A DNA stretch of 62,672 nt, filler included, from Globobulimina sp. (taxonomy: Eukaryota), in the NCBI GenBank assembly GCA_003354225.1. It is 41 parts of 41 records of this genome, joined end to end, with 100 filler letters (N's around TTAATTAATTAA, not from the genome) between each part and the next. Parts side by side here need not be neighbours in the genome. Positions count along the whole stretch, not along the records: positions 1 to 1,433 come from PIVH01016770.1; 40 more parts are not named here. One strand, 5' to 3'. A program made the translations under genes and the position numbers. The notes beneath the pieces were generated by a model. The model had not been told where the DNA came from, did not search any database, and saw only the letters and a list, made by a program, of their open reading frames with translations. Shown piece by piece: positions 1-62,672 of this stretch (positions are counted from its first letter, which is position 1; every line of letters starts with the position of its first letter).

Positions 1-1394
1 ACTCAGACCTCCGTCCTGGTTTTACAAGTGATTCAAATTCATCTAGCGATTCCTTGGAACATGCGAAATACTAAAACAAACACACACTATACATATGCAT
101 GTTATGATAGATAATACACATACCATACTGTCTGTATCCATCTTCATAAGTTCCCAGTCCGATCTCTCGAAGAAGTAATCAAGATATTCGTAGTACGCCT
201 TCAACATGGTAAGTTTGGCCATACCTAATATCCACACGCCGACCATTGTTGGTGTATTTACTTGGTAACTTTTTTTAACCAAATCGACTTCAAAATGATC
301 TGAGTCGATTTCTTCCAAATCGACAAACAAATTGCTTCTCACCTTTCGTTCTGCTTCAAATAATTCACAGAACGCAGTTGAAGTAAAGTTCTTCTTCCTT
401 TCCAATGTCTTACGTATAATATAAAGTCATATATTACTGTAAATATTAGCACGAAATCAAACAAACTTATCATAAGCCGAATTGCCTGCCAACTTCATCA
501 TCATGGCTTCCGTTTTCTTCGTTTCATCTATCAAGGCCTCAGCTCTCTTACTGGATATCATGTCGACAAATGATTCATATATACGTTTAGGTTTGAACTG
601 AACCACTTCATACACCTTTGTCACCTGAAGAAAATTTGCATATAATGGAAAATGTAAATCAACGCAAATATGCATACTTTAATTCCTTGCTTAAGATACC
701 AACTAACAAGAGGGGAAATAAGAACAATGTTTTTAGCCTGAAGCACACTGACCAAACTGCGGTGACCTTTGGTCATAATACCATTTTCCTCTGCATGTTC
801 TAATGATTCAGCAGACAAATCACGTCGATCCAATGTCATGTTTACAAAGAATGGACACATCTCAGAGAATTTTGTCTTCAATGACTGTGGAACCTAAAAT
901 AATGACAAAAAATTATACATCATCATCATGCCGTACATTGAACTCTTGCCTCTATATCAACACGAAGTAATCCAAACATTCGCCCATGTTCCACATGGTT
1001 AAGTAATTCTTGTTGACTTATTCCGCTCACATTGGACAAGGGCATACTAAACATATCATCCAAAAACGATCTAATGTCAGTCTGCTGTTTGCTGAGCATG
1101 TCCCATTGACATTCAAACATTATTTCTTCTTGCATTCCGATGTCACTGTAAAAATCGGTGGCTTTCTGATCCAGATCTTTTCTGTAGTCAACTTTAGACT
1201 GTTCTCCATTCTGAAACGCGGACATGATTGCAGACTTCCCAGCTCTGCAACCATCATGGTAATGCCATTTGCACCCATGAAAGTTGAAAACCTAATAAGA
1301 AACCACAGTTTATTTATATACTACCTTATCAATGCAAGACAAGTTTGGTTTACCCTTCTTTCTTTCATAAGCAATCCGTCCGGTCGGAATCCGA
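1..1394 (-). mobile_element. Polinton/Maverick(adintovirus)-type protein-primed DNA polymerase B, partial and multi-exon (exons 1394-1354, 1291-950, 893-678, 624-471, 413-124, 70-1)
   Basis: Spliced product reads GFRPDG..VFNFHGCKWH (Vsr-like insert), FGLLRVDIEVPQSLKTKFSEMCPFF, KLAGNSAYGKTLE (motif B), PTMVGVWILGMAKLTMLKAYY, MDTDSMYFA (motif C); introns of 53-62 nt restore the frame. Confidence 0.88.
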
Positions 1395-1433
1395 CTGTAA
1401 AGGTAGATTTATAATTTTTGCGGTTTCAATTCG

Positions 1434-1533
1434 NNNNNNNNNNNNNNNNNNNNNNNNNNNNNNNNNNNNNNNNNNNNTTAATTAATTAANNNNNNNNNNN
1501 NNNNNNNNNNNNNNNNNNNNNNNNNNNNNNNNN
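1434..1533. other. Artificial contig spacer N44-TTAATTAATTAA-N44, repeated about every 1.53 kb (40 copies, delimiting 41 contigs)
   Basis: Identical N-flanked 12-mer with stops in all six frames; contig lengths fall monotonically from 1433 to 1430 bp. Confidence 0.99.
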
Positions 1534-1545
1534 ACAAAAAAAATA

Positions 1546-1800
1546 ATGGACCAACTTATAGAGATCGAACATACTTTTGGCGAACGTGTGATTATTTATG
1601 AAGGAGCTCAAATACATGAAAGCGTTAAAATCGGACCATTTTCAGTAATTTGGCCAAACGTTATTATTGAGGAGAATGTGCGTATAGCTTCTTCATGTAT
1701 CATTGGGAAACCACCGAGTGTTGGAAAGAATCAAATGGCCTTAAAAGTATCAAGAGTGATAACAACTATAGAGAATAGTGTTATTATTGGCGACTGGCTT
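1546..1800 (+). CDS. Bacterial-type hexapeptide-repeat (left-handed beta-helix) acyl/acetyltransferase, N-terminal fragment
   Basis: [LIV]-G/x-x-x-x-[IV] repeats (FGERVIIYEGAQIHESVKIGPFSVIWPNVIIEENVRIASSCIIGK); breaks off into unrelated AT-rich sequence near 1800. Confidence 0.75.
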
Positions 1801-1809
1801 GACTCTCTT

Positions 1810-2966
1810 TGAATACTATGTCCATACATATGGATTACATTATGCTCCCATACCAATTTTCATAAAAATAAAAAAAACAAAGGACAAAACAATTGCATAT
1901 TATCGTTGGTATCCGCATTCATGCCAATATATATTTTGTAAGAATAAATCCAAATCATTTGTGGTAAGTTACCATGATAACAATGTTAATATTAATGTGC
2001 ATCATATGCATTGGTCAAATAATATAAACCACTCGTTCTATCATCTTACAATGAATAACAAAACAACTATTTTAGCACAATTAATGAATGTGATGTTTAT
2101 TAATCAATCTGTGCTTCAATTTATATTGGCAGTGAAGTTGGGTCAACGCGATTATGTGAAAGCGTCCTTGCAACATTGCTCTGTTACCACAGATTCACAA
2201 TATAATGAATATATAAATAGCGGTCAAATTACTTGTGCTGGCAACGTAAATGCAAATGAACCATGGTTTTTATATCTATTACAATGTAAATGCATACTAT
2301 TGAGTGGAGCTGGTATGATTGCAATTGATTATCAACAAATGTTTCATTTATATTCAAATTTGACACACAATCAAGAAATGCTGGCAAACATTTATAAATC
2401 TAAAAACAATGCATATTTATCGTTATGTTGCGAGACAATAATCCATGATCATAAAGATGGCAATGGTCCACCTCCAAACATATTATTTTATACATATTTT
2501 GAATATTATATCAATCAAATGGTGGATAATATATTTATATATGATTTACATACAAATTTATCAAATCTGACGCAGCAACAATTCATTTCAAATGTAATTA
2601 TTTACGAGAAAAATATCACAAATAAAGATATCAATATTTTATATTTGATATGACTTCATTTTATTCACTTATTGGACATAAACAGAGTGATTTAATTTAT
2701 AATCAATATCAAATATTAGTCATAAATGATTGTCATTTAAGAAACAAATTAGTATCAAATTGGACGCTGTTTAATGATTTAGATGAATATGTTGCTGTCA
2801 ATCATAAGAAATATAAAAATATAAAATCATATTTAATGCAACATGATAATATAAACTCAATTGCAAATATTACTGAAATTGGATTGCGAGATTGTGCTGT
2901 TAAACATCAACAATGTTCAAAATATGATTATCTTTGTACTCTCATTCAATATAACGATGAAATTGG
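1810..2966 (+). CDS. Hypothetical AT-rich eukaryote-like protein, partial, with an apparent frameshift near 2640
   Basis: Two long overlapping ORFs (1778-2653 and 2650-edge); no recognisable motif. Confidence 0.4.
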
Positions 2967-3066
2967 NNNNNNNNNNNNNNNNNNNNNNNNNNNNNNNNNN
3001 NNNNNNNNNNTTAATTAATTAANNNNNNNNNNNNNNNNNNNNNNNNNNNNNNNNNNNNNNNNNNNN

Positions 3067-4498
3067 TAACATGGTATATATAAAAAATACAGATTTCGGC
3101 TTCGTTAAATCGGTGGGTTGCATCGATGCAATTTCGCTCATCATCGACATAGTCGAACAGAACTCAAGTAATGGCCATTGCACACATGGCATTCTATTAG
3201 ATTTTGATTCGTGTTTTGACACATTTAATCATGAAAACGTCCTATTTGAACTAAAAAACGACTTTAATTTCACAGGCAATATATATGATTATTATTTAGC
3301 AGCTCTCAGTAACCGATGGATTCGAGTCGTTGCCAACGGCTATAAAACCGATTGGGAGCAAGAAAAAATAGGATTAGGGCAAGGATGGTCCCCATCGAGC
3401 GTCCTATGCTTATTGGGAGAACAACTGATGGATATAATCAATGCCCTTCGTCTCAGACTAACACTCCTTACGTTCGCCGACGACAACAACCTTTTAACAA
3501 ATGGAGAAATAACTGATTTAAAGATATTGACAGAAAATATTAATTACGCATTGCGAATCATTACGTATATTATTCGTGAAAAGCAACTTTTAATGTCCGT
3601 ACCCAAACAACAGTACATTGTATGGAATAAATTGAAAAAAATCCCTACAAATTACAATCATACAGAGAAATATTTAGATATCAATATGATGGCAGATCTG
3701 TCTAACAAATTTGAACCGGTTACACGCGAATATGTCGCAGTTAAATATTTAGGAGCTTTGCTTGATGTCCACCTCACGTTTGAGATATGGATGAAGCGAA
3801 TCTATCATAAATCAAAGAACTCAGTCTTAAAAATTATGTCAAATTTCGGAAACTCTGTCGTAATCAAAGCTTTCTGGATCCAACAATTGTTCAAATCCCT
3901 CATTATACCAAAAATGTATGGAATTGAATTATGGGGGTCCTCTACGCTGCAAATCCGATCAAAAATTAAAGCGCTGTATAATGACATGATTAGGTTTAGT
4001 AATGGCGACAGTGATAATTCATCGCCGCTTCACATCCTTGAAATGCAAATTAAATGGCATAACTTTGAAGATTATATTGCTTATCGCCAAGCAAATTTAT
4101 GGTCGAAGTTTATCCGATCACCAAATACCAATGTCCTCTCAACATATATTGAAGAGAAGTATTGGCCGGATTGGATTAAGCAACGTACAGACGATAAAAC
4201 AAATTATAGTATCAAAACAAAAAGATCAACTGAAGAAAATGAGGTAAAATGCGAAGGAATCTCAATCACCGACATTGAAATCATTGGATCAATAAAACGA
4301 AACAATTTAGAAGGCACGGCATTGGATTTTATTGGCAATACAATCAAAGACGAATCATATAAATCAATCAAAATAAAAAACACGAAACCAAAGAACTATC
4401 CCATGAAACGAGGCCTATTTAATACAATATTTAATTCGGCGGTGTCTCTTCAATCAACAGACTATAAATTTATGAAAAATATTGAATTTTGCGAGATT
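3067..4498 (+). mobile_element. Non-LTR (LINE-like) retrotransposon ORF2 reverse transcriptase, partial and divergent
   Basis: LLDFDSCFDTFNH, GLGQGWSPSS, FADD, KYLGALLD motifs in a frame open across the contig. Confidence 0.85.
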
Positions 4499-4866
4499 NN
4501 NNNNNNNNNNNNNNNNNNNNNNNNNNNNNNNNNNNNNNNNNNTTAATTAATTAANNNNNNNNNNNNNNNNNNNNNNNNNNNNNNNNNNNNNNNNNNNNAT
4601 GTACTCATGTACTTATTATTATATAGTTAAAGTAGTACTTCTTATGTACTAGCTCTTTTACTATTTGTTTTCTGCCAAACCTTTAATGAAACATAAACAC
4701 ATAACACAACAATGGCAGTGAATATTAATAGTTTGCAGTCATAACTCAATCCAAAACCAGAATAAAATATAATTGCTAGAACCACCTGACATCTGACATA
4801 ATCCTTTGGCACAATAGTGACATCTGATCGGTCCACCAGAATAAAATAGTGACATCTGACGCTTAA

Positions 4867-6030
4867 TTGAGCGTTACTTATTTTTGCACGATGCCATCTT
4901 TTCCGACGTCTACATACTATCATTACTATCCATTGGGCACTACAGATATGAAGACAAACCATGCAATATTCTGTATCCTAAAAACACTTTGTTTGGAAAG
5001 TTTCCTCATCGGCATTTTATGGATGATTGGCAATTACGGATTGAATGTGTTGTTTATTGGTAATTGGGATATTTATGATAAATATTACATTTATTTGTTA
5101 GGCCAATTATATTGCTTTCTCATCCCATATACCATCTTTTTATATATTTTATTAACAATGTTATTTGAATCATTATCATTGCATCGATATTGCAAACATT
5201 ACATCCTAACAACGTGTATTTGGAATTTATTAATAATCTTTGCCATAAATGCCATAATCGGTGCCACCGCACACAATAAAAATAATAATGAATCAATATT
5301 TAAATCCTATATATTTGGTGGTTTATCCATCTATGTCTTATTCATGTTATCCACTTTCTCATTGTATACAATCCAAATCCATTCCAAATCCTATGTTTCC
5401 ATTATATTGCAATGCCTATTTTGCTGTAAATATCGATATTGGAAATTACTCTGCAACAAACAATACAAAATGCAACAAACAAAAACCAAATCAAGTGAAA
5501 TTGGAACGAGATTGCTATCTTCCTCTGAGATAATGAGTGAGTTTAATGTTGAAAATGAAACGGAATTACAAACCAAATACTTGGCCGATGAAGAAAGTAC
5601 GGCTTTGTTGCTGCGTTCTAAACAAATCAATAAAAAACCAAATTGTTGTGTAAGGTACCTTGTTTTTTCTCGTTTAAATACGTCGGATTTGTAGCATAGA
5701 AACGTGTTTTTTTGTAGAATATATAGCAAATATTCGTACTGTTATTATAATCTGTATTCGTCGCATAAATTGTTATTACTTTTGGTTGTGTTGAATATTT
5801 CGTACGCGTTTTTATTTTGTTTTATTATTTTAACATTGATGGATGTCGAAGGAACTGGACACTTTTTAGCAGGGAATCAGTATGAAAGAGTTATGATTAT
5901 TTGGTTAACTGTTTGTTATTTAATTAAATTATGGATGAAATATATTGGGAAACATATTGATATTATTCGCTTAGATATAAAATTAAAATATTGCACAGAC
6001 TGCAATGTAAAACGGCAGATTTATAATTTA
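4867..6030 (+). CDS. Multi-pass membrane protein, partial; 63-nt intron 5655-5717
   Basis: Several hydrophobic helices; a GTACCT...TTGTAG intron removes the TAG and joins the two same-frame ORFs. Confidence 0.6.
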
Positions 6031-6130
6031 NNNNNNNNNNNNNNNNNNNNNNNNNNNNNNNNNNNNNNNNNNNNTTAATTAATTAANNNNNNNNNNNNNN
6101 NNNNNNNNNNNNNNNNNNNNNNNNNNNNNN

Positions 6131-7471
6131 CGATACAGTCAAACTGGTAGATCAGTAATGTACGAAGAATTTTTACAAATGTGTGAAACAGATCCTGATG
6201 CAGAACTCGAGGATCGATACATGAGATCTGAAGAATATGATAAATGTTTGATGGAGTACAGTCGTCGCCGTGGCTTCCCTTATCCAAAATGGCGTCAAAA
6301 ATATTTGACATGGATTAACGATGATTGGAACGAAAATTGGGAGGATGACACACCCCGTGGCTCACTATTTGACAAGGGTTTCAAAGTTGAACGGATCGAA
6401 CCAGTGGAAAGTTACATTGACGACATATCAGATGAAATTACCCCCATATGCAGAAGTATGCAGCAACTATTAGCGGAAGAGATAAATATAAAGGAAGTTG
6501 TGAAGACACCATTGTCCAAAGATGTCAGCTCATTTCGAATCCCAGCTTTGTATGTCTGTGAATCTGATTGCTATACAACCAAGACGGAGGATTTACTGGG
6601 GAACCATACTTTACGTCGACAACCAGTAGACGCCGCATCAATTAGGCAAGATGAGAGGAATGCAAGAATGCTAATTGTGGGACCAATGGAAACACCAATT
6701 ATTATGTTGAGTGACCTTCAGGAAGAACAAATGTGTCAAATTGCAGCTTTAATCGACAGCGGTTCAGTATTATGTATGGCCCAGGAGTCAGTTTATTTAC
6801 GGACCGGAGCCAGACTGAAGGATTTAAAGAGATGCAAACATGACCACTTTGTTGGATTTGGTGGATATTTCCGAATTATTGGATCGGCAAGAATGCAATT
6901 TACAATGAATGGAGCGAAATTCGAACAAAGTTTCCATATTATCAAAGACGATCCACAGCTCCCTCTTGTAATTTTGGGACTGGACTGGCTACAATATCAC
7001 CAAGCCCATATCGACTTCTGTAACAGCACTGTCTGTCTTCGGGGAATGGAAGTTGGTGTTGGTCAGGGTGACGTCGAATGTAGATTGGGAAAACCCTGGT
7101 TTCCAGCAGAATCAAATGGTTTAAATAACTCCAACGGTTCAAATCAACATTTATTTCCAATACGGACGGAAAGCAAAATTTACGAGAATCCATCGGAAAA
7201 TGAATTGGACGAAATGGTGGACACTTTGTATTCAGCCACACTGCCAGTACAACAATATTGGGACAAAGTATGTACGGCAACTAAAAATGTCATATATGAA
7301 CATTTGGGAAATTGGATGACAATACTTCACGAAGATTGTGATAGACGTAACCGACAATGTGAAATTGAGGATGAAGGTGGGGGACAATATGAACTGACTC
7401 AATATGATCAGCAATCATGGAACAATAATAACTTCTGGAGTAACTCAGGACACCCAATTGCATGTTATTGA
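6131..7471 (+). CDS. Retropepsin-like aspartic protease protein (Ty3/Gypsy-like or domesticated), 5' partial
   Basis: ALIDSGS catalytic motif and ILGLDWL..H.AHIDF; frame open from the contig edge; stop at 7471 with no RT following. Confidence 0.75.
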   Translation, partial: RYSQTGRSVMYEEFLQMCETDPDAELEDRYMRSEEYDKCLMEYSRRRGFPYPKWRQKYLTWINDDWNENWEDDTPRGSLFDKGFKVERIEPVESYIDDISDEITPICRSMQQLLAEEINIKEVVKTPLSKDVSSFRIPALYVCESDCYTTKTEDLLGNHTLRRQPVDAASIRQDERNARMLIVGPMETPIIMLSDLQEEQMCQIAALIDSGSVLCMAQESVYLRTGARLKDLKRCKHDHFVGFGGYFRIIGSARMQFTMNGAKFEQSFHIIKDDPQLPLVILGLDWLQYHQAHIDFCNSTVCLRGMEVGVGQGDVECRLGKPWFPAESNGLNNSNGSNQHLFPIRTESKIYENPSENELDEMVDTLYSATLPVQQYWDKVCTATKNVIYEHLGNWMTILHEDCDRRNRQCEIEDEGGGQYELTQYDQQSWNNNNFWSNSGHPIACY

Positions 7472-7663
7472 CCAAGACCGTCGGAGTGATGATGATTTTT
7501 AAAAGTAATTTTGTGAAATGTTTGTAATGATATTTTAGTATTTGCATTCATATTAAATATTGNNNNNNNNNNNNNNNNNNNNNNNNNNNNNNNNNNNNNN
7601 NNNNNNTTAATTAATTAANNNNNNNNNNNNNNNNNNNNNNNNNNNNNNNNNNNNNNNNNNNNT

Positions 7664-8932
7664 TTTTCAGAAACTAAAGAATGTGCAGACAGTAAAAAGG
7701 AAGCATTTCATTTATATCATGGATCGATTAAATTAAATTCGCCGACTTCATTCTCGCTGGACACTACAAATTCCAGTGGTCAAACTGGAAGAGAGGGTTA
7801 TGATGACGATGGTGGTTATCGTTATTATCTGTTTACTGGCGTTGTTTATGGTAATTATGCGATAAATATGAATGACCGCAGTTTACAGAATAAAATATTG
7901 CGCTGGAAATTTCAGATTAATCATGGTTGTGGAGGTGTCATGATAGGGATTGATGGATCTGGTCGACGCCATGATTGGTATAGTTATCGCCATTCATATC
8001 AATCGTTTCATTTTTATGTATGTGGAGGGAGGTCAAAAATGTGTAAAAAGAAGAAATGGAATGGTGCCGAATACAGCAGCTATGGCCAGCAGTCATGGGC
8101 TTCGAAATGTATTGTTACAATGGAGTTAAACACTAAATATAGTGAATTGGTGTATTATTTGAAGAATGACGTTAAAGTTAAACTTCCAAAACATGTGGCG
8201 TTGAATGAACAAATTGAAGTACCTGTTACTAAGTGTTTGGGCGTTGCATTTAGTAATATTGAGAATGTCGAGTATAATGTTGTGGTATATTGTAGTATGT
8301 CGGTGAGAATTAAAAAATACCCACTACCGCCAGTGAAATTGATGTGTTTTGAGGTAAAGGATTTGAATGAAATTGAAGAAAAAAAAGGTTTGATTGAAAT
8401 TGAAGAAAAAAAGGATATCGATGTTATCAAAATCAATGATATGATGATTAAGTATAAAGAGATGAAGATATTAAATCAAAACTTAAGAGAACAAAATGTG
8501 TGGTTAAATAATCGATATACAGATTGTGAAAAGAAGTTATGGGAAAATAAAAACGAAATTTTCAAATTAAAGTCTGAATTGAAAGCATTGCAAATAAAAC
8601 ATGGCAAATTAAAGAGAGTCAGAAATCTGAATATTGGACATGCTGATTTTGAGGAATGGAGTTCTGACAATGTTTTGGATTGGATTTTGTCGTTGAAAAA
8701 TGGTGAATTTATGATATATGAAGATTCATTGAGAAAAGCTATTAAAAAAGAAGGAATTGAAGGAATTGATTTAGTGAATTTGGATAAAAATGATTTGGAT
8801 CGTTTGGGAATTAATAATTTTCGGTTAAAGAAGTATTTATTACAACAAATTCAAATATTGGCTGTTCAAAATCAAAATCATCAAAATCATCAAAACAATG
8901 ATGAAGGGGTTGGTAATACAGAGTATGTATAA
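7664..8932 (+). CDS. SPRY/B30.2-like + coiled-coil + C-terminal SAM domain protein, 5' partial
   Basis: GGVMIGI...IVTMELN...LGVAFSNI (SPRY-like); EWSSDNVLDWI...GIEGIDLVNLDKNDLDRLGI (SAM). Confidence 0.7.
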   Translation, partial: FSETKECADSKKEAFHLYHGSIKLNSPTSFSLDTTNSSGQTGREGYDDDGGYRYYLFTGVVYGNYAINMNDRSLQNKILRWKFQINHGCGGVMIGIDGSGRRHDWYSYRHSYQSFHFYVCGGRSKMCKKKKWNGAEYSSYGQQSWASKCIVTMELNTKYSELVYYLKNDVKVKLPKHVALNEQIEVPVTKCLGVAFSNIENVEYNVVVYCSMSVRIKKYPLPPVKLMCFEVKDLNEIEEKKGLIEIEEKKDIDVIKINDMMIKYKEMKILNQNLREQNVWLNNRYTDCEKKLWENKNEIFKLKSELKALQIKHGKLKRVRNLNIGHADFEEWSSDNVLDWILSLKNGEFMIYEDSLRKAIKKEGIEGIDLVNLDKNDLDRLGINNFRLKKYLLQQIQILAVQNQNHQNHQNNDEGVGNTEYV

Positions 8933-9194
8933 TAGTGTAAAATCCAGTCGATGCGATTTTGTGTTTGCGTATCTCGAACTGCAGAGTCAATTTTTTTAAT
9001 TTCCAATTGTGTACCGAGCTCGGTGCCAGGCTCCACAACAATCGCAAGTGGGTAAAATTCGATCAAAATTCTTAATTCCAATTTCCAACGAGAGNNNNNN
9101 NNNNNNNNNNNNNNNNNNNNNNNNNNNNNNNNNNNNNNTTAATTAATTAANNNNNNNNNNNNNNNNNNNNNNNNNNNNNNNNNNNNNNNNNNNN

Positions 9195-9722
9195 ACTTCA
9201 GCGATAAATATATTCAATTCAATAAAAAATGAGCAAAAAGATATTGTGATTGTTAATGCGATGATAGGCGCATATGGTCAGAATCAATGTATTCATAAAG
9301 GATATGACTTGTTTAAAGAGACTCAATTAACAGCAAATAAGGCAACTTTTATAACATTATTTTCGGGCTTAAGTCATTCTCAATTGTTTGATGTGAAGAA
9401 AGCAATAAATATTTGGGAGAATGAGATAATTGATATTTGGATAAAATATGACTTATTAGTGATGACAGCGTTAATCGATGGATTGTCGCGAAAGGGATAT
9501 GTTTATGTGGCGTATGAATATATTTTAAAGTATAATAAATATTACAAAATTATTAATCATAGAAACTTTGACGAGGTGATGTATACGTCATTGTTAAGTG
9601 GGTGTAGAACAAAGAAAAATAAACATTTAACGCAATATATTTACAATCAAATTAAAGCTATAAATATGAACGAAAATAGAAGAGTTTCTATTGAGAGATT
9701 GAGATCGAATGCAATTAACTGA
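9195..9722 (+). CDS. Pentatricopeptide repeat (PPR) protein, C-terminal part
   Basis: VNAMIGAYGQN, TFITLFSGLSHS, MTALIDGLSRKG, MYTSLLSGC repeats. Confidence 0.8.
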   Translation, partial: TSAINIFNSIKNEQKDIVIVNAMIGAYGQNQCIHKGYDLFKETQLTANKATFITLFSGLSHSQLFDVKKAINIWENEIIDIWIKYDLLVMTALIDGLSRKGYVYVAYEYILKYNKYYKIINHRNFDEVMYTSLLSGCRTKKNKHLTQYIYNQIKAINMNENRRVSIERLRSNAIN

Positions 9723-9787
9723 CAGATTTCTCTTAAATAATATACGCACAGTCACACACCGCATTGGTCCGTAACTCTCCAAACGAT

Positions 9788-10626
9788 TCAAAAACTGCCG
9801 GATTCGCAGCATACAATAACAGCGAAAACAAACCAACATACATTCAAACAGAGTGCCCAAGTCGGAGTTGTTGTTGCTTTCAGTATTTTATTCTTGCCAT
9901 ACTTTTCAACACCAAATAAAATGATCACTATCAACAATAATCTGGCATCAATATCAAATGCATACAAAATAATATGTGCAAGAATCACAATAAGTTGTTT
10001 GAGCGCAGCTAAATCTTTGCAAAAATAGAGTTCGGCACAAATATATTTCCGAAAGAATTGATGCATTGATACATTCCATCGGTTATAAAACGTTTCAATT
10101 GAAAGTACATTCAAAATAGAGATTGGTTGTTTGCACCAAAGCCAGTTATCCGGATTTATTATTCCTACATCACAGTGATTTGTACATCCACTGACAAAGC
10201 AACATAACTCCGTAATACTCCACAAACTCCACATTTTCAAAAGCATCAAACAAAAGCACCAATAACTGGATGGACCACAAAATGGCAATGCATTAACACA
10301 CAAATAATAAAGTGACAAAGTTGCGGTACATTGATAGATTTTGGGTGCTAACAATGGCCAAGAAATTATGGCAAACGTATTCTTGGAATGTTGATATAAA
10401 TATCGATGATGAATATAGAATGGATAAAATAAATGCGTTCCTAAACCAATAAAATTAAAAATATAGCTCATATAATCAATGAAAGCAAATATTTCCTTCC
10501 CGTTAAATTTGTACGCTGTCATATAGTCATTATTTTCGATCACTGTCAAATTTGCTGAATTTAATCGATCCATTCCCCATGAAATACAACGAAGGCAGCA
10601 AATGATTTGAATAGAATACATTGGCG
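9788..10626 (-). CDS. MBOAT-family membrane-bound O-acyltransferase-like protein, 5' partial
   Basis: FIDYMSYIFNF and FYNRWNVSMHQFFRKYI signatures; multiple TM helices; convergent with the PPR gene. Confidence 0.7.
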
Positions 10627-10838
10627 NNNNNNNNNNNNNNNNNNNNNNNNNNNNNNNNNNNNNNNNNNNNTTAATTAATTAANNNNNNNNNNNNNNNNNN
10701 NNNNNNNNNNNNNNNNNNNNNNNNNNGGTAGAATAGGTCAATATACCACATTACCCTCTCTTTTAGGAAAGTCTGAAGTCTTTATTTAAAGTCTTTGACT
10801 TTTCTTAGATTTTCATCAAAAACAAAAACTTCTCTCTT

Positions 10839-11414
10839 TCATCTTTGCCTCGTCCTCGGCAACCATGGGTTCCTTACTTGGGCCCAGTTCATCCATTGTT
10901 TGATTGGTACCCAATCAATGGTTGAATAAGTCATCATAATGGCCTCGATGGCCAATTCAATCAAATTCATACAATGGCGCATTTTCTGGCATTGCACGTA
11001 AATATTCATTGTACGCAAATATCTAATTTCGGGTATTGAACGCAAATATTTTCGATGTCGTTGAAGATTAAAACCAAACTGTGATCGATGCCAATTGTGT
11101 CTATATACGGGCGCAATGTGGCCATTCATTCCGTTGGCTTTGTACATTTATGATGCATTCGCTGTAGTGCATCTTTGTGTGCCCACTGATACCGTTCATC
11201 GGTCACTCGCTGCGCATGCACGTTTTGAGGCATTCGCTTTGCGGATTAAATTCGTATCATTGTCCATCGGGTGATATGGTTCATTGTTGTTTATCACATT
11301 GGTATTGGTCGCGGTAAGCGCCTGCTGCAAAGGCTATATTGTAATCCCTTCAGCTACTTCAGATACGGTATGCTGTCGTGATATCTTTGATAGTATCCAC
11401 AATCCCATGCACAT
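10839..11414 (-). pseudogene. Possible degraded ORF (about 190 codons) with three internal stops
   Basis: One frame from ATG 11414 to TGA 10839, interrupted only by TAG 11336-11334, TGA 11198-11196 and TAA 11150-11148. Confidence 0.3.
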
Positions 11415-12258
11415 TTTTATTATTATTTAATGCGAATTTGCGTAAACATTATTTTATCAATACATTATTTTATTCATTTTAATGGTTGTCGGGATAAAGG
11501 TATTTTTCCTTATTCATTCTCTTCTTTTTTTTGTTTTCTTTTTTTGAAGTAATATAATAATAAATAGTGAGATTGATAATGATTTGGAATAAGGAAAAGC
11601 TGCCATTGATCCATGCAAGCTTCAAATGATTAATTTAATTTTTATCCATATTTTTTCTCTCTCTATTTTTTAGCGATATCGCTCGTGTGTGGTTTTTGTG
11701 TGTTTATGTTTATTTTGCTTGGTTAGTTTTCATTTTTTTTATCGTAACAATACGTGATATTTCTGTAAAACTCAGAAAATATCCGTATGTTGCTACGTTT
11801 TAAAGTTGTTTAAAAATATTTTAAGTTTTGTCAAAAATTAAATAATTAGTTTTATTGCCAATGAATAAATGTCTGCTGCCACACTTATAAGGATTGCAAG
11901 GCCTTATGTGTCGTGAACAACAAAAACATTATGGACTAAAAATTATACGTTGTACATCGACGGCACATAACGCATTATCAACAGCTTCATACGTTAACAT
12001 TTTGTTATCCGCGTGTTGTAAGACATATGCCATTTATTAATATGGCATAGCTAACTCCTGCACCACCGTCAGCAGAGTTTTTCGTTATAAGTTAGGTTCT
12101 TATACGTGTGCTGAAAAGAAGTATGCGGAGCTTAAGTTTAGGTATATATAACAAAATANNNNNNNNNNNNNNNNNNNNNNNNNNNNNNNNNNNNNNNNNN
12201 NNTTAATTAATTAANNNNNNNNNNNNNNNNNNNNNNNNNNNNNNNNNNNNNNNNNNNN

Positions 12259-13689
12259 CTTTCTTTTATATCTTTTTTTTTTTTATTTATACACGATATA
12301 ATCACCTTTTTTTTATTATTATTTATGGCGCCGTTAATAATTACTTTCTTCTTTTTTCTTTCTTGTTTTATTATTTTTTTAATTGCAGGCTTTTCCATTA
12401 TTATTCGTCGATTCTTATAGTCGTTATTATTATTAATCTTATTGATATGCGATATTTTAATAATATCAACCAAAGGAAATGGATCCAATGACAATGACAA
12501 TGACAATGATAGGGATAATGATGAGATATATTTATTATGTGTGATATTATTCATATATTTTGTATAAACCGGCCATTTGTTGATTAGATATTGTTTTATA
12601 TTTTTATTTTGAATAAATTTAAATAGCAAACCATCGCAATCCTTAAAATTGAATATTTTCTCGTAAATTATCAATAAAAGAATAGAAATCTCAAACTCAT
12701 TAAATTGTTTCTCAATAAATAGCTTTTTAATGATTTGTAAGGTCTGCGGCGTGGTGTCAGTGTCATCAATGAGCAATGTATAAAATATGGAGAAATGAAT
12801 GAAATGATGAGAGGTAGATAACATTTGTAAAATTTTAAAATTATTATTTAATAAAAACTTGAGAAATGAGATTTGAGTTTTTTTTAAATACTTTTTATAT
12901 TTAAATAACTGAATAAATACTAATTTGATATAATAGTGGTCGTCATAAGGAGTGGGAGAGTTCGTTTGCGTAATAATTAGATTAATGCAGGCGTTATAAA
13001 ATTGTTTATTGCATATCTTCAATGCATTGGATATGAACCAATTGATATGGTTATTGTTTAATATTTTTTTATTGAATAAACAAATGGATAATAAGATGGG
13101 AAACGACAAGGACGAAGAATGATAATTATTATTATGAATGGTGATGAAATGCGTCAATATGCGTAGTGGATGAATGCTAGACAAATACGACAATATATTG
13201 GCCATTTCCATTATTTTTGTATAGTTACTGTTGCGAATATATTTACAAAATAGATACTGGTCGGAATGGCATAAGATGGTATATTGCGATAACTTAATTT
13301 CATCGTTTTTGCTGTATAGATAGGTTGGCAATATGCCGTCCAATATTTCCTCTTTCAGCGAAGACTCAATTTCGCTGCAAATGATGCCATAGATCACCAC
13401 GTCCGGCGACAAATCAATTCCTTTCTTTAATAAATGGCGGATTTTTAAGTATAAGTTTGTGCTCGATAATGATAACAAAATGTCATAAGAGTCTAAGCAG
13501 TTCCACCTCGACTCTTTATCCGTTTTGGCGGACAATAATATCTTATTATTGCTGGTTATCACATGCGGCGATAACGAATTGCTTATTATGTTAAAATAAC
13601 ACAAATCATTATTAAAATAATAACTAGACACACTTTGCAAAAATGGCAATATATTTTCATATTTTATTGAGATTTTGGTTAATTTTAAT
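12259..13689 (-). CDS. Hypothetical AT-rich helical protein, partial at both ends
   Basis: Frame open across the contig; (SL)n hexamer repeat and Lys-rich end; no family motif. Confidence 0.6.
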
Positions 13690-13937
13690 ANNNNNNNNNN
13701 NNNNNNNNNNNNNNNNNNNNNNNNNNNNNNNNNNTTAATTAATTAANNNNNNNNNNNNNNNNNNNNNNNNNNNNNNNNNNNNNNNNNNNNTTGTGGATTG
13801 GAGAAAAACACATATTTAAAAATAGATAAATCAAACTTAATTGCAATTGCAAACATTAAAAGACATTCAAAAAACTATGAACGTTAAAAGTTAAAAAAAA
13901 AATAAAGAGAAAAAAAAAGAACATCGATAAAAAAAAA

Positions 13938-15222
13938 TTACGATTCATTAATTATATCAATTAATCGAGTTTTATATGGATCAATTGGTAGAATTATATT
14001 ATTCGGTGCTATAATTACATCATTCTGCGGCACATTGTCTTCATTTACCTCTTCATTCGAATCATAACTCTGCGAAAACACGCGATCAATGTCAATCATT
14101 TCAACAGTGATATTTTTCTGTCGTTGTCCTCCTAAAGTTACATCATCCTCATCATTGAAATTAACATCATTAAAATTGACATCATCATCGTCTTCGTCAT
14201 CATCATTATATCTTCGCTCAGTAAACATGGCCATATTTTCAGTATTTTTAGTGCCTTCCTCGTCATTTGTGTCGTGCGAATATGATGTTTTAGTCCTCGT
14301 TGTCTCGCCGTCAGTATCCTCCAATCCTAAATTGCTCGAAATCGTTGTCAGTGTACCACGTCGCATATTTGCTTTATATTTTTTAAATTTCCTACAACAC
14401 CTTTTCACCAAAACAAAACAACAAATACAGGCTAATATATCTGTAATAATCGCTGCGGTCACAATGACAATCATAACCACCTCGGGGTCCTCCTCGTGTA
14501 TCTCCACAGCACTTCCTTTGGTACTATCAGCAATCTGCACAGCTGCGTCAGGTGACATACTCGGCGAAGCAGTTGGTTGTATTTCTCGAGTTGGCTGAAA
14601 TGAGGTGGGAGACTTTGTAGGTGCCATGGTCGGGACTGTCGGTTCCATGGTGGGTGCTTCAGTCGGATTTGCAGTGGTTGGATCGGGCGATGCCGTGGTG
14701 GTTACTGGTGCCGGAGTGGGCGAAGTGGATGGGACCACACTCGGATTATTAGTGGGGGCCTTGGTGGGACTTGTTGTTGGCGGAGGGTTTGTTGGATTTG
14801 CTGTTGTCGGATTGAATGTTGTTGGGTTTGCACTGGGCGTTTCTGATGGATTCCGCGACGGAGAATTCGTTGCCGTTGGACGCAGTGTGGGCGATATTGT
14901 AGGCATATTGGTGGGAGATTGCGTAGGATTTATGGAGGGAGTTGGGGACGGATTGTTGGTCGGTACTGTTGGTTCATGCGTCGGTGCATTGGTTGGGAAC
15001 ACAATGGTCGGTTTAAAAGTGCTTGGACTTTTGGTTGGAGCTGCGGTGGTTGGTATGGCTGTGGTGGGCGAGGTGGTTGGTATTGGTGTGGGGTTATTGC
15101 TGGGTGGTATGGTTGGATTGTTACTGGGAGAGGTACTTGGATTGTTACTGGGCGATTTAGTGGGTGTGTAACTGGGTGAATATGTGGGGTATTTACTGGG
15201 TGTTTGTGTGGGTTTTGGTGTT
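13938..15222 (-). CDS. Type I membrane glycoprotein with PT/TxxP mucin-like repeats, one TM helix and an acidic cytoplasmic tail; 5' partial
   Basis: PTxxP repeats, TM VVMIVIVTAAIITDILACICCFVLV followed by KRCCRKFKK. Confidence 0.85.
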
Positions 15223-15385
15223 NNNNNNNNNNNNNNNNNNNNNNNNNNNNNNNNNNNNNNNNNNNNTTAATTAATTAANNNNNNNNNNNNNNNNNNNNNN
15301 NNNNNNNNNNNNNNNNNNNNNNAGACTGGATGGTGCCATGTTGAAAAATGTAACAATATAAATATAAAATCATATTTGAAAGTAT

Positions 15386-16520
15386 TCAAAACTGATGCAT
15401 TTCATCTTTTATTTTCCCATACGCTTTAAGGACAAGTTTATCTTTATAAAAATAGGCAGTCGCAAAACAATTGGTTTCCTCATCTGACTCAATAACACCC
15501 TCAAAAGTCCGATGTATAATACCATTTATTTTCTTATCACCATCATGATCGTGACCAGCAAAATATATTTTTACAATCTCTGAATATTTATCAATTATTA
15601 ACTTACATTGTTTATAGTCCCATGCCAATATTTCATACGGCGATTTCTGATTTGTTGATATTAATGGAACATGGCTGAAAATAAATACTTTATCCTTCTT
15701 TGTTTTTGCAATCTCCAATTGATTTGATAACCATTTTAATTGTTTAGTGCCAAAACCACCATTAAAAGCACTGTATCGTTGGACATCAAACTCTGTTTTA
15801 TTAGTTGCGGTCGGCGGTATATTTTTATTCTGAAATGGATTATGTTTATGTAATAAATCCGTGGCCGTATTAAAATATTTGTGTTTATTCTGACAATATT
15901 GATATCCATGAATAGATATTACAAAAGCATCTAAAATAATAAATAAAAAGCCATGATATGGATAAAAGGAATAATAATATTCATATTCATCATGTTCTTG
16001 GTTATAATTTGGACAAAATTGATAGTTTCGTAATTGTTTCCGATCGAAATTATACAGTTCGTGATTACCAATACAATTATGATAAAATGGATATTTTATA
16101 ATGTTATCTTTTTCTTCTTCTTTATTTTCCTTATTTTCTTCATTTTCTTTAATATTCATAGTTTGTAATAATTGTTTTGAATTAAATGGTTTAAATTTAC
16201 TAAATTCTATCATCATATTATTCATTGCTTGAACTGATGTTTTCTTTTGAACATTGCATAAATCGATGACGTCTCCAAGACATATCATTAATGATGGTCG
16301 AATCAGACATTCTGAAGCATCGTTCCATGTTTTAACTGCATTTTGCGTTAAAGTGAGTGATTGACGATATCTGATAAGAAATAATTTAATTAAAACATAG
16401 CATATATGTATATATATTAACCTTCGTGTTCGTGTTTTGGTGTAATTTTGTCCATCCTCTGCATCAGCATACTGTGGATCCGCAATTAATCCAATACTAA
16501 ACAAAGGAACTTGTTCCTCT
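15386..16520 (-). CDS. ADPRM: Mn-dependent ADP-ribose/CDP-alcohol diphosphatase (metallophosphoesterase); 51-nt in-frame intron 16371-16421
   Basis: [44 protein letters not shown] motifs; GTTAAT...ATCAG intron. Confidence 0.85.
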
Positions 16521-16754
16521 TGCTCCTTTATATCCGTTTTCACGGGCATATTTCCGGGCCCTTGATATTCTTCTGCAGCGGTACATGATGAGAGACTTGT
16601 ATATATCGGGATTATGCATGGCAAAAAAAGGCAGGACAAAAAGGTCGTCCCAGAAAATATGCCCATGATACGCTTCTCCATGAAGACCTCTGGCCGGTAT
16701 CGAAGCGTCTATATTGATATTGTGCCTGGGAGCACACGCCATAACATGATAGGA
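16521..16754 (-). CDS. Bacterial glycoside hydrolase family 65 (trehalose/kojibiose/maltose phosphorylase) internal fragment
   Basis: [17 protein letters not shown] and ARENGYKGA signatures; higher GC; ends abruptly at the ADPRM sequence. Confidence 0.85.
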
Positions 16755-16854
16755 NNNNNNNNNNNNNNNNNNNNNNNNNNNNNNNNNNNNNNNNNNNNTT
16801 AATTAATTAANNNNNNNNNNNNNNNNNNNNNNNNNNNNNNNNNNNNNNNNNNNN

Positions 16855-18211
16855 AACAATGTCCCAATACATAATCAATAATTTGTGTCAATTTATGCCA
16901 CTCAACTTTAAAATTTATATCTTTAAAATGATTATTTAAATTAAACACAATGTGATTCAAATGAGACTGCCAAAATATTCTCTCTTCACTCACTTCATTG
17001 GCTGGCAATATTTCTATGATATATTTATTATTATTTGTTTTATCGTTCATCCAAATGCTATTCGTTATGGCATTGCCTATTAACATGGTGCAGCCTCTAT
17101 GCATTATTACAATATCTCTTGGATGGTAATGATCATTTAAATTGAATTCAAAACAAAATATTCTCTCACTTAAATACTTAGAATTACATTCCATTACATT
17201 TTTATACAAATTCCGCCACGTTTTACCGATCGAAATATCATTTTGACAAAAACCAATAAATTTCCATTGCGAAATATCACCAATTTCTATATCCAAATTA
17301 TTATTATTTTTGTATTCATTCAATGTTTTATATTTCCATCGAATGACATCGGAATTAATGTGAATATCAATCGAATCGATCCAATCATTGTAAAAAGTAA
17401 TCATTTCTGGAAATATGTGTTTCATATTCCATTTATGTGCACCTCTTACAATCTGTTTTATTGGTTGCAAATACGACTCATTTTCTTTATTAAATCCGCA
17501 AAATATTAATCTCTTATAACATTCACAGGGAATTCGTTCAAATAAATACGTAAAATGGTTCAAAACATATCTGGTAAATGGCTGAATAAATAAATGCTGC
17601 GATGTTAATAATTCGATTTGATTATCAATGAATAAATAAAATTTTGAATTATTTTTATCTTTTTTAAATGGTGACGATTTATATGGAATTGATAGAGAAT
17701 AATTATACAAATAAAATAAATGTGATAATGTTGAAACATACCATTTATTTAATTTTCTTTGATTTGTGTCGTTTGTATTCGATGAAGCGAGAATTAGATG
17801 ATTATCAATATCGGAATAATAACAATTTGCGGATTTGTATTGGTTTATAGTCCATACTGACGAATTAAACATATTTAAATACAGTAAAAACGATTCAATT
17901 TCCAAATTATTATCAGCAGATAATGAGAATGCATCCTCTTTATTGAAAACATAAAACTTTTGTTGATAAATACAAATGTCCTCAATATACGGACAATCAT
18001 TATTATATTATTCATAACTCCAATTTGTTGAATCTGTGCCAGTTTTAATGTGATCAATTTTTGGTTTATTGTCAATAATGTACTCTATTTGTGGGGAATC
18101 CAACGTTTCTGGTTTGCTGCAAAAGATATTGGAAAATCCACTTATTTCAAAAATAATGCTAATGATTATCAATTGTAGGGTCAAAATCATGCTCTGACAG
18201 GATTTCAACAA
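16855..18211 (-). CDS. Secreted or type II glycosyltransferase family 61-like protein with one in-frame TAA (18010-18008)
   Basis: N-terminal hydrophobic segment; C-terminal MLIGNAITNSIWM...IIEILP resembles the GT61 motif; ORFs 18008-18211 and 16799-17905 share a frame and are separated only by that stop. Confidence 0.5.
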
Positions 18212-18702
18212 CCGGTGACGCTAAATGACAATTTCTATTTTCAACAAAAAACTTTGAGGTACAATTTCTATTTTTTAATTTAATTTNNNNNNNNNNNNNN
18301 NNNNNNNNNNNNNNNNNNNNNNNNNNNNNNTTAATTAATTAANNNNNNNNNNNNNNNNNNNNNNNNNNNNNNNNNNNNNNNNNNNNATTGTTTTTAACAA
18401 ACAAGACCGGGGGTAAACCCTTAATGCACCCTTTGATTTAATTTGAATGCTAAGTTTAAACGCTCTCAACAATATAAGCTGGATTTGCAAACTCAGCCAA
18501 GACAAAGTTATAACAAACCGTTCCTAGTACAACTGAACCAAATGTCTCTTTGGAGAGTATAGGAATAAAATCAAAAGTATACAAAAGGAACTCTGTTAAC
18601 TAGTCATTCTGACCTTTTCTAATTTGTTTTTATTTTTTTATAAAATATATAGTACAAAGCAATTAAAAAAATCAATCCAAGTCTTTCAATTCAACGGTTA
18701 AT

Positions 18703-19818
18703 TCATTTTGGTTTAAATAATCGAGAGAAGAATAATGATTGAATGACGGACGAAACTAATAATACAACAATCATAGTGGCAACAGCCACATTCAATACGT
18801 TTAAATACAGAAATAAATATCCAAATATCTGCCAGATGTTATTCGACCAAGAATATATTATCTGATAAAAACCAACAGCTTCAATATTTATATAACCCAA
18901 ATTAAGGAAGTCATCATATTGATGAGCATACGTAAAAAAAGCCAAAATAAAGCCCAATGAAACGGACAACAATGTTTGATCATCAATGTTTGAATCAAAT
19001 CCGGAGATAATAAACACACCAACACCGACAAATATCGATGCAATCGGATAAATATATCGATAAAAATGATAAGAATCAATAAACGGTAATAATAAATATA
19101 TGTATAATAATGCACCAATTCCCATAAATCCCGCTCTAAATACACTTTGATACATTATATTTGTCAGATAATTACCACAGAAATTTGATAATTTTTTATT
19201 ATCATCGTCAGTATCAACACCTGCGATGGTCAATGGCTCGTAACTTGACATCAAATCAGATAATAAAAATACTAAAATCACATTGACAATGCCATACCGT
19301 GTTATTTTATTATCGATGAATAAAAACCGAAATGATTCACAAAAATACCATGAATTATTAGTTTCCGTCTCTTTCTTTAATTGCGCATTAATTAACAATT
19401 CATCTTTTGATTTTTTCCCCGCTTCAATGCGCTCGCCGTATATGGATGGATTATCGGTGAATAATTTAGATATTTTTGCTGAACCATAATACATAAACAC
19501 ACCATAAATAATGACAAACATAATTAATAAATACTGCACAAAATAAAATGATGTGTATTGCTCTTTCATGACAAGAAAAGAAGGAATAACCATCAAACAA
19601 ATCACATTTTGTGCGAGGAATCGGCCCCAGATTCCAATGCGCGTAAAATAAGTGGTCTGTATGTTATTACTTTGTGTGACATCATCATTGCGCTTTGTGT
19701 CATAGTCAATGAACAATTTTGTCAATTTATACAAGGAATTGTTATATTGCATGTCAACTAAACTTTGAATAACGTTGATTGCAATTAATATATATTCAGA
19801 ACTTGCAAATTTAAATAC
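18703..19818 (-). CDS. Multi-pass membrane transporter-like (MFS-like) protein, 5' partial
   Basis: About 8 hydrophobic helices with a central hydrophilic loop. Confidence 0.55.
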   Translation of the reverse strand, partial: VFKFASSEYILIAINVIQSLVDMQYNNSLYKLTKLFIDYDTKRNDDVTQSNNIQTTYFTRIGIWGRFLAQNVICLMVIPSFLVMKEQYTSFYFVQYLLIMFVIIYGVFMYYGSAKISKLFTDNPSIYGERIEAGKKSKDELLINAQLKKETETNNSWYFCESFRFLFIDNKITRYGIVNVILVFLLSDLMSSYEPLTIAGVDTDDDNKKLSNFCGNYLTNIMYQSVFRAGFMGIGALLYIYLLLPFIDSYHFYRYIYPIASIFVGVGVFIISGFDSNIDDQTLLSVSLGFILAFFTYAHQYDDFLNLGYINIEAVGFYQIIYSWSNNIWQIFGYLFLYLNVLNVAVATMIVVLLVSSVIQSLFFSRLFKPK

Positions 19819-19920
19819 NNNNNNNNNNNNNNNNNNNNNNNNNNNNNNNNNNNNNNNNNNNNTTAATTAATTAANNNNNNNNNNNNNNNNNNNNNNNNNN
19901 NNNNNNNNNNNNNNNNNNTT

Positions 19921-20676
19921 GGTGGCTTTTTTGCAGACGCTTTCTATGATTATCGCACTTGGGTTTTATTTGCGTGCTACGGTGCGTGCTGTGGTGTGGA
20001 GCTCACTTTTTATGTGGTCGCAGCTCAATATTTCCAGGATGAATTTGGCGATGACGGTGTAGATGAGATCACGGCCGGTGCCATTGTCATGATTTGGAGT
20101 GCTATTAACTTATTTGCACGGCCATTGGGTGGTTATTTATGTGATAAGTATAACATACCACAACGGTCAAAAATCTTATTCGTTTTGCTGTTCTCTGAAG
20201 CAATTCTACTCATTTTATTTGGAGCGATCGGCCGTTTGTCGCTGACTGCGTCCATTGTGTCGTCCATGTTATTTTCTGTTTGCATTCAGATGGCCGAAGG
20301 TGCGACGTTTAGCATTGTTACGTTCATTCAGCCGAAGTCAGTTGGACATGTGATAGGAATTGTGGCCGCTGGCGGGAATTTCGGAGCCACTATTTTCATT
20401 TTTGTCATATTTGTGCCATGGAATTACAGCAGCTACGCCCCGCAGTATTCGTGGGTGGTGATGGGTGTGGTGGTCGCCATTTGCTCAATGTGTGCTCTGA
20501 TGATTCAATTTACAAATCGGGAGCTTCACGATTCCAATGCGAATATGGAGGCTTGCTATGATTTGGCCGCGATCAAAACCACAAATAAAATTGATATCGC
20601 ACATGGAAAGAAGGCGGATCTTCATACTTTCTCAAGAGTAAAAGTAGGGGACCTAACTCCTTTAAGTAGTGACTAG
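19921..20676 (+). CDS. NRT2: High-affinity nitrate transporter (NRT2/NarK, nitrate-nitrite porter family), C-terminal half
   Basis: DYRTWVLFACYGACCGVELT, NLFARPLGGYLCD, QMAEGATFSIV and GIVAAGGNFG nitrate signature; frame open from the contig edge. Confidence 0.88.
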   Translation, partial: GGFFADAFYDYRTWVLFACYGACCGVELTFYVVAAQYFQDEFGDDGVDEITAGAIVMIWSAINLFARPLGGYLCDKYNIPQRSKILFVLLFSEAILLILFGAIGRLSLTASIVSSMLFSVCIQMAEGATFSIVTFIQPKSVGHVIGIVAAGGNFGATIFIFVIFVPWNYSSYAPQYSWVVMGVVVAICSMCALMIQFTNRELHDSNANMEACYDLAAIKTTNKIDIAHGKKADLHTFSRVKVGDLTPLSSD

Positions 20677-21450
20677 ATTCTGTTCGCTTTAATTGAAATC
20701 CTTATTTTTATTAACACAAAGATTGTTTATTGAAATTCAAACATATTTCTTTCGACAGTATATCATAATTATCATTATGATATGCAAAAAATACGTTTAT
20801 ATGTTTCGGTTTCTGAAATTATGCGTGTAAAAACATCTGAATCATATACTTATCATTACGACAAAGCAAAAATGCCTATTAAGAGTAGAAAGTTCTAACG
20901 GTCAGGCTCTAAAATATGAAAAAAAATAAAAAAAAGCCGGCCAAATTCCACCGGATAGCATGCGTTTCGAAAAATTCTTTCACCACATGGTAATTAGGAA
21001 TGTTCCAATGATCATTATTCTGTAATTGAAATTTTACTGAATTCATATTGCGCCAGTTAGGGGGGCAAAAATTACTATTTTTATCGGGAGTTCCGCGGAG
21101 TTGAGTTCAAAAGTTTTTCATATCTGAGAACTGGTTAACTTTCTGTACAAGAAAACAAACATTAGAGAAATAACAAAATAATTTTGTTGATAATTATTTG
21201 ATAGTATATGATAAAATCTCTATTGATCCATTATAACCAAAATAACCACCCATAGATACAGCAACATAATATTTTCCTTTCTTAATCTTTGACAAAACAC
21301 CCAAACTTTCTCCGTTTTTATAAAAAGATATTTGCAAATTATTAAAATCCNNNNNNNNNNNNNNNNNNNNNNNNNNNNNNNNNNNNNNNNNNNNTTAATT
21401 AATTAANNNNNNNNNNNNNNNNNNNNNNNNNNNNNNNNNNNNNNNNNNNN

Positions 21451-21860
21451 GCAGCATGATAATTATGTATTATTCCAACTTTATGCCGAAATCTTATATA
21501 ATATCGGCGGACAATCAAACTATACCAATGCACTGAAATATTTCTCGCAAGCTCTCTTATTATCATCTGATAAAAATACACGTTCATTGTGGGGCATAAT
21601 TATGTGTATAAAAGCTTTGAGAGATAGTGATTTATCATCAAATGATCAGGAATTAATTAAAAATTGTAGGCACAGAATAATGCGAAATTATGTTGATTCA
21701 AAATCGAAATTAATTGACAATGTAAAAGATGTGTTGTTGACATTTGGAGCTGTGGATAATTAAATAAATGACATTTTATATGCCATCCTTGCTCATCTTG
21801 AACGGTTAGACATTTCTTGCCAATGATTTCATTTTTAGCACACATGGCATGCGCATCAAA
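21451..21860 (-). pseudogene. Possible degraded ORF with two in-frame TAA (21659-21657, 21602-21600)
   Basis: ORFs 21657-21845 and 21399-21587 are in one frame; about 135 codons with only two stops. Confidence 0.3.
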
Positions 21861-21890
21861 TATTAATTACACAAATCAACACGGTATCAA

Positions 21891-22304
21891 TTAAGCAGAT
21901 TGTTGTGATTGTTGCTGTTTTAGTTTCCTCTGTTGATCAAAAATAGTTTGCATTTGTTGCCACATTGGCTCCTCCAATTCAGCTTTCTGTGGCATCACAC
22001 CGTCTTTAATCAATTCAATCCTATGTTGCAATTCATACCGCATCCATTTACGTTTCCGAGATTCTCTCCTTCCCTCCCTTTGAGACAACCAATTATTCCT
22101 TCTCAACAATGCTCGCCTTTCGTCTTTCTCCTGTTGCAACATTACAGAATATGCAATTGGTATTGCTTTAGGATCGCCACACAATGCACGTTCAACCATT
22201 TCATCTTCCTTACGTTCCAAGACTCGCAATAACCGATATCTTAATTTTTCACCGAGTCTAGAATTCATATCCCTGCAATTTGTGGTCAATATGTACCGAT
22301 CCAA
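21891..22304 (-). CDS. Hypothetical basic/Gln-rich protein
   Basis: 137-aa ORF with helical charged composition. Confidence 0.45.
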   Translation of the reverse strand: MDRYILTTNCRDMNSRLGEKLRYRLLRVLERKEDEMVERALCGDPKAIPIAYSVMLQQEKDERRALLRRNNWLSQREGRRESRKRKWMRYELQHRIELIKDGVMPQKAELEEPMWQQMQTIFDQQRKLKQQQSQQSA

Positions 22305-22981
22305 GCTCCCTTTTAAGTTTTTGTGTTAATGCAGCAAAAAATAAATAATAATTACAAATAAAAACAGTAGCAACACTTTTTTTGTTGTATGCTTTATTTG
22401 TGTTTCTAGCAACATGTACAAAAAAAGTGTGGCTAATGTTTTTATTTTTTGATGCGAAATTTCTGGAATTATGCACATAATTCACCTGCTTGGTTTATTT
22501 TATGTAGACCCTTTTTTGAGACATGAAGCCATAAATGATTGCCCAAGATGTCACTCCATAATCTGAGAAGATACCTGGATGGATGTATCATTTTGCGTGT
22601 TTTGTTTAATTGCGGATAATCTGCGATTTTAATTTTAACTCTGTTATCTTCTCCGTGTGATAATGAGTGCAGTGAGTCATTGGTAAACATATATTCTTTC
22701 ATATTACGTGGATGTTTATATACTTTTTTCCATTTAGGATGAAATAACATTTTACTGTGTAAGTTATGTATTTTGGTTCTGCGTTGATTCAAATATAATG
22801 ACGATGTTTGATTTGAATATATGTTCATGGTTGGCAGTGCACAATATCCAGTTTGTGTTAACACTGCTCGTGAATTAGCACNNNNNNNNNNNNNNNNNNN
22901 NNNNNNNNNNNNNNNNNNNNNNNNNTTAATTAATTAANNNNNNNNNNNNNNNNNNNNNNNNNNNNNNNNNNNNNNNNNNNN

Positions 22982-23342
22982 AGTATCGTCAATTACACAA
23001 AATAATGAGTCTACTAACTGTCTGATATGCGAATTTCCCATAAATAAAGCATTTGTTTTTACCATATATGGCGATTTGAATAATTTTAAGTTTGAAACAA
23101 TGTAGTTCAATTTCACGAATATAATGCAATAAAATAGATTTGTTGAACTGCTGTAAAAAATATGTAAAATTGGTTTTTTTCAATGATATTTCTGTCACAG
23201 TCGCACTATGATGGTTGTGGTTGAATCTTATCATATTTGCATTCAATTGAATCTTATCATATTTATAAAATAAAGATCCTAATCCCACACACAATATAAA
23301 CCCACAAATTATTATTTTGATTGGTTTGCTTTGTGATAACAT
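22982..23342 (-). CDS. Type II membrane SGNH/PC-esterase-like protein, N-terminal part, frameshifted near 23120
   Basis: N-terminal TM helix in one frame; LFMGNSHIRQL (GxS block) in the overlapping frame. Confidence 0.45.
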
Positions 23343-23565
23343 CGATTAAGTGGTTACAGTGGATATGTACTTAATTTTTCAAAAACTTTTTGAACAGCTT
23401 GATCCAGTTCGAACTTTGAAAAAAAACACATTTAAAAAAACCAAACCGTTTCGAAAATAGTAATACAGTGTTAATGTATAAATCATTATAATACTTGAGT
23501 TGTGTGTGGAGGATTTTCTTTGTTACTCTAAACAACTACACACTTAAACCAGCCTTGCCTTGTGA

Positions 23566-24412
23566 ATGTCTGAAGAGCTGAAAGAAAATAAAGAAGCACG
23601 TAAAAAACGAAAAGAAGAGCGTCGTAGAAAACGTGAATCATTTCAAAATAGATTAGCAGCGGTCAACAATGGCATCACAGATGAACGTAACCCAATCATC
23701 ATAGAAATTGTGCGTGACCATTTGAAGAAAGACATCGATGTATTCCAAGCCCGTTGGCAGAGCGGAGCTCCTTTATCTAATCAAGTATTCCTAAATACGC
23801 CTTTGTTCTGGTACAAAAAGCACAAATGGTCGCATAAAGACGTCAAGGAATTCTTTAAAATCACCAATACCTACAAAGAAAACTTAGACTCTGAATTGGC
23901 GATTATTTGGGGCATTGATGAAAGTGCCAAAAAAAAGAAAAAGGAAAAGGTTAGGTATAACTCGCAAAATCGCATAAATTATATATAAATATATCATATT
24001 ATATACATAGAGGAAGAGATTAAAAGAGAAACATTTACGAAAAGAATCATTTGCCTCCTTATTAACTTTACGACATTCTTCATTGCGTTTAATGCAAGAA
24101 AGATCGATGCAATTTGTGCAGAAAAACGACCCCAAAGCAGACCGAGCCAGCGTGAAAATATGGAATTTATTAACCCGCCAACGGGCAGAGCAGGAACGCG
24201 AATATTTGAGTCACAACCAATTCAACATCAGTTTGGTGGACAACAATATCTCTGTGGATCCTGATTTGAGTGTCGATTTATTCTACGAATTGACTCGAAC
24301 TTGGGAGATAATCGAGAAACATCGCGAGGACAAAAAGAACAACCCTCAAAAATATGCCGTTTCCAAGAAAGAGCAATACAAAAAGGCGCGCGGCGGCGTG
24401 ATGAGCATAAAA
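23566..24412 (+). CDS. Hypothetical basic protein with NLS-like Lys/Arg tracts; 61-nt intron 23950-24010; 3' partial
   Basis: GTTAGG...CATAG intron joins ORF 23566 to ORF 24083 in frame. Confidence 0.65.
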
Positions 24413-24512
24413 NNNNNNNNNNNNNNNNNNNNNNNNNNNNNNNNNNNNNNNNNNNNTTAATTAATTAANNNNNNNNNNNNNNNNNNNNNNNNNNNNNNNN
24501 NNNNNNNNNNNN

Positions 24513-25842
24513 CATCGCCAATCAAGAATTACGACCACGTTCAATCTGCAGCTGAAGCGTACGAAACAATGCTTTCCTCCGCTGCCGATAACTCGGTCGT
24601 GATTGCCAGCATTGGGCAACTAATCAATTTACGAGCGATCCTGCAAACGTCCAAACAGTTATTCGTCCAAAAAGTGCGCTCAATATATTACAATTTTGGT
24701 GGTCCCGGTGGTTATAACTTTGGTTGCAACCATTCATACATGGACGCCACAGCGCGCTCTGACTGCTATCTCACTGCGCAATATGTGGTTGAGCACATTC
24801 CCAAATCCATAAAACAAGTGTTCACATTGAATACGTTGCTATTCGACGACGGCGGAATGCGCAATTTAACTGCGATAGGCGCTCGATTCAAGCATGCGAA
24901 TGGCTGCGGACAAGGGCCGGTGAAGCAGGCTTATGCTGCATTGCAGGAAACTACTTCTTGGGATATGGTTTGTGTGTATTTGGCGGCAATGGGCGCGGAA
25001 TCGCTGTATTCTGCATTGTTTGCCGGCACTATGACGATGAATGCGAGCGATGGCTATTATGGTTCTGAATATTTTAACAGCAGCAAAGGGGCAAGAAATA
25101 ACAATCAATATCAGGCGTGGATTGATGGCAGACATGTTGGCGATGTTGCTCATATTTTGGACAATGCGCTGTGTGCTGCTCCGTGTTTGGGCCCTGATGC
25201 TGTGCAAATTGGTGCGTGTGGCGGTTATCAGATGAATGCAATGAAGCATTGCTATGAGGGGCATGGCGCAGTGGATATAGATATGGAGCATGATGGCGGC
25301 AGTATGAGTTTGTATGATTGTCAACTTTTATGTGATGAAATGGATGGCTGTACAGGTCTGTGCTGTGTGTATTGGATTAGATTTTATGTAATATGTAAAA
25401 CATAGGAGTGACAGTACGGGCATCGGATAGTGATAAAGTGGCGGGATACATAGATTGTTATTGTAGGAAGGATATCGATCTCGGACAATGTGATGTGAAT
25501 ATGTTATATGATACTTATACAAAGATGAATGTGCGGAGAATAAAAATATTTGTTAAATCTACACTTTTACAGATGATGACATTTGAGGTTGATATATATG
25601 CGGAAATATTGAATGTTAAAAATAAAATTCAAGAGCAAACAGGACAGGTTTTTCCAAGACAACACACGTTGATATTTGAAGGAGAGGAATTGAAGGATTT
25701 TCTAACTTTGTCTGATTATAATATTACAGCGGAAAGTACTTTGCATTTGGCATTTTCTGGAGTTTCGTCATTTTTGCCGTATGTTGTTGGGTTTATATGC
25801 TGTGTGGGGTCCATTTTTGTATGCAAATATATGAGAAAATAA
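24513..25842 (+). CDS. Nucleoside-hydrolase-like + Cys-rich PAN/apple-like + ubiquitin-like + C-terminal TM protein; 50-nt intron 25356-25405
   Basis: SVVIASIGQLINL and SWD..VY.A (NH-like); SLYDCQLLCDEMDGCTGVTV...CYCR (PAN-like); IKIFVKS...LIFEGEELKD..TLSDYNITAESTLHL (Ub fold); terminal TM helix. Confidence 0.6.
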
Positions 25843-26790
25843 AATGATTTGATTTACAAAACCCGAACTTAGCGTTTTTTTGATAGTGTGCAAGGATATG
25901 ATTGACATCGATCTCACATATTTTACCCTATTGACATTGGATTNNNNNNNNNNNNNNNNNNNNNNNNNNNNNNNNNNNNNNNNNNNNTTAATTAATTAAN
26001 NNNNNNNNNNNNNNNNNNNNNNNNNNNNNNNNNNNNNNNNNNNTTATTAATTATATTCAAATCAATCCATGACGTAAAGATGAATTGATCACTGTCTCTG
26101 AATGACTAGATGTAGAGAAATATATTTGCATACAAACCCCTTTAGAGATCATATACACTCCATCATAGGTTCCAAGCACTCGAACTCAAGGCGAATTCGA
26201 CCGGATAAATTCCAAAGGTCTAATGCAACATACAGACAAACCAACACACGTAAAAACATTGCCCCGATCACCAGTTTGCATCATATTTGGTGTGATCATC
26301 GAATCATTCTTGTTTCTGAATGTTACAAATCAAATAACAAATTATTACACAAGTCACAGAAGTCAACACAAGTAATACCTGCATGCTTTGAATACAGATT
26401 CTAAAGAATCTAAAATCTCATTAAAAACATATGGTTTGCAGTTCGTGCTGTAAATACTGGCTCATCTTTTTTCCACCATTCTACCTTCTCCGTCATTCTC
26501 GTCAACATACTCCCTCTCATAAGTTTGTCCTGCTCACTGACGTCGATATCATTCTTCTTTTTGGTTCTAATTTCCTTATCTAATTGGAGAGCACCTTCAA
26601 TTATCTTTGTTTTTTTGTTGATTTTCAATTTTCAACTTAGTAGTAGTAGTGAAAAAAAAAGTGAACAAAATAATAGCAATGGATTCTATGACCAACTTTG
26701 GGTTTATGGTACGTATGATATGTTGCATACAATTGATGTTACATTCAATCAAATTATCAATACATGTATATATAGCAAGAAAATGCAACA

Positions 26791-27474
26791 ATGCATCATT
26801 TTAGTGACACTGTCTTTGTATTAGATCAACAAACAATTTTTGTATCCGATTCGGATGAAGAACCAGAGGCAGAGAGCAAGAATTCAATGGATGATGGAAA
26901 TGAATCAAACGATAATGATGAATTAATTAAATTAGAAAGTGAATTAGAAAAAGCCAAACATGAATTACATGACATTGTTGATTCTCATAACGACCAAATT
27001 GATGATTTCCAATCAATGTTAGAAAACGTACAAACGCAGTCTGAATCAATTGGTGTCATAAAAGAGAAACGAAAACAACGAAGTTCTATCAAACAAATCG
27101 AAATAAACTATGAAAACGAATTGCTACAATCCCAACAAATCAAAAAGGATTCAGATAGATATAAATTAGACATTAAACTCAAAGATCAACAAATCACGCA
27201 ATTAACCCAACAAAATGAGGCACTAAAAATAAAATTATCAAAAATTGAAAACAATCATGAAATGGAGCTGGAAAAATTGAACAAAGAGTACAACCAACAA
27301 ATCGAAAGTGAAATAAATAAACGAACTGCGCAAATTTCTCAATTGAAACAGCAGAAAAATGCAGAAATAGATATATTAAACAAACAAAAAATAAATTCAC
27401 AACAGAATTTGAATGAAAATGAAAACGATAAATTAATAAATTCATTAAAATCCGAAATAAAAAAATTAGAAAAG
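26791..27474 (+). CDS. Coiled-coil protein exon, partial
   Basis: E/K/Q-rich heptad sequence open to the contig end. Confidence 0.6.
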
Positions 27475-27651
27475 NNNNNNNNNNNNNNNNNNNNNNNNNN
27501 NNNNNNNNNNNNNNNNNNTTAATTAATTAANNNNNNNNNNNNNNNNNNNNNNNNNNNNNNNNNNNNNNNNNNNNTAATCAATATATAATCGCAAATTTTT
27601 CAAATGACTTTTTGATTTTATAATGAGGTCAAGGGAGGAGTGGAATGAATA

Positions 27652-27691
27652 CTTTTAATTAATCCACGCTCCTTGCATGCAATTCACTAAG
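27652..27691 (+). promoter_or_regulatory. Conserved non-coding motif, copy 1 (also at 36492)
   Basis: CTTTTAATTAATCCACGCT identical over 19 nt, then similar for about 20 nt; lies about 75 nt upstream of ATG 27767. Confidence 0.45.
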
Positions 27692-27766
27692 TGCTTTTCG
27701 AAGTTTTAAGTATTAGTACTTAGAAAAAAGTTAGTTAGCCCTAGTCAATTCCTTTTGAAACTGAAC

Positions 27767-29005
27767 ATGACGCATATCGTCTTCGCACTTTTAGCACTAT
27801 CATCCTCGTTCAGCGTAATTTACGCCAGGCAAATTTCTTGTGCAGGTTTGTTATTTATAAGTACACACTATATACATGTACCTATCATACAAATAAATAG
27901 CCGAGGGACCACAAATATTTTTCAACATTCAATGCGACCACACCACGACGGAAAGCTATGGCGGCGCAACCTCGTATGACATATGTTGGGTGAAAATACT
28001 TTATTGCGACGAAGGAGACGACACCGAAATCAATTATCCATTAAACACGTCCTACGTCGAAGCCATAGCGCCCTATGCCGTATCGGCCAAAATTGTACTC
28101 GCTGATTTAGCAGATCCCGACTTTGATGATTACGCAATCTACGCAAAAGTGTGCGAAAACCCCGTCATTTCTTTAAATAATTTGTTAGAATTATCCAACA
28201 CCATCGACGTGACCACTTTAACCCGGATTGGGCCCTCCGATTTAGCCGATTGGTACGGTTTAAATGACGCCACTTCCCGCTTACAACAAGATGCATATTG
28301 CCATTGTCCCGAATCCGACCAACTCCTTTCTTCGCCATTCCACCCTTGCAGTGGCCATGAAAAACAGTTACAAATTTTCACCAAACAGACCTCCAACGGG
28401 GCGGTGGATGTATGTCAATGGGATCGGGACTGGAGAGACGAGTTCGGGCAGTGCAGAAATAAGGAAATTGCGCTTTATTTTGGCTTTGACGCCAATAAAG
28501 AAAGTATGTGCGATGGTGGTGGCGAAGGTGGCTTGCAAAGTGTTTTGGGGGACACGCAACGTCGGCGGCGGCGGCGTAGTCGTAGGCGTTTGCCGTATAT
28601 TAACGGCACGTATTCAGGGCCAAACGCACCATGTTTGACGTTGGAAATTACGCTGGAAACAGAAAATTTATTGCCCAGCAACAACGACCCAGACCCCGCA
28701 GCCAATATATATCTGATCGGGCAAGCCTTGGGAGGCGGCAGTAACGGCGTCATTGTCATGCCTGATATTATTGATCCAGAACTTGATGATGTATCGCAGG
28801 GAGATTTAGATCTGGAGTCTGTATGGGAGGTTGATGCAGAATGTATAGACGAGGCACAGATTCAAGACAGTTATTTTCAATCTGATACAGTGAGCCAGGA
28901 TTTGGCTGGAATTGCTACGGTGCTTCCTGACGGATTTACCCTTACTGTGCCGTATGAAACGCCAGAGAGTATTTTATATATGTTTGAAATTTCCGCGTTG
29001 CCGTT
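27767..29005 (+). CDS. Secreted acidic Cys-containing protein with a polybasic RRRRRRSRRRL processing site; 55-nt intron 27846-27900; 3' partial
   Basis: Signal peptide MTHIVFALLALSSSFSVIYA; GTTTGT...AAATAG intron links in frame to ORF 27990. Confidence 0.75.
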
Positions 29006-29431
29006 NNNNNNNNNNNNNNNNNNNNNNNNNNNNNNNNNNNNNNNNNNNNTTAATTAATTAANNNNNNNNNNNNNNNNNNNNNNNNNNNNNNNNNNNNNNN
29101 NNNNNTATATCCAATTATACCGTTGCTAAAATGCAAAATGATCCATAAAATAGTCAATCCTCCAAATGTCACATACAACCATGATTTCCAACCTGTCAGA
29201 GCGCCAAACCTGTTGACAACTTGAGATATCAGAGACGTGTTTTTTTTTCTACAGTTTTTCACTTATTATCGAGATGGATCTTTTCAACGTTTGATTTCAT
29301 GATTTAATCGCACGAAGAACGTACGAAACATACAAAAATTACACACAATTGTATAAAAAAAACACAACATTTTGATGTAAACTATAAATTAATAGAATAA
29401 TAATATGATAATAATAGAATAATACTTAGAT

Positions 29432-30465
29432 TTAATTTAAAGGATGAAAAAATACTCTATGATATTTATCGACAATATCCCTTTCCACATCAATCTCATC
29501 CTTAACGTCTTTATTATCATTATTATCCTGTCGCGCTAATATTCTTTCGATAATTCTACATTTCATAACATCACAAAACCCAAAATATGCACGAATTTCA
29601 TTCAACAATTCTCCTCTTTTTTTCTCATCAACCACTGATTTTAATGAATCACCTCCAAACGAATGACATTGCATTAAATGATTACAATCATTTATTAATT
29701 GAATCAACGAATACTCCTAATCCATTATAGAAAGCATAAGCGTGCATTTCATGTAGCAAACTCTTGACATTTCCAGCTAGTAAAAAACTTTGGAGCTTGA
29801 CTTAAGACCATGCATGTCTGAGTTGAGCATGCTTGCTTGGCCCGAGCCCCGAGTCCTACACAAAATGCACGCCAATGCATAGCAAATACCTTAAATCCAC
29901 GAGATAGATATCCGTTCATTAATTGCCCGCACGTTGCGTTCATAATTTGACCGGATTCGTTGCATAATCTATGATATAATTTCATCATAAATATCACGCG
30001 TACCAATGAACCACATCTATTCAATGATTTGCATTCCATATTGCATATTTTATTCATGGTTTCTTTATCTTTAAATTTATATCTTTTCACTAAATTAGTC
30101 CATTGAGCAACGATGGATGGATCGATATGAATGCTTGGCGCTGATTGTACGCGTCTTGGTGCTTCATTTTGTATTTGTAAATTTGCAATTTGTGCTGCAT
30201 TTAAACCATAATATTTCGATAAATAATGAGAGGGCGGTTGTAAAAAATTGTCAGAAATTGTTATTGGTCGCATATTATCATCATATAATATGGCCTCGTT
30301 TTGCTGTTGCTGCTGCTGTTGTTGTTGTGGTGCTTTTTTATTAGATGGTGGCTGTTGGCTAACACCTGGCGATTGCATAACTAATAAGGTTTCGACAGCA
30401 TTCTCTAAGTTGCCTTGACACTGCTCCATTAATACAAGACGTAATACCTCGCGGTCAACCAACAT
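29432..30465 (-). CDS. CUE-domain (ubiquitin-binding) protein with poly-Q; 173-nt intron 29717-29889
   Basis: VDREVLRLVLMEQCQGNLENAVETLL (CUE); GTATTT...GATTAG intron joins GFK to EYSLIQLINDCNHL in frame. Confidence 0.7.
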
Positions 30466-30636
30466 CACCGAGCACGGGCACGTAGCTAGATAAAGTCTGA
30501 GTCTGCACCTGTTGTGAGGCATCATCCTGACGGGGCNNNNNNNNNNNNNNNNNNNNNNNNNNNNNNNNNNNNNNNNNNNNTTAATTAATTAANNNNNNNN
30601 NNNNNNNNNNNNNNNNNNNNNNNNNNNNNNNNNNNN

Positions 30637-32067
30637 GGATTTGAGCAATTTAACCTCAACCTATCTCGGTATATGTTATCTGTTTAAATGTATATATATA
30701 ATTCAATACATATACAAACAAAATACTATGTATATAGTTTCGAGACCGAGTTATGTGGATGTCGTAGGCATGAAATATGACAGAGTTTCGGATATCATAC
30801 AAACGGCAGTGACCAAATACTTGACAACAAAAATAGATGCTGCAGCTACGTTGCATACAATTAAATGTAGGTTACAATATTTATTATACGTATCAACTAC
30901 ATTAGAATCTGTAGGCTGTGGTATTAGAATCGAGGCGGATGCCGTGCTGAAAGTGATATGTTATACGGTAACCACTATAATAATGTTAATATGCTTTGTA
31001 TTGATTGTGTTGATAGTGAGTTATAGTGACCACCCCGCCATTGCTTCTACATCGGTTACATTTAGCATATTATTATGTGTTGGTGCTATATTTATGTCGA
31101 TTGCAATCATATGTTCCGTCGTAAATTCATACGACTATCAATATTCATGTGTGGCGCAACATATCTTTTATAATTTAGGGTTTGCGCTGATGTTTGGGTC
31201 CATGTTTTGCTCTTATAAGCGGGTCAAGGATATATTCCAAGCTTCAGAGAATTGCTCGGAAACACATATTCGCGACGTACATGTGCTTAAATACACAGGA
31301 GTGGTCATATTGGGTGAACTGTTATGTTTGCTATTTTGGTTTATGTTGGATTCATATAAAACAGATAATACCTATTTACATTATCAAATGGTAATGGTCA
31401 ATGAGAGTGATTTAAGGTAAGTTAGTTATGAGATTCTTGCAATAAACTGCAATTTAAAAAGTTGCGCCATGATGTTGCAGCAAATTCAATTTTTGTTACT
31501 GCAACAACGCCGTAACTCCGCCGTTATGAAGCGTCATGCCAACCTTTTTAAAATGCCATTTTGTGCTCAAAAATTGTGATAAATACATGTCATAACTACC
31601 ATTAAGTTATTATTATCAATGTTATTTAAATTCGTTGGGATATTTGGTGATAAATATATATAATACGATATTGGTGGCATATGGTATGGTGTTAGCGTAT
31701 CAAACCAGATACATTCGATACATTGCCTTCCGGCAATCATATGTATATTCAGTGATTGCGTCCTTATTTTTCTTTACAGTGATTATTGTCCATCCGGTAT
31801 ATTTTTATTGTGTGGCATATGAGACCGGAGATACACCAAATTTACAGATTACTATCTATTGCTTATCTGCTTTATTTTTGATATTAGGAACTATTTTGTT
31901 AATATTTTCATATAAAATATATTTATTATTTAAGTTTGACGCAGAAGTATTAAGAAAGGAGTTTTTAATGCCACGCAAGAACACAAAGGATACCATACAT
32001 TCCATTATTGAATATTCAAAATCAACAAAGTTGCAAAGAGAAAGAGATAAATTAGCAAATGCATCGC
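30637..32067 (+). CDS. Class C (GABA-B-like) 7TM receptor, partial; introns 30669-30737 and 31417-31606
   Basis: HPAIASTS.TF, CVAQHIFYNLGFALMFGSMF..YKRV..IF, YGMVLAYQTRYI, IFSYKIY motifs. Confidence 0.8.
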
Positions 32068-32167
32068 NNNNNNNNNNNNNNNNNNNNNNNNNNNNNNNNN
32101 NNNNNNNNNNNTTAATTAATTAANNNNNNNNNNNNNNNNNNNNNNNNNNNNNNNNNNNNNNNNNNNN

Positions 32168-32718
32168 TTCTCCTCATTTTGGTAAATCATTACTTGGAGC
32201 AATTTGCGCAGTTTATCGGTGGCTCCGTATTGCTCAAAGAACGCCATTTCGGTCATCCATGATTCTAATAATATGATTTGCTGTCTTCGGGCCATTTCTT
32301 TATTAAATTCGGCCAAAATCTCAATCATTTCATTGATATTTTCGTCTTTGTCCAATGTCAATAATCGGTCCAACATTGTTGTTGTTTTCTTGATTAATTC
32401 CTTGCGTTTATCCGCAGATTGGGCCAAATCTTCGATTGCCAATAATATCAACATATCAATTCCCGGTGCATTTGGGTCAAATGGCACCTTCTCATCGGCG
32501 GCTTTAATGCCTTTGTTCACTGCTTTGCATCTCAATGTATTTATTTTATTTGCAGATATGCAGTTTTTCAATTTGGTGGCTTCCGCGCCCAATTTAAATA
32601 ATTCAATGTACGCAATGCGGTGCATTTCCACCTTTTTTGTTCTATATTCCGTCATTGTTGACATGTGACGGGCCACTCTCTGCATGTTATTTCCCTGCGT
32701 TTCTATGGCTTTCGCCAT
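32168..32718 (-). CDS. Hypothetical helical protein, 3' partial
   Basis: ORF of about 183 aa to the contig edge. Confidence 0.5.
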
Positions 32719-32803
32719 TATCTTTTAATATTTGTTATAATGCGATGGAAAATTATCGCTTTTTCCGTTCGTGACGTCAAGTACGTCTCAAGTTATTTGC
32801 TTA

Positions 32804-33304
32804 CTAAACTTTAAAATTTGATTGATTTTGGTTTTGCTGTCTAACCAACATTTGGATATCTTCAGGTGATATCGCTTGTTGCTGCTCCATCCGTTGATGT
32901 TGCTGCTGCTGTTGACGGGTCATAGCATTCTTGACTTCCGCCCTTATCATCCTTACTTGGTCTCTCTTGATGCCCATCATAAACACGGTCCTTTCGTATG
33001 TTGAAAGTCGTGTGTATTGCACCATTAATTGGTCACAATTGTCAATGGCACGTAATGCTGCCCAAGACATTCCTAATCGATCAACGACATCTTGTTTGTC
33101 TTGATTCCATGCATCAACATCGGATTGCAGCTGTTGCGGCTCGTTTTGCTTTTGGTCATTTGTTTGTTGCATATTTGCCGAATTAAATGACCAATTATTT
33201 GTGCGTTGCTTTTTCGCTCTTGGTCTATGTGTTTTGTGTGTAGGTGGGAGTGTGTTCGAGGTTAGTTTTCGAAAACTCCTCTTTAGACTTAGACTTTGTT
33301 TCAT
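32804..33304 (-). CDS. Hypothetical Gln-rich protein
   Basis: 166-aa ORF with ATG and stop. Confidence 0.5.
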   Translation of the reverse strand: MKQSLSLKRSFRKLTSNTLPPTHKTHRPRAKKQRTNNWSFNSANMQQTNDQKQNEPQQLQSDVDAWNQDKQDVVDRLGMSWAALRAIDNCDQLMVQYTRLSTYERTVFMMGIKRDQVRMIRAEVKNAMTRQQQQQHQRMEQQQAISPEDIQMLVRQQNQNQSNFKV

Positions 33305-33997
33305 TCCTAAAAAAATTATTTAAGATAGAAAGGAGATTTATGGATTCACAATCAAGGATCTATTACGTCATGATTATGATTTGATTATATTGATATTCAT
33401 AATCATTTGCAAGATGCTATGTATCTTCTAGATAACTGGAGTTATAACCCTTTAGTTCCATATAACTCCGAATTATGGCTGATGTTAACAATCTTGCAAT
33501 AACCACACATTCTACATGGTTATCAACTGCTGCATCACAGATATTCTTTATGGAATTATAATATTTTTTTTTCCGCTTGTAAACCCTCTCTCTATATTNN
33601 NNNNNNNNNNNNNNNNNNNNNNNNNNNNNNNNNNNNNNNNNNTTAATTAATTAANNNNNNNNNNNNNNNNNNNNNNNNNNNNNNNNNNNNNNNNNNNNCT
33701 AGGTCAACTTCGAATACTAGGTTGAAAACCACTCTAGCTAACCAAAAACTTTGCTAATCGTTGAAATGAAATGAAACTAAACTAAGCCAAAAAAGTTAAT
33801 TGTACCATTTGCGAATATAATAATTTGAATAAGCCGTTCTCCGCAGTCCGCAGAATGCCCTGCTCTTTAAAAACGGGATAAACTTTCTGTATAAAAATGT
33901 ATACAACTTATCACCCAGTGGAGGCATATTATAAATTAAAAAAACAAACATGTATGTTGCGCACATATACGTTCACCAGCTTTTATTGCAGTGTTGT

Positions 33998-35129
33998 TCA
34001 ATCATCTTTTTCCTCGTCATACAATACATCACTTGCATCATCATCATGATCACTTACAACATAATCATCATCCACAAAATCCTCATCATCCAATACATTG
34101 TCATCATCTCCTGCTTCAACGGCGTTCTCTTCTGGACCCTCTTCTTTCTTTTCTGGTGAATCCTCTTTTTCCATTGCTTGCAATAAACCGACCATTGGTA
34201 TTGCACTCCAAAATGAATTAAATTTATTCAATGTCTCTTCGTCATTCAAAGCTTTTATCACTTCCAATAATCTCTCAATAATATCATATTCACTTATTTT
34301 GTTTCGAAATTTTTCTAACACAATTAAACGCTGCGAGCCATTCGATTGTTGTAACAATGAAACAATAATACCCAACAAAGGCCATCCACCCTCTTGTCGA
34401 CATTGATATAAATCACTAGATATAGCCGTTTCTGCTAAAATATTCATCAAATTGTGTCCCAATAACTGATCAATTTGCTTTTCTGCACATGATTGCACAA
34501 AATACGTTAATGTTCCTAAATAACCTAATTCTATTGTAACATCAGCACTTATCAAAGTAGCCAATGTATCTAAAAATCCACCATCAATGATCATTCCTGC
34601 ATGTTGCGGATATTTACGCTTTAAAATGTTACCAAATATCCAATGTATAGACCTAAGCAAACAGTTCAGATCCTCCACTCGAGAGTTCCAATATCTAGGC
34701 TTAGAGAGGAATATCAGTGTGTTTCTCTTGGCTTTGACCCAAAGATTGCAAACTGACGCAACAAAGCCTTCAATTGCCATATATTTGCAACTATGGCTAT
34801 CAAACAAATTTAAATCACGATATATTCGATCTGTTATTTGAATCAATAAATCTCCATCGTTACGCTGCACCAATGTATTCACAGTGTTTGATAGCAACAA
34901 TGCTTTTGTTTCATATGAGAAATTTCGGAAATTCCTAGCGACAATGGAAAGAACCACAGGATTGGATTTGTTTCGAACCAATATTTGTTCAAATTTACGT
35001 ACCAAATATGCACTATACTCACGGAGACGAATAGGAGGAGGGAAATATCTTTGATATTGTTGACATAATTGAAGTGCATACAAATTCTTATTATCATCGT
35101 CAGCCAAAATATTTTCAATTATTACCCTT
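33998..35129 (-). CDS. ARM/HEAT-like (importin-alpha-like) repeat protein with acidic tail, 5' partial
   Basis: WIFGNI...MIIDGGFLDTLATLI; D/E-rich C-terminus. Confidence 0.55.
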
Positions 35130-35321
35130 NNNNNNNNNNNNNNNNNNNNNNNNNNNNNNNNNNNNNNNNNNNNTTAATTAATTAANNNNNNNNNNNNNNN
35201 NNNNNNNNNNNNNNNNNNNNNNNNNNNNNTTTTTAAAGGATTGTAAAGGAGTTGAAGCAGATTTTTCACATTGTAACAAATTGCAACAATGTAGGACCTA
35301 GGACCTAGGGTCAAATTTTAA

Positions 35322-36096
35322 TTACGTAATTTACCAACATTCCCTAATGCAAGACGTTGGATGGGCACAGATTTAACGAATGAGGTGATGGATAAGGACG
35401 CAAAATATAAATTATTTAAAAAACATAATAAGAAATTCTGTTATATGGCAGAGTTGCAGCTTCAAGCCACGTGTTTAGCGAAGCAATGAGGATATATTAA
35501 TGAATTACAGCGTGTCAGTGCCAGTGGCCTGAATTCAATCAATGCGAGCCTGTTATTGCATCGCCAAAAGCAATCTGAAGCAGATGGTTTGCGTATATTC
35601 TATATGCTAGAGCATATTTGTATACATTTATATTTATACAGATAAGGTCGCCGCGGCATTGAGGAGTTATCAACAGGCGCGGGTCCCTGTGCCTAGGGAG
35701 GTGGAGAAACAGGAATGAAAGGCATACAAGAAAACGAGGGAAGATATACATAATACGCATGGGCCTGGCATTGAGACGGTAAAGACAGGAATGAAGCTAT
35801 ACAGTCGACAGTTTGTGGAGGAAGTATTATTGTGTTGCAAAATGAGAGAAAAATGGAAGGAGACCCTTAAATTGCAGCTGTATGAGAGGACAACGACCGA
35901 ATGGGAACGTACCTGCAATAACGACTATACGGTCCAAAGTCACTGGTCTGGCCCGCAAGATAAACCGGGCGATACATATCTTATTAAGCATGGCCGCTAT
36001 TATGCGGTGGATATAAAATGGTCATTGCGAGCCTGTGAAGAAATTATGACGAAAAAAGGAAATAATAAATTATTGGTTAATCCATGGACTGGATGA
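35322..36096 (+). pseudogene. Spliced ORF (55-nt intron 35587-35641) with two in-frame TGA (35487, 35716)
   Basis: About 240 codons in one spliced frame, broken only by the two TGA codons. Confidence 0.5.
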
Positions 36097-36491
36097 ACGT
36101 ATTTGTTTGTATCAATATGCAATGCCCTATGTATTTGTGGCGCTTTGCGGCGCTGCCTTTGATGCACATTAGGAAATAAATAAAAATCTCGTCCATCATT
36201 TAAATGAGCCATAATTGGCGGATATAAATATTGAAGCCATATTTGCGGTTGAAATCGTGTACAGCTTTTAAATAAATTGAAATCCGATAAAATCTGTGCT
36301 AGCCAGATAAATGCTATTCTTTTATATGATCCACGAAGCCTTCTTGCTCGCTTGGCTTTCATTATCATCACTACTGCATAAATAAGTAATATCTGCGTGA
36401 CTTTGGTGAGCTTTACAATTATTGATTTCCTATGTGGAGGTTTATTTTGCAAATGGATTATAAACCATATGACGAGACAATAGAGTGAGGG

Positions 36492-36531
36492 CTTTTAATT
36501 AATCCACGCTGCTGGCAAGCAATCCTCTTAG
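36492..36531 (+). promoter_or_regulatory. Conserved non-coding motif, copy 2 (also at 27652)
   Basis: CTTTTAATTAATCCACGCTGCTGGCAAGCAATCCTCTTAG versus CTTTTAATTAATCCACGCTCCTTGCATGCAATTCACTAAG. Confidence 0.45.
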
Positions 36532-36760
36532 ACATAAGTAGACTTTAAGGATATTGATACGCCGAAAATTTCGTTTCTTTCCATAATTGTGTCCATAATA
36601 TTTAATGTTTTTGATTCGAAATCTTGTCCTAATTTATTGCTAATGCTTAAAATATTGAACNNNNNNNNNNNNNNNNNNNNNNNNNNNNNNNNNNNNNNNN
36701 NNNNTTAATTAATTAANNNNNNNNNNNNNNNNNNNNNNNNNNNNNNNNNNNNNNNNNNNN

Positions 36761-38191
36761 GAAGACCTACAATTTTCCATCGGCTCTGTGTGGGCCAATA
36801 TTGTTGGAAGTGTCGACAAAATAAATGCGAGCAACAATAACTTTGATGGCAATGACAATGACATTAAAATGAAAGATAACGACAACGATGATATTATAAA
36901 TATCCCTCAATTGCAAGCGCCAGCAGTTAAAAAACAAAAAGTGGAGAAGCACATCGATACCATTTTAAGCCAGATATGCAACGACCAAATGCGTTTTGGT
37001 AATAAATTGGCTCGTTCTGCGGCGTGTATATGGTTACTATGTATTGTCCGTTTTAGTGGGCATTTACAGTGCATCGAAAAGCGTTTATTAATGATTCAAA
37101 CTGCATTCATCTCTTCGTTGTCAGATTCGAATACATTTACTGTGGAATGTGCGTCCAAAGGATTGGCACATTGCTATGAGATGGCGAGTGCTAACAATAA
37201 CCGGTCGGATGGCGCAGCAAATGACTTATTGCGTTCCTTAATGTCCACCTTAGGCAAAGGCAGAAGAATCATCCACAGCGACACCGAGGTACAGCACAAA
37301 GAGGGCACGTCGACCTATAAGGAATTGTGCCAAATCGCAAAGAATTTGAATCAGCCACAATTAGCGTATCGCTTTTTGGATTTGGCCAGCAATCATTCGA
37401 TCTGGAACAGCAAACGGGGCGCCGCCTTCTCATTAGGTTCTCTGTTGAAAGTAAGCGAGGAATTGAGGGATAAAATGGAGCACATAATCCCGATATTATA
37501 TCGATACAAATTCGATATTAATCCGCAAATTCGCAGTACAATGCAGAATTTATGGCGCTCCATAATTGCGAGCAACAAACATGGTTTGAATGAGGACCAA
37601 ATGGTGGAGAAACATTATGGAAATATAATGGTGGATATCATCGACGGATTACAGTCCAAAGAGTGGAGAGTGCGGGCTTCCACACCCTTAGCTGTCTGCG
37701 CATTGATTGTAGGCAAAAGATTCAATGCAATTGAAAAATATTTGAAGTTGCTGATTGAAAATTTATTTTTGGTGATTCAAGACATAAACTCAATGGTGAA
37801 AAAATCAGCAATTGCCATGACACAGTCGGTGTTAAATTTGATTGAAAGATTAGTAAATACGGATTTGACCAAAACGGCGCACGTCGCGGCCACATTAAAT
37901 ATAATAATACCGATTATAATCGATCCCATCCATGCGGGCATTGAGACGCGTTCAAAAGAGGTACAATTGTTATCTGTGACGATGTTGCTCAAGATTTGCA
38001 GCAATAAAACTGGAAAATATTTGTGTCCGCATTTGCAACATTTGATAAAAATATTATTGATTGGATTATCCACATTGGAGCCGAAGGAATTGAATTATTT
38101 ATCGGTGCAAGATCGCGGGGAGGATTTTGCAGAAAAAGTGGAAACTGCGCGGCTGAAAATGTCTGCTGCATTTTTTAGAAGCTGCTTCTTC
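36761..38191 (+). CDS. ECM29: Proteasome adapter and scaffold protein ECM29, internal fragment
   Basis: AACIWLL, STYKELC...LNQPQLAYRFLDLASNHSIWNSKRGAAF, IPILYRYKFD, EWRVRAS, LSTLEP.ELNYLS. Confidence 0.92.
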
Positions 38192-38291
38192 NNNNNNNNN
38201 NNNNNNNNNNNNNNNNNNNNNNNNNNNNNNNNNNNTTAATTAATTAANNNNNNNNNNNNNNNNNNNNNNNNNNNNNNNNNNNNNNNNNNNN

Positions 38292-38640
38292 TCCGAAATA
38301 TGAATTAAACCGTCGATTCCTTCTTCAACTTGAATAAAGGCGCCAAAATCAGTTAAATTCCAAACCTTTCCTTTTAGCTTGCTTCCAACAGGATATCGAT
38401 CCTCAATGCCTACCCAAGGATTTTTCTCTGTTTGTCGAATTCCCAAAGAAATCTTCTGATTGTCCTTATCAATACCAAGCACCATGATTTCAACTCCATC
38501 TCCTAGTTTGTACGTCTCTTGGGGATTAGTATGACGCTTAGACCATGACATCTCAGAGATGTGCACAAGTCCTTCAATGCCTTTTTCTAACTCAACAAAA
38601 ATGCCATAAGGAACGATATTGACTACCTTTCCTTGGATTC
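38292..38640 (-). CDS. rpsA: Bacterial 30S ribosomal protein S1, internal fragment (two S1 repeats)
   Basis: GKVVNIVPYGIFVELEKGIEGLVHISEMSW...KISLGIRQ..NPW...TDFGAFIQVEEGIDGLIHIS. Confidence 0.92.
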
Positions 38641-38869
38641 TATCGGAGTGCAACTGAGTACAACCCCACAAGTCAGGGGTTGCAGGAATTACATTGTATG
38701 ATGTATCTGAATACATACTACTGCATTCTTGCCCAAAATGTGAACAAAGATGATAATAAATTCCTTTTATTTTACGTGGATTTGTTACTTCCAATGAGTC
38801 TGAATACCTCAACATCATCATCAAGATGCCAATCAAGCTGTCATTTATGTGCATTGTTGTGAAGTTCAA
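38641..38869 (-). CDS. Eukaryotic secreted PA-domain-like protein N-terminus, truncated by the chimeric junction
   Basis: Hydrophobic leader then LEVTNP..IKG.Y....HFG...VIPATP..GC. Confidence 0.45.
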
Positions 38870-38981
38870 GTAAGAGTTTTCTAAGCGATAATTTAAAAAA
38901 GATAATTAATAATTACCGCTAAATATGGATAATTAGCATGTCGGAGAAATGACGTAATCATAATTATGAGAGATTCAACCA

Positions 38982-39722
38982 ATGACAGAAAATTCAAATA
39001 ACTACACTAAAAGCTCTATATTTGAACAAGTTGATGAAATATTAGCAACGACAGATATATCCGAAGCAGATACAAATTACACAGAACATGTGATTCAACA
39101 TCCTTTTGGATTCAATGAATATATTGACAAAAAAATGGTACATAAAATGAAGAAAGTTTTTGATAATTATTGCACAGAAATAGGCAAAAAACAAGATTCA
39201 AGACATTCAAATGAAGAAAATAAATTAGACATTGATCATTTAAAGGATGTTCTTGAATTATTTGGTTTCTTTTTGGGTGACAAAGAATTAAGCAATCTTC
39301 AAAAAACTATCAAAACTTTATATTGTACGCAATTAACATTCCAAGCATTGTTACAAATAATAATCATTGAAATAGACGCATCCAAAGACAAACAAATCAC
39401 AAAAGATTGTTTCAGAGAATGCGATATGGAAAAAAACAACCAATTAAGTATCAATAATTTAAAACAAATGTTATCAGATTTAAATGTGACTCGTTACAAT
39501 GAAGGACAATTCAAGCATTTGTTACATTTTATAAATGAAGACAGATTACGAGATTTTTGGTCTTTGCACGATTTTCGAAAAATGTTGAATATCGATATCG
39601 ATGTAAAGTTATTCCATCCAACACAACCTTTTCTGTACAAACAGAAACTAAAAAAACCCAAAAACCTGACTGCTTCACCAAAACTCAAAAAATGCTCAGT
39701 CGCATGTCGGTTTTCTCGCGAA
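38982..39722 (+). CDS. Divergent calmodulin/centrin-like EF-hand protein, 3' partial
   Basis: MKKVFDNY...LDIDHLKDVLELFG; CFRECDMEKNNQLSINNLKQML. Confidence 0.65.
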
Positions 39723-39822
39723 NNNNNNNNNNNNNNNNNNNNNNNNNNNNNNNNNNNNNNNNNNNNTTAATTAATTAANNNNNNNNNNNNNNNNNNNNNN
39801 NNNNNNNNNNNNNNNNNNNNNN

Positions 39823-40988
39823 TTACTAATTGGAGATTTTATAGCTTTCTGGAGGTTATCTATGCGATCTTGCAACTGTCGGAGTGCGTATATTGTATTT
39901 ATTTTGTACAAATTTAGGCGTTTTGGTGATTTAAATCGATAATTCACATTATTTGCAGTAAAAATACTATGTTTAATATGCGAAGTTGATTGATTTGATT
40001 TGTGCATAGTAAAAATGGTAAAAAGTATACAATGATCAGAAATGGAATACATTGAATCATCATTAGCCACACAGTTAATAATATAATTTTGATGATGCAA
40101 TATTAATTTATCAGATGCTAAATGCAGATCTAATATATTTCCTTTACAATGCGTAGGAATTCTATTATTATTTATAACAGAAATACGTTTCTCATCTATG
40201 AGGCGATCTAACCATGCAAACTCCAGTCGATCTGTGGCGTTATATTTGTTAAAATCAATACGCGAAAATATTTCATTATGTATATTAAAATCGCCACTAA
40301 TGATATATGATTTTATTTGTTGATTTGTCGGTGTCAATGTATGTTGTATCCATTTTTTTTGTTTATAATGCTGCAAAATATAATCCATAATATATTTTAA
40401 TATTTTTATATCAGAAACACCTGTTTTATTGCTCGGGGATCTGTAGTATGATGCAAATAATATAGTTTGTGTGGTATAAGAATTTGATTGTGGATGGATT
40501 GCAATCCATGTCGAGTAATGTCCATTTGCTTTGGTTAACAAATCAATATCAATAAAATTACCAATAATTTGTTGTTGTTGAGTCGTATCTATCTGAATAA
40601 TGTCAACATATTCTTCAAAGCCGTATTTAATGTATATCACATTTTTTAGGTACGGATCGTACATTGGAATACCATTTTTAGTATGAAAATATCCATCAAT
40701 TTCTGGAGGGATCAAAGGTGCAACATAACGTACAGAAACCTCTTGTAATGCAATGATAACAGGTTCCAATTCATTGATGATATCTTGTAACGAATCTAAT
40801 TTAAGTGTATTATATCCACCTTTTCCATTATTGATCAATAAACCATTAACATTTAAAGAAAACACCGATAAAGAAGTGTCATAATAATCTCTATTGATAT
40901 GTCGTAAAATATCGCAACTGTTAATAATATCTGGATGAACATTGTTATATTCTCTCTTTCTGTGATTAATCATCATCGTCGTTGTCAT
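39823..40988 (-). mobile_element. LINE ORF2 N-terminal APE-type endonuclease (EEP domain), 3' partial
   Basis: SLNVNGL, IALQE, SYYRSP, GDFNIH, PTH...ILDL, SDH motifs in the correct order. Confidence 0.85.
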
Positions 40989-41352
40989 CGTTGTTCATCA
41001 ATATTCATGGTATATTCATCCAAAATATAAATATAAAATAACATATAATTCAAAAGCATTGAAATCTGATAAATTAATAAGGAATAAATAGGTATAAAAC
41101 AAAAATAAAAATAAATATTATATATGATTTGGTTGCAAATAAATATGATAGAAATGATTTGGTTGAAAATAAAAATACAAAGTTTATGAACCAATTCAAA
41201 TGCTGAATAATCAAAAACAATTTTAAAATTGGCAGGGAGTCGAATGAGAGTANNNNNNNNNNNNNNNNNNNNNNNNNNNNNNNNNNNNNNNNNNNNTTAA
41301 TTAATTAANNNNNNNNNNNNNNNNNNNNNNNNNNNNNNNNNNNNNNNNNNNN

Positions 41353-42710
41353 TCATTTAAAGTGTCATTATGCAGTTCTTGTTCATTTTTCCCACCCGGA
41401 TTAATATTAGATTCATAAATTTTAAAGTGTTTAAAATATTTATGCAAATTATAAACCTGCAACAATGTTAAATGTGATTGTTGCATTAAAGAATTTGTGA
41501 CATGAAACTCAATTAATAATTGTTTAAATTTATTTTCTTTTATATATTTGCCATTTTTATATTCAATCAAATCATTTAATATGCTCCATTCACATCCTTC
41601 GCAGTCAATTTTTAATATATCAATAGTTATGTCCTCACGATCATGTTTTAAAAAATGCATAATTTCAATAATTGAAATTAATTTTGAATTTTCAACTGTT
41701 TTAAAATTCAATGTATATTTATTAGCACCAACACACCACGGATAAAATAATACATTTTCAGCCATATTATGTGGATAAGACACTGTGCAGTCAAAACTAT
41801 ACACTTTGCAGCCTTTGCTGCCCATTACTTTATCAAATTGGTTTTTCGCCGAAACTCCGATTGAATAAATAATGCAATTATTCATATCCATATTATCCAA
41901 ACATGGCTGCCATCCTCGTTTCCGCGCATATTTTTCCATTTGATTTCCACATTTCTTATTTTCCATAAATGAGGATGGCAATGACCATATTGCCGAGGAT
42001 AATATATTCATATTTTCATCCAATGGAATAAAATTAAATTTTAAATCTGGAGAATAAACTCGACCCTCTTTTGTTGTTACATTGTAAATATATCTTATTA
42101 TATCATTATTATTATTTGCCAAATCAATTAATTCTGAATAGTACCATTGATGTGTTTGTTTGTGTAATTTTACTGCCTTATTATTCAAAAATAACTTAAA
42201 TGACAAATCCGTTGTTAATACATTAAATATTGTATATGATATTGCTGCTCTATCATAATAATTATTGCTCTCATTAATATTATTAAATAAGGTGACATAT
42301 TGCAAATTGGCGGAACAATCAAACACAAAATCTCTCATATTATTATCCCAAAATGGTTTAAACCCTAAAAATTTATATCCATTTTTGAAACTCGGTGAGA
42401 GTTTGTGCCAACATGTTTTAATTTCGGTGTTAGGCACCTGCAGTATATCAACGCTTATTGTACATAACCATTCGTCAATGGCACAATTAAAAGTGTTCTG
42501 GTCAGTAAATTGCAATTTTGCATCATACACATCATTGAAATAATGACCATTGTACATCCACAGTGATAACAGTGACCATAAAACTGTTAAACATAATAAT
42601 AACAGCTTCAGGTATCTGCGTGTTGACACATCTTTTGTCATAATAATTAACTGTTTTTTTCCTAATTGACTATGCCCAACTAAGTGATTTTCGAGACCGT
42701 TACATTTCAT
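41353..42710 (-). CDS. Type II membrane methyltransferase (METTL24/FkbM-like), 3' partial
   Basis: N-terminal TM; CIIYSIGV, CKVYSFD, IDILKIDCEGCEW, QLLIEFH. Confidence 0.8.
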
Positions 42711-43351
42711 GTCTCCAATGTCTACACTTGTCTTTTAGATTGGCGATCCTAAATATGATTTTTACGAGAGAATTTCGTCTAANNNNNNNNNNNNNNNNNN
42801 NNNNNNNNNNNNNNNNNNNNNNNNNNTTAATTAATTAANNNNNNNNNNNNNNNNNNNNNNNNNNNNNNNNNNNNNNNNNNNNTCATTGAAAAGTATACAA
42901 ATAAAAGCAGCACATAAATGATATGGAGATCGTAGTTGGATATATAATGAATATATTTTAATGAATAAAGAGTTAAATCAATTAAATCAAACACAATTTA
43001 AAATGTCATTAAATATCACAAAAGATTCTGATGGTGATAAAGAAGATACGTTATGTATTGACAGATTATAATCTTAATTGCTGTTCTGATTTGTTTCCCA
43101 TTTGATTTTTTTATTGTGTTTATTTTTTTTTAATTTTTAATTTTTGCTGGTAAGTTGAATTATATTTTTCTGTTGAATTGACGACTTTGCATAAATGTTT
43201 CGAAAAAAAAGATATGTTTTTAGTGATCGGATCGGATCGGATCTGATCGGATTTCGACTTTTGTAGGTGATCGATCACTATGTGATAGGGTTAATATGTA
43301 TAATATCTATAATATGGATATTAAAAATAGTTAAAATAGTTGTTTGAAACA

Positions 43352-44245
43352 TTAACTACAACAACAGAAACACAGATATACGTTTCGTTTTGATTTATCT
43401 CTTCTATGCATCCTTTCAATTAAACTTCTATTTCTTTTCAATGCCGCATCGCCAATATATAAAACTACCCCATCCACAATGCCATTGGCTATGTTATGCG
43501 ATCCAAACCAATAATATACGCATTCTGTAATTTTATCCTCAAATTTTAATCCATTCCAATGTTGCAATACACCAAATACCCGTTTATCATAAAAATACAC
43601 CAAACAAATATGTGATAACCATATTACCACTGTACTCAGTACAATAATGATTATATAAACAATAAAATAATTTCCACTCAACAGAAAATATCTACATATA
43701 TAGATATAAATATATGCAATTTGAAGTTACACAAAATACAAATACACATACGTTATAATAAAATAGCAAGCAATAACAACTATAATTGTAATAATGAGCA
43801 AAATCCATATTTCCTTCGTCATTAAATATCTGCAATATGCCATTCGTTCCTGTTTTTCTTCAATTTTATCGTCTTCATAGTTTTCTAAGTGTGCCAATGT
43901 AGCATCATATGTATCATGTAAATCCGTAAACGTTCGTCCGGTTGAATCCAAATGAACACTCGTAAACGGCGTGAAATCACTTATAGTATAATTTAACTCG
44001 GCATCTTCAATGTTTTCATTAAATCCCTCGCTGCCCATATCATTATGTAATTCTTTCACAATTACAGTTGCAAATGAATTGTTGTGTTGCAGTGCAACAT
44101 CATTGGTTGGCGTATTGTTTGAAATATGATTATATGTGACTGGGGTATTTTTACTACTATGTCTTCCGTCTGATGTTCTATTTTTTAGATTTATAGAAAG
44201 TGGAGTCGATACGTCCCGGTGGTTGTTTCTCAACATGACCTGCAT
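43352..44245 (-). CDS. Hypothetical membrane protein; 60-nt intron 43692-43751
   Basis: GTATGT...TGTAG intron joins ORF 43727-44245 to ORF 43352-43681 in frame; 2-3 TM helices. Confidence 0.6.
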
Positions 44246-44412
44246 TGCAGACCTTGTATTTTCTAGTCACAAGGGGGAAAAAAAACGTTCTTGAAGTTTT
44301 TGGGTAGAATTTNNNNNNNNNNNNNNNNNNNNNNNNNNNNNNNNNNNNNNNNNNNNTTAATTAATTAANNNNNNNNNNNNNNNNNNNNNNNNNNNNNNNN
44401 NNNNNNNNNNNN

Positions 44413-45842
44413 GTGCGTTATGTGGGTGACATTGCGGAATTCAAAGAGAAAGCAATATGGTATGGCATAGAGATCCGAATGACAGCTGGACTTCTTGGTG
44501 ATTCTAACGGAAGTATCGGGACAACCACATATTTCAAATGCGCAGTAAATGAAGGTTTATTTGTCAAATTGCCTGACATTCAGCGACGTATCGAACCAAA
44601 AGAATTATTACAAAAAGTAGTAAAATTAACCAAAATCAAAAATTCAATGCATCAATTACTAAATCAATCGCATAACGACTTGACAAAATTAAAAAGAAAA
44701 TTTAATGTCTCCAATTCGCCCACAAAATATGACTACACCTTTACGAGCAACAGAAACCATCAAAAGCAGCATAGTCAGCATAACCACCACAACCACGGCC
44801 ATCATCGCCCGCTATTTGGCGACAATAATTCTGGCTCAATCAACTACGAACCGTCAACGTCAATGTCTGACTCAACTGACTTCTCCACGACAACCGTCAC
44901 GAATATATCCGAAAATAGCAAAAGCAATTACAATTATAACGACCCTCACCCTGTTCCTGTACATGTAGCCCCAATACAAGTCGCTAAACAATTAACGGCA
45001 AGGAATTCTATTAAATCCTACACCAATCAAGAGATAAAAGCATGGGACACAAAACAAGTCATTGTGTGGATAAACAGCATCCGTAATAATGATAATAATG
45101 ACGGCAATGAATGGATAGATATAATAAATGATGTACAACAATGCCAAATCAATGGCAATGACTTGTTATTGATGAATGAAACAAATTCATTGCCGAAACA
45201 GTTGACCATTAACTCACTACACATTAGGCGTAAAATTATGAATGAATTGGTATTTGCGATGAATAGCGGCCATAAAAGGCCATCTTTATTATATAGTTCA
45301 TCGACGCCGGCGACTACAAACAGTGCAACGGTGAAAACTAAACATAATAAACATGTCACTTTTGATGATATTGATGTGGATATCGGGATAGATAAAGATG
45401 GGAAACAGAACGAGAGTGCGTGTACGGAGTGCACCCAATCATTCCATGAATTAAATACATTTTTTAACAAAATAGACTCAAATAATGATGGCAAAGTTGA
45501 TTTTAGTGCGTTTCGGTATATTTTAATTGAGATTGATCCCGATTTAGAACCGTATAAATTAACCAATGAGGCTATAAAAAGATGTTTCGATGAGTTTGAT
45601 CTCACTAAAAATGGATGGATCACCATCGAAGAGTTCATTGTTGTTATGGGCAAAACATATTTGCGCGGACTGTCCAAATCATATCAAAACAATGGCAGCG
45701 GCACACCATTGACCAAAACAGAGATCAAAGCCTATTTTATTCAAATAATTAAACATTTTATAAAAAAGGGACAAAAAAATATAAATTATAGTAATAGTAA
45801 TAATAATAATAAATCGCGGAGAAGGACGACGAGTGGAAGTAA
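44413..45842 (+). CDS. CAP-Gly + coiled coil + SAM + EF-hand pair protein, partial
   Basis: VRYVG...WYGIE...GDSNGS....YFKC...GLFV (CAP-Gly); WDTKQVIVWI..INGNDLL (SAM); DSNNDGKVDF and DLTKNGWITIEEF (EF-hands). Confidence 0.85.
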
Positions 45843-45969
45843 NNNNNNNNNNNNNNNNNNNNNNNNNNNNNNNNNNNNNNNNNNNNTTAATTAATTAANN
45901 NNNNNNNNNNNNNNNNNNNNNNNNNNNNNNNNNNNNNNNNNNGTACCGCTGACATATGTATATCCAGTT

Positions 45970-46635
45970 ATGAATGCATCACCAAATGACGGTAATGCAG
46001 CAAAAAAACAAAAATTAAATGTGCATAATGTATTGGCATCATTGGATGATGACAGTGATGCGTCAAATTCGGATGACATTGCCAAAAATGCATTGGTAAA
46101 TAGCAGCGAACCAATAACATTAAATGTTGGAGGAATTAAATATCAAACAACGTTATCAACATTAAGTAAATATGACAGTTGTGTCATAGCTAAAATGTTT
46201 AGCGGGAAATATTCATTGAAACCAAATAACGATGGATCATATTTTATTGATCGAAGTGGTAAATGGTTTGAATATATTTTGGAATTTTTACGAAGTGGAA
46301 AAATAAATATACCAAAGGTGAATCGGGAATGTATTATTGAGAATGTATCAAATGAAGCTGATTTTTTTCATTTACCACAGTTACAACAACAATTACGTGA
46401 TTATACAAATGATGGAATCAACAGAAACGCAAATAACACAAGATTAAAAATTTTTGGTTTTACAATGTATGGGGGAATGACCGCAGTGCAAGAATGTAAT
46501 AGATGGATGAAAAAGTGTGAGATTGGTATTAAAATACTGAAGGTGTGGACTCAAAATGATTCCGGAGAAGAGTTTAGTTCTCCTGCCGATATTTATGTAC
46601 TTTACAGTGTTTCAAATGGAATCAGGAGAAAGTAA
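45970..46635 (+). CDS. KCTD-type BTB/POZ domain protein
   Basis: ITLNVGGIKYQTTLSTL...YFIDRSG..FEYILEFLR...EADFF. Confidence 0.9.
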   Translation: MNASPNDGNAAKKQKLNVHNVLASLDDDSDASNSDDIAKNALVNSSEPITLNVGGIKYQTTLSTLSKYDSCVIAKMFSGKYSLKPNNDGSYFIDRSGKWFEYILEFLRSGKINIPKVNRECIIENVSNEADFFHLPQLQQQLRDYTNDGINRNANNTRLKIFGFTMYGGMTAVQECNRWMKKCEIGIKILKVWTQNDSGEEFSSPADIYVLYSVSNGIRRK

Positions 46636-46676
46636 AAATAAAAAAAAATGTTCAAAACAATCACAAAACACAAAAT

Positions 46677-47372
46677 TTAATGATGACAATTTTGGTGATT
46701 CTGATGTCCAGCATTATTATTCTCATTAAATATAAAATAGTCATAGTCCTTATGCGGAGTAAACGATTTCTTCAATAACAGTATAGCATTCATCAGTTTT
46801 TTCCTATGTCCCATCTTCTTGACCCCCAACTTAATCAAATCATTCTCATTCAAAAAACATAACAGATAAATATCATCAAATCCCTCTGTAATAAAAACAT
46901 TAAGATATTCATCTAAATGCAAGCCATCACATAACCACACTTTCAACGCATTATATTTATCATCATTCACCGACATATTTCTCTCTTGCAATATATTATA
47001 TTGCCTCACTTTAATCTCTTCCACAGACTTATTTAATGCATTTAAACTCTCCCATATTTTATGAAATTCCTCATTTATTTTATGAAATTCCTCATTGTTA
47101 TCCACTAAAAACCGTCCAATATATCCATTAGTTTCATTGTGCGCAATCGGTGTATTTGTACATGATGTTCGTGGCGAGCCTGCATCCAATATCGATGATG
47201 ATTTTGCTGGTTCGATGATAAAGCGACCCAAATGTTTATCATCATCATTCTCCTCGTCATTGTCGACAATATCATCCATTTTATACTCCAAAGTGTCCCT
47301 CCTTCCATGCATAGCAGTCATCATTTCATCATTCATCATTTTATTGGACCTCAATCTCGCTATTAATTTGTC
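46677..47372 (-). CDS. C-terminal SAM domain protein, 5' partial
   Basis: LKVWL..LHLDEYLNVFITEGFDD...LNENDLIKLGVKKMGHRKKL. Confidence 0.8.
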   Translation of the reverse strand, partial: DKLIARLRSNKMMNDEMMTAMHGRRDTLEYKMDDIVDNDEENDDDKHLGRFIIEPAKSSSILDAGSPRTSCTNTPIAHNETNGYIGRFLVDNNEEFHKINEEFHKIWESLNALNKSVEEIKVRQYNILQERNMSVNDDKYNALKVWLCDGLHLDEYLNVFITEGFDDIYLLCFLNENDLIKLGVKKMGHRKKLMNAILLLKKSFTPHKDYDYFIFNENNNAGHQNHQNCHH

Positions 47373-47601
47373 NNNNNNNNNNNNNNNNNNNNNNNNNNNN
47401 NNNNNNNNNNNNNNNNTTAATTAATTAANNNNNNNNNNNNNNNNNNNNNNNNNNNNNNNNNNNNNNNNNNNNTAGTACTTTGATAATTCTATATTTTAGT
47501 ACTTTCCATTTGTTGAATATTTCCAATTGCAATTCTTTGCTCATACTTGGCAGCTTGGGTACATTCAAAAAAAAACAAGTGTGAAAATGTAAAGTGTCAC
47601 T

Positions 47602-47655
47602 TACTTTAGAATAGGACCTGTTTGAACCACCGCGTGTTTAAACAATTTAAAATCC
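47602..47655. repeat. 54-bp direct repeat, copy 1
   Basis: 49/54 identical to 48786-48839; contains the palindrome TGTTTAAACA. Confidence 0.9.
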
Positions 47656-47702
47656 CATTCTAAAGTATACACAAGTTATATAGTTCGGTACAAGTCATAT
47701 AG

Positions 47703-48701
47703 TCACGAACATTTACAAACACTCGGTGCTGGATTATGTCTGTCATTAAACTGACTGAATGTGCTGCCATGCTGTGTATGCATCGTCAAATCCAACTCAC
47801 CGATGATTGTCGAGGGTCCCATCTTTTCCATCACGTTATCTTTCAATAAATACATGAGAACCGTAGTAAACAACTGTTTAATATTACTCCCAGACTTAGC
47901 ACTAACTTCCATAAACTTACACCCATTCAACTGTGCAAACGCAAATCCCTCATTGAAAGCAATCACTCTCTCTTTCTCACCAATATCAGTCTTAGTCCCT
48001 ACGATGAACCTCTTTGCATATTCACTCCCTTTGTCACCTATTCTCACCAACCAATCATGCAACGCATTAAATGATTGTACATCGGTTATGTCATAACATA
48101 TAATAAAAGCATGTGATGCTCGATATAACCAATTCCCAATTGATTGAAACATTTCTTGTCCGACAGTGTCCAACAGAGTTAACTTACATTTTGTATCTAA
48201 TATACTAACTTTTTTAACACATACATCCAAACCGATGGTTGGCAGAGACAGAGCATCGAATACATCACTTACAAATCGCTGAATAATACAGGTTTTGCCA
48301 ACACCACTGTTGCCAAGTAATGAAACACTAAATGACAAATATGTGTCTTTATCATCAGTCAGAGGCAGAGAACGTGTCTGAGCGTCACTGATTAAATATT
48401 CTGTGGCATTGCTATCGAGTGTGTTGACGTTATCATATACATTAATATTGCTTTCATTTTGTAAATTTTGTATGGCTGTCTTGAATTTTAATTTTACCAT
48501 AACGTCGAAGTTTAATTTATTGCATAAATCATCAAAATCTTTTGGGAAATTAATGTTGCTCAGATCTTGTAATGACAGAAAAGTTAAAGTTTTAGATTGT
48601 TCTGCATTTAATAAAACTCCTGCTTCTTTTAAATATGTAACTGTATCATTTTCTGCAATTGAATGCATTTTATCAGTTCTCACGTCAAGCATGGTTGACA
48701 T
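47703..48701 (-). CDS. Rab-family small GTPase with an N-terminal SAM-like extension, intronless
   Basis: GNSGVGKT, PTIGLD, DTVGQE, GTKTD, EVSAK, C-terminal CKCS. Confidence 0.88.
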   Translation of the reverse strand: MSTMLDVRTDKMHSIAENDTVTYLKEAGVLLNAEQSKTLTFLSLQDLSNINFPKDFDDLCNKLNFDVMVKLKFKTAIQNLQNESNINVYDNVNTLDSNATEYLISDAQTRSLPLTDDKDTYLSFSVSLLGNSGVGKTCIIQRFVSDVFDALSLPTIGLDVCVKKVSILDTKCKLTLLDTVGQEMFQSIGNWLYRASHAFIICYDITDVQSFNALHDWLVRIGDKGSEYAKRFIVGTKTDIGEKERVIAFNEGFAFAQLNGCKFMEVSAKSGSNIKQLFTTVLMYLLKDNVMEKMGPSTIIGELDLTMHTQHGSTFSQFNDRHNPAPSVCKCS

Positions 48702-48785
48702 TTTATTTTCTTAAGTCTAAGTCAGCTGCAAAATTATTGTTTTATGTCACGGAGTAAAACTTCCACCCTATTTCAGACATGTGAA

Positions 48786-48839
48786 TACTTTAGAATAGGA
48801 CGTGTTTAGAATACCGCGTGTTTAAACAATTTAAAATCC
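48786..48839. repeat. 54-bp direct repeat, copy 2
   Basis: TACTTTAGAATAGGACGTGTTTAGAATACCGCGTGTTTAAACAATTTAAAATCC. Confidence 0.9.
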
Positions 48840-49198
48840 TATGGAGATTTACATACAGTGCTAGGATAAAGTATACAATTTCAAAAGAAAAGTGTTCTAA
48901 ACNNNNNNNNNNNNNNNNNNNNNNNNNNNNNNNNNNNNNNNNNNNNTTAATTAATTAANNNNNNNNNNNNNNNNNNNNNNNNNNNNNNNNNNNNNNNNNN
49001 NNGAACTAAAGGTACTAAACATAGACAGAACATGTATCGATATTCAATATGCAAAATATGTTTGATAATTGGTTTTAGAATTTGTATAGATAACATATTT
49101 TGAATATACATATACTTTCGAACCAATCTACAGGGAAAGTATATTAAGTCCTATACAAAAAACATATTGTTAAATACTGTAACACCACACAGACAAAA

Positions 49199-50008
49199 AT
49201 GAATGGAGCGGATGTGGGTGATAATGGACAACAATTTTGGAGTGATTTAGAACGCGCGAAACAAGAATCACTTAAAACTGCGCATACAAAACAGAATAAT
49301 AACGTAGCAGTAGAAAATAAGATGGATTTTCGAGATTTGAACAGTCCGCAGATAGCGACTTATGGAGTAGGCGTAGATAATCATTTAAATTATGGACAAA
49401 GCCAACATCGAGTGACCTATAATAATAATAATGCAGTTGCAGCTGATGATGATGTACAGTTAGCAATGGCTTTAAGTGCATCAATAGCAAAGGAGGCAAG
49501 AGCTAACAATGAAAATGTTGAACTAGAATTTGAAATAACTGATCATAAACCAAAAATAGCACAAAAACAAGAGCAGAAAGAACACGATTTCTTAGATTTA
49601 ATGTCTATGGGTATGGCTAATGAGGAGAATAAAGAGAATGAAGAGAAAAATACTATTTACAATGATAATGATCCATTTGCATCATTGATTCGACAATATA
49701 GTAATGAGAAAAAGGGGAATAATAATAATAATAATGAGATGGATATGGATATGGAAGAGGTGCTCTTTGAGAGTAATTTGTTTGGTGATAATTTATCCAA
49801 TGATAGGATGAATTTAATGGATGATGGAAACGTTACAAATCATATGATTTCAGCAAAGGATAATAATCCATTAATCTCACCAGTTGACAAAAATACAAAT
49901 AATAATAATAATAATACATTTAATTATGATGAAACTGGCAATGGAATGGCACTCAGAATGGAGGATAATTTATGGAGAATGCTTGAAAAATCATTAACTG
50001 ATCAATGA
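49199..50008 (+). CDS. UIM-containing Asn-rich protein (probable terminal exon)
   Basis: DLERAKQESL and DDDVQLAMALSASIA UIM-like motifs. Confidence 0.6.
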   Translation: MNGADVGDNGQQFWSDLERAKQESLKTAHTKQNNNVAVENKMDFRDLNSPQIATYGVGVDNHLNYGQSQHRVTYNNNNAVAADDDVQLAMALSASIAKEARANNENVELEFEITDHKPKIAQKQEQKEHDFLDLMSMGMANEENKENEEKNTIYNDNDPFASLIRQYSNEKKGNNNNNNEMDMDMEEVLFESNLFGDNLSNDRMNLMDDGNVTNHMISAKDNNPLISPVDKNTNNNNNNTFNYDETGNGMALRMEDNLWRMLEKSLTDQ

Positions 50009-50592
50009 ACATAAGGATAACATATAAAAATATATTTCTTTTTCTTATTGTTTCAATTAATAATGGCTTGTGTGTATCATTTGTTTTTGTATTTATTGCG
50101 TCATTTCATTTGCGTGAAATTGGAAAACAGAATAATGTTCAATTTGGAAGTTGTGAATTGTGATACATTTGACATAGTGAAAGAATAGTAATTTGTGTAA
50201 TGTACAGCAATAAAAAAACTCAAGGTTTTTCGAGCAAGACTTCAATGGACAATACTAGCAAATCAACCACACGAAAACAAACAATTGCCAGATTGGATCG
50301 ATTTAATGACATTCCATTGCTCCCTGCTCTGCAAAAAACATTTAAAAGCAATCGACTCCTCGCAACAGCATCCTTTTTATTAATTTTATTAATTAACTCC
50401 GTGACGCCATTATCCTTCGCCTGTTTATTGTANNNNNNNNNNNNNNNNNNNNNNNNNNNNNNNNNNNNNNNNNNNNTTAATTAATTAANNNNNNNNNNNN
50501 NNNNNNNNNNNNNNNNNNNNNNNNNNNNNNNNTGTTTTGCGAGAGTTATATAGCTATAATTATATTGTGTATAATTTGGAATATATTCCCTC

Positions 50593-50704
50593 TCCTGCCT
50601 TAACATGTATCCATATCTGATGATTAAAACCAATAATTACTTTTTTTTATTTTTTATTTCCATTTCATCATCCTGCCTTAACATGTATCCATATCCGATG
50701 ATTA
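50593..50704. repeat. Direct repeat of about 34 bp (TCCTGCCTTAACATGTATCCATATCYGATGATTA), two copies
   Basis: Copies at about 50593 and 50671 differ by one base. Confidence 0.8.
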
Positions 50705-50986
50705 TAATTAGTACTGCGCAACGTTTCTCATGCATCCAACTAACTGAACTAAGATGTTTTTAACATTTAACATTTTCAATGCCTGACCATGTTTTCGTTG
50801 CATGGCTTCTAACTCTCGGTATGGTTTCTTTTATGTATTTGATTTGGGATTTATTCACCCATACATATACATAAACAAATGTTAACGTCGCGGTCGAGAT
50901 ATCGATCAACATTATGGTTCAAAATAAACAAAGTCATGGGATCAAGTACCATGCAACAATGATTACTCAAACAACAACAACAACAA

Positions 50987-51260
50987 CAATGATTATGCGA
51001 ATTGCCTGACCATACCAGGCCATCAATGACTATGCGAATGCCGGCTCAAACCGGCCAACAATGATTATGCGAATGCCGGCTCAAAGCCGTATGTTTATGC
51101 GTGGTTTTATGGCATTGTTGGTGCCGTAGAGAGAGAGAGAGAGCGTGAGGGGAATACGGCGAAAGCCGTTGATTATGCGAGGTTTTATGGCATTGTTGGT
51201 GCCGTAGAGAGAGAGAGAGCGAGAGAGGAATACGGCGAAAGCCGGCTCATACCGGCCAAC
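50987..51260 (+). repeat. Composite GC-rich repeat array with hairpins and (GA)n tracts
   Basis: Three CAATGAYTATGCGAAT units, then two units of about 70 nt TTATGCG.GGTTTTATGGCATTGTTGGTGCCGTA(GA)n...TACGGCGAAAGCCG. Confidence 0.8.
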
Positions 51261-51326
51261 ATTGGCCCAATTCTGTACTGCAAACCCACCCATTAAATAA
51301 AAAAAAAACAGAAACGAGGATTGTGA

Positions 51327-51962
51327 TCAATAAAATAATTTGGCAAAAGCTAATCCCACTTTGCCATGAACACCTTTCTTGCATCTTTTTTTGTATTTAA
51401 ACTGCCATCCACGCGAATACGAGCACTGGTATGTTTTTTTCAACTTTTTATGGATTCTTTTGCATTGTTTTGATATATAAACTGGTGATGTTACCACCTC
51501 ACCTTTCTTGTTTCCAATAAGTGCAAAATTAATGAATTCCCTCTCCACATCAAATGTTTTTGATTTTACTCCGCAATTTCTATGTAGTGTTCAGTGAGTT
51601 AGCTCGTTGTCATATAATCTGCAAACAACAAACCGTTTATTATTTGTTTTGAAATGTTTAGGACCTTTTTCAATCCATTTGTAAACATTCGTTCTTTCTC
51701 CTTTATATTGTTTATATTTTCGTAGCTCGGCAGCGATATTGACATTATTTCTCCCTTTTTTTTTTATTTTCTTGCCAATCTTTTTCGCAATTTTACGTTT
51801 TTGTTTATTTGTTATAAATTGTCTTCTTGTTTTGTTTTTTTTCTTTGATTTTTTTGACTTTCTTTTTTTTTTACGTTTTTTACGTTTTTTTAAGTTATTG
51901 GGTGGCAAAACATTGATGGAATTGGTGGCACTTGGTGTTGGAATTAGTGTTGGAACTGGTGT
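51327..51962 (-). CDS. CENP-B/pogo-like tandem HTH DNA-binding protein without DDE domain; 54-nt intron 51580-51633; 5' partial
   Basis: RRQFITNKQKRKI...TNVYKWI (psq-like HTH); spliced VEREFINF...SRGWQFKYKKR (CENP-B HTH-like); Lys-rich NLS. Confidence 0.55.
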
Positions 51963-52091
51963 NNNNNNNNNNNNNNNNNNNNNNNNNNNNNNNNNNNNNN
52001 NNNNNNTTAATTAATTAANNNNNNNNNNNNNNNNNNNNNNNNNNNNNNNNNNNNNNNNNNNNTTGCTTTCGTTTGGTCTGACAGGAGTGCC

Positions 52092-52331
52092 ATGGTCATT
52101 CAACTGTTTACATTTTGTAACGTTGACGTTTATTATAAGATACCAATCACTCAATGTGATGCATTCAAAGATTATAACGGTAATCTTGAATCATTGGAGC
52201 AAACAATGGAACATATAAAATCTATATTTGAATCAAAGCAACCAGATCGTCCAGACATTGATCCAATTATTACATATTTTAGTTGTGCGTTAAATGATAA
52301 TGATATTGAATTCATGTTTAGCGATCTATAA
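52092..52331 (+). CDS. G-protein alpha-subunit-like C-terminal fragment
   Basis: PITQCDAFKDYNG...HIKSIFES...TYFSCALNDNDIEFMF resembles the G5 (TCA) region. Confidence 0.5.
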   Translation: MVIQLFTFCNVDVYYKIPITQCDAFKDYNGNLESLEQTMEHIKSIFESKQPDRPDIDPIITYFSCALNDNDIEFMFSDL

Positions 52332-52525
52332 TATAAATCATGAAAACACAAACAAATGTAAGCATTTTGGTCTTCATTATTAAACATCAACAATTCAGAG
52401 AAAACTATTCAACCAACAAAAACGATACATTTGTAACGACAGCATGGTGCCAAGCTAGCCTATACTTCAAATTATTTTACTTTGAAATGGGTGTAAAAAC
52501 GCAAAGGCACCTTTTGTAGTTAAAA

Positions 52526-53492
52526 TTACAATTTTGCTTGTCTCGCAATAAAATCAGTTAACACTTCCGTAGCACCCTCTGCAATTCCCATAACACAAAC
52601 CTCCCTATAAATACGCTCCACGCGCGATCCAACACCTCCTCTCAGATAGGATCTGCCACCAAAGATTTGGGACGCTTCCCTGGCACACAATTCCATACAT
52701 TTCGAAGCATCAATTTTAATCATAGCCATCAATGGAGCTAACTTCCTTTGTGTTATCCCCTCACACATTTGATATGTTATCTGTTCCATCAAACTCTGTG
52801 CATTTTCAACTTTAATCATCATTGCAACCACTTTATGTCGGATCACTTGGTGCTTTATCAATAACTTATTAAATGTTTTACGTTTCTGCGCAAACTTAAT
52901 GCAATCCTCCAAACAACATCTTGCATATCGAATTGCTGTGGCTGCCATGGCAAACCTGCCATGATTAAAATTCTCCAAAATGGGTATAAATCCTTGGTCA
53001 ATTTCGCCAATAATGTAAGTCTTTGGTACGCGAATATTTTTGAATATAAAATACGTTGTATTCCCCAACCACCAACCTTGTGTTTTCATTTTATTTCTAT
53101 AAATTGCACCCATTACGGATGTATCTCCGTTGTTTATCTCATTGATATCAATAACAATGAAGGATAATGCGGCGAATTTCTTCTTTTCACGGTTGGTGCG
53201 TACTGCTAATGTTATATAGTCCGCATTCATTCCGTTGCTGATAAAATATTTCTCCCCGTTGATGCGATAATATTTATCTGGTTCGTGTGGATCGTTTACC
53301 GCAAAACAAGCAATATTACCAACATCTGAGCCGGCAGTCGGTTCAGAAACACCTAAACACATTGTTTTGTTTCCGGTGATACACTGTTTACAGATGGTTT
53401 CTTGCTTCGTTTTATCCGTAATTCCGTATTTTACGATGGGTAAAAGTGCCAAGCCAAGCGGTAAAAAACATGATGCCATTAAAACACCACTG
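52526..53492 (-). CDS. Acyl-CoA dehydrogenase with C-terminal PTS1 (AKL), 5' partial
   Basis: LGVSEPTAGSDV, INGEKYFISNG, RKTFNKLLIKHQVIRHK, QIFGGRSY, IAEGATEV; ends QAKL. Confidence 0.9.
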
Positions 53493-53772
53493 NNNNNNNN
53501 NNNNNNNNNNNNNNNNNNNNNNNNNNNNNNNNNNNNTTAATTAATTAANNNNNNNNNNNNNNNNNNNNNNNNNNNNNNNNNNNNNNNNNNNNACTGTCGG
53601 CTGCTAGTTATATAAAAATTGGGCTATGCTTCAATGGTATTCTTTGCATACAGATGCTAGCTCACTTCAAGAAAATCTTAAATCTTAAAAACACGGACCT
53701 CAATGACTACAATTCTGTACATGTTTATATTTTTTGAACCAAATTTGTACGTGTTTATGTGTTAAATTTTTT

Positions 53773-54951
53773 TTATTGCGATTCAACAATCATTGACCCC
53801 AAAACATGTGGAAGTGTTTCATTCTTTGATACCAGCGCAAATGTCAAATAATCATTTGATTTTGCATAATAATTTGTAATTAATTTAACTTTACTGGGCA
53901 TATATATTGGTAACTTAAATGTACTCACCACTTTTATCGGATATTCATAAATAAACATATTCTTTTTATAGCCATATATATCTTTAATTTCAGTTAAACA
54001 CTTTTGCAATGACCACATTCCATGAACTATGGCACTTTTATAACCAATAAACAGCGCACTCCATTTTGTCAAATGATGAGGACTGAAATCTCCAGTTATT
54101 TTCGCATAACGCATACCAACATCATAGCAAATATCAATCTCCTTTTTCACAATCTCATTCTCTTTATTTTTCTTATTATTTACAGCAAATTCTACCTTCC
54201 ATTCGTTCTGTTTTCTGGATCTACCTTTTGTTTTATTCCTGGATAATAATGTCTCAATACTCTGATACACCATTTTGGATTCATTTGAACCCGTTTTTAG
54301 TAAGTAAATAAAAGTGGTTATATCCACTTCAATGCCTTTCTTAGTGTCTCGTATTTGCGTCAAAGAGGTGGTTATCTCATATTTATCATTGATGGACAAT
54401 TGTTGGTACATTGTAATCTCAGTTCCAATATGAATTAAACCCAACGGAGATAATGGAAACTCATCTTTGCAGACAATGTATGGAGTTAAGGCAAATCGCA
54501 TTGCGTCGAAATAACAGATTGAAATATGTTCAAAATGTTTGGTTTTAAATAATTTATTATAGGATACTAAATGTAAAGGGTCAATGGAGAAGGAATCAAT
54601 GGTGGCTTCAATTTGTGAGAAATATTCATAAATCTCTGTTTGTGGCTCCGTTGGAGTTTTTTCAGTCGGATTTAACGCATTTATGGTATGGATGGGTCGG
54701 TTTTGTGCTTTGTTTGGTTTGGGTTTATGAGGTGATATTAATTTGCAATATTTTAATGGGGTTCCTTGGGATTTGACGATTGAAAATAATATAAATTTCG
54801 GTAATAATGAGGGAATGGATGGTAATTTATTTACATGATAACATCGTTGTGCGGATGGGTTTAACTTATTTAATTTGTTGCGATATGATAATAAATATAT
54901 AATGAGAATAGTTGCTACACCGAATAGCAACAATCCTACAAACAACAGCAT
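53773..54951 (-). CDS. MaoC-like double hot-dog (R)-dehydratase with an N-terminal membrane anchor, intronless
   Basis: FPLSPLGLIHI; RYAKITGDFSPHHL...A...GYKSAIVHGMWS; FKLPIYMPSKV. Confidence 0.75.
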   Translation of the reverse strand: MLLFVGLLLFGVATILIIYLLSYRNKLNKLNPSAQRCYHVNKLPSIPSLLPKFILFSIVKSQGTPLKYCKLISPHKPKPNKAQNRPIHTINALNPTEKTPTEPQTEIYEYFSQIEATIDSFSIDPLHLVSYNKLFKTKHFEHISICYFDAMRFALTPYIVCKDEFPLSPLGLIHIGTEITMYQQLSINDKYEITTSLTQIRDTKKGIEVDITTFIYLLKTGSNESKMVYQSIETLLSRNKTKGRSRKQNEWKVEFAVNNKKNKENEIVKKEIDICYDVGMRYAKITGDFSPHHLTKWSALFIGYKSAIVHGMWSLQKCLTEIKDIYGYKKNMFIYEYPIKVVSTFKLPIYMPSKVKLITNYYAKSNDYLTFALVSKNETLPHVLGSMIVESQ

Positions 54952-55760
54952 CGTAAATTTAGTCTCAAAGTAGGTAAAAGAGTTTTTGCGATCAACATAT
55001 GCAAAGTTTAGATATGTAAATANNNNNNNNNNNNNNNNNNNNNNNNNNNNNNNNNNNNNNNNNNNNTTAATTAATTAANNNNNNNNNNNNNNNNNNNNNN
55101 NNNNNNNNNNNNNNNNNNNNNNTAGTCATCAAATATTCAAAAAAAAAAGAATGTTTCTTCCGCGGTAACACCGATTAATATTAAAAGAAACTAAACGATG
55201 CCATATTTGAATCAAAAGAATTGTTTATTTATTTATGATTTGTTATCTATTTCCTTACTTATTATTAAAGAAAACAAATTGCCAACAAATCATAAACATA
55301 AATTGGTTGCGTAAACTTCTTTTAATAACAATAAACTAAACACAATCAACAAAAAAAGCAATCAGCTCAATTTGTATGTCATTCCAATTCTAAATTAAAT
55401 CATGGGATAAATTTATTTAATTTAATGTTTTGTTTCTTTTTCCATTTAGATTCGATCTCTGCCATTTTGTCAACAGAGATGTTATTAAATAAGATGAAAT
55501 CCATTATTTGCCGCATGTATTTGAGTTAGATTACAATCCGAATTCTTATCACCTTGTAACCACTCATAACCATCGCATATTTGACCCAATTTAACAGCTT
55601 TACCAACAACATCTGTTACCATTGAGGATCCTGCTCCTTTATCCACTTCTGCCTTCTCATCAAAATCTGAATCATCTCTTCCCGTTTAATTCTCTCTGTG
55701 CACTTCCGTAAGACTCTCACTTTGAGAAAGGGAAAACTTGTAAAACGTTTTACATTTTTA

Positions 55761-56552
55761 ATGATGAGCACTAAAGAGTTTATGGGTAATGCACATAACA
55801 CTCGATCGTTATTAATTGTTTCTGGTTTTATGCGAGAATTATTAGATATCGATATATCTTCATCCGAAATATTAATGTTAAGCTATTATATTTTAACATT
55901 TTACAGATGCACCTTTCAAATGTATGGCATCGGGCGTCAAGAATCCGGCGAATTTGGTTTTGGTAAACATCGCACACAAAAAGATGGTTTCATTCGTTTG
56001 CAACAAAAAGATGGTTTCATTCGTTTGCAACAATGTAATATATTTCGCGGCAAGGAAAAATTACAAATTTTAAGTGATGATAGAAAATTATATTCCGCCG
56101 GCTTCAACGAACGAGGTGAATGCGGTGTGGATTCCACGCGATATAAAATTACAAATTTGACTCAATGTGCTTTCAATGAAAAAAATGATTTTATAAATTA
56201 GTGAGTGACGGCGTATGGAGCAATCACACAATTTGTCAAGTTTCAGATGGTACTTTTTATGGATTTGGTATTAACCATCACGGCGAATATGGTGATAATT
56301 ATAAATCCTACACATTCCAAAACAGTCCAATAAAATTAGCGTTTTTAACAAGTTTTTTTAATGTGAAATGTCGAAATATTATTAAAATAGCCACAGGTTT
56401 CGAACATACATTATTTTTGACATCGAATGGCGTTTTGTATTGTTGTGGCAATAATGATATTGGGCAATGTGGCATAGATCAAGAGCCAGATAATAAATGT
56501 CATAGATTTAAACAGAAAATGAGGCCACGAGCGGTATTCCAACAAAAGCAAA
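55761..56552 (+). CDS. RCC1-repeat protein, 3' partial, with a frameshift near 56198 and a 27-bp tandem duplication
   Basis: LYSAGFNERGECG, FYGFGINHHGEYG, IATGFEHTLFLTSNGVLYCCGNNDIGQCG. Confidence 0.75.
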
Positions 56553-56652
56553 NNNNNNNNNNNNNNNNNNNNNNNNNNNNNNNNNNNNNNNNNNNNTTAA
56601 TTAATTAANNNNNNNNNNNNNNNNNNNNNNNNNNNNNNNNNNNNNNNNNNNN

Positions 56653-58082
56653 GGCTAACCAACCAATCCATGTATCCTCATCCTCCTCTTCCTCATCATC
56701 ATTTATGTCCTGCTTATCTTCATCTTTCTCCTCAATGAGTAACTCTGTTGGAATGCATCCAAGCTCTAAATCAGCATCAGCAATACCAGTGAATTTAGCA
56801 TTGGCGCCATCGATTTGGTCCTTCATCCATTCCGTTAATAAATGTGGAGAGCCATTTTTCTGTTGGTCTCTGCCGTTGTCGTCAGACTTTCTTTCTTCGA
56901 AATCATTGGCAAAAGCAAAGTCATCTATAATATTCTGGGTCTTTTTCTTTTTCTCTCGCGGATCGGATACTAATTTTTGCAGAAAAAATTCGTAATTTGT
57001 CTGCGGTTTAAATATGAAATCTTCCTCAATAATCTCTTCTTCCTCCTCATCAATCATGGTCCAATCGGTTTGTGTTGCATCTTTTTTCTTTTTCGTAGAT
57101 TGATATCTGTTATCAATACCTTTTGAGAACAACGGTGCACGCAAGACATGAGCTAGTCGCTGCTCACTGATCTGTAAACCTATATTATGTGTCACTAATT
57201 GCGAGGCACACATAGCCCCTAAATATCCAATCTGTTTATTTAAGTCTAGCAACCAATTCTTGTCCTTATTATTCTCATCTAATATATATTTTGGTGCCGT
57301 ATACCCTGTGATGATAACTTTAAATCCCCAGCGAGATTCCGAGGCCACATTATCATTGAAATTGGTCACTGTGGTGAAATTGATTTGGAATCGATTGCCT
57401 GGAACCATTAATACAGATTCAGGCCATTGCGCTAATTTATATTTATCAAATACAGAGTCTATATATTTATTCCCTCCAAATATCTCCAAATAATCTTCTT
57501 TCTGTGAGGTGGCGCAACGCGAATCAAACTGTAATACCATAAATTCAATGTGTTTGGGGAAGGTAATCTTGTACGCATTTACATGAGTGCCGTCGTACGG
57601 ATGTGGTGATTCGACAATGGTACTCATTCCATGCTCAGTATCGCAATTTTCACCCATACTGCTCTGCGATTTGCTTGACTTGCTCGATTTGCTCGATTTG
57701 GGTCTGGAGGGATATTTTTGTTCGTCGTCGTTATCGTCCGTTATGACAACAACTGTTGCTGGTTTTGGTGGAGTAGCAATGTCTTGGTATTTATCAATCA
57801 AATTTGTTAATCCGTTCATCTCCGATAATAATTGCAACGACAATCTGCCCAAAAATGAGAAATTTTCCCAGCCATTTTGTATTAAACACGACAAATTCAT
57901 CAATAAATTTGGCAGAATAAAGCGCAAATTATTATTTTTCATCAATAAATTGTACAAAATGGGTGAGATTTGCTCAAATTCCGCAAATGATTTGGGTTCA
58001 ACATTGCTGATAGTTTCAGATTTTTCCGTCGAAGATAACAAAGTTTGTGCTTTACGGATTTCTTTTAAAAATAACAATGCTG
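56653..58082 (-). CDS. Fragment of a giant protein with a ZZEF1/HECTD4-type CUB-like module (probable ubiquitin ligase)
   Basis: VESPHPY...ITFP...LQFDSRCAT...DYLEI...WP...VPGNR...RWGFKVIITG. Confidence 0.6.
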
Positions 58083-58182
58083 NNNNNNNNNNNNNNNNNN
58101 NNNNNNNNNNNNNNNNNNNNNNNNNNTTAATTAATTAANNNNNNNNNNNNNNNNNNNNNNNNNNNNNNNNNNNNNNNNNNNN

Positions 58183-59204
58183 TTTTTTTTTCGTTTTTTT
58201 GATATTCTTTTTATTGAAAAAATCACCAAATCGTTTTTGCAATTTTCGTAAATAATCATTATTGTTATAAACAATATTCTTTTTCTTATATTTTGGATTG
58301 AGATAATATTTCCCATTACTTTCTGAAACATATTGTTGTTTACATAATGTATCCAATACAATTAATATCTCATTCTTTTGTAATTTAAAACCTTTTTCAA
58401 TCTTTCGCTGAGCACATGATTGCTCGCTAATTATTGAATGCAATACTGAATCAATTCTATTTTGCAATTTTTTAGTAATAAAGACTGAATTTTTATTATT
58501 ATTGACTGAGTTTGTGTTTATTTGCGTTGCTTTCAATTCCTTTAAACTCTCAATTTGCATTTTTAAAAAATTTAACTCTGCCGCCATGGCATTATTTGTG
58601 TCATTATTTGTGTTATTATTTGTGTTATTATTCATTGCTTTCAATGCGTTTAATTGATCAATTTTCGTTTTCAATGAAACTAATTCAGATTTCATGTCAG
58701 AATCTGGATATTATTATTATTTTTTATGTAAATATAATGTTTTTAATGTGTTTATATTTACTTAACATTCGCTTGTTGTTTAAACGAATTGTTTGTGTTT
58801 TCAGATCGATGTCTTTCTCGATCATAATATGGATATTTTGGTGCTGGTATTGGAGGACTGGGGGTTTGTGGATAGCACTCCCTTTTACGTCTGTTACGCC
58901 TACGATATTGCGTAGGTTCTATTGAATCATATTCTCGCTCAAATCCATCAAAATAACTATAGTTTGTTGCCACATTTTCGTTTCTATTCATTGTATAATT
59001 TGGCTCATTTCGATAATGTTGTGGTTGATGTTGATAATGTTTTTGTTCATATTTATAATAGTTTGGTTCGCGCCGGCTTTGTTGTTGTATTTCATGTCTT
59101 TCATACGTTTTATAGGGGGGATTTCGTTGCTGTTGATTTGGTGGAGTGCGTCTGTAATTGCGATCGTCTGTGTAGCGATCGTATGGAGTACTTCTTCTGT
59201 GCAT
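58183..59204 (-). CDS. Hypothetical protein(s): Arg/Tyr/Pro-rich ORF 58758-59204 and coiled-coil ORF 58183-58695, possibly one gene
   Basis: Two co-oriented ORFs separated by about 60 AT-rich nt; splice phase not resolved. Confidence 0.4.
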
Positions 59205-59339
59205 TATTCTGGTAAAAAAACAAGTTTTTCAGAGTAGGTGTTTTTGATGAAAAAGTAGTGAAATTCAATGCAAAGTGAGTTATTTCGATGAAAACATTGT
59301 TTTTCAATGGAAAGTCATTGATTTTTCTAATTCACGGTG

Positions 59340-59612
59340 TTACAGTATATGTTTTGTTTTTTGTGTCTTTTGTGGCAACGCTGATAAAGTTTGAACGGCG
59401 GAAAATACGAATGGAATGGATAAAGGTTGCGATGCGGATAAATCTGATATTAATTTAATAAATGAAGGAGAACCCATTGATATGGACTCTCTATCGGTCA
59501 TGCCATGCTTTATCAAGAATTGTTTGGCCTGTTCGAGATGGTTTGCTTCGATCCATTTATCAAAATCAAAATCATCACCTTCACCTTGCATTTGGTCATG
59601 GATTGTTTCTTC
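59340..59612 (-). CDS. Short SAM-like domain ORF
   Basis: FDFDKWIEANHLEQAKQFLIKHGMT resembles a SAM N-terminus. Confidence 0.4.
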   Translation of the reverse strand, partial: EETIHDQMQGEGDDFDFDKWIEANHLEQAKQFLIKHGMTDRESISMGSPSFIKLISDLSASQPLSIPFVFSAVQTLSALPQKTQKTKHIL

Positions 59613-59712
59613 NNNNNNNNNNNNNNNNNNNNNNNNNNNNNNNNNNNNNNNNNNNNTTAATTAATTAANNNNNNNNNNNNNNNNNNNNNNNNNNNNNNNN
59701 NNNNNNNNNNNN

Positions 59713-61142
59713 TTGTGGTTGAAACGGTATTTCCATTTATTGCTATGACTCTCGCATATATTCAAAAGCTTATTGAGGTGGGATATTTTGTTGGCAGTGA
59801 GGATGATGTCGTCTGCGTACAGTGTGCAGGCAATGGGTTCATTGGGGTCAGGGGAAGCTGCGCCCAGTCCGGACTGTTGTAGTTCTTCAATTAAATCATT
59901 TAGAAATGCCGCATATAACACAGGCGAAAGGACGGAGCCCTGTAGGACGCCATTGTGGAGGAGGAATTTATTTGTGATGAATGGTAGGTCTCGTATGGCT
60001 GATTGGGAGTTGTCATAGATGGCTTTCAATGTTTTACAAAGGTTAAGTGGTATATTGAACTGTCTGTGTAATTTATAAAGGAGGCCTTTTCTCCACACAG
60101 TGTCGAACGCTTTACGGATATCCAACAGCGCAGAATAGAGCGGGACATTTCTCATTTTGGCAGTTTCTGCAATGAGGTTGATAGCGCCTATTTGCTCTGG
60201 CACACCGCGCTTTGACCTATTGCCACCTTGCAGGATGTGTAGATTTCTGCGGAACTTGTGGGCTATGCTCATTTCCCACAGGATCAGTCGTTCGTATGTT
60301 TTAAATATTATCGGCAAGAGGGTTATGGGTCTGTACTGGTTGGGGGTGTCGCCTGTTTTAGTCTTTAATATTGGTATTATGGACCCCAACCGCCAATAGT
60401 ATGGTATATAATATGTGGCATTCCATGTATTGAATAGGATGCACAGTAAGTTATTTATTTGGTATCCATTTGTTTTTAGGTGAATCGCTTTTATCCCATC
60501 ATAGCCCGGGGCACTATTTTGGTTGGCATAGGATACGGACATTTCAATGGATCGATATTTTATCTTTTTATGTTTATTCGAAGCGGGAGGGTCTTCGCTG
60601 TGTGCTTTCTCCTCCTCTTCTTCGGTTGATGTGCGTTCAGGCAGTAATCCCGGTGTTTGGTTTTGTATATCCTGTATGACATCGTTATCACTGTCCTGGT
60701 CACTCTCATGGTGTTCTATGTTGTATAGCTCATTAATTAACGGCTGGGTCGGCGGTATATAGTTGGGATCATAGTGGGGAGTTATTATGTCGTTCTCTCC
60801 GGAGTCATAATCCACTTGCTGTGCATCAACGTTTTCAAGTGGCGGTGGTATATTCAGGACAGCACTTTCCTGTGAGGCTGGTTTATGAGGGATGAACAAA
60901 AGGCCATTACGGCAATGTTCATGCAGTTTATCATTGAAAGTATTTATGTCGTTTAATTGCGGATTATTGGTTGGGTCATCAATTGGTCCATTTATTTCGC
61001 AGAAAAATTGGGAGAGCGCGGTATTTTTATCCATTATGGTATCTTTATATTTAAGGTGAGGTTCATCCAATATGAACTCTTTGTTTTTATTATGCATTTT
61101 GAAGGATTTCAGTTTATGAGAATGATCCAAGTTATTGAATCT
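59713..61142 (-). mobile_element. Non-LTR (LINE) retrotransposon reverse transcriptase, partial
   Basis: SAPGYDGI, YRPITLL, LLDIRKAFDTVWR, GVLQGSVLSP, LYADD; frame open across the contig. Confidence 0.93.
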
Positions 61143-61294
61143 NNNNNNNNNNNNNNNNNNNNNNNNNNNNNNNNNNNNNNNNNNNNTTAATTAATTAANN
61201 NNNNNNNNNNNNNNNNNNNNNNNNNNNNNNNNNNNNNNNNNNACAATATTTATGTGGCATAAAATAATAATATTTACGTAATGAAAATAAACAT

Positions 61295-62672
61295 TTATCT
61301 TGTGACGAATCCCATTCTCCGTTTAATTTCCTTTGAATATAATGCTCTTTCTCGTTGTGAACCATTTAAAATGTCTGAATTTTCCTCAAATCTACGCAAT
61401 AAAAATGGCCATACATCTTGAAAAGAACCATACGGCATCAATTTCAATGCATTATACCCAGTATAGCCCAACGAATATGTTAAATTATCCACCATACCAT
61501 TTAATTGTGCGGTATATACAAATGGGTCATCTCTTTCTATCCCCAATCTCTTCATGATCTCGGTCGTATTCTGCAATGATTGGCGATTATGTGTACACAC
61601 TGCAATCCCTATATTGCCATAATATTTCACCATCTCTCCCATCACATATTCTACTGCTAAGTCGAAACTTTCATCTGTATCTTCCTATGTAACCACACAC
61701 ACAAACACAGTCGACATGACATGATCAAGATGTCACTCAAAAAAAAAACTTAGCTCACAATGCCTAGCTCAGTAAGAAAAACATGACAAACAAAACAAAA
61801 TACCTTTCTTCTTTGAATAGGGTTACGTCGATTTTCCTTTTTAGCCAAAGCACTTTCATGCTCCAAATACGCACCGCGCACCAACTTAACACCACATTGA
61901 TATCCATTTTGCTTTGCATGCTCGATGTCAAACTCAATCCAATCACGTGCTTGTTTTAAATAACATTGATACGTATTATACAAATAAATCCTATCCCCGC
62001 CACGCGGATTAATAATTTGCATCAATCTGCGCGACAAATAATTCATTCCATTTTGCCGATTATATTGTTCAGCGTCTAACCACACTCCGATGCCTCGCTC
62101 CTTTGCATATGAACAGATGTCGGATAATGTGGCTATTGTCACATCTAATTCTGCCAATTGTTGCTCTGTCATATATGGTGTGGGATCTCTATCGACTCCG
62201 CAATCTTTGCTGCTTAATATGACAGTTAACTCTTCCAATAATGTCGGCGATGCGACAGAAGTCATTTTAATAGACATAAATGTCACCGATTTGCCCAATG
62301 ATTCATAGGATACATCAACTAATTGTTTTTTCGATGCCGTATTCTTGGCAAATACCTCTCGTGAATCCCCTTCTTCTGTGCTATTGTCAATGATTAAACG
62401 CAAGTTGTTATCCGAGTATTTCTTGGATAATGCCATGCATTCCTCGATGCTCTCACCGCCTGTAAACAATGGAAAGTATTGCTTGCGAACTATATACGTC
62501 AACGGTAAAGATATTATATTGCGCATTATGTCTAATATGGCGGATATCGCCGTCATTCCTGGGATATTGTAGGCATTGATAAAATTGCTTTGTTCATCTC
62601 TGGGGATCAATATTTTCATCATGATGCGGGTCAAGGGTTTGATAGATAACATGGAAAACATTAAATTGTATT
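61295..62672 (-). CDS. PRODH: Proline dehydrogenase; 119-nt intron 61685-61803; 5' partial
   Basis: FTGGES, SIKMT, LDAEQ, NTYQCYLK, GVKLVRGAY, THN, AQLNGM, PYG...LLRR..EN; splicing joins the two ORFs in frame. Confidence 0.92.

Follow-up and report, generated by a model that had tools for sequence, protein, structure and literature searches.

The contig at positions 1–1433 of the window probably represents an internal piece of a real, intron-rich nuclear gene that descends from a Polinton/Maverick polymerase. It is one whole small contig, approximately 1.4 kb long, of an AT-rich eukaryote, both of its ends fall within the polymerase gene, and it would cover approximately 370 of an expected 1100–1500 codons. 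The proposed ancestor is the polymerase of Polinton/Maverick (adintovirus-like) virus-like elements, and the descendant gene would be cut about every 210–240 nt by short AT-rich introns that the host spliceosome must remove, one of them a U2-like AT-AC intron that would split the codon of an invariant Gly in polymerase motif B. The gene differs from described Polinton/Maverick polymerases in being cut by six short host-type introns, while still appearing constrained at the protein level. The window, the whole stretch of 62,672 nt that was analysed, is a chain of 41 unrelated contigs of 1430–1433 nt joined by N/TTAATTAATTAA linkers, and the neighbouring contigs therefore do not constitute genomic context.

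Four ORFs were found on the minus strand (926–1291, 621–893, 457–678 and 43–426), and the longest ORF of the contig was 127 aa. The original prediction had joined these ORFs into one protein-primed family B polymerase (pPolB) through five introns, and we obtained the following structure, given here in the 5' to 3' direction of the minus strand. The contig opens within a sixth, upstream intron, of which only the 3' end is present (1395–1433, AG acceptor at 1396–1395). Exon 0 (1354–1394, 41 nt) follows this acceptor and contains the start of a Vsr-like insert with a PDG motif (compare the consensus PVDGF in the alignment of relatives), extending the match to the relatives over their P(V)DG...FxFHGC segment. 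Intron 1 (1292–1353; GT-AG, 62 nt, phase 0) leads to exon A (950–1291, 342 nt), in which the Vsr-like endonuclease insert (FHGCxWHxH ... ECxW ... FGxLxVDIE) was detected both by tblastn and with a sequence profile. Intron 2 (894–949; GC-AG, 56 nt, phase 0) is followed by exon B (678–893, 216 nt), a polymerase segment (VPxxLxxKFSEMxP ... WYLxxG) with 37–44% identity to relatives, and intron 3 (625–677; GT-AG, 53 nt, phase 0) by exon C (471–624, 154 nt), which is 76% identical to the database fragment P0001 and ends with KLAGNSAY and the first base of a Gly codon. Intron 4 (414–470; AT-AC, 57 nt, phase 1) has the 5' end /ATAAGT and is in frame, with two in-frame stops. Exon D (124–413, 290 nt) supplies the two remaining bases of the Gly codon, continues with KTLE and extends through MDTDSM, after which intron 5 (71–123; GT-AG, 53 nt, phase 0) precedes exon E (1–70, 70 nt, open at the contig end; YFAxS ... 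DEFESLVKP), which matches the stretch of P0004 that follows DTDSxY. Five complete introns of 53–62 nt, together with the end of the sixth, are thus contained in 1.43 kb, with exon sizes of 40–340 nt, and the exon translations are free of stops, as had been predicted, and of frameshifts over approximately 370 codons.

The positions of the introns were compared with intronless metagenome loci. Exons A and B were 0 nt apart in 27 of 29 such loci and exons B and C in all 43, and the gap between exons C and D corresponded to exactly one codon, that of the split Gly, in 31 of 34. Given this exact abutment in intronless relatives, the intron coordinates are fixed, and the five coordinate pairs of the original prediction, as well as the acceptor at 1396–1395, were borne out at base resolution by the sequence and by the abutment at the A|B, B|C and C|D joins. 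All five complete introns carry recognised spliceosomal end pairs of U2 type where the intronless homologues are continuous, and the host spliceosome presumably removes them. Three of the pairs are GT-AG; the remaining two, GC-AG and AT-AC, are non-canonical and had not been flagged. An alternative GT donor at 943 (GT-AG, 943–894) was rejected in that it would add two residues relative to 27 of 29 relatives. Introners were also considered, and 0 of 15 intron pairs scored above shuffles, with no copies elsewhere in the 62 kb of window searched. A reading as ciliate-type eliminated sequence was rejected as well, the ends being spliceosomal pairs and not TA repeats and the other contigs fitting the standard code.

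U12-type AT-AC introns are characterized by the 5' end /ATATCC and a TCCTTAAC-like branch site. Intron 4 instead starts with /ATAAGTTTG and has no TCCTTAAC-like branch motif, and by these features it is a U2-like, not a U12-like, AT-AC intron. An A at position +1 together with a C at the last intron base is a known compensating pair. P0001 reads through the position of this intron as Y-D-K ... R-K-T-L-E, a read-through that is possible only with A as the first and C as the final base of the intron. The alternative GT-AG pair 462–409 would replace the invariant Gly, add one residue and be incompatible with the P0001 read-through. Both the U12-type (minor) AT-AC class and U2-type AT-AC introns have been documented by Sheth et al. 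2006 (PMC1557818), the available text of which puts the share of U2-type GC-AG introns at 0.4–0.9%, and that of U2-type AT-AC introns at no more than 0.008%, across five model species. Two rare end pairs among five introns would be unexpected in a well-spliced gene, and the gene could be spliced poorly. As described in that source, U2-type AT-AC (type II) introns such as those of SCN4A and SCN5A have the same AT...AC ends with an otherwise major-type-like donor (/ATAAGT), whereas the present intron, for which splicing is predicted, lies in a virus-derived gene and is seemingly conserved in a 56%-identical relative.

The exons were collinear with polymerase relatives of 1100–1700 aa (tblastn, E of 1e-49 to 1e-37), and the spliced product aligned contiguously with protein-primed polymerases, in agreement with the assignment of all four ORFs to one pPolB. 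Exon D gave 567 phmmer matches, the best with 56% identity. Each of the five exon translations alone matched no Pfam family at E ≤ 1, and family membership therefore rests on the relatives, 5 of 14 of which reached PF03175 when scanned, as did the polymerase ORF of locus L021. Polymerase motif B (KxxxNSxYG) is present as K-LAG-NSAY plus the split Gly codon only when 470–414 is removed at its AT/AC ends, the unspliced genomic reading being ...NSAYDK; of the two motifs named in the original prediction, MDTDS was accordingly found in the genomic sequence and KxxxNSxYGK only after removal of this intron. Across 37 relatives, K881 and N885 are conserved and G889 is invariant. Motif C, (Y)xDTDS, is formed by MDTDSM at the end of exon D and Y at the start of exon E, and a Y after DTDSx was observed in 112 relatives; it is missing from P0001, P0003, P0009 and P0019, which end soon after. 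The exonuclease motifs I–III, motif A and the TPR1/TPR2 insertions fall outside the 1433-nt contig. The product retains 30 of the 37 columns that are at least 90% conserved (residues 757 to 986 of P0024), and two positions with little or no variation among 37 relatives are altered (R865 to A and D868 to L). Given these two changes and the long end branch of the contig in the tree (0.99, versus a median of 0.46), an altered or lost activity is possible.

The predicted Vsr-like insert was confirmed with a profile of 13 sequences, exon A being the first, which matched the Vsr structures 1ODG, 1VSR and 1CW0 (E of 2.3e-6 to 2.8e-6); exon A searched against longer proteins gave no match. The L021 polymerase showed a weak Vsr match (Pfam PF03852, 20.3 bits, below the cut-off). 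A sequence profile of 12 relatives found no polymerase in the PDB. A structure model of the full-length relative P0024 (pLDDT of 88) had phi29 DNA polymerase (PDB 2PYJ, 2EX3 and 1XHX) as its best structural match, the top nine chains showing E values of 3e-12 to 1.5e-9 and target TM values of 0.61–0.68. Motifs B and C are shared with phi29 polymerase, which, at approximately 570 aa, lacks the Vsr insert, the zinc-finger NH2-terminal region and introns, and the identity over the structural alignment is 9–10%.

An rve+chromo integrase was found beside the polymerase in all nine long relative loci scanned (E ≤ 1e-5, with six above the Pfam cut-off), a Pox_A32-type ATPase in four of the long loci and Peptidase_C5, an adenoviral-type protease, in three, and tblastn detected integrase homologues in 27 of 80 relative loci. 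Given that the relatives adjoin these genes, the polymerase is of Polinton type, as had been proposed. In the tree, the contig grouped with P0112 and P0024 (SH-aLRT of 94 and 97) among the integrase-linked rows. A profile of the relatives found nothing among viral contigs. Polymerases of a similar kind, the VSR-domain pPolB2 of Polintons from molluscs and the marine nematode Trissonchulus latispiculum, have been described by Jeong et al. 2023 (PMC10748475), and these likewise combine a protein-primed family B polymerase with a Vsr-type domain. To the extent of the available text of that work, the likeness consists of the Vsr domain and the linkage of the relatives to an rve integrase, and does not imply placement in the same clade.

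As read from protein sequences only, the contig seems to have four intron positions in common with two database fragments, P0001 (56% identical) and P0166 (64% identical). P0001 is encoded on a contig of 7.2 kb, and searches of metagenome and genome contigs did not recover it. P0001 begins and ends at two of the contig's exon borders, and it starts with unrelated residues ending in Q right before VTKVY, at the position of intron 3; in P0166, VDIE is followed by V (a GTN codon) at the position of intron 2. We infer that at least four introns predate the split from these relatives, and the lineage would therefore have been resident for a long time in intron-gaining nuclear genomes. Both sequences are unannotated fragments, and the introns were not already a described feature of these closest relatives. 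Introns were also present at other places in two further loci, L049 having its own 87-nt GT-AG intron at KL|VGNS and L060 two introns of approximately 200 nt, which indicates that intron gain is recurrent in this polymerase family.

Other copies of the gene come from run X1, the only sequencing run that contains the contig and probably the source of the assembly, and are thus not independent of it. Among 30 listed exon differences in these copies, 20 were at codon position 3 (P of 2e-4) and 19 were synonymous (P of 2e-7 versus the 19% expected). The run X1 copies are constrained at the protein level, and the synonymous excess points to purifying selection on the putative polymerase. In the copy of approximately 97% identity, all three indels (1, 2 and 9 nt) were located in intron 5, and copies with 12–13% divergence lost alignment at 901, 1295 (in intron 1) and 453, positions inside introns or a few bases from them. 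Run X1 contained no intron-less form of the gene and did not cover 1393–1433, and runs X2 and X3 gave no match, but contigs of this kind cannot demonstrate absence and these results carry no weight here.

Given that neither end of the gene is reached within the contig, both alternatives of the original prediction, a long-resident lineage colonized by introns and a domesticated viral polymerase, remain, and we consider a copy carried in a mobile element and a solitary gene kept by the host to be about equally likely. That the polymerase-Vsr gene left its element, took on a host-like structure and became a low-copy nuclear gene, inherited vertically and kept under selection for a role in the host (for example repair, defence or the replication of resident DNA), is a serious possibility, if somewhat short of an even chance. 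Six introns in 1.43 kb, set against an uninterrupted ORF of at least 300 aa on 20 of the 40 other contigs, the intron positions apparently shared at 56–64% protein identity, the synonymous excess with its indication of purifying selection, the presence of only two to three variants per position in run X1 and the lineage-specific changes at R865 and D868 are all in its favour, as is locus L049, in which no other core gene and no ORF of more than 131 aa were found in 5.3 kb upstream. A precedent for genes kept open after the loss of mobility is the Maverick-derived array beside a bracovirus locus in the genome of the wasp Glyptapanteles, which lacks terminal repeats; the available part of that report describes intact insect genes and no intron-rich polymerase (PMC2646287). 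Against domestication, variants with 6–13% divergence coexist in a single run, which fits a small repeat family better unless several strains were sampled, and catalytic motifs B and C have been kept, as an active element would need. To our knowledge, no domesticated protein-primed polymerase has been described, and this also counts against a host function. The more specific proposal of a first host-captured Polinton-type protein-primed polymerase-Vsr fusion, vertically inherited as an intron-rich nuclear gene with introns, including the conserved AT-AC intron, older than the split at 56–64% identity, and kept for a cellular role, seems rather doubtful to us. If it were true, possible roles would include repair, defence against related elements and the copying of resident linear DNA.

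We attach equally tentative weight to an element-borne gene, in which case the Polinton/Maverick lineage would persist chiefly as an intragenomic DNA transposon and express its genes by way of host splicing. Given copying at the DNA level, introns gained in a master copy would pass to all its daughters, and run X1 did contain several diverged copies interrupted at identical places. The retention of motifs B and C, the constraint on the protein, the element-borne state of the relatives and the recurrence of intron gain in the family are consistent with such a lineage. [quoted passage not shown] 2025, PMC11957031); those introns are, in the available text, copies of introner transposon families, whereas the five introns of the contig are unlike each other and the rest of the window. 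The Maverick/Polinton core genes of vertebrates and nematodes belong to the same gene family and share the element context of the contig's relatives, but are described as intronless in the sections available, and introns in such elements have been taken as a mark of host-derived cargo (PMC8097293; 10.1101/2022.07.12.499685). Together with protist endogenous viruses reported without introns (PMC10120064 and the same two sources, as far as available), these core genes bear out the premise that Polinton pPolB is usually intron-poor, and they argue against an element-borne copy. A comparable intron density was unreported in the literature surveyed, so far as available, the scope of which did not extend to Kapitonov & Jurka 2006 and Pritham et al. 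2007. With the integrase, capsid, packaging ATPase and adenoviral-type protease genes of relatives, tblastn detected no Polinton core gene on the remaining 40 contigs of the window, which represent a minute part of the assembly.

It is unlikely that the contig belongs to another small eukaryote with intron-dense genes, whether prey, symbiont or contaminant, in which case it would be uninformative on the main organism. Such an origin would account for an unplaced 1.4-kb piece, for the occurrence of pieces at several identity levels in run X1 and for an intron density far above that of the other contigs, in which introns are sparse. The original prediction had equated the introns in size with host introns elsewhere in the window; the similarity in size holds roughly, short introns of approximately 50–80 nt being inferable from five hand-read ORF junctions only, but these lie on other contigs and not in the neighbourhood of the gene. 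The base composition speaks against a foreign source, with G+C (38–49% in exons and 21–30% in introns), exon GC3 (0.42, compared with 0.23–0.47 for ORFs on the other contigs) and intron size and composition all within the values of the other contigs. The matching Logan contigs had an unremarkable depth of about 7–9, although the contigs themselves yield no usable depth. An Rfam search of the window gave no match.

We regard it as very improbable that the contig is a fossil, a defunct copy of a gene that formerly had introns, whose GC and AT-AC ends arose by splice-site mutation and already block expression. The two non-canonical introns among five, the changes at D868 and R865 and the long end branch would be in keeping with decay. 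Approximately 370 codons without a stop or frameshift argue otherwise, and the synonymous excess continues downstream of the AT-AC intron, with 5 of 7 differences synonymous in exons D and E together and 4 of 5 in exon E of the other copy. The A at +1 and the C at the last base occur as a pair, both are seemingly kept in P0001, and the copy of approximately 97% identity has no listed difference at 414–470. That the five segments are not introns at all, but chance insertions into a pseudogene or artefacts of its assembly, is scarcely tenable, given that they sit exactly where intronless relatives run continuously, all have recognised spliceosomal end pairs and are poorer in G+C than the exons, resemble neither each other nor the rest of the window, and shift the frame deduced from third-position differences as splicing predicts.

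An intron-rich nuclear gene of Polinton/Maverick descent bears on how such elements are counted. As far as the available portions of the reports indicate, surveys of Polinton/Maverick and polinton-like elements use long uninterrupted ORFs or prokaryotic gene callers, with the absence of introns given as the reason (PMC10748475, PMC10120064). The polymerases of Jeong et al. 2023 are uninterrupted ORFs of at least 900 aa, and, given that the longest ORF of the contig is 127 aa, this filter would miss its gene (PMC10748475, available text). The AT-AC intron within the codon of the invariant catalytic Gly would provide a clean test of splicing, in that an active protein would be obtained only if the intron were removed precisely. 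The introns may also serve as a clock and a marker, in that positions held in common would attest to prolonged vertical residence in nuclear genomes and could separate domesticated from infectious copies. A polymerase lineage cut into exons of 40–340 nt escapes ORF-based screens, and if such intron-cut lineages are common, current estimates of how many of these elements and derived genes exist, and in which hosts, would be too low.

The window contains 40 occurrences of a 12-mer, TTAATTAATTAA, with runs of N on either side and a spacing of 1530–1533 nt, compared with 0.05 expected. Each linker consists of 44 N, TTAATTAATTAA, and 44 N; the first lies at 1434–1533 and the others follow every ~1532 nt, dividing the window into 41 contigs that run in order of length from 1433 to 1430 nt. 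Positions 1–1433 are therefore a small contig in its entirety, taken from a fragmented assembly. The other 40 contigs are unrelated to it and provide no genomic neighborhood, and findings built on "neighboring" genes across linkers are unsafe. The window contigs are AT-rich (G+C of 25–38%), and many are spanned by a single long standard-code ORF. Contig-long ORFs at 59713–61142 and 39823–41252, both on the minus strand, are candidates, as judged by eye from their translations, for a non-LTR retrotransposon reverse transcriptase (with a YADD-containing stretch) and an AP-type endonuclease.

The original prediction read contig 1–1433 as an intron-dense Polinton/Maverick-type DNA polymerase gene. 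All four of its minus-strand ORFs are present, and removal of the proposed introns indeed leaves six minus-strand exons without a stop: exon 0 (1394–1354), A (1291–950), B (893–678), C (624–471), D (413–124), and E (70–1). Introns 1 (1353–1292, 62 nt), 3 (677–625, 53 nt), and 5 (123–71, 53 nt) have GT-AG ends. Intron 2 (949–894, 56 nt) is GC-AG, and intron 4 (470–414, 57 nt) is AT-AC, in frame, and contains two stops. A sixth intron is represented by its acceptor only (1396–1395, minus strand). All complete introns are in phase 0 except intron 4, which is in phase 1; G+C content is 21–30% for introns versus 38–49% for exons.

Single exons gave no match in Pfam. With exon D as the phmmer query, 567 of 1.8 billion representatives matched at E ≤ 1e-3; the database protein P0001 was the best of them (56% identical). 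When the 150 listed of these 567 proteins were compared with the contig by tblastn, the matches were collinear and in three frames (E = 1e-49 for the relative P0025 and 2e-46 for P0024), and all 223 matches within the window fell in the contig. When metagenomes were scanned with 12 aligned long relatives as query, 309 relatives were found, from which 80 loci were kept. Pfam DNA_pol_B_2 (PF03175) was reached by five of the 14 relatives scanned, several of which carry NH2-terminal C2H2 fingers; one polymerase relative, P0017 (1163 amino acids), ends in a NADAR domain. A profile of the 12 relatives did not find a polymerase by sequence in the PDB. We obtained an AlphaFold model of P0024 from a 37-row alignment (pLDDT 88, pTM 0.80), and its best structural match was phi29 DNA polymerase (top nine chains, E = 3e-12 to 1.5e-9, target-normalized TM 0.61–0.68), with further family B polymerases ranking after it. 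Across residues 757–986 of P0024, 30 of the 37 columns that are at least 90% conserved are kept in the contig, one more is the Gly split by intron 4, and six differ; among these six, the changes of R865 to A and of D868 to L are both common to P0001. A profile of the exon A insert, built with 12 relatives, was significant only for Vsr endonuclease structures (1ODG, 1VSR, 1CW0; E ~2e-6). Passages of Jeong et al. 2023 (PMC10748475) describe a VSR domain in one subgroup of the pPolB2 polymerases of Polintons, found in molluscs and a marine nematode. In metagenome loci L057, L059, L063–L065, L068, L071–L073, and L078, the Vsr-like segment (P0024 residues ~625–720) lies upstream of the exonuclease part rather than after it, a different insert site in the polymerase.

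We mapped the exon translations onto mostly uninterrupted metagenome genes, with only alignments that reached within three residues of exon ends being counted. Exons A and B were 0 nt apart in 27 of 29 loci (30 and 36 nt in the remaining two), and exons B and C in all 43. Exactly one codon separated exons C and D in 31 of 34 loci (12 nt in the other three); this codon encodes the Gly of KxxxNSxYG, which does not vary among 37 aligned relatives. The counts settled two ambiguities in favor of the predicted intron coordinates. A canonical-looking GT donor at 943 would add residues, and a GT-AG intron at 462–409 would both add residues and replace the invariant Gly; both were rejected. Given that the junction counts exclude the canonical alternatives, one intron is GC-AG. 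The 5' end of the AT-AC intron (/ATAAGT) is of the major type and does not match the consensus for the minor spliceosome; neither this intron nor the GC-AG one had been remarked on in the prediction. In five model species, U2-type GC-AG introns account for 0.4–0.9%, and U2-type AT-AC introns for at most 0.008%, of introns (PMC1557818). Rare ends in two of five introns, GC-AG beside a seemingly conserved AT-AC, might, as a guess, reflect a host spliceosome that tolerates them or splicing that is regulated and inefficient. None of 15 intron pairs scored above shuffles, nor did the introns resemble the rest of the window, so that an introner family was rejected within the limits of these 62 kb.

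Copies of the gene were retrieved from X1, the sole sequencing run that contains the contig; the assembly was probably made from X1, whose copies are therefore not independent. The Logan contigs of X1 yielded 17 pieces, seven at ≥99%, five at 95–99%, three at 90–95%, and two at <90% identity. A 913-nt piece (~97% identical) covering introns 3–5 carries indels of 1, 2, and 9 nt, every one of them inside intron 5. Pieces diverged by 12–13% lose alignment at 901 and 1295, and another at 453; each of these places is in an intron or only a few bases into one. Among the 40 listed of 45 differences between copies, 30 are exonic; 20 of these fall on third codon positions (binomial P = 2e-4) and 19 are synonymous, compared with 19% expected (P = 2e-7). 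Each exon, read in its own frame, shows the third-position bias, and D and E, which follow the stop-containing AT-AC intron, are no exception. The copies thus diverged under protein-level selection in the frames predicted by splicing, strong, if indirect, backing for the introns being real and the gene alive. The gene is probably real, dependent on the spliceosome, and under selection.

A Polinton-type context was shown for the relatives only. A Pfam scan of 77 ORFs of at least 150 amino acids in nine long loci detected in all nine an rve integrase that mostly carries a chromodomain (E ≤ 1e-5, six exceeding Pfam's cut-off). Four of the loci also gave a Pox_A32-type ATPase, and three an adenoviral protease (Peptidase_C5). 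The polymerase is encoded in the nine loci by uninterrupted ORFs of 1177–1840 amino acids. By tblastn, 27 of the 80 loci have an integrase homolog, and of the 22 loci of at least 8 kb, 12 have at least one core gene and 10 have none. Two Polinton-like contigs carry additional genes: L051 (polymerase, integrase, and A32-type ATPase) encodes homologs of the TATA-binding protein (Pfam TBP, E = 1e-26) and the PC4 coactivator (E = 4e-21) at 16060–16650 and 16998–17492 on the minus strand, an unusual transcription cargo, and L058 encodes at 10781–13099 a 773-amino-acid protein whose endosialidase-chaperone (Peptidase_S74) domain is of a type present in phage tail fibers. A quick, unrooted maximum-likelihood tree of 69 rows comprised the window gene, those 36 loci out of the 80 that gave a single clean match of at least 300 amino acids, and 32 database proteins, the others being omitted. 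The window gene groups with P0112 and P0024 (SH-aLRT of 94 and 97), and rows linked to an integrase occur to either side of the midpoint; its nesting among such rows is provisional, and its end branch is 0.99 versus a median of 0.46. Together with the collinear matches and exact junctions, the element context of the relatives supports the reading of an intron-dense Polinton-type polymerase.

The introns had been described as the same size as host introns elsewhere in the window, and introns of ~50–80 nt, a matching size, can be inferred where ORFs join in some of the other contigs; intron density, however, is far higher here. An uninterrupted ORF of at least 300 amino acids is present in 20 of the 40 other contigs, compared with a longest of 127 amino acids in contig 1–1433, and the gene is therefore much more intron-dense than sampled host coding sequence. 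Exon GC3 (0.42) is within the host range (0.23–0.47), which, with the intron picture, is compatible with long residence; a foreign origin is possible. We regard it as a tenable, tentative reading that the gene is still borne by a mobile element, as in the integrase-linked relatives, and hold a solitary or domesticated gene to be an equally tentative one. As a separate caveat, a foreign contig is unlikely, the intron density above that of sampled host coding sequence being in its favor. A fossil copy is very improbable beside the stop-free exons and synonymous bias.

In earlier work, vertebrates are reported to have intact Mavericks with intronless ORFs (PMC8097293), core genes of nematode Mavericks are intronless and introns a sign of cargo (10.1101/2022.07.12.499685), and protist endogenous viruses "do not contain introns," with prokaryotic gene callers hence deemed justified (PMC10120064). 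Jeong et al. required polymerase ORFs of at least 900 amino acids (PMC10748475), dinoflagellate Maverick-Polinton-like elements contain introners (PMC11957031), and some polinton-like viruses have group I introns (PMC12220804). A literature search by title or abstract and passages found no description of an intron-dense Polinton polymerase; the founding papers (Kapitonov & Jurka 2006, Pritham et al. 2007) were outside its scope, and an early mention is possible.

From protein sequences only, we infer introns common to the window gene and two relatives. P0001, a 202-amino-acid "hypothetical protein" from a 7.2-kb contig, begins with unrelated residues ending in Q followed by VTKVY, and ends with MDTDSMV and then unrelated residues. 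At the place of the AT-AC intron it reads YDK, 15 unrelated residues, and RKTLE; the D (GAT/GAC) and R (CGN) at the insert ends imply an intron whose first base is A and whose final base is C, and the rare AT-AC pair thus seems to be conserved. A 17-residue insert between VGVWILG and LAKL (residues ~140–156), absent from all relatives, is likely a further in-frame intron that the gene caller translated. P0166 (79 amino acids, 64% identical) reads VDIE, then V and unrelated residues, and would have a GT donor where the window has GC. A Y comes directly after DTDSx in 112 relatives, but not in P0001, P0003, P0009, and P0019, which are among the matches most similar to the window and stop 2–13 residues after DTDSx. 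Introns also occur at other polymerase positions. Locus L049 has one 87-nt GT-AG intron (8844–8930) at KL|VGNS, no other core gene being found there and the 5.3 kb upstream having no ORF of >131 amino acids. Locus L060 has two GT-AG introns of ~200 nt (~628–824 and ~1842–2043). These different places indicate that introns have been gained more than once in this polymerase family.

Follow-up and report, generated by a model that had tools for sequence, protein, structure and literature searches.

A 57-nt stretch within catalytic motif B of a family-B DNA polymerase gene, at 470..414 on the minus strand of a contig from the Globobulimina sp. assembly, is probably a functional AT-AC intron that is removed by the major spliceosome. 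From its sequence, its fit to homologous proteins, its drop in GC content, and its pattern of conservation, we infer that RNA is cut at these two sites and that the major (U2-type) spliceosome is responsible. Apart from its first and last base, this putative intron (intron 4 of the gene fragment) looks like the neighboring introns of the major-spliceosome type.

In the mechanism that we propose, the major spliceosome would remove intron 4, which has a strong U1/U6-complementary 5′ splice site, ATG/ATAAGT (the slash marks the splice border), while the A(+1)...C(last) pair would take the place of the non-Watson-Crick G...G contact that the terminal intron bases usually form. Joining of the flanking G and GT would then form a GGT (Gly) codon, and motif B of the resulting polymerase would be intact. 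According to PMC1557818, a first-base G-to-A change is rescued by a last-base G-to-C change, "although less efficiently," in both yeast and human substrates, and the natural AT-AC introns of SCN4A and SCN5A are removed by the major spliceosome. The same source counts 24 U2-type AT-AC introns among 610,067 introns from five model species, and the prior for such an intron here is therefore very low.

The polymerase gene fragment and its introns

The window that we analyzed (the whole stretch of 62,672 bases) comprises 41 contigs of 1430–1433 nt each, sorted by length and joined by spacers of the form N44-TTAATTAATTAA-N44; these are separate contigs and not one locus. The whole context of the intron finding is contig 1 (1..1433), which holds a fragment of the polymerase gene. 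The rest of the window is not this gene, and blastn and tblastx comparisons across the 41 contigs found no other copies of it within the window. Other contigs encode a Ras-family GTPase, a class-3 GPCR, SAM domains, ECM29, and non-LTR reverse transcriptases. An acyl-CoA dehydrogenase is encoded on the contig at 52063–53492, and its best named relatives are from Bolivina argentea (81% identity) and Elphidium margaritaceum (75%). Since these best relatives are foraminifera, the assembly is probably foraminiferan, and the source of the polymerase gene is probably a eukaryote of this group, an assignment that comes from the dehydrogenase contig and not from contig 1.

On the minus strand, 1..1408 holds coding sequence for part of a family-B DNA polymerase, which, as judged by its sequence, appears to be of the protein-primed type and of the kind found in mobile elements. 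When 1.84 billion representative proteins were searched by phmmer with the read-through translation (P0001), 720 hits reached E ≤ 1e-3, and the relatives are scattered among eukaryotes, including the abalone Haliotis rufescens (XP_046346617.2) and Lithocolla globosa (a transcript). Four of the 11 relatives scanned (P0011, P0013, P0032, and P0041) reached the cut-off of Pfam family PF03175 (DNA_pol_B_2), which we take to be the protein-primed "organellar and viral" type of family-B polymerase. The fragment itself, scanned as single exons and as the read-through translation, matched no Pfam family; a small profile (alignment A1) gave no sequence match in the PDB; and a dedicated search found no longer homologous proteins of the fragment. 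The relatives carry an FxGCxxHGHxC block, named Vsr-like by one source, as well as C2H2 or NADAR domains. The block is also present here at approximately 1282–1247, within exon 1 (950..1291), where the motif FHGCKWHYHDGC matches the EFxGCxxHGHxC block of the homologs.

Besides intron 4, the gene fragment has four further short introns; all exons and introns lie on the minus strand, and the bit scores given for their borders are those of the excision scan described below. Upstream of exon 1, a tentative exon 0 (1325..1408) is open from a stop codon at 1409–1411 to a GT donor. Its junction to exon 1 is also tentative: the 33-nt intron 1 (1292..1324; GTAGTA...TATTAG, GT-AG) scored 380.2 bits when cut at its GT-AG ends, vs 382–383 bits for several longer noncanonical cuts. 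Exon 1 is followed by intron 2 (894..949; 56 nt, GAG/GCAAGA...TTTTAG/G), which has GC-AG ends. The GC-AG cut belongs to the top tie group at 380.2 bits and yields VDIEVPQSL, with a spacing that fits the homolog consensus VDIxVPxxL; a GT(TCAA) donor located 6 nt downstream was rejected, as this GT-AG alternative scored 7.7 bits lower (372.5 bits). Exon 2 (678..893), delimited by frame analysis and the excision scan, is separated from exon 3 (471..624) by intron 3 (625..677; 53 nt, AAA/GTATGC...CTTCAG/G, GT-AG). For intron 3, the GT-AG cut scored 380.2 bits, and two shifted cuts with unrecognized ends scored 2.3 bits higher (382.5 bits).

The last residues of exon 3 are KLAGNSAY, followed by the G that opens the motif-B Gly codon, so that motif B (KLAGNSAY-G) is divided by intron 4 (414..470; 57 nt, phase 1, ATG/ATAAGT...TTATAC/GTA). 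Exon 4 (124..413) begins with the GT that completes this codon and continues from KTLERKK to motif C (MDTDSM), whose MDTDS core, at the end of the exon, is invariant in alignment A1. Intron 5 (71..123; 53 nt, ATG/GTATGT...TTTTAG/T) has GT-AG ends, which took the top score in the scan, and exon 5 (1..70) extends off the end of the contig.

Splice signals and homology-defined borders of intron 4

A sequence-only reading of this DNA had described the minus strand at 414..470 as TCG GCT TAT G/ATAAGTTT...TTATAC/GT AAG ACA TTG GAA, which is correct, and its proposal that removal of these 57 nt restores NSAYGKTLE also holds, with G and GT joined into GGT (Gly). Indeed, the motif-B pattern KxxxNSxYG is found as KLAGNSAYG only once the AT-AC stretch is removed. 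The stretch is in frame with both flanking exons and carries two in-frame TGA stops. Its GC content is 0.21, vs 0.28 in the other introns and 0.40 in the exons, and its length of 57 nt compares with 53–56 nt for introns 2, 3, and 5. Its 3′ end is T-rich, with a T at position −3 (TAC) as in the TAG or CAG ends of the other introns, and it contains the U2-type branch-like sites CTAAT and TTTAC.

The 5′ splice site of major-class introns follows the consensus MAG/GTRAGT (AG/GTAAGT). The site ATG/ATAAGT agrees with this consensus, a general one that is not derived from the introns of this organism, at positions −3, −1, and +2 to +6. U12-type introns are instead marked by the 5′ site ATATCCTT (ATATCC) and by the branch site TCCTTAAC near the 3′ end. 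The earlier judgment that the donor is not of the U12 type stands, as intron 4 has ATAAGT instead of ATATCC; furthermore, it contains no CC dinucleotide and therefore no TCCTTAAC-like branch site. Since both the U12-type 5′ site and the U12-type branch site are absent, intron 4 looks U2-type. An AAG at positions +3 to +5 is found only in the two noncanonical introns of the gene, namely the GC-AG intron 2 (949..894) and the AT-AC intron 4, which have the best 5′ sites of the gene. In this respect, both resemble the GC-AG introns for which, in PMC1557818, a strong 5′ site that compensates for the noncanonical donor is described. Unlike the AT-AC combination, GC-AG departs from GT-AG at position +2 alone and calls for no corresponding substitution at the 3′ end.

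We evaluated the splice borders by scoring, for each presumed intron, every in-frame, stop-free excision within ±45 nt against two profiles, namely (i) a profile of 82 homologs that extends from motif B to motif C (profile 1) and (ii) a profile of 52 longer homologs (profile 2), with the diverged copy P0003 (see below) left out of both. Around intron 4, there are 828 such excisions, among which AT..AC ends occur in 10 and GT/GC..AG ends in 14. The unique top excision, which places the exon end at 471 and the next exon start at 413, is the AT-AC cut, with 167.6 bits for profile 1 and 380.2 bits for profile 2, followed by the next-best cut (163.1 and 373.4 bits) and the best GT-AG cut of 54 nt (157.4 and 366.9 bits). 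Two further kinds of cut were rejected: an AT-AC cut that uses an upstream AC at 426 (152.6 and 363.4 bits), and 57-nt cuts shifted by 1–5 nt, which produce YDK, have unrecognized ends, and scored 4.5–6.8 bits lower. The scan with profile 2 also placed recognized splice ends among the top scores at the control introns 2, 3, and 5, with two unrecognized cuts slightly higher at intron 3. The chance of finding AT..AC at borders defined by homology is ∼0.005, calculated as the product of the AT and AC dinucleotide frequencies in the contig.

The phmmer alignments point to the same place. In full-span hits, 168–169 query residues are aligned with 149–151 target residues, and the query therefore contains an insertion of 18–19 residues exactly at intron 4. 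The motif-B residues seen after the AT-AC cut are common among the 82 homologs (Asn in 81, Ser in 67, Tyr in 72, and Gly in 81), and the exact string NSAYGKTLE is present in one of them. An Asp in place of the motif-B Gly likewise occurs in one homolog, P0117.

Diverged copies and alternative readings

Among the protein collections, the only close relative found was P0003, a 202-residue ORF from a JGI contig of 7,227 nt, called straight through introns and 62% identical to the gene in the window. Its residues at the motif-B site are ...AAY-D-K... at one border and ...R-KTLE at the other. The sequence-only reading had asked whether other copies of the element have GT-AG or AT-AC at this site. 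In this one relative, the Asp codon (GAY) implies an A at +1 and, read at the protein level, a T or C as the second intron base. The Arg at the 3′ border (CGN or AGR), also a protein-level reading, gives C or A and not G as the last intron base, and either codon leaves a GN to complete the Gly codon. At ordinary GT-AG borders, P0003 has the expected residues, namely a Val (GTN) after MDTDSM and a Gln (CAR) before VTKVYE. It also contains an extra 17-residue block that is compatible with a phase-1 GT...AG intron absent from the window.

Between P0003 and the window gene, 40 of 51 residues are identical in exon C and 58 of 96 in exon D, vs 3 of 15 in the intron interior, which is 3 residues shorter in P0003. 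The diverged copy thus seems to keep the same odd intron ends. Because its exons have stayed open and its borders are the same non-G borders, while the intron interior has diverged, selection would have acted after the A...C state arose. Searches of metagenome, viral, and genome contigs confirmed no DNA of P0003 or of close relatives. A degenerate KLAGNxAYDK pattern matched two loci in metagenome contigs, both of which were rejected as unrelated on reading, and it matched no locus in viral contigs and none in genome contigs.

Variant copies are also visible in sequencing data. Contig 1 is present, as independently assembled Logan contigs, in only one public run (X1; share, 0.77), which may be the assembly's own data. 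Runs X2 and X3 yielded no matching contig, and none of the runs recorded as RNA contains contig 1. One Logan contig (record 1; 913 nt, depth 7) spans positions 1–692 and has no listed difference at 414/415 or 469/470. A diverged one (record 2; 215 nt, positions 312–510) differs by 22 substitutions and 19 gap letters, with indels throughout 417–448, and none of the listed differences fall at 414–417 or 449–479. Judging from these listed differences, the intron ends appear unchanged in record 2. Across all Logan contigs, third codon positions hold 19 of the 28 listed exonic differences (binomial P = 2e-4), and all 12 of the listed indels fall in introns 4 and 5.

Several other readings of the stretch at 470..414 have to be weighed against removal by the major spliceosome. 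Translation of the stretch as an insertion of 19 residues, with TGA being sense or read through, is extremely improbable: the length of 57 nt is a multiple of three, both stops are TGA, and the equivalent stretch of P0003 is open, but the interior is poorly conserved and differs in length between the two copies, the GC content drops to 0.21, and the listed indels among the copies concentrate here. Moreover, in all 82 homologs, YG is followed by the next conserved block without an insertion, and one at this place would disrupt the catalytic motif and replace its Gly. We regard an assembly or consensus error at both 470 and 414 as having next to no probability. The contig is short, of low coverage, and from a fragmented assembly; however, the Logan contig of run X1 at depth 7 has the same letters (in a run that may be the assembly's own), the diverged Logan contig has no change there among its listed differences, and P0003, from another source, likewise begins its intron with A and ends it with a base other than G. 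A more serious concern is decay. Most copies of multicopy mobile elements are dead, the gene looks like part of such an element, and it is known here from a 1.4-kb fragment. The copies may be inactive relics in which both terminal G's of an ancestral GT-AG intron have been lost, leaving an intron that is seldom or never spliced out and a gene that makes no functional polymerase. We consider this unlikely, but by no means negligible, since every exon on the contig is open, the listed exonic differences favor third codon positions, the listed indels are intronic, and P0003 retains open exons and non-G borders at 62% identity despite a diverged intron interior. A relic would need to persist through 38% protein divergence without exon damage, and the two terminal substitutions are precisely the combination in which one change is known to offset the other (PMC1557818).

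The remaining readings keep an intron but change its borders or its spliceosome. The sequence-only reading had pointed to a canonical alternative and had turned it down for losing the conserved Gly. Both points are borne out: an intron from a GTTTGA donor (starting at 462) to a CGTAAG acceptor (ending at 409) exists, is 54 nt long, and gives NSAYDKFTLE, and it falls short of the AT-AC cut by 10.2 and 13.3 bits with profiles 1 and 2, respectively. This cut is the best in-frame, stop-free GT-AG option, and GT-AG introns vastly outnumber all other types (604,036 of 610,067; PMC1557818). Additionally, YDK has a counterpart in P0117, and the other donors of the gene include weak ones (GTAGTA and GTATGC), which makes a GTTTGA donor conceivable. 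Splicing at these sites would, however, drop a Gly found in 81 of the 82 homologs, replace it with an Asp, and insert an extra residue inside the motif. Its acceptor would have an A at −3 (AAG), where the four other introns and the AT-AC cut have T or C, and the P0003 read-through lacks a Val codon in this stretch, so that the same phase-0 GT donor is absent there. We therefore hold the GT-AG cut to be improbable. Removal of an AT-AC intron by the minor spliceosome, with degenerate U12-type signals, is very improbable. Known AT-AC introns are mostly U12-type (353 vs 24 U2-type; PMC1557818), and the first three bases, ATA, fit both classes, but the 5′ site is not ATATCC, the missing CC leaves no U12-type branch site, and one survey reports that minor-spliceosome snRNA genes were not found in Rhizaria (PMC11347168). 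An Rfam scan of the 62-kb window, a scope confined to that DNA, likewise returned no matches and no snRNA.

Relation to known AT-AC introns and significance

By its splice signals, intron 4 would be a further case of a known rare class, the U2-type AT-AC introns. As with the U2-type ("type II") AT-AC introns of human SCN4A, SCN5A, and TAF2 described in PMC1557818, it has AT...AC ends without U12 signals, a 5′ site that is major-class except at +1, and, as in the orthologs of such introns, termini that are seemingly conserved in a diverged copy (P0003). Unlike those cases, it lies in a mobile-element-type polymerase gene of a probable foraminiferan, is very short (57 nt), and is a putative intron predicted from sequence. 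The same survey (Sheth et al. 2006, PMC1557818) reports no U2-type AT-AC introns in C. elegans or Arabidopsis. With U12-type AT-AC introns, intron 4 shares its terminal dinucleotides and its rarity, both classes being rare, but it has neither an ATATCC 5′ site nor a TCCTTAAC-like branch site, and its lineage may lack the minor spliceosome altogether (PMC11347168).

The gene resembles the PF03175 polymerases of Polinton/Maverick-like and related eukaryotic elements in its motif B (KLAGNSAYG after splicing) and its motif C (MDTDS). This likeness is drawn from a 1.4-kb polymerase fragment. The relatives carry the extra FxGCxxHGHxC block, and no integrase, capsid genes, or terminal repeats are visible within the 1.43-kb contig. 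In the literature searched, for which coverage of subscription journals was incomplete, no nuclear AT-AC intron turned up for Foraminifera or for a Polinton-type polymerase. The publications that this literature yielded on AT-AC and foraminifera, Reticulomyxa, or Rhizaria were PMC11347168, with its preprint, and PMC6823432, which concerns mitochondrial introns; a preprint on Physarum does not mention Rhizaria.

It is plausible that intron 4 gates the output of active polymerase, as the sequence-only reading had suggested, the basis for this being the lower efficiency of A...C splicing in the literature. A stronger version has only an outside chance of being true, namely that the AT-AC state is old, is selectively maintained in a polymerase lineage of Foraminifera, and is deliberately inefficient, such that it throttles the active polymerase, or else that the foraminiferan major spliceosome tolerates non-GT-AG ends far more often than that of model organisms. 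Intron 2 of the same 1.4-kb fragment, with its GC-AG ends, is another noncanonical case.

Few intron classes are as rare as the U2-type AT-AC introns, which are the natural counterpart of the classic experiments in which a change of the first intron base is suppressed by a change of the last. For genome annotation, gene predictors limited to GT-AG or GC-AG introns will either cut short their models of this polymerase family or splice them wrongly at the catalytic motif. Intron 4 also offers a simple test case for whether an intron of this kind limits the expression of a mobile-element enzyme. A conserved rhizarian example, if true, would widen the known range of U2-type AT-AC introns and would argue against the view that they are no more than a vertebrate and fungal relic.

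Introns and conserved blocks of the polymerase gene

Intron 2 of the contig 1 polymerase gene (949-894, minus strand) reads GAG|GCAAGA...TTTTAG, and two lines of evidence bear on its borders, namely (i) the homolog-profile score of the excision and (ii) the spacing in the homologs. An alternative GTTCAA donor, located 6 nt downstream of the GC donor, scored 7.7 bits lower than the GC-AG cut, and homolog spacing agrees with the latter. On both counts GC-AG is the preferred reading of intron 2, so that, together with the AT-AC intron 4, two non-canonical introns lie inside 1.4 kb. The presumed 33-nt intron 1 (1324-1292, minus strand) has borders that are not fixed by homology, and several longer non-canonical cuts scored 2-3 bits better.

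The FHGCKWHYHDGC block, at about 1282-1247 (minus strand), fits the EFxGCxxHGHxC motif of the homologs, with its middle Gly replaced by Tyr. One of the 82 homologs, P0117, carries NSAYDKTIT at motif B, where Asp replaces the Gly and the insertion is absent; P0117 may be an inactive copy, or its gene model may have been forced round a similar non-canonical intron. The source of another relative, P0029, labels it a Vsr-type endonuclease, but Pfam found no domain of that kind in it.

Other contigs of the window

The window (1-62672) comprises 41 unrelated contigs of 1430-1433 nt each, ordered by size and separated by N44-TTAATTAATTAA-N44 spacers, so any synteny that seems to cross a spacer is artificial. 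Long open frames in three of these contigs (3067-4498, 39823-41252, and 59713-61142) match reverse transcriptase (RVT_1) as well as an endonuclease/exonuclease/phosphatase domain; these contigs are fragments of non-LTR retrotransposons. By eye, candidate intron-like gaps lie between adjacent open frames in four others, on the plus strand at 22982-24412 and 26044-27474 and on the minus strand at 42883-44312 and 61243-62672. These gaps are short (roughly 57-110 nt), AT-rich, and of the form GT...AG (e.g., GTATGT...TGTAG), resembling in style the canonical introns of contig 1.

Copies and intron variation in the polymerase family

Over window positions 1-1372, the polymerase gene is represented by two or three diverged versions at minimum in sequencing run X1, the one public run whose Logan contigs include contig 1. 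Among the differences listed, third codon positions prevail and indels are confined to introns, a pattern that suggests a multi-copy family under selection. Relative to the window copy, P0003, a 62% identical second copy in a JGI read-through open reading frame, has an additional 17-residue block (residues 139-155) between VGVWILG and LAKL. This block would fit a phase-1 GT...AG intron that the window copy lacks, in which case intron presence or absence would be variable across the family.
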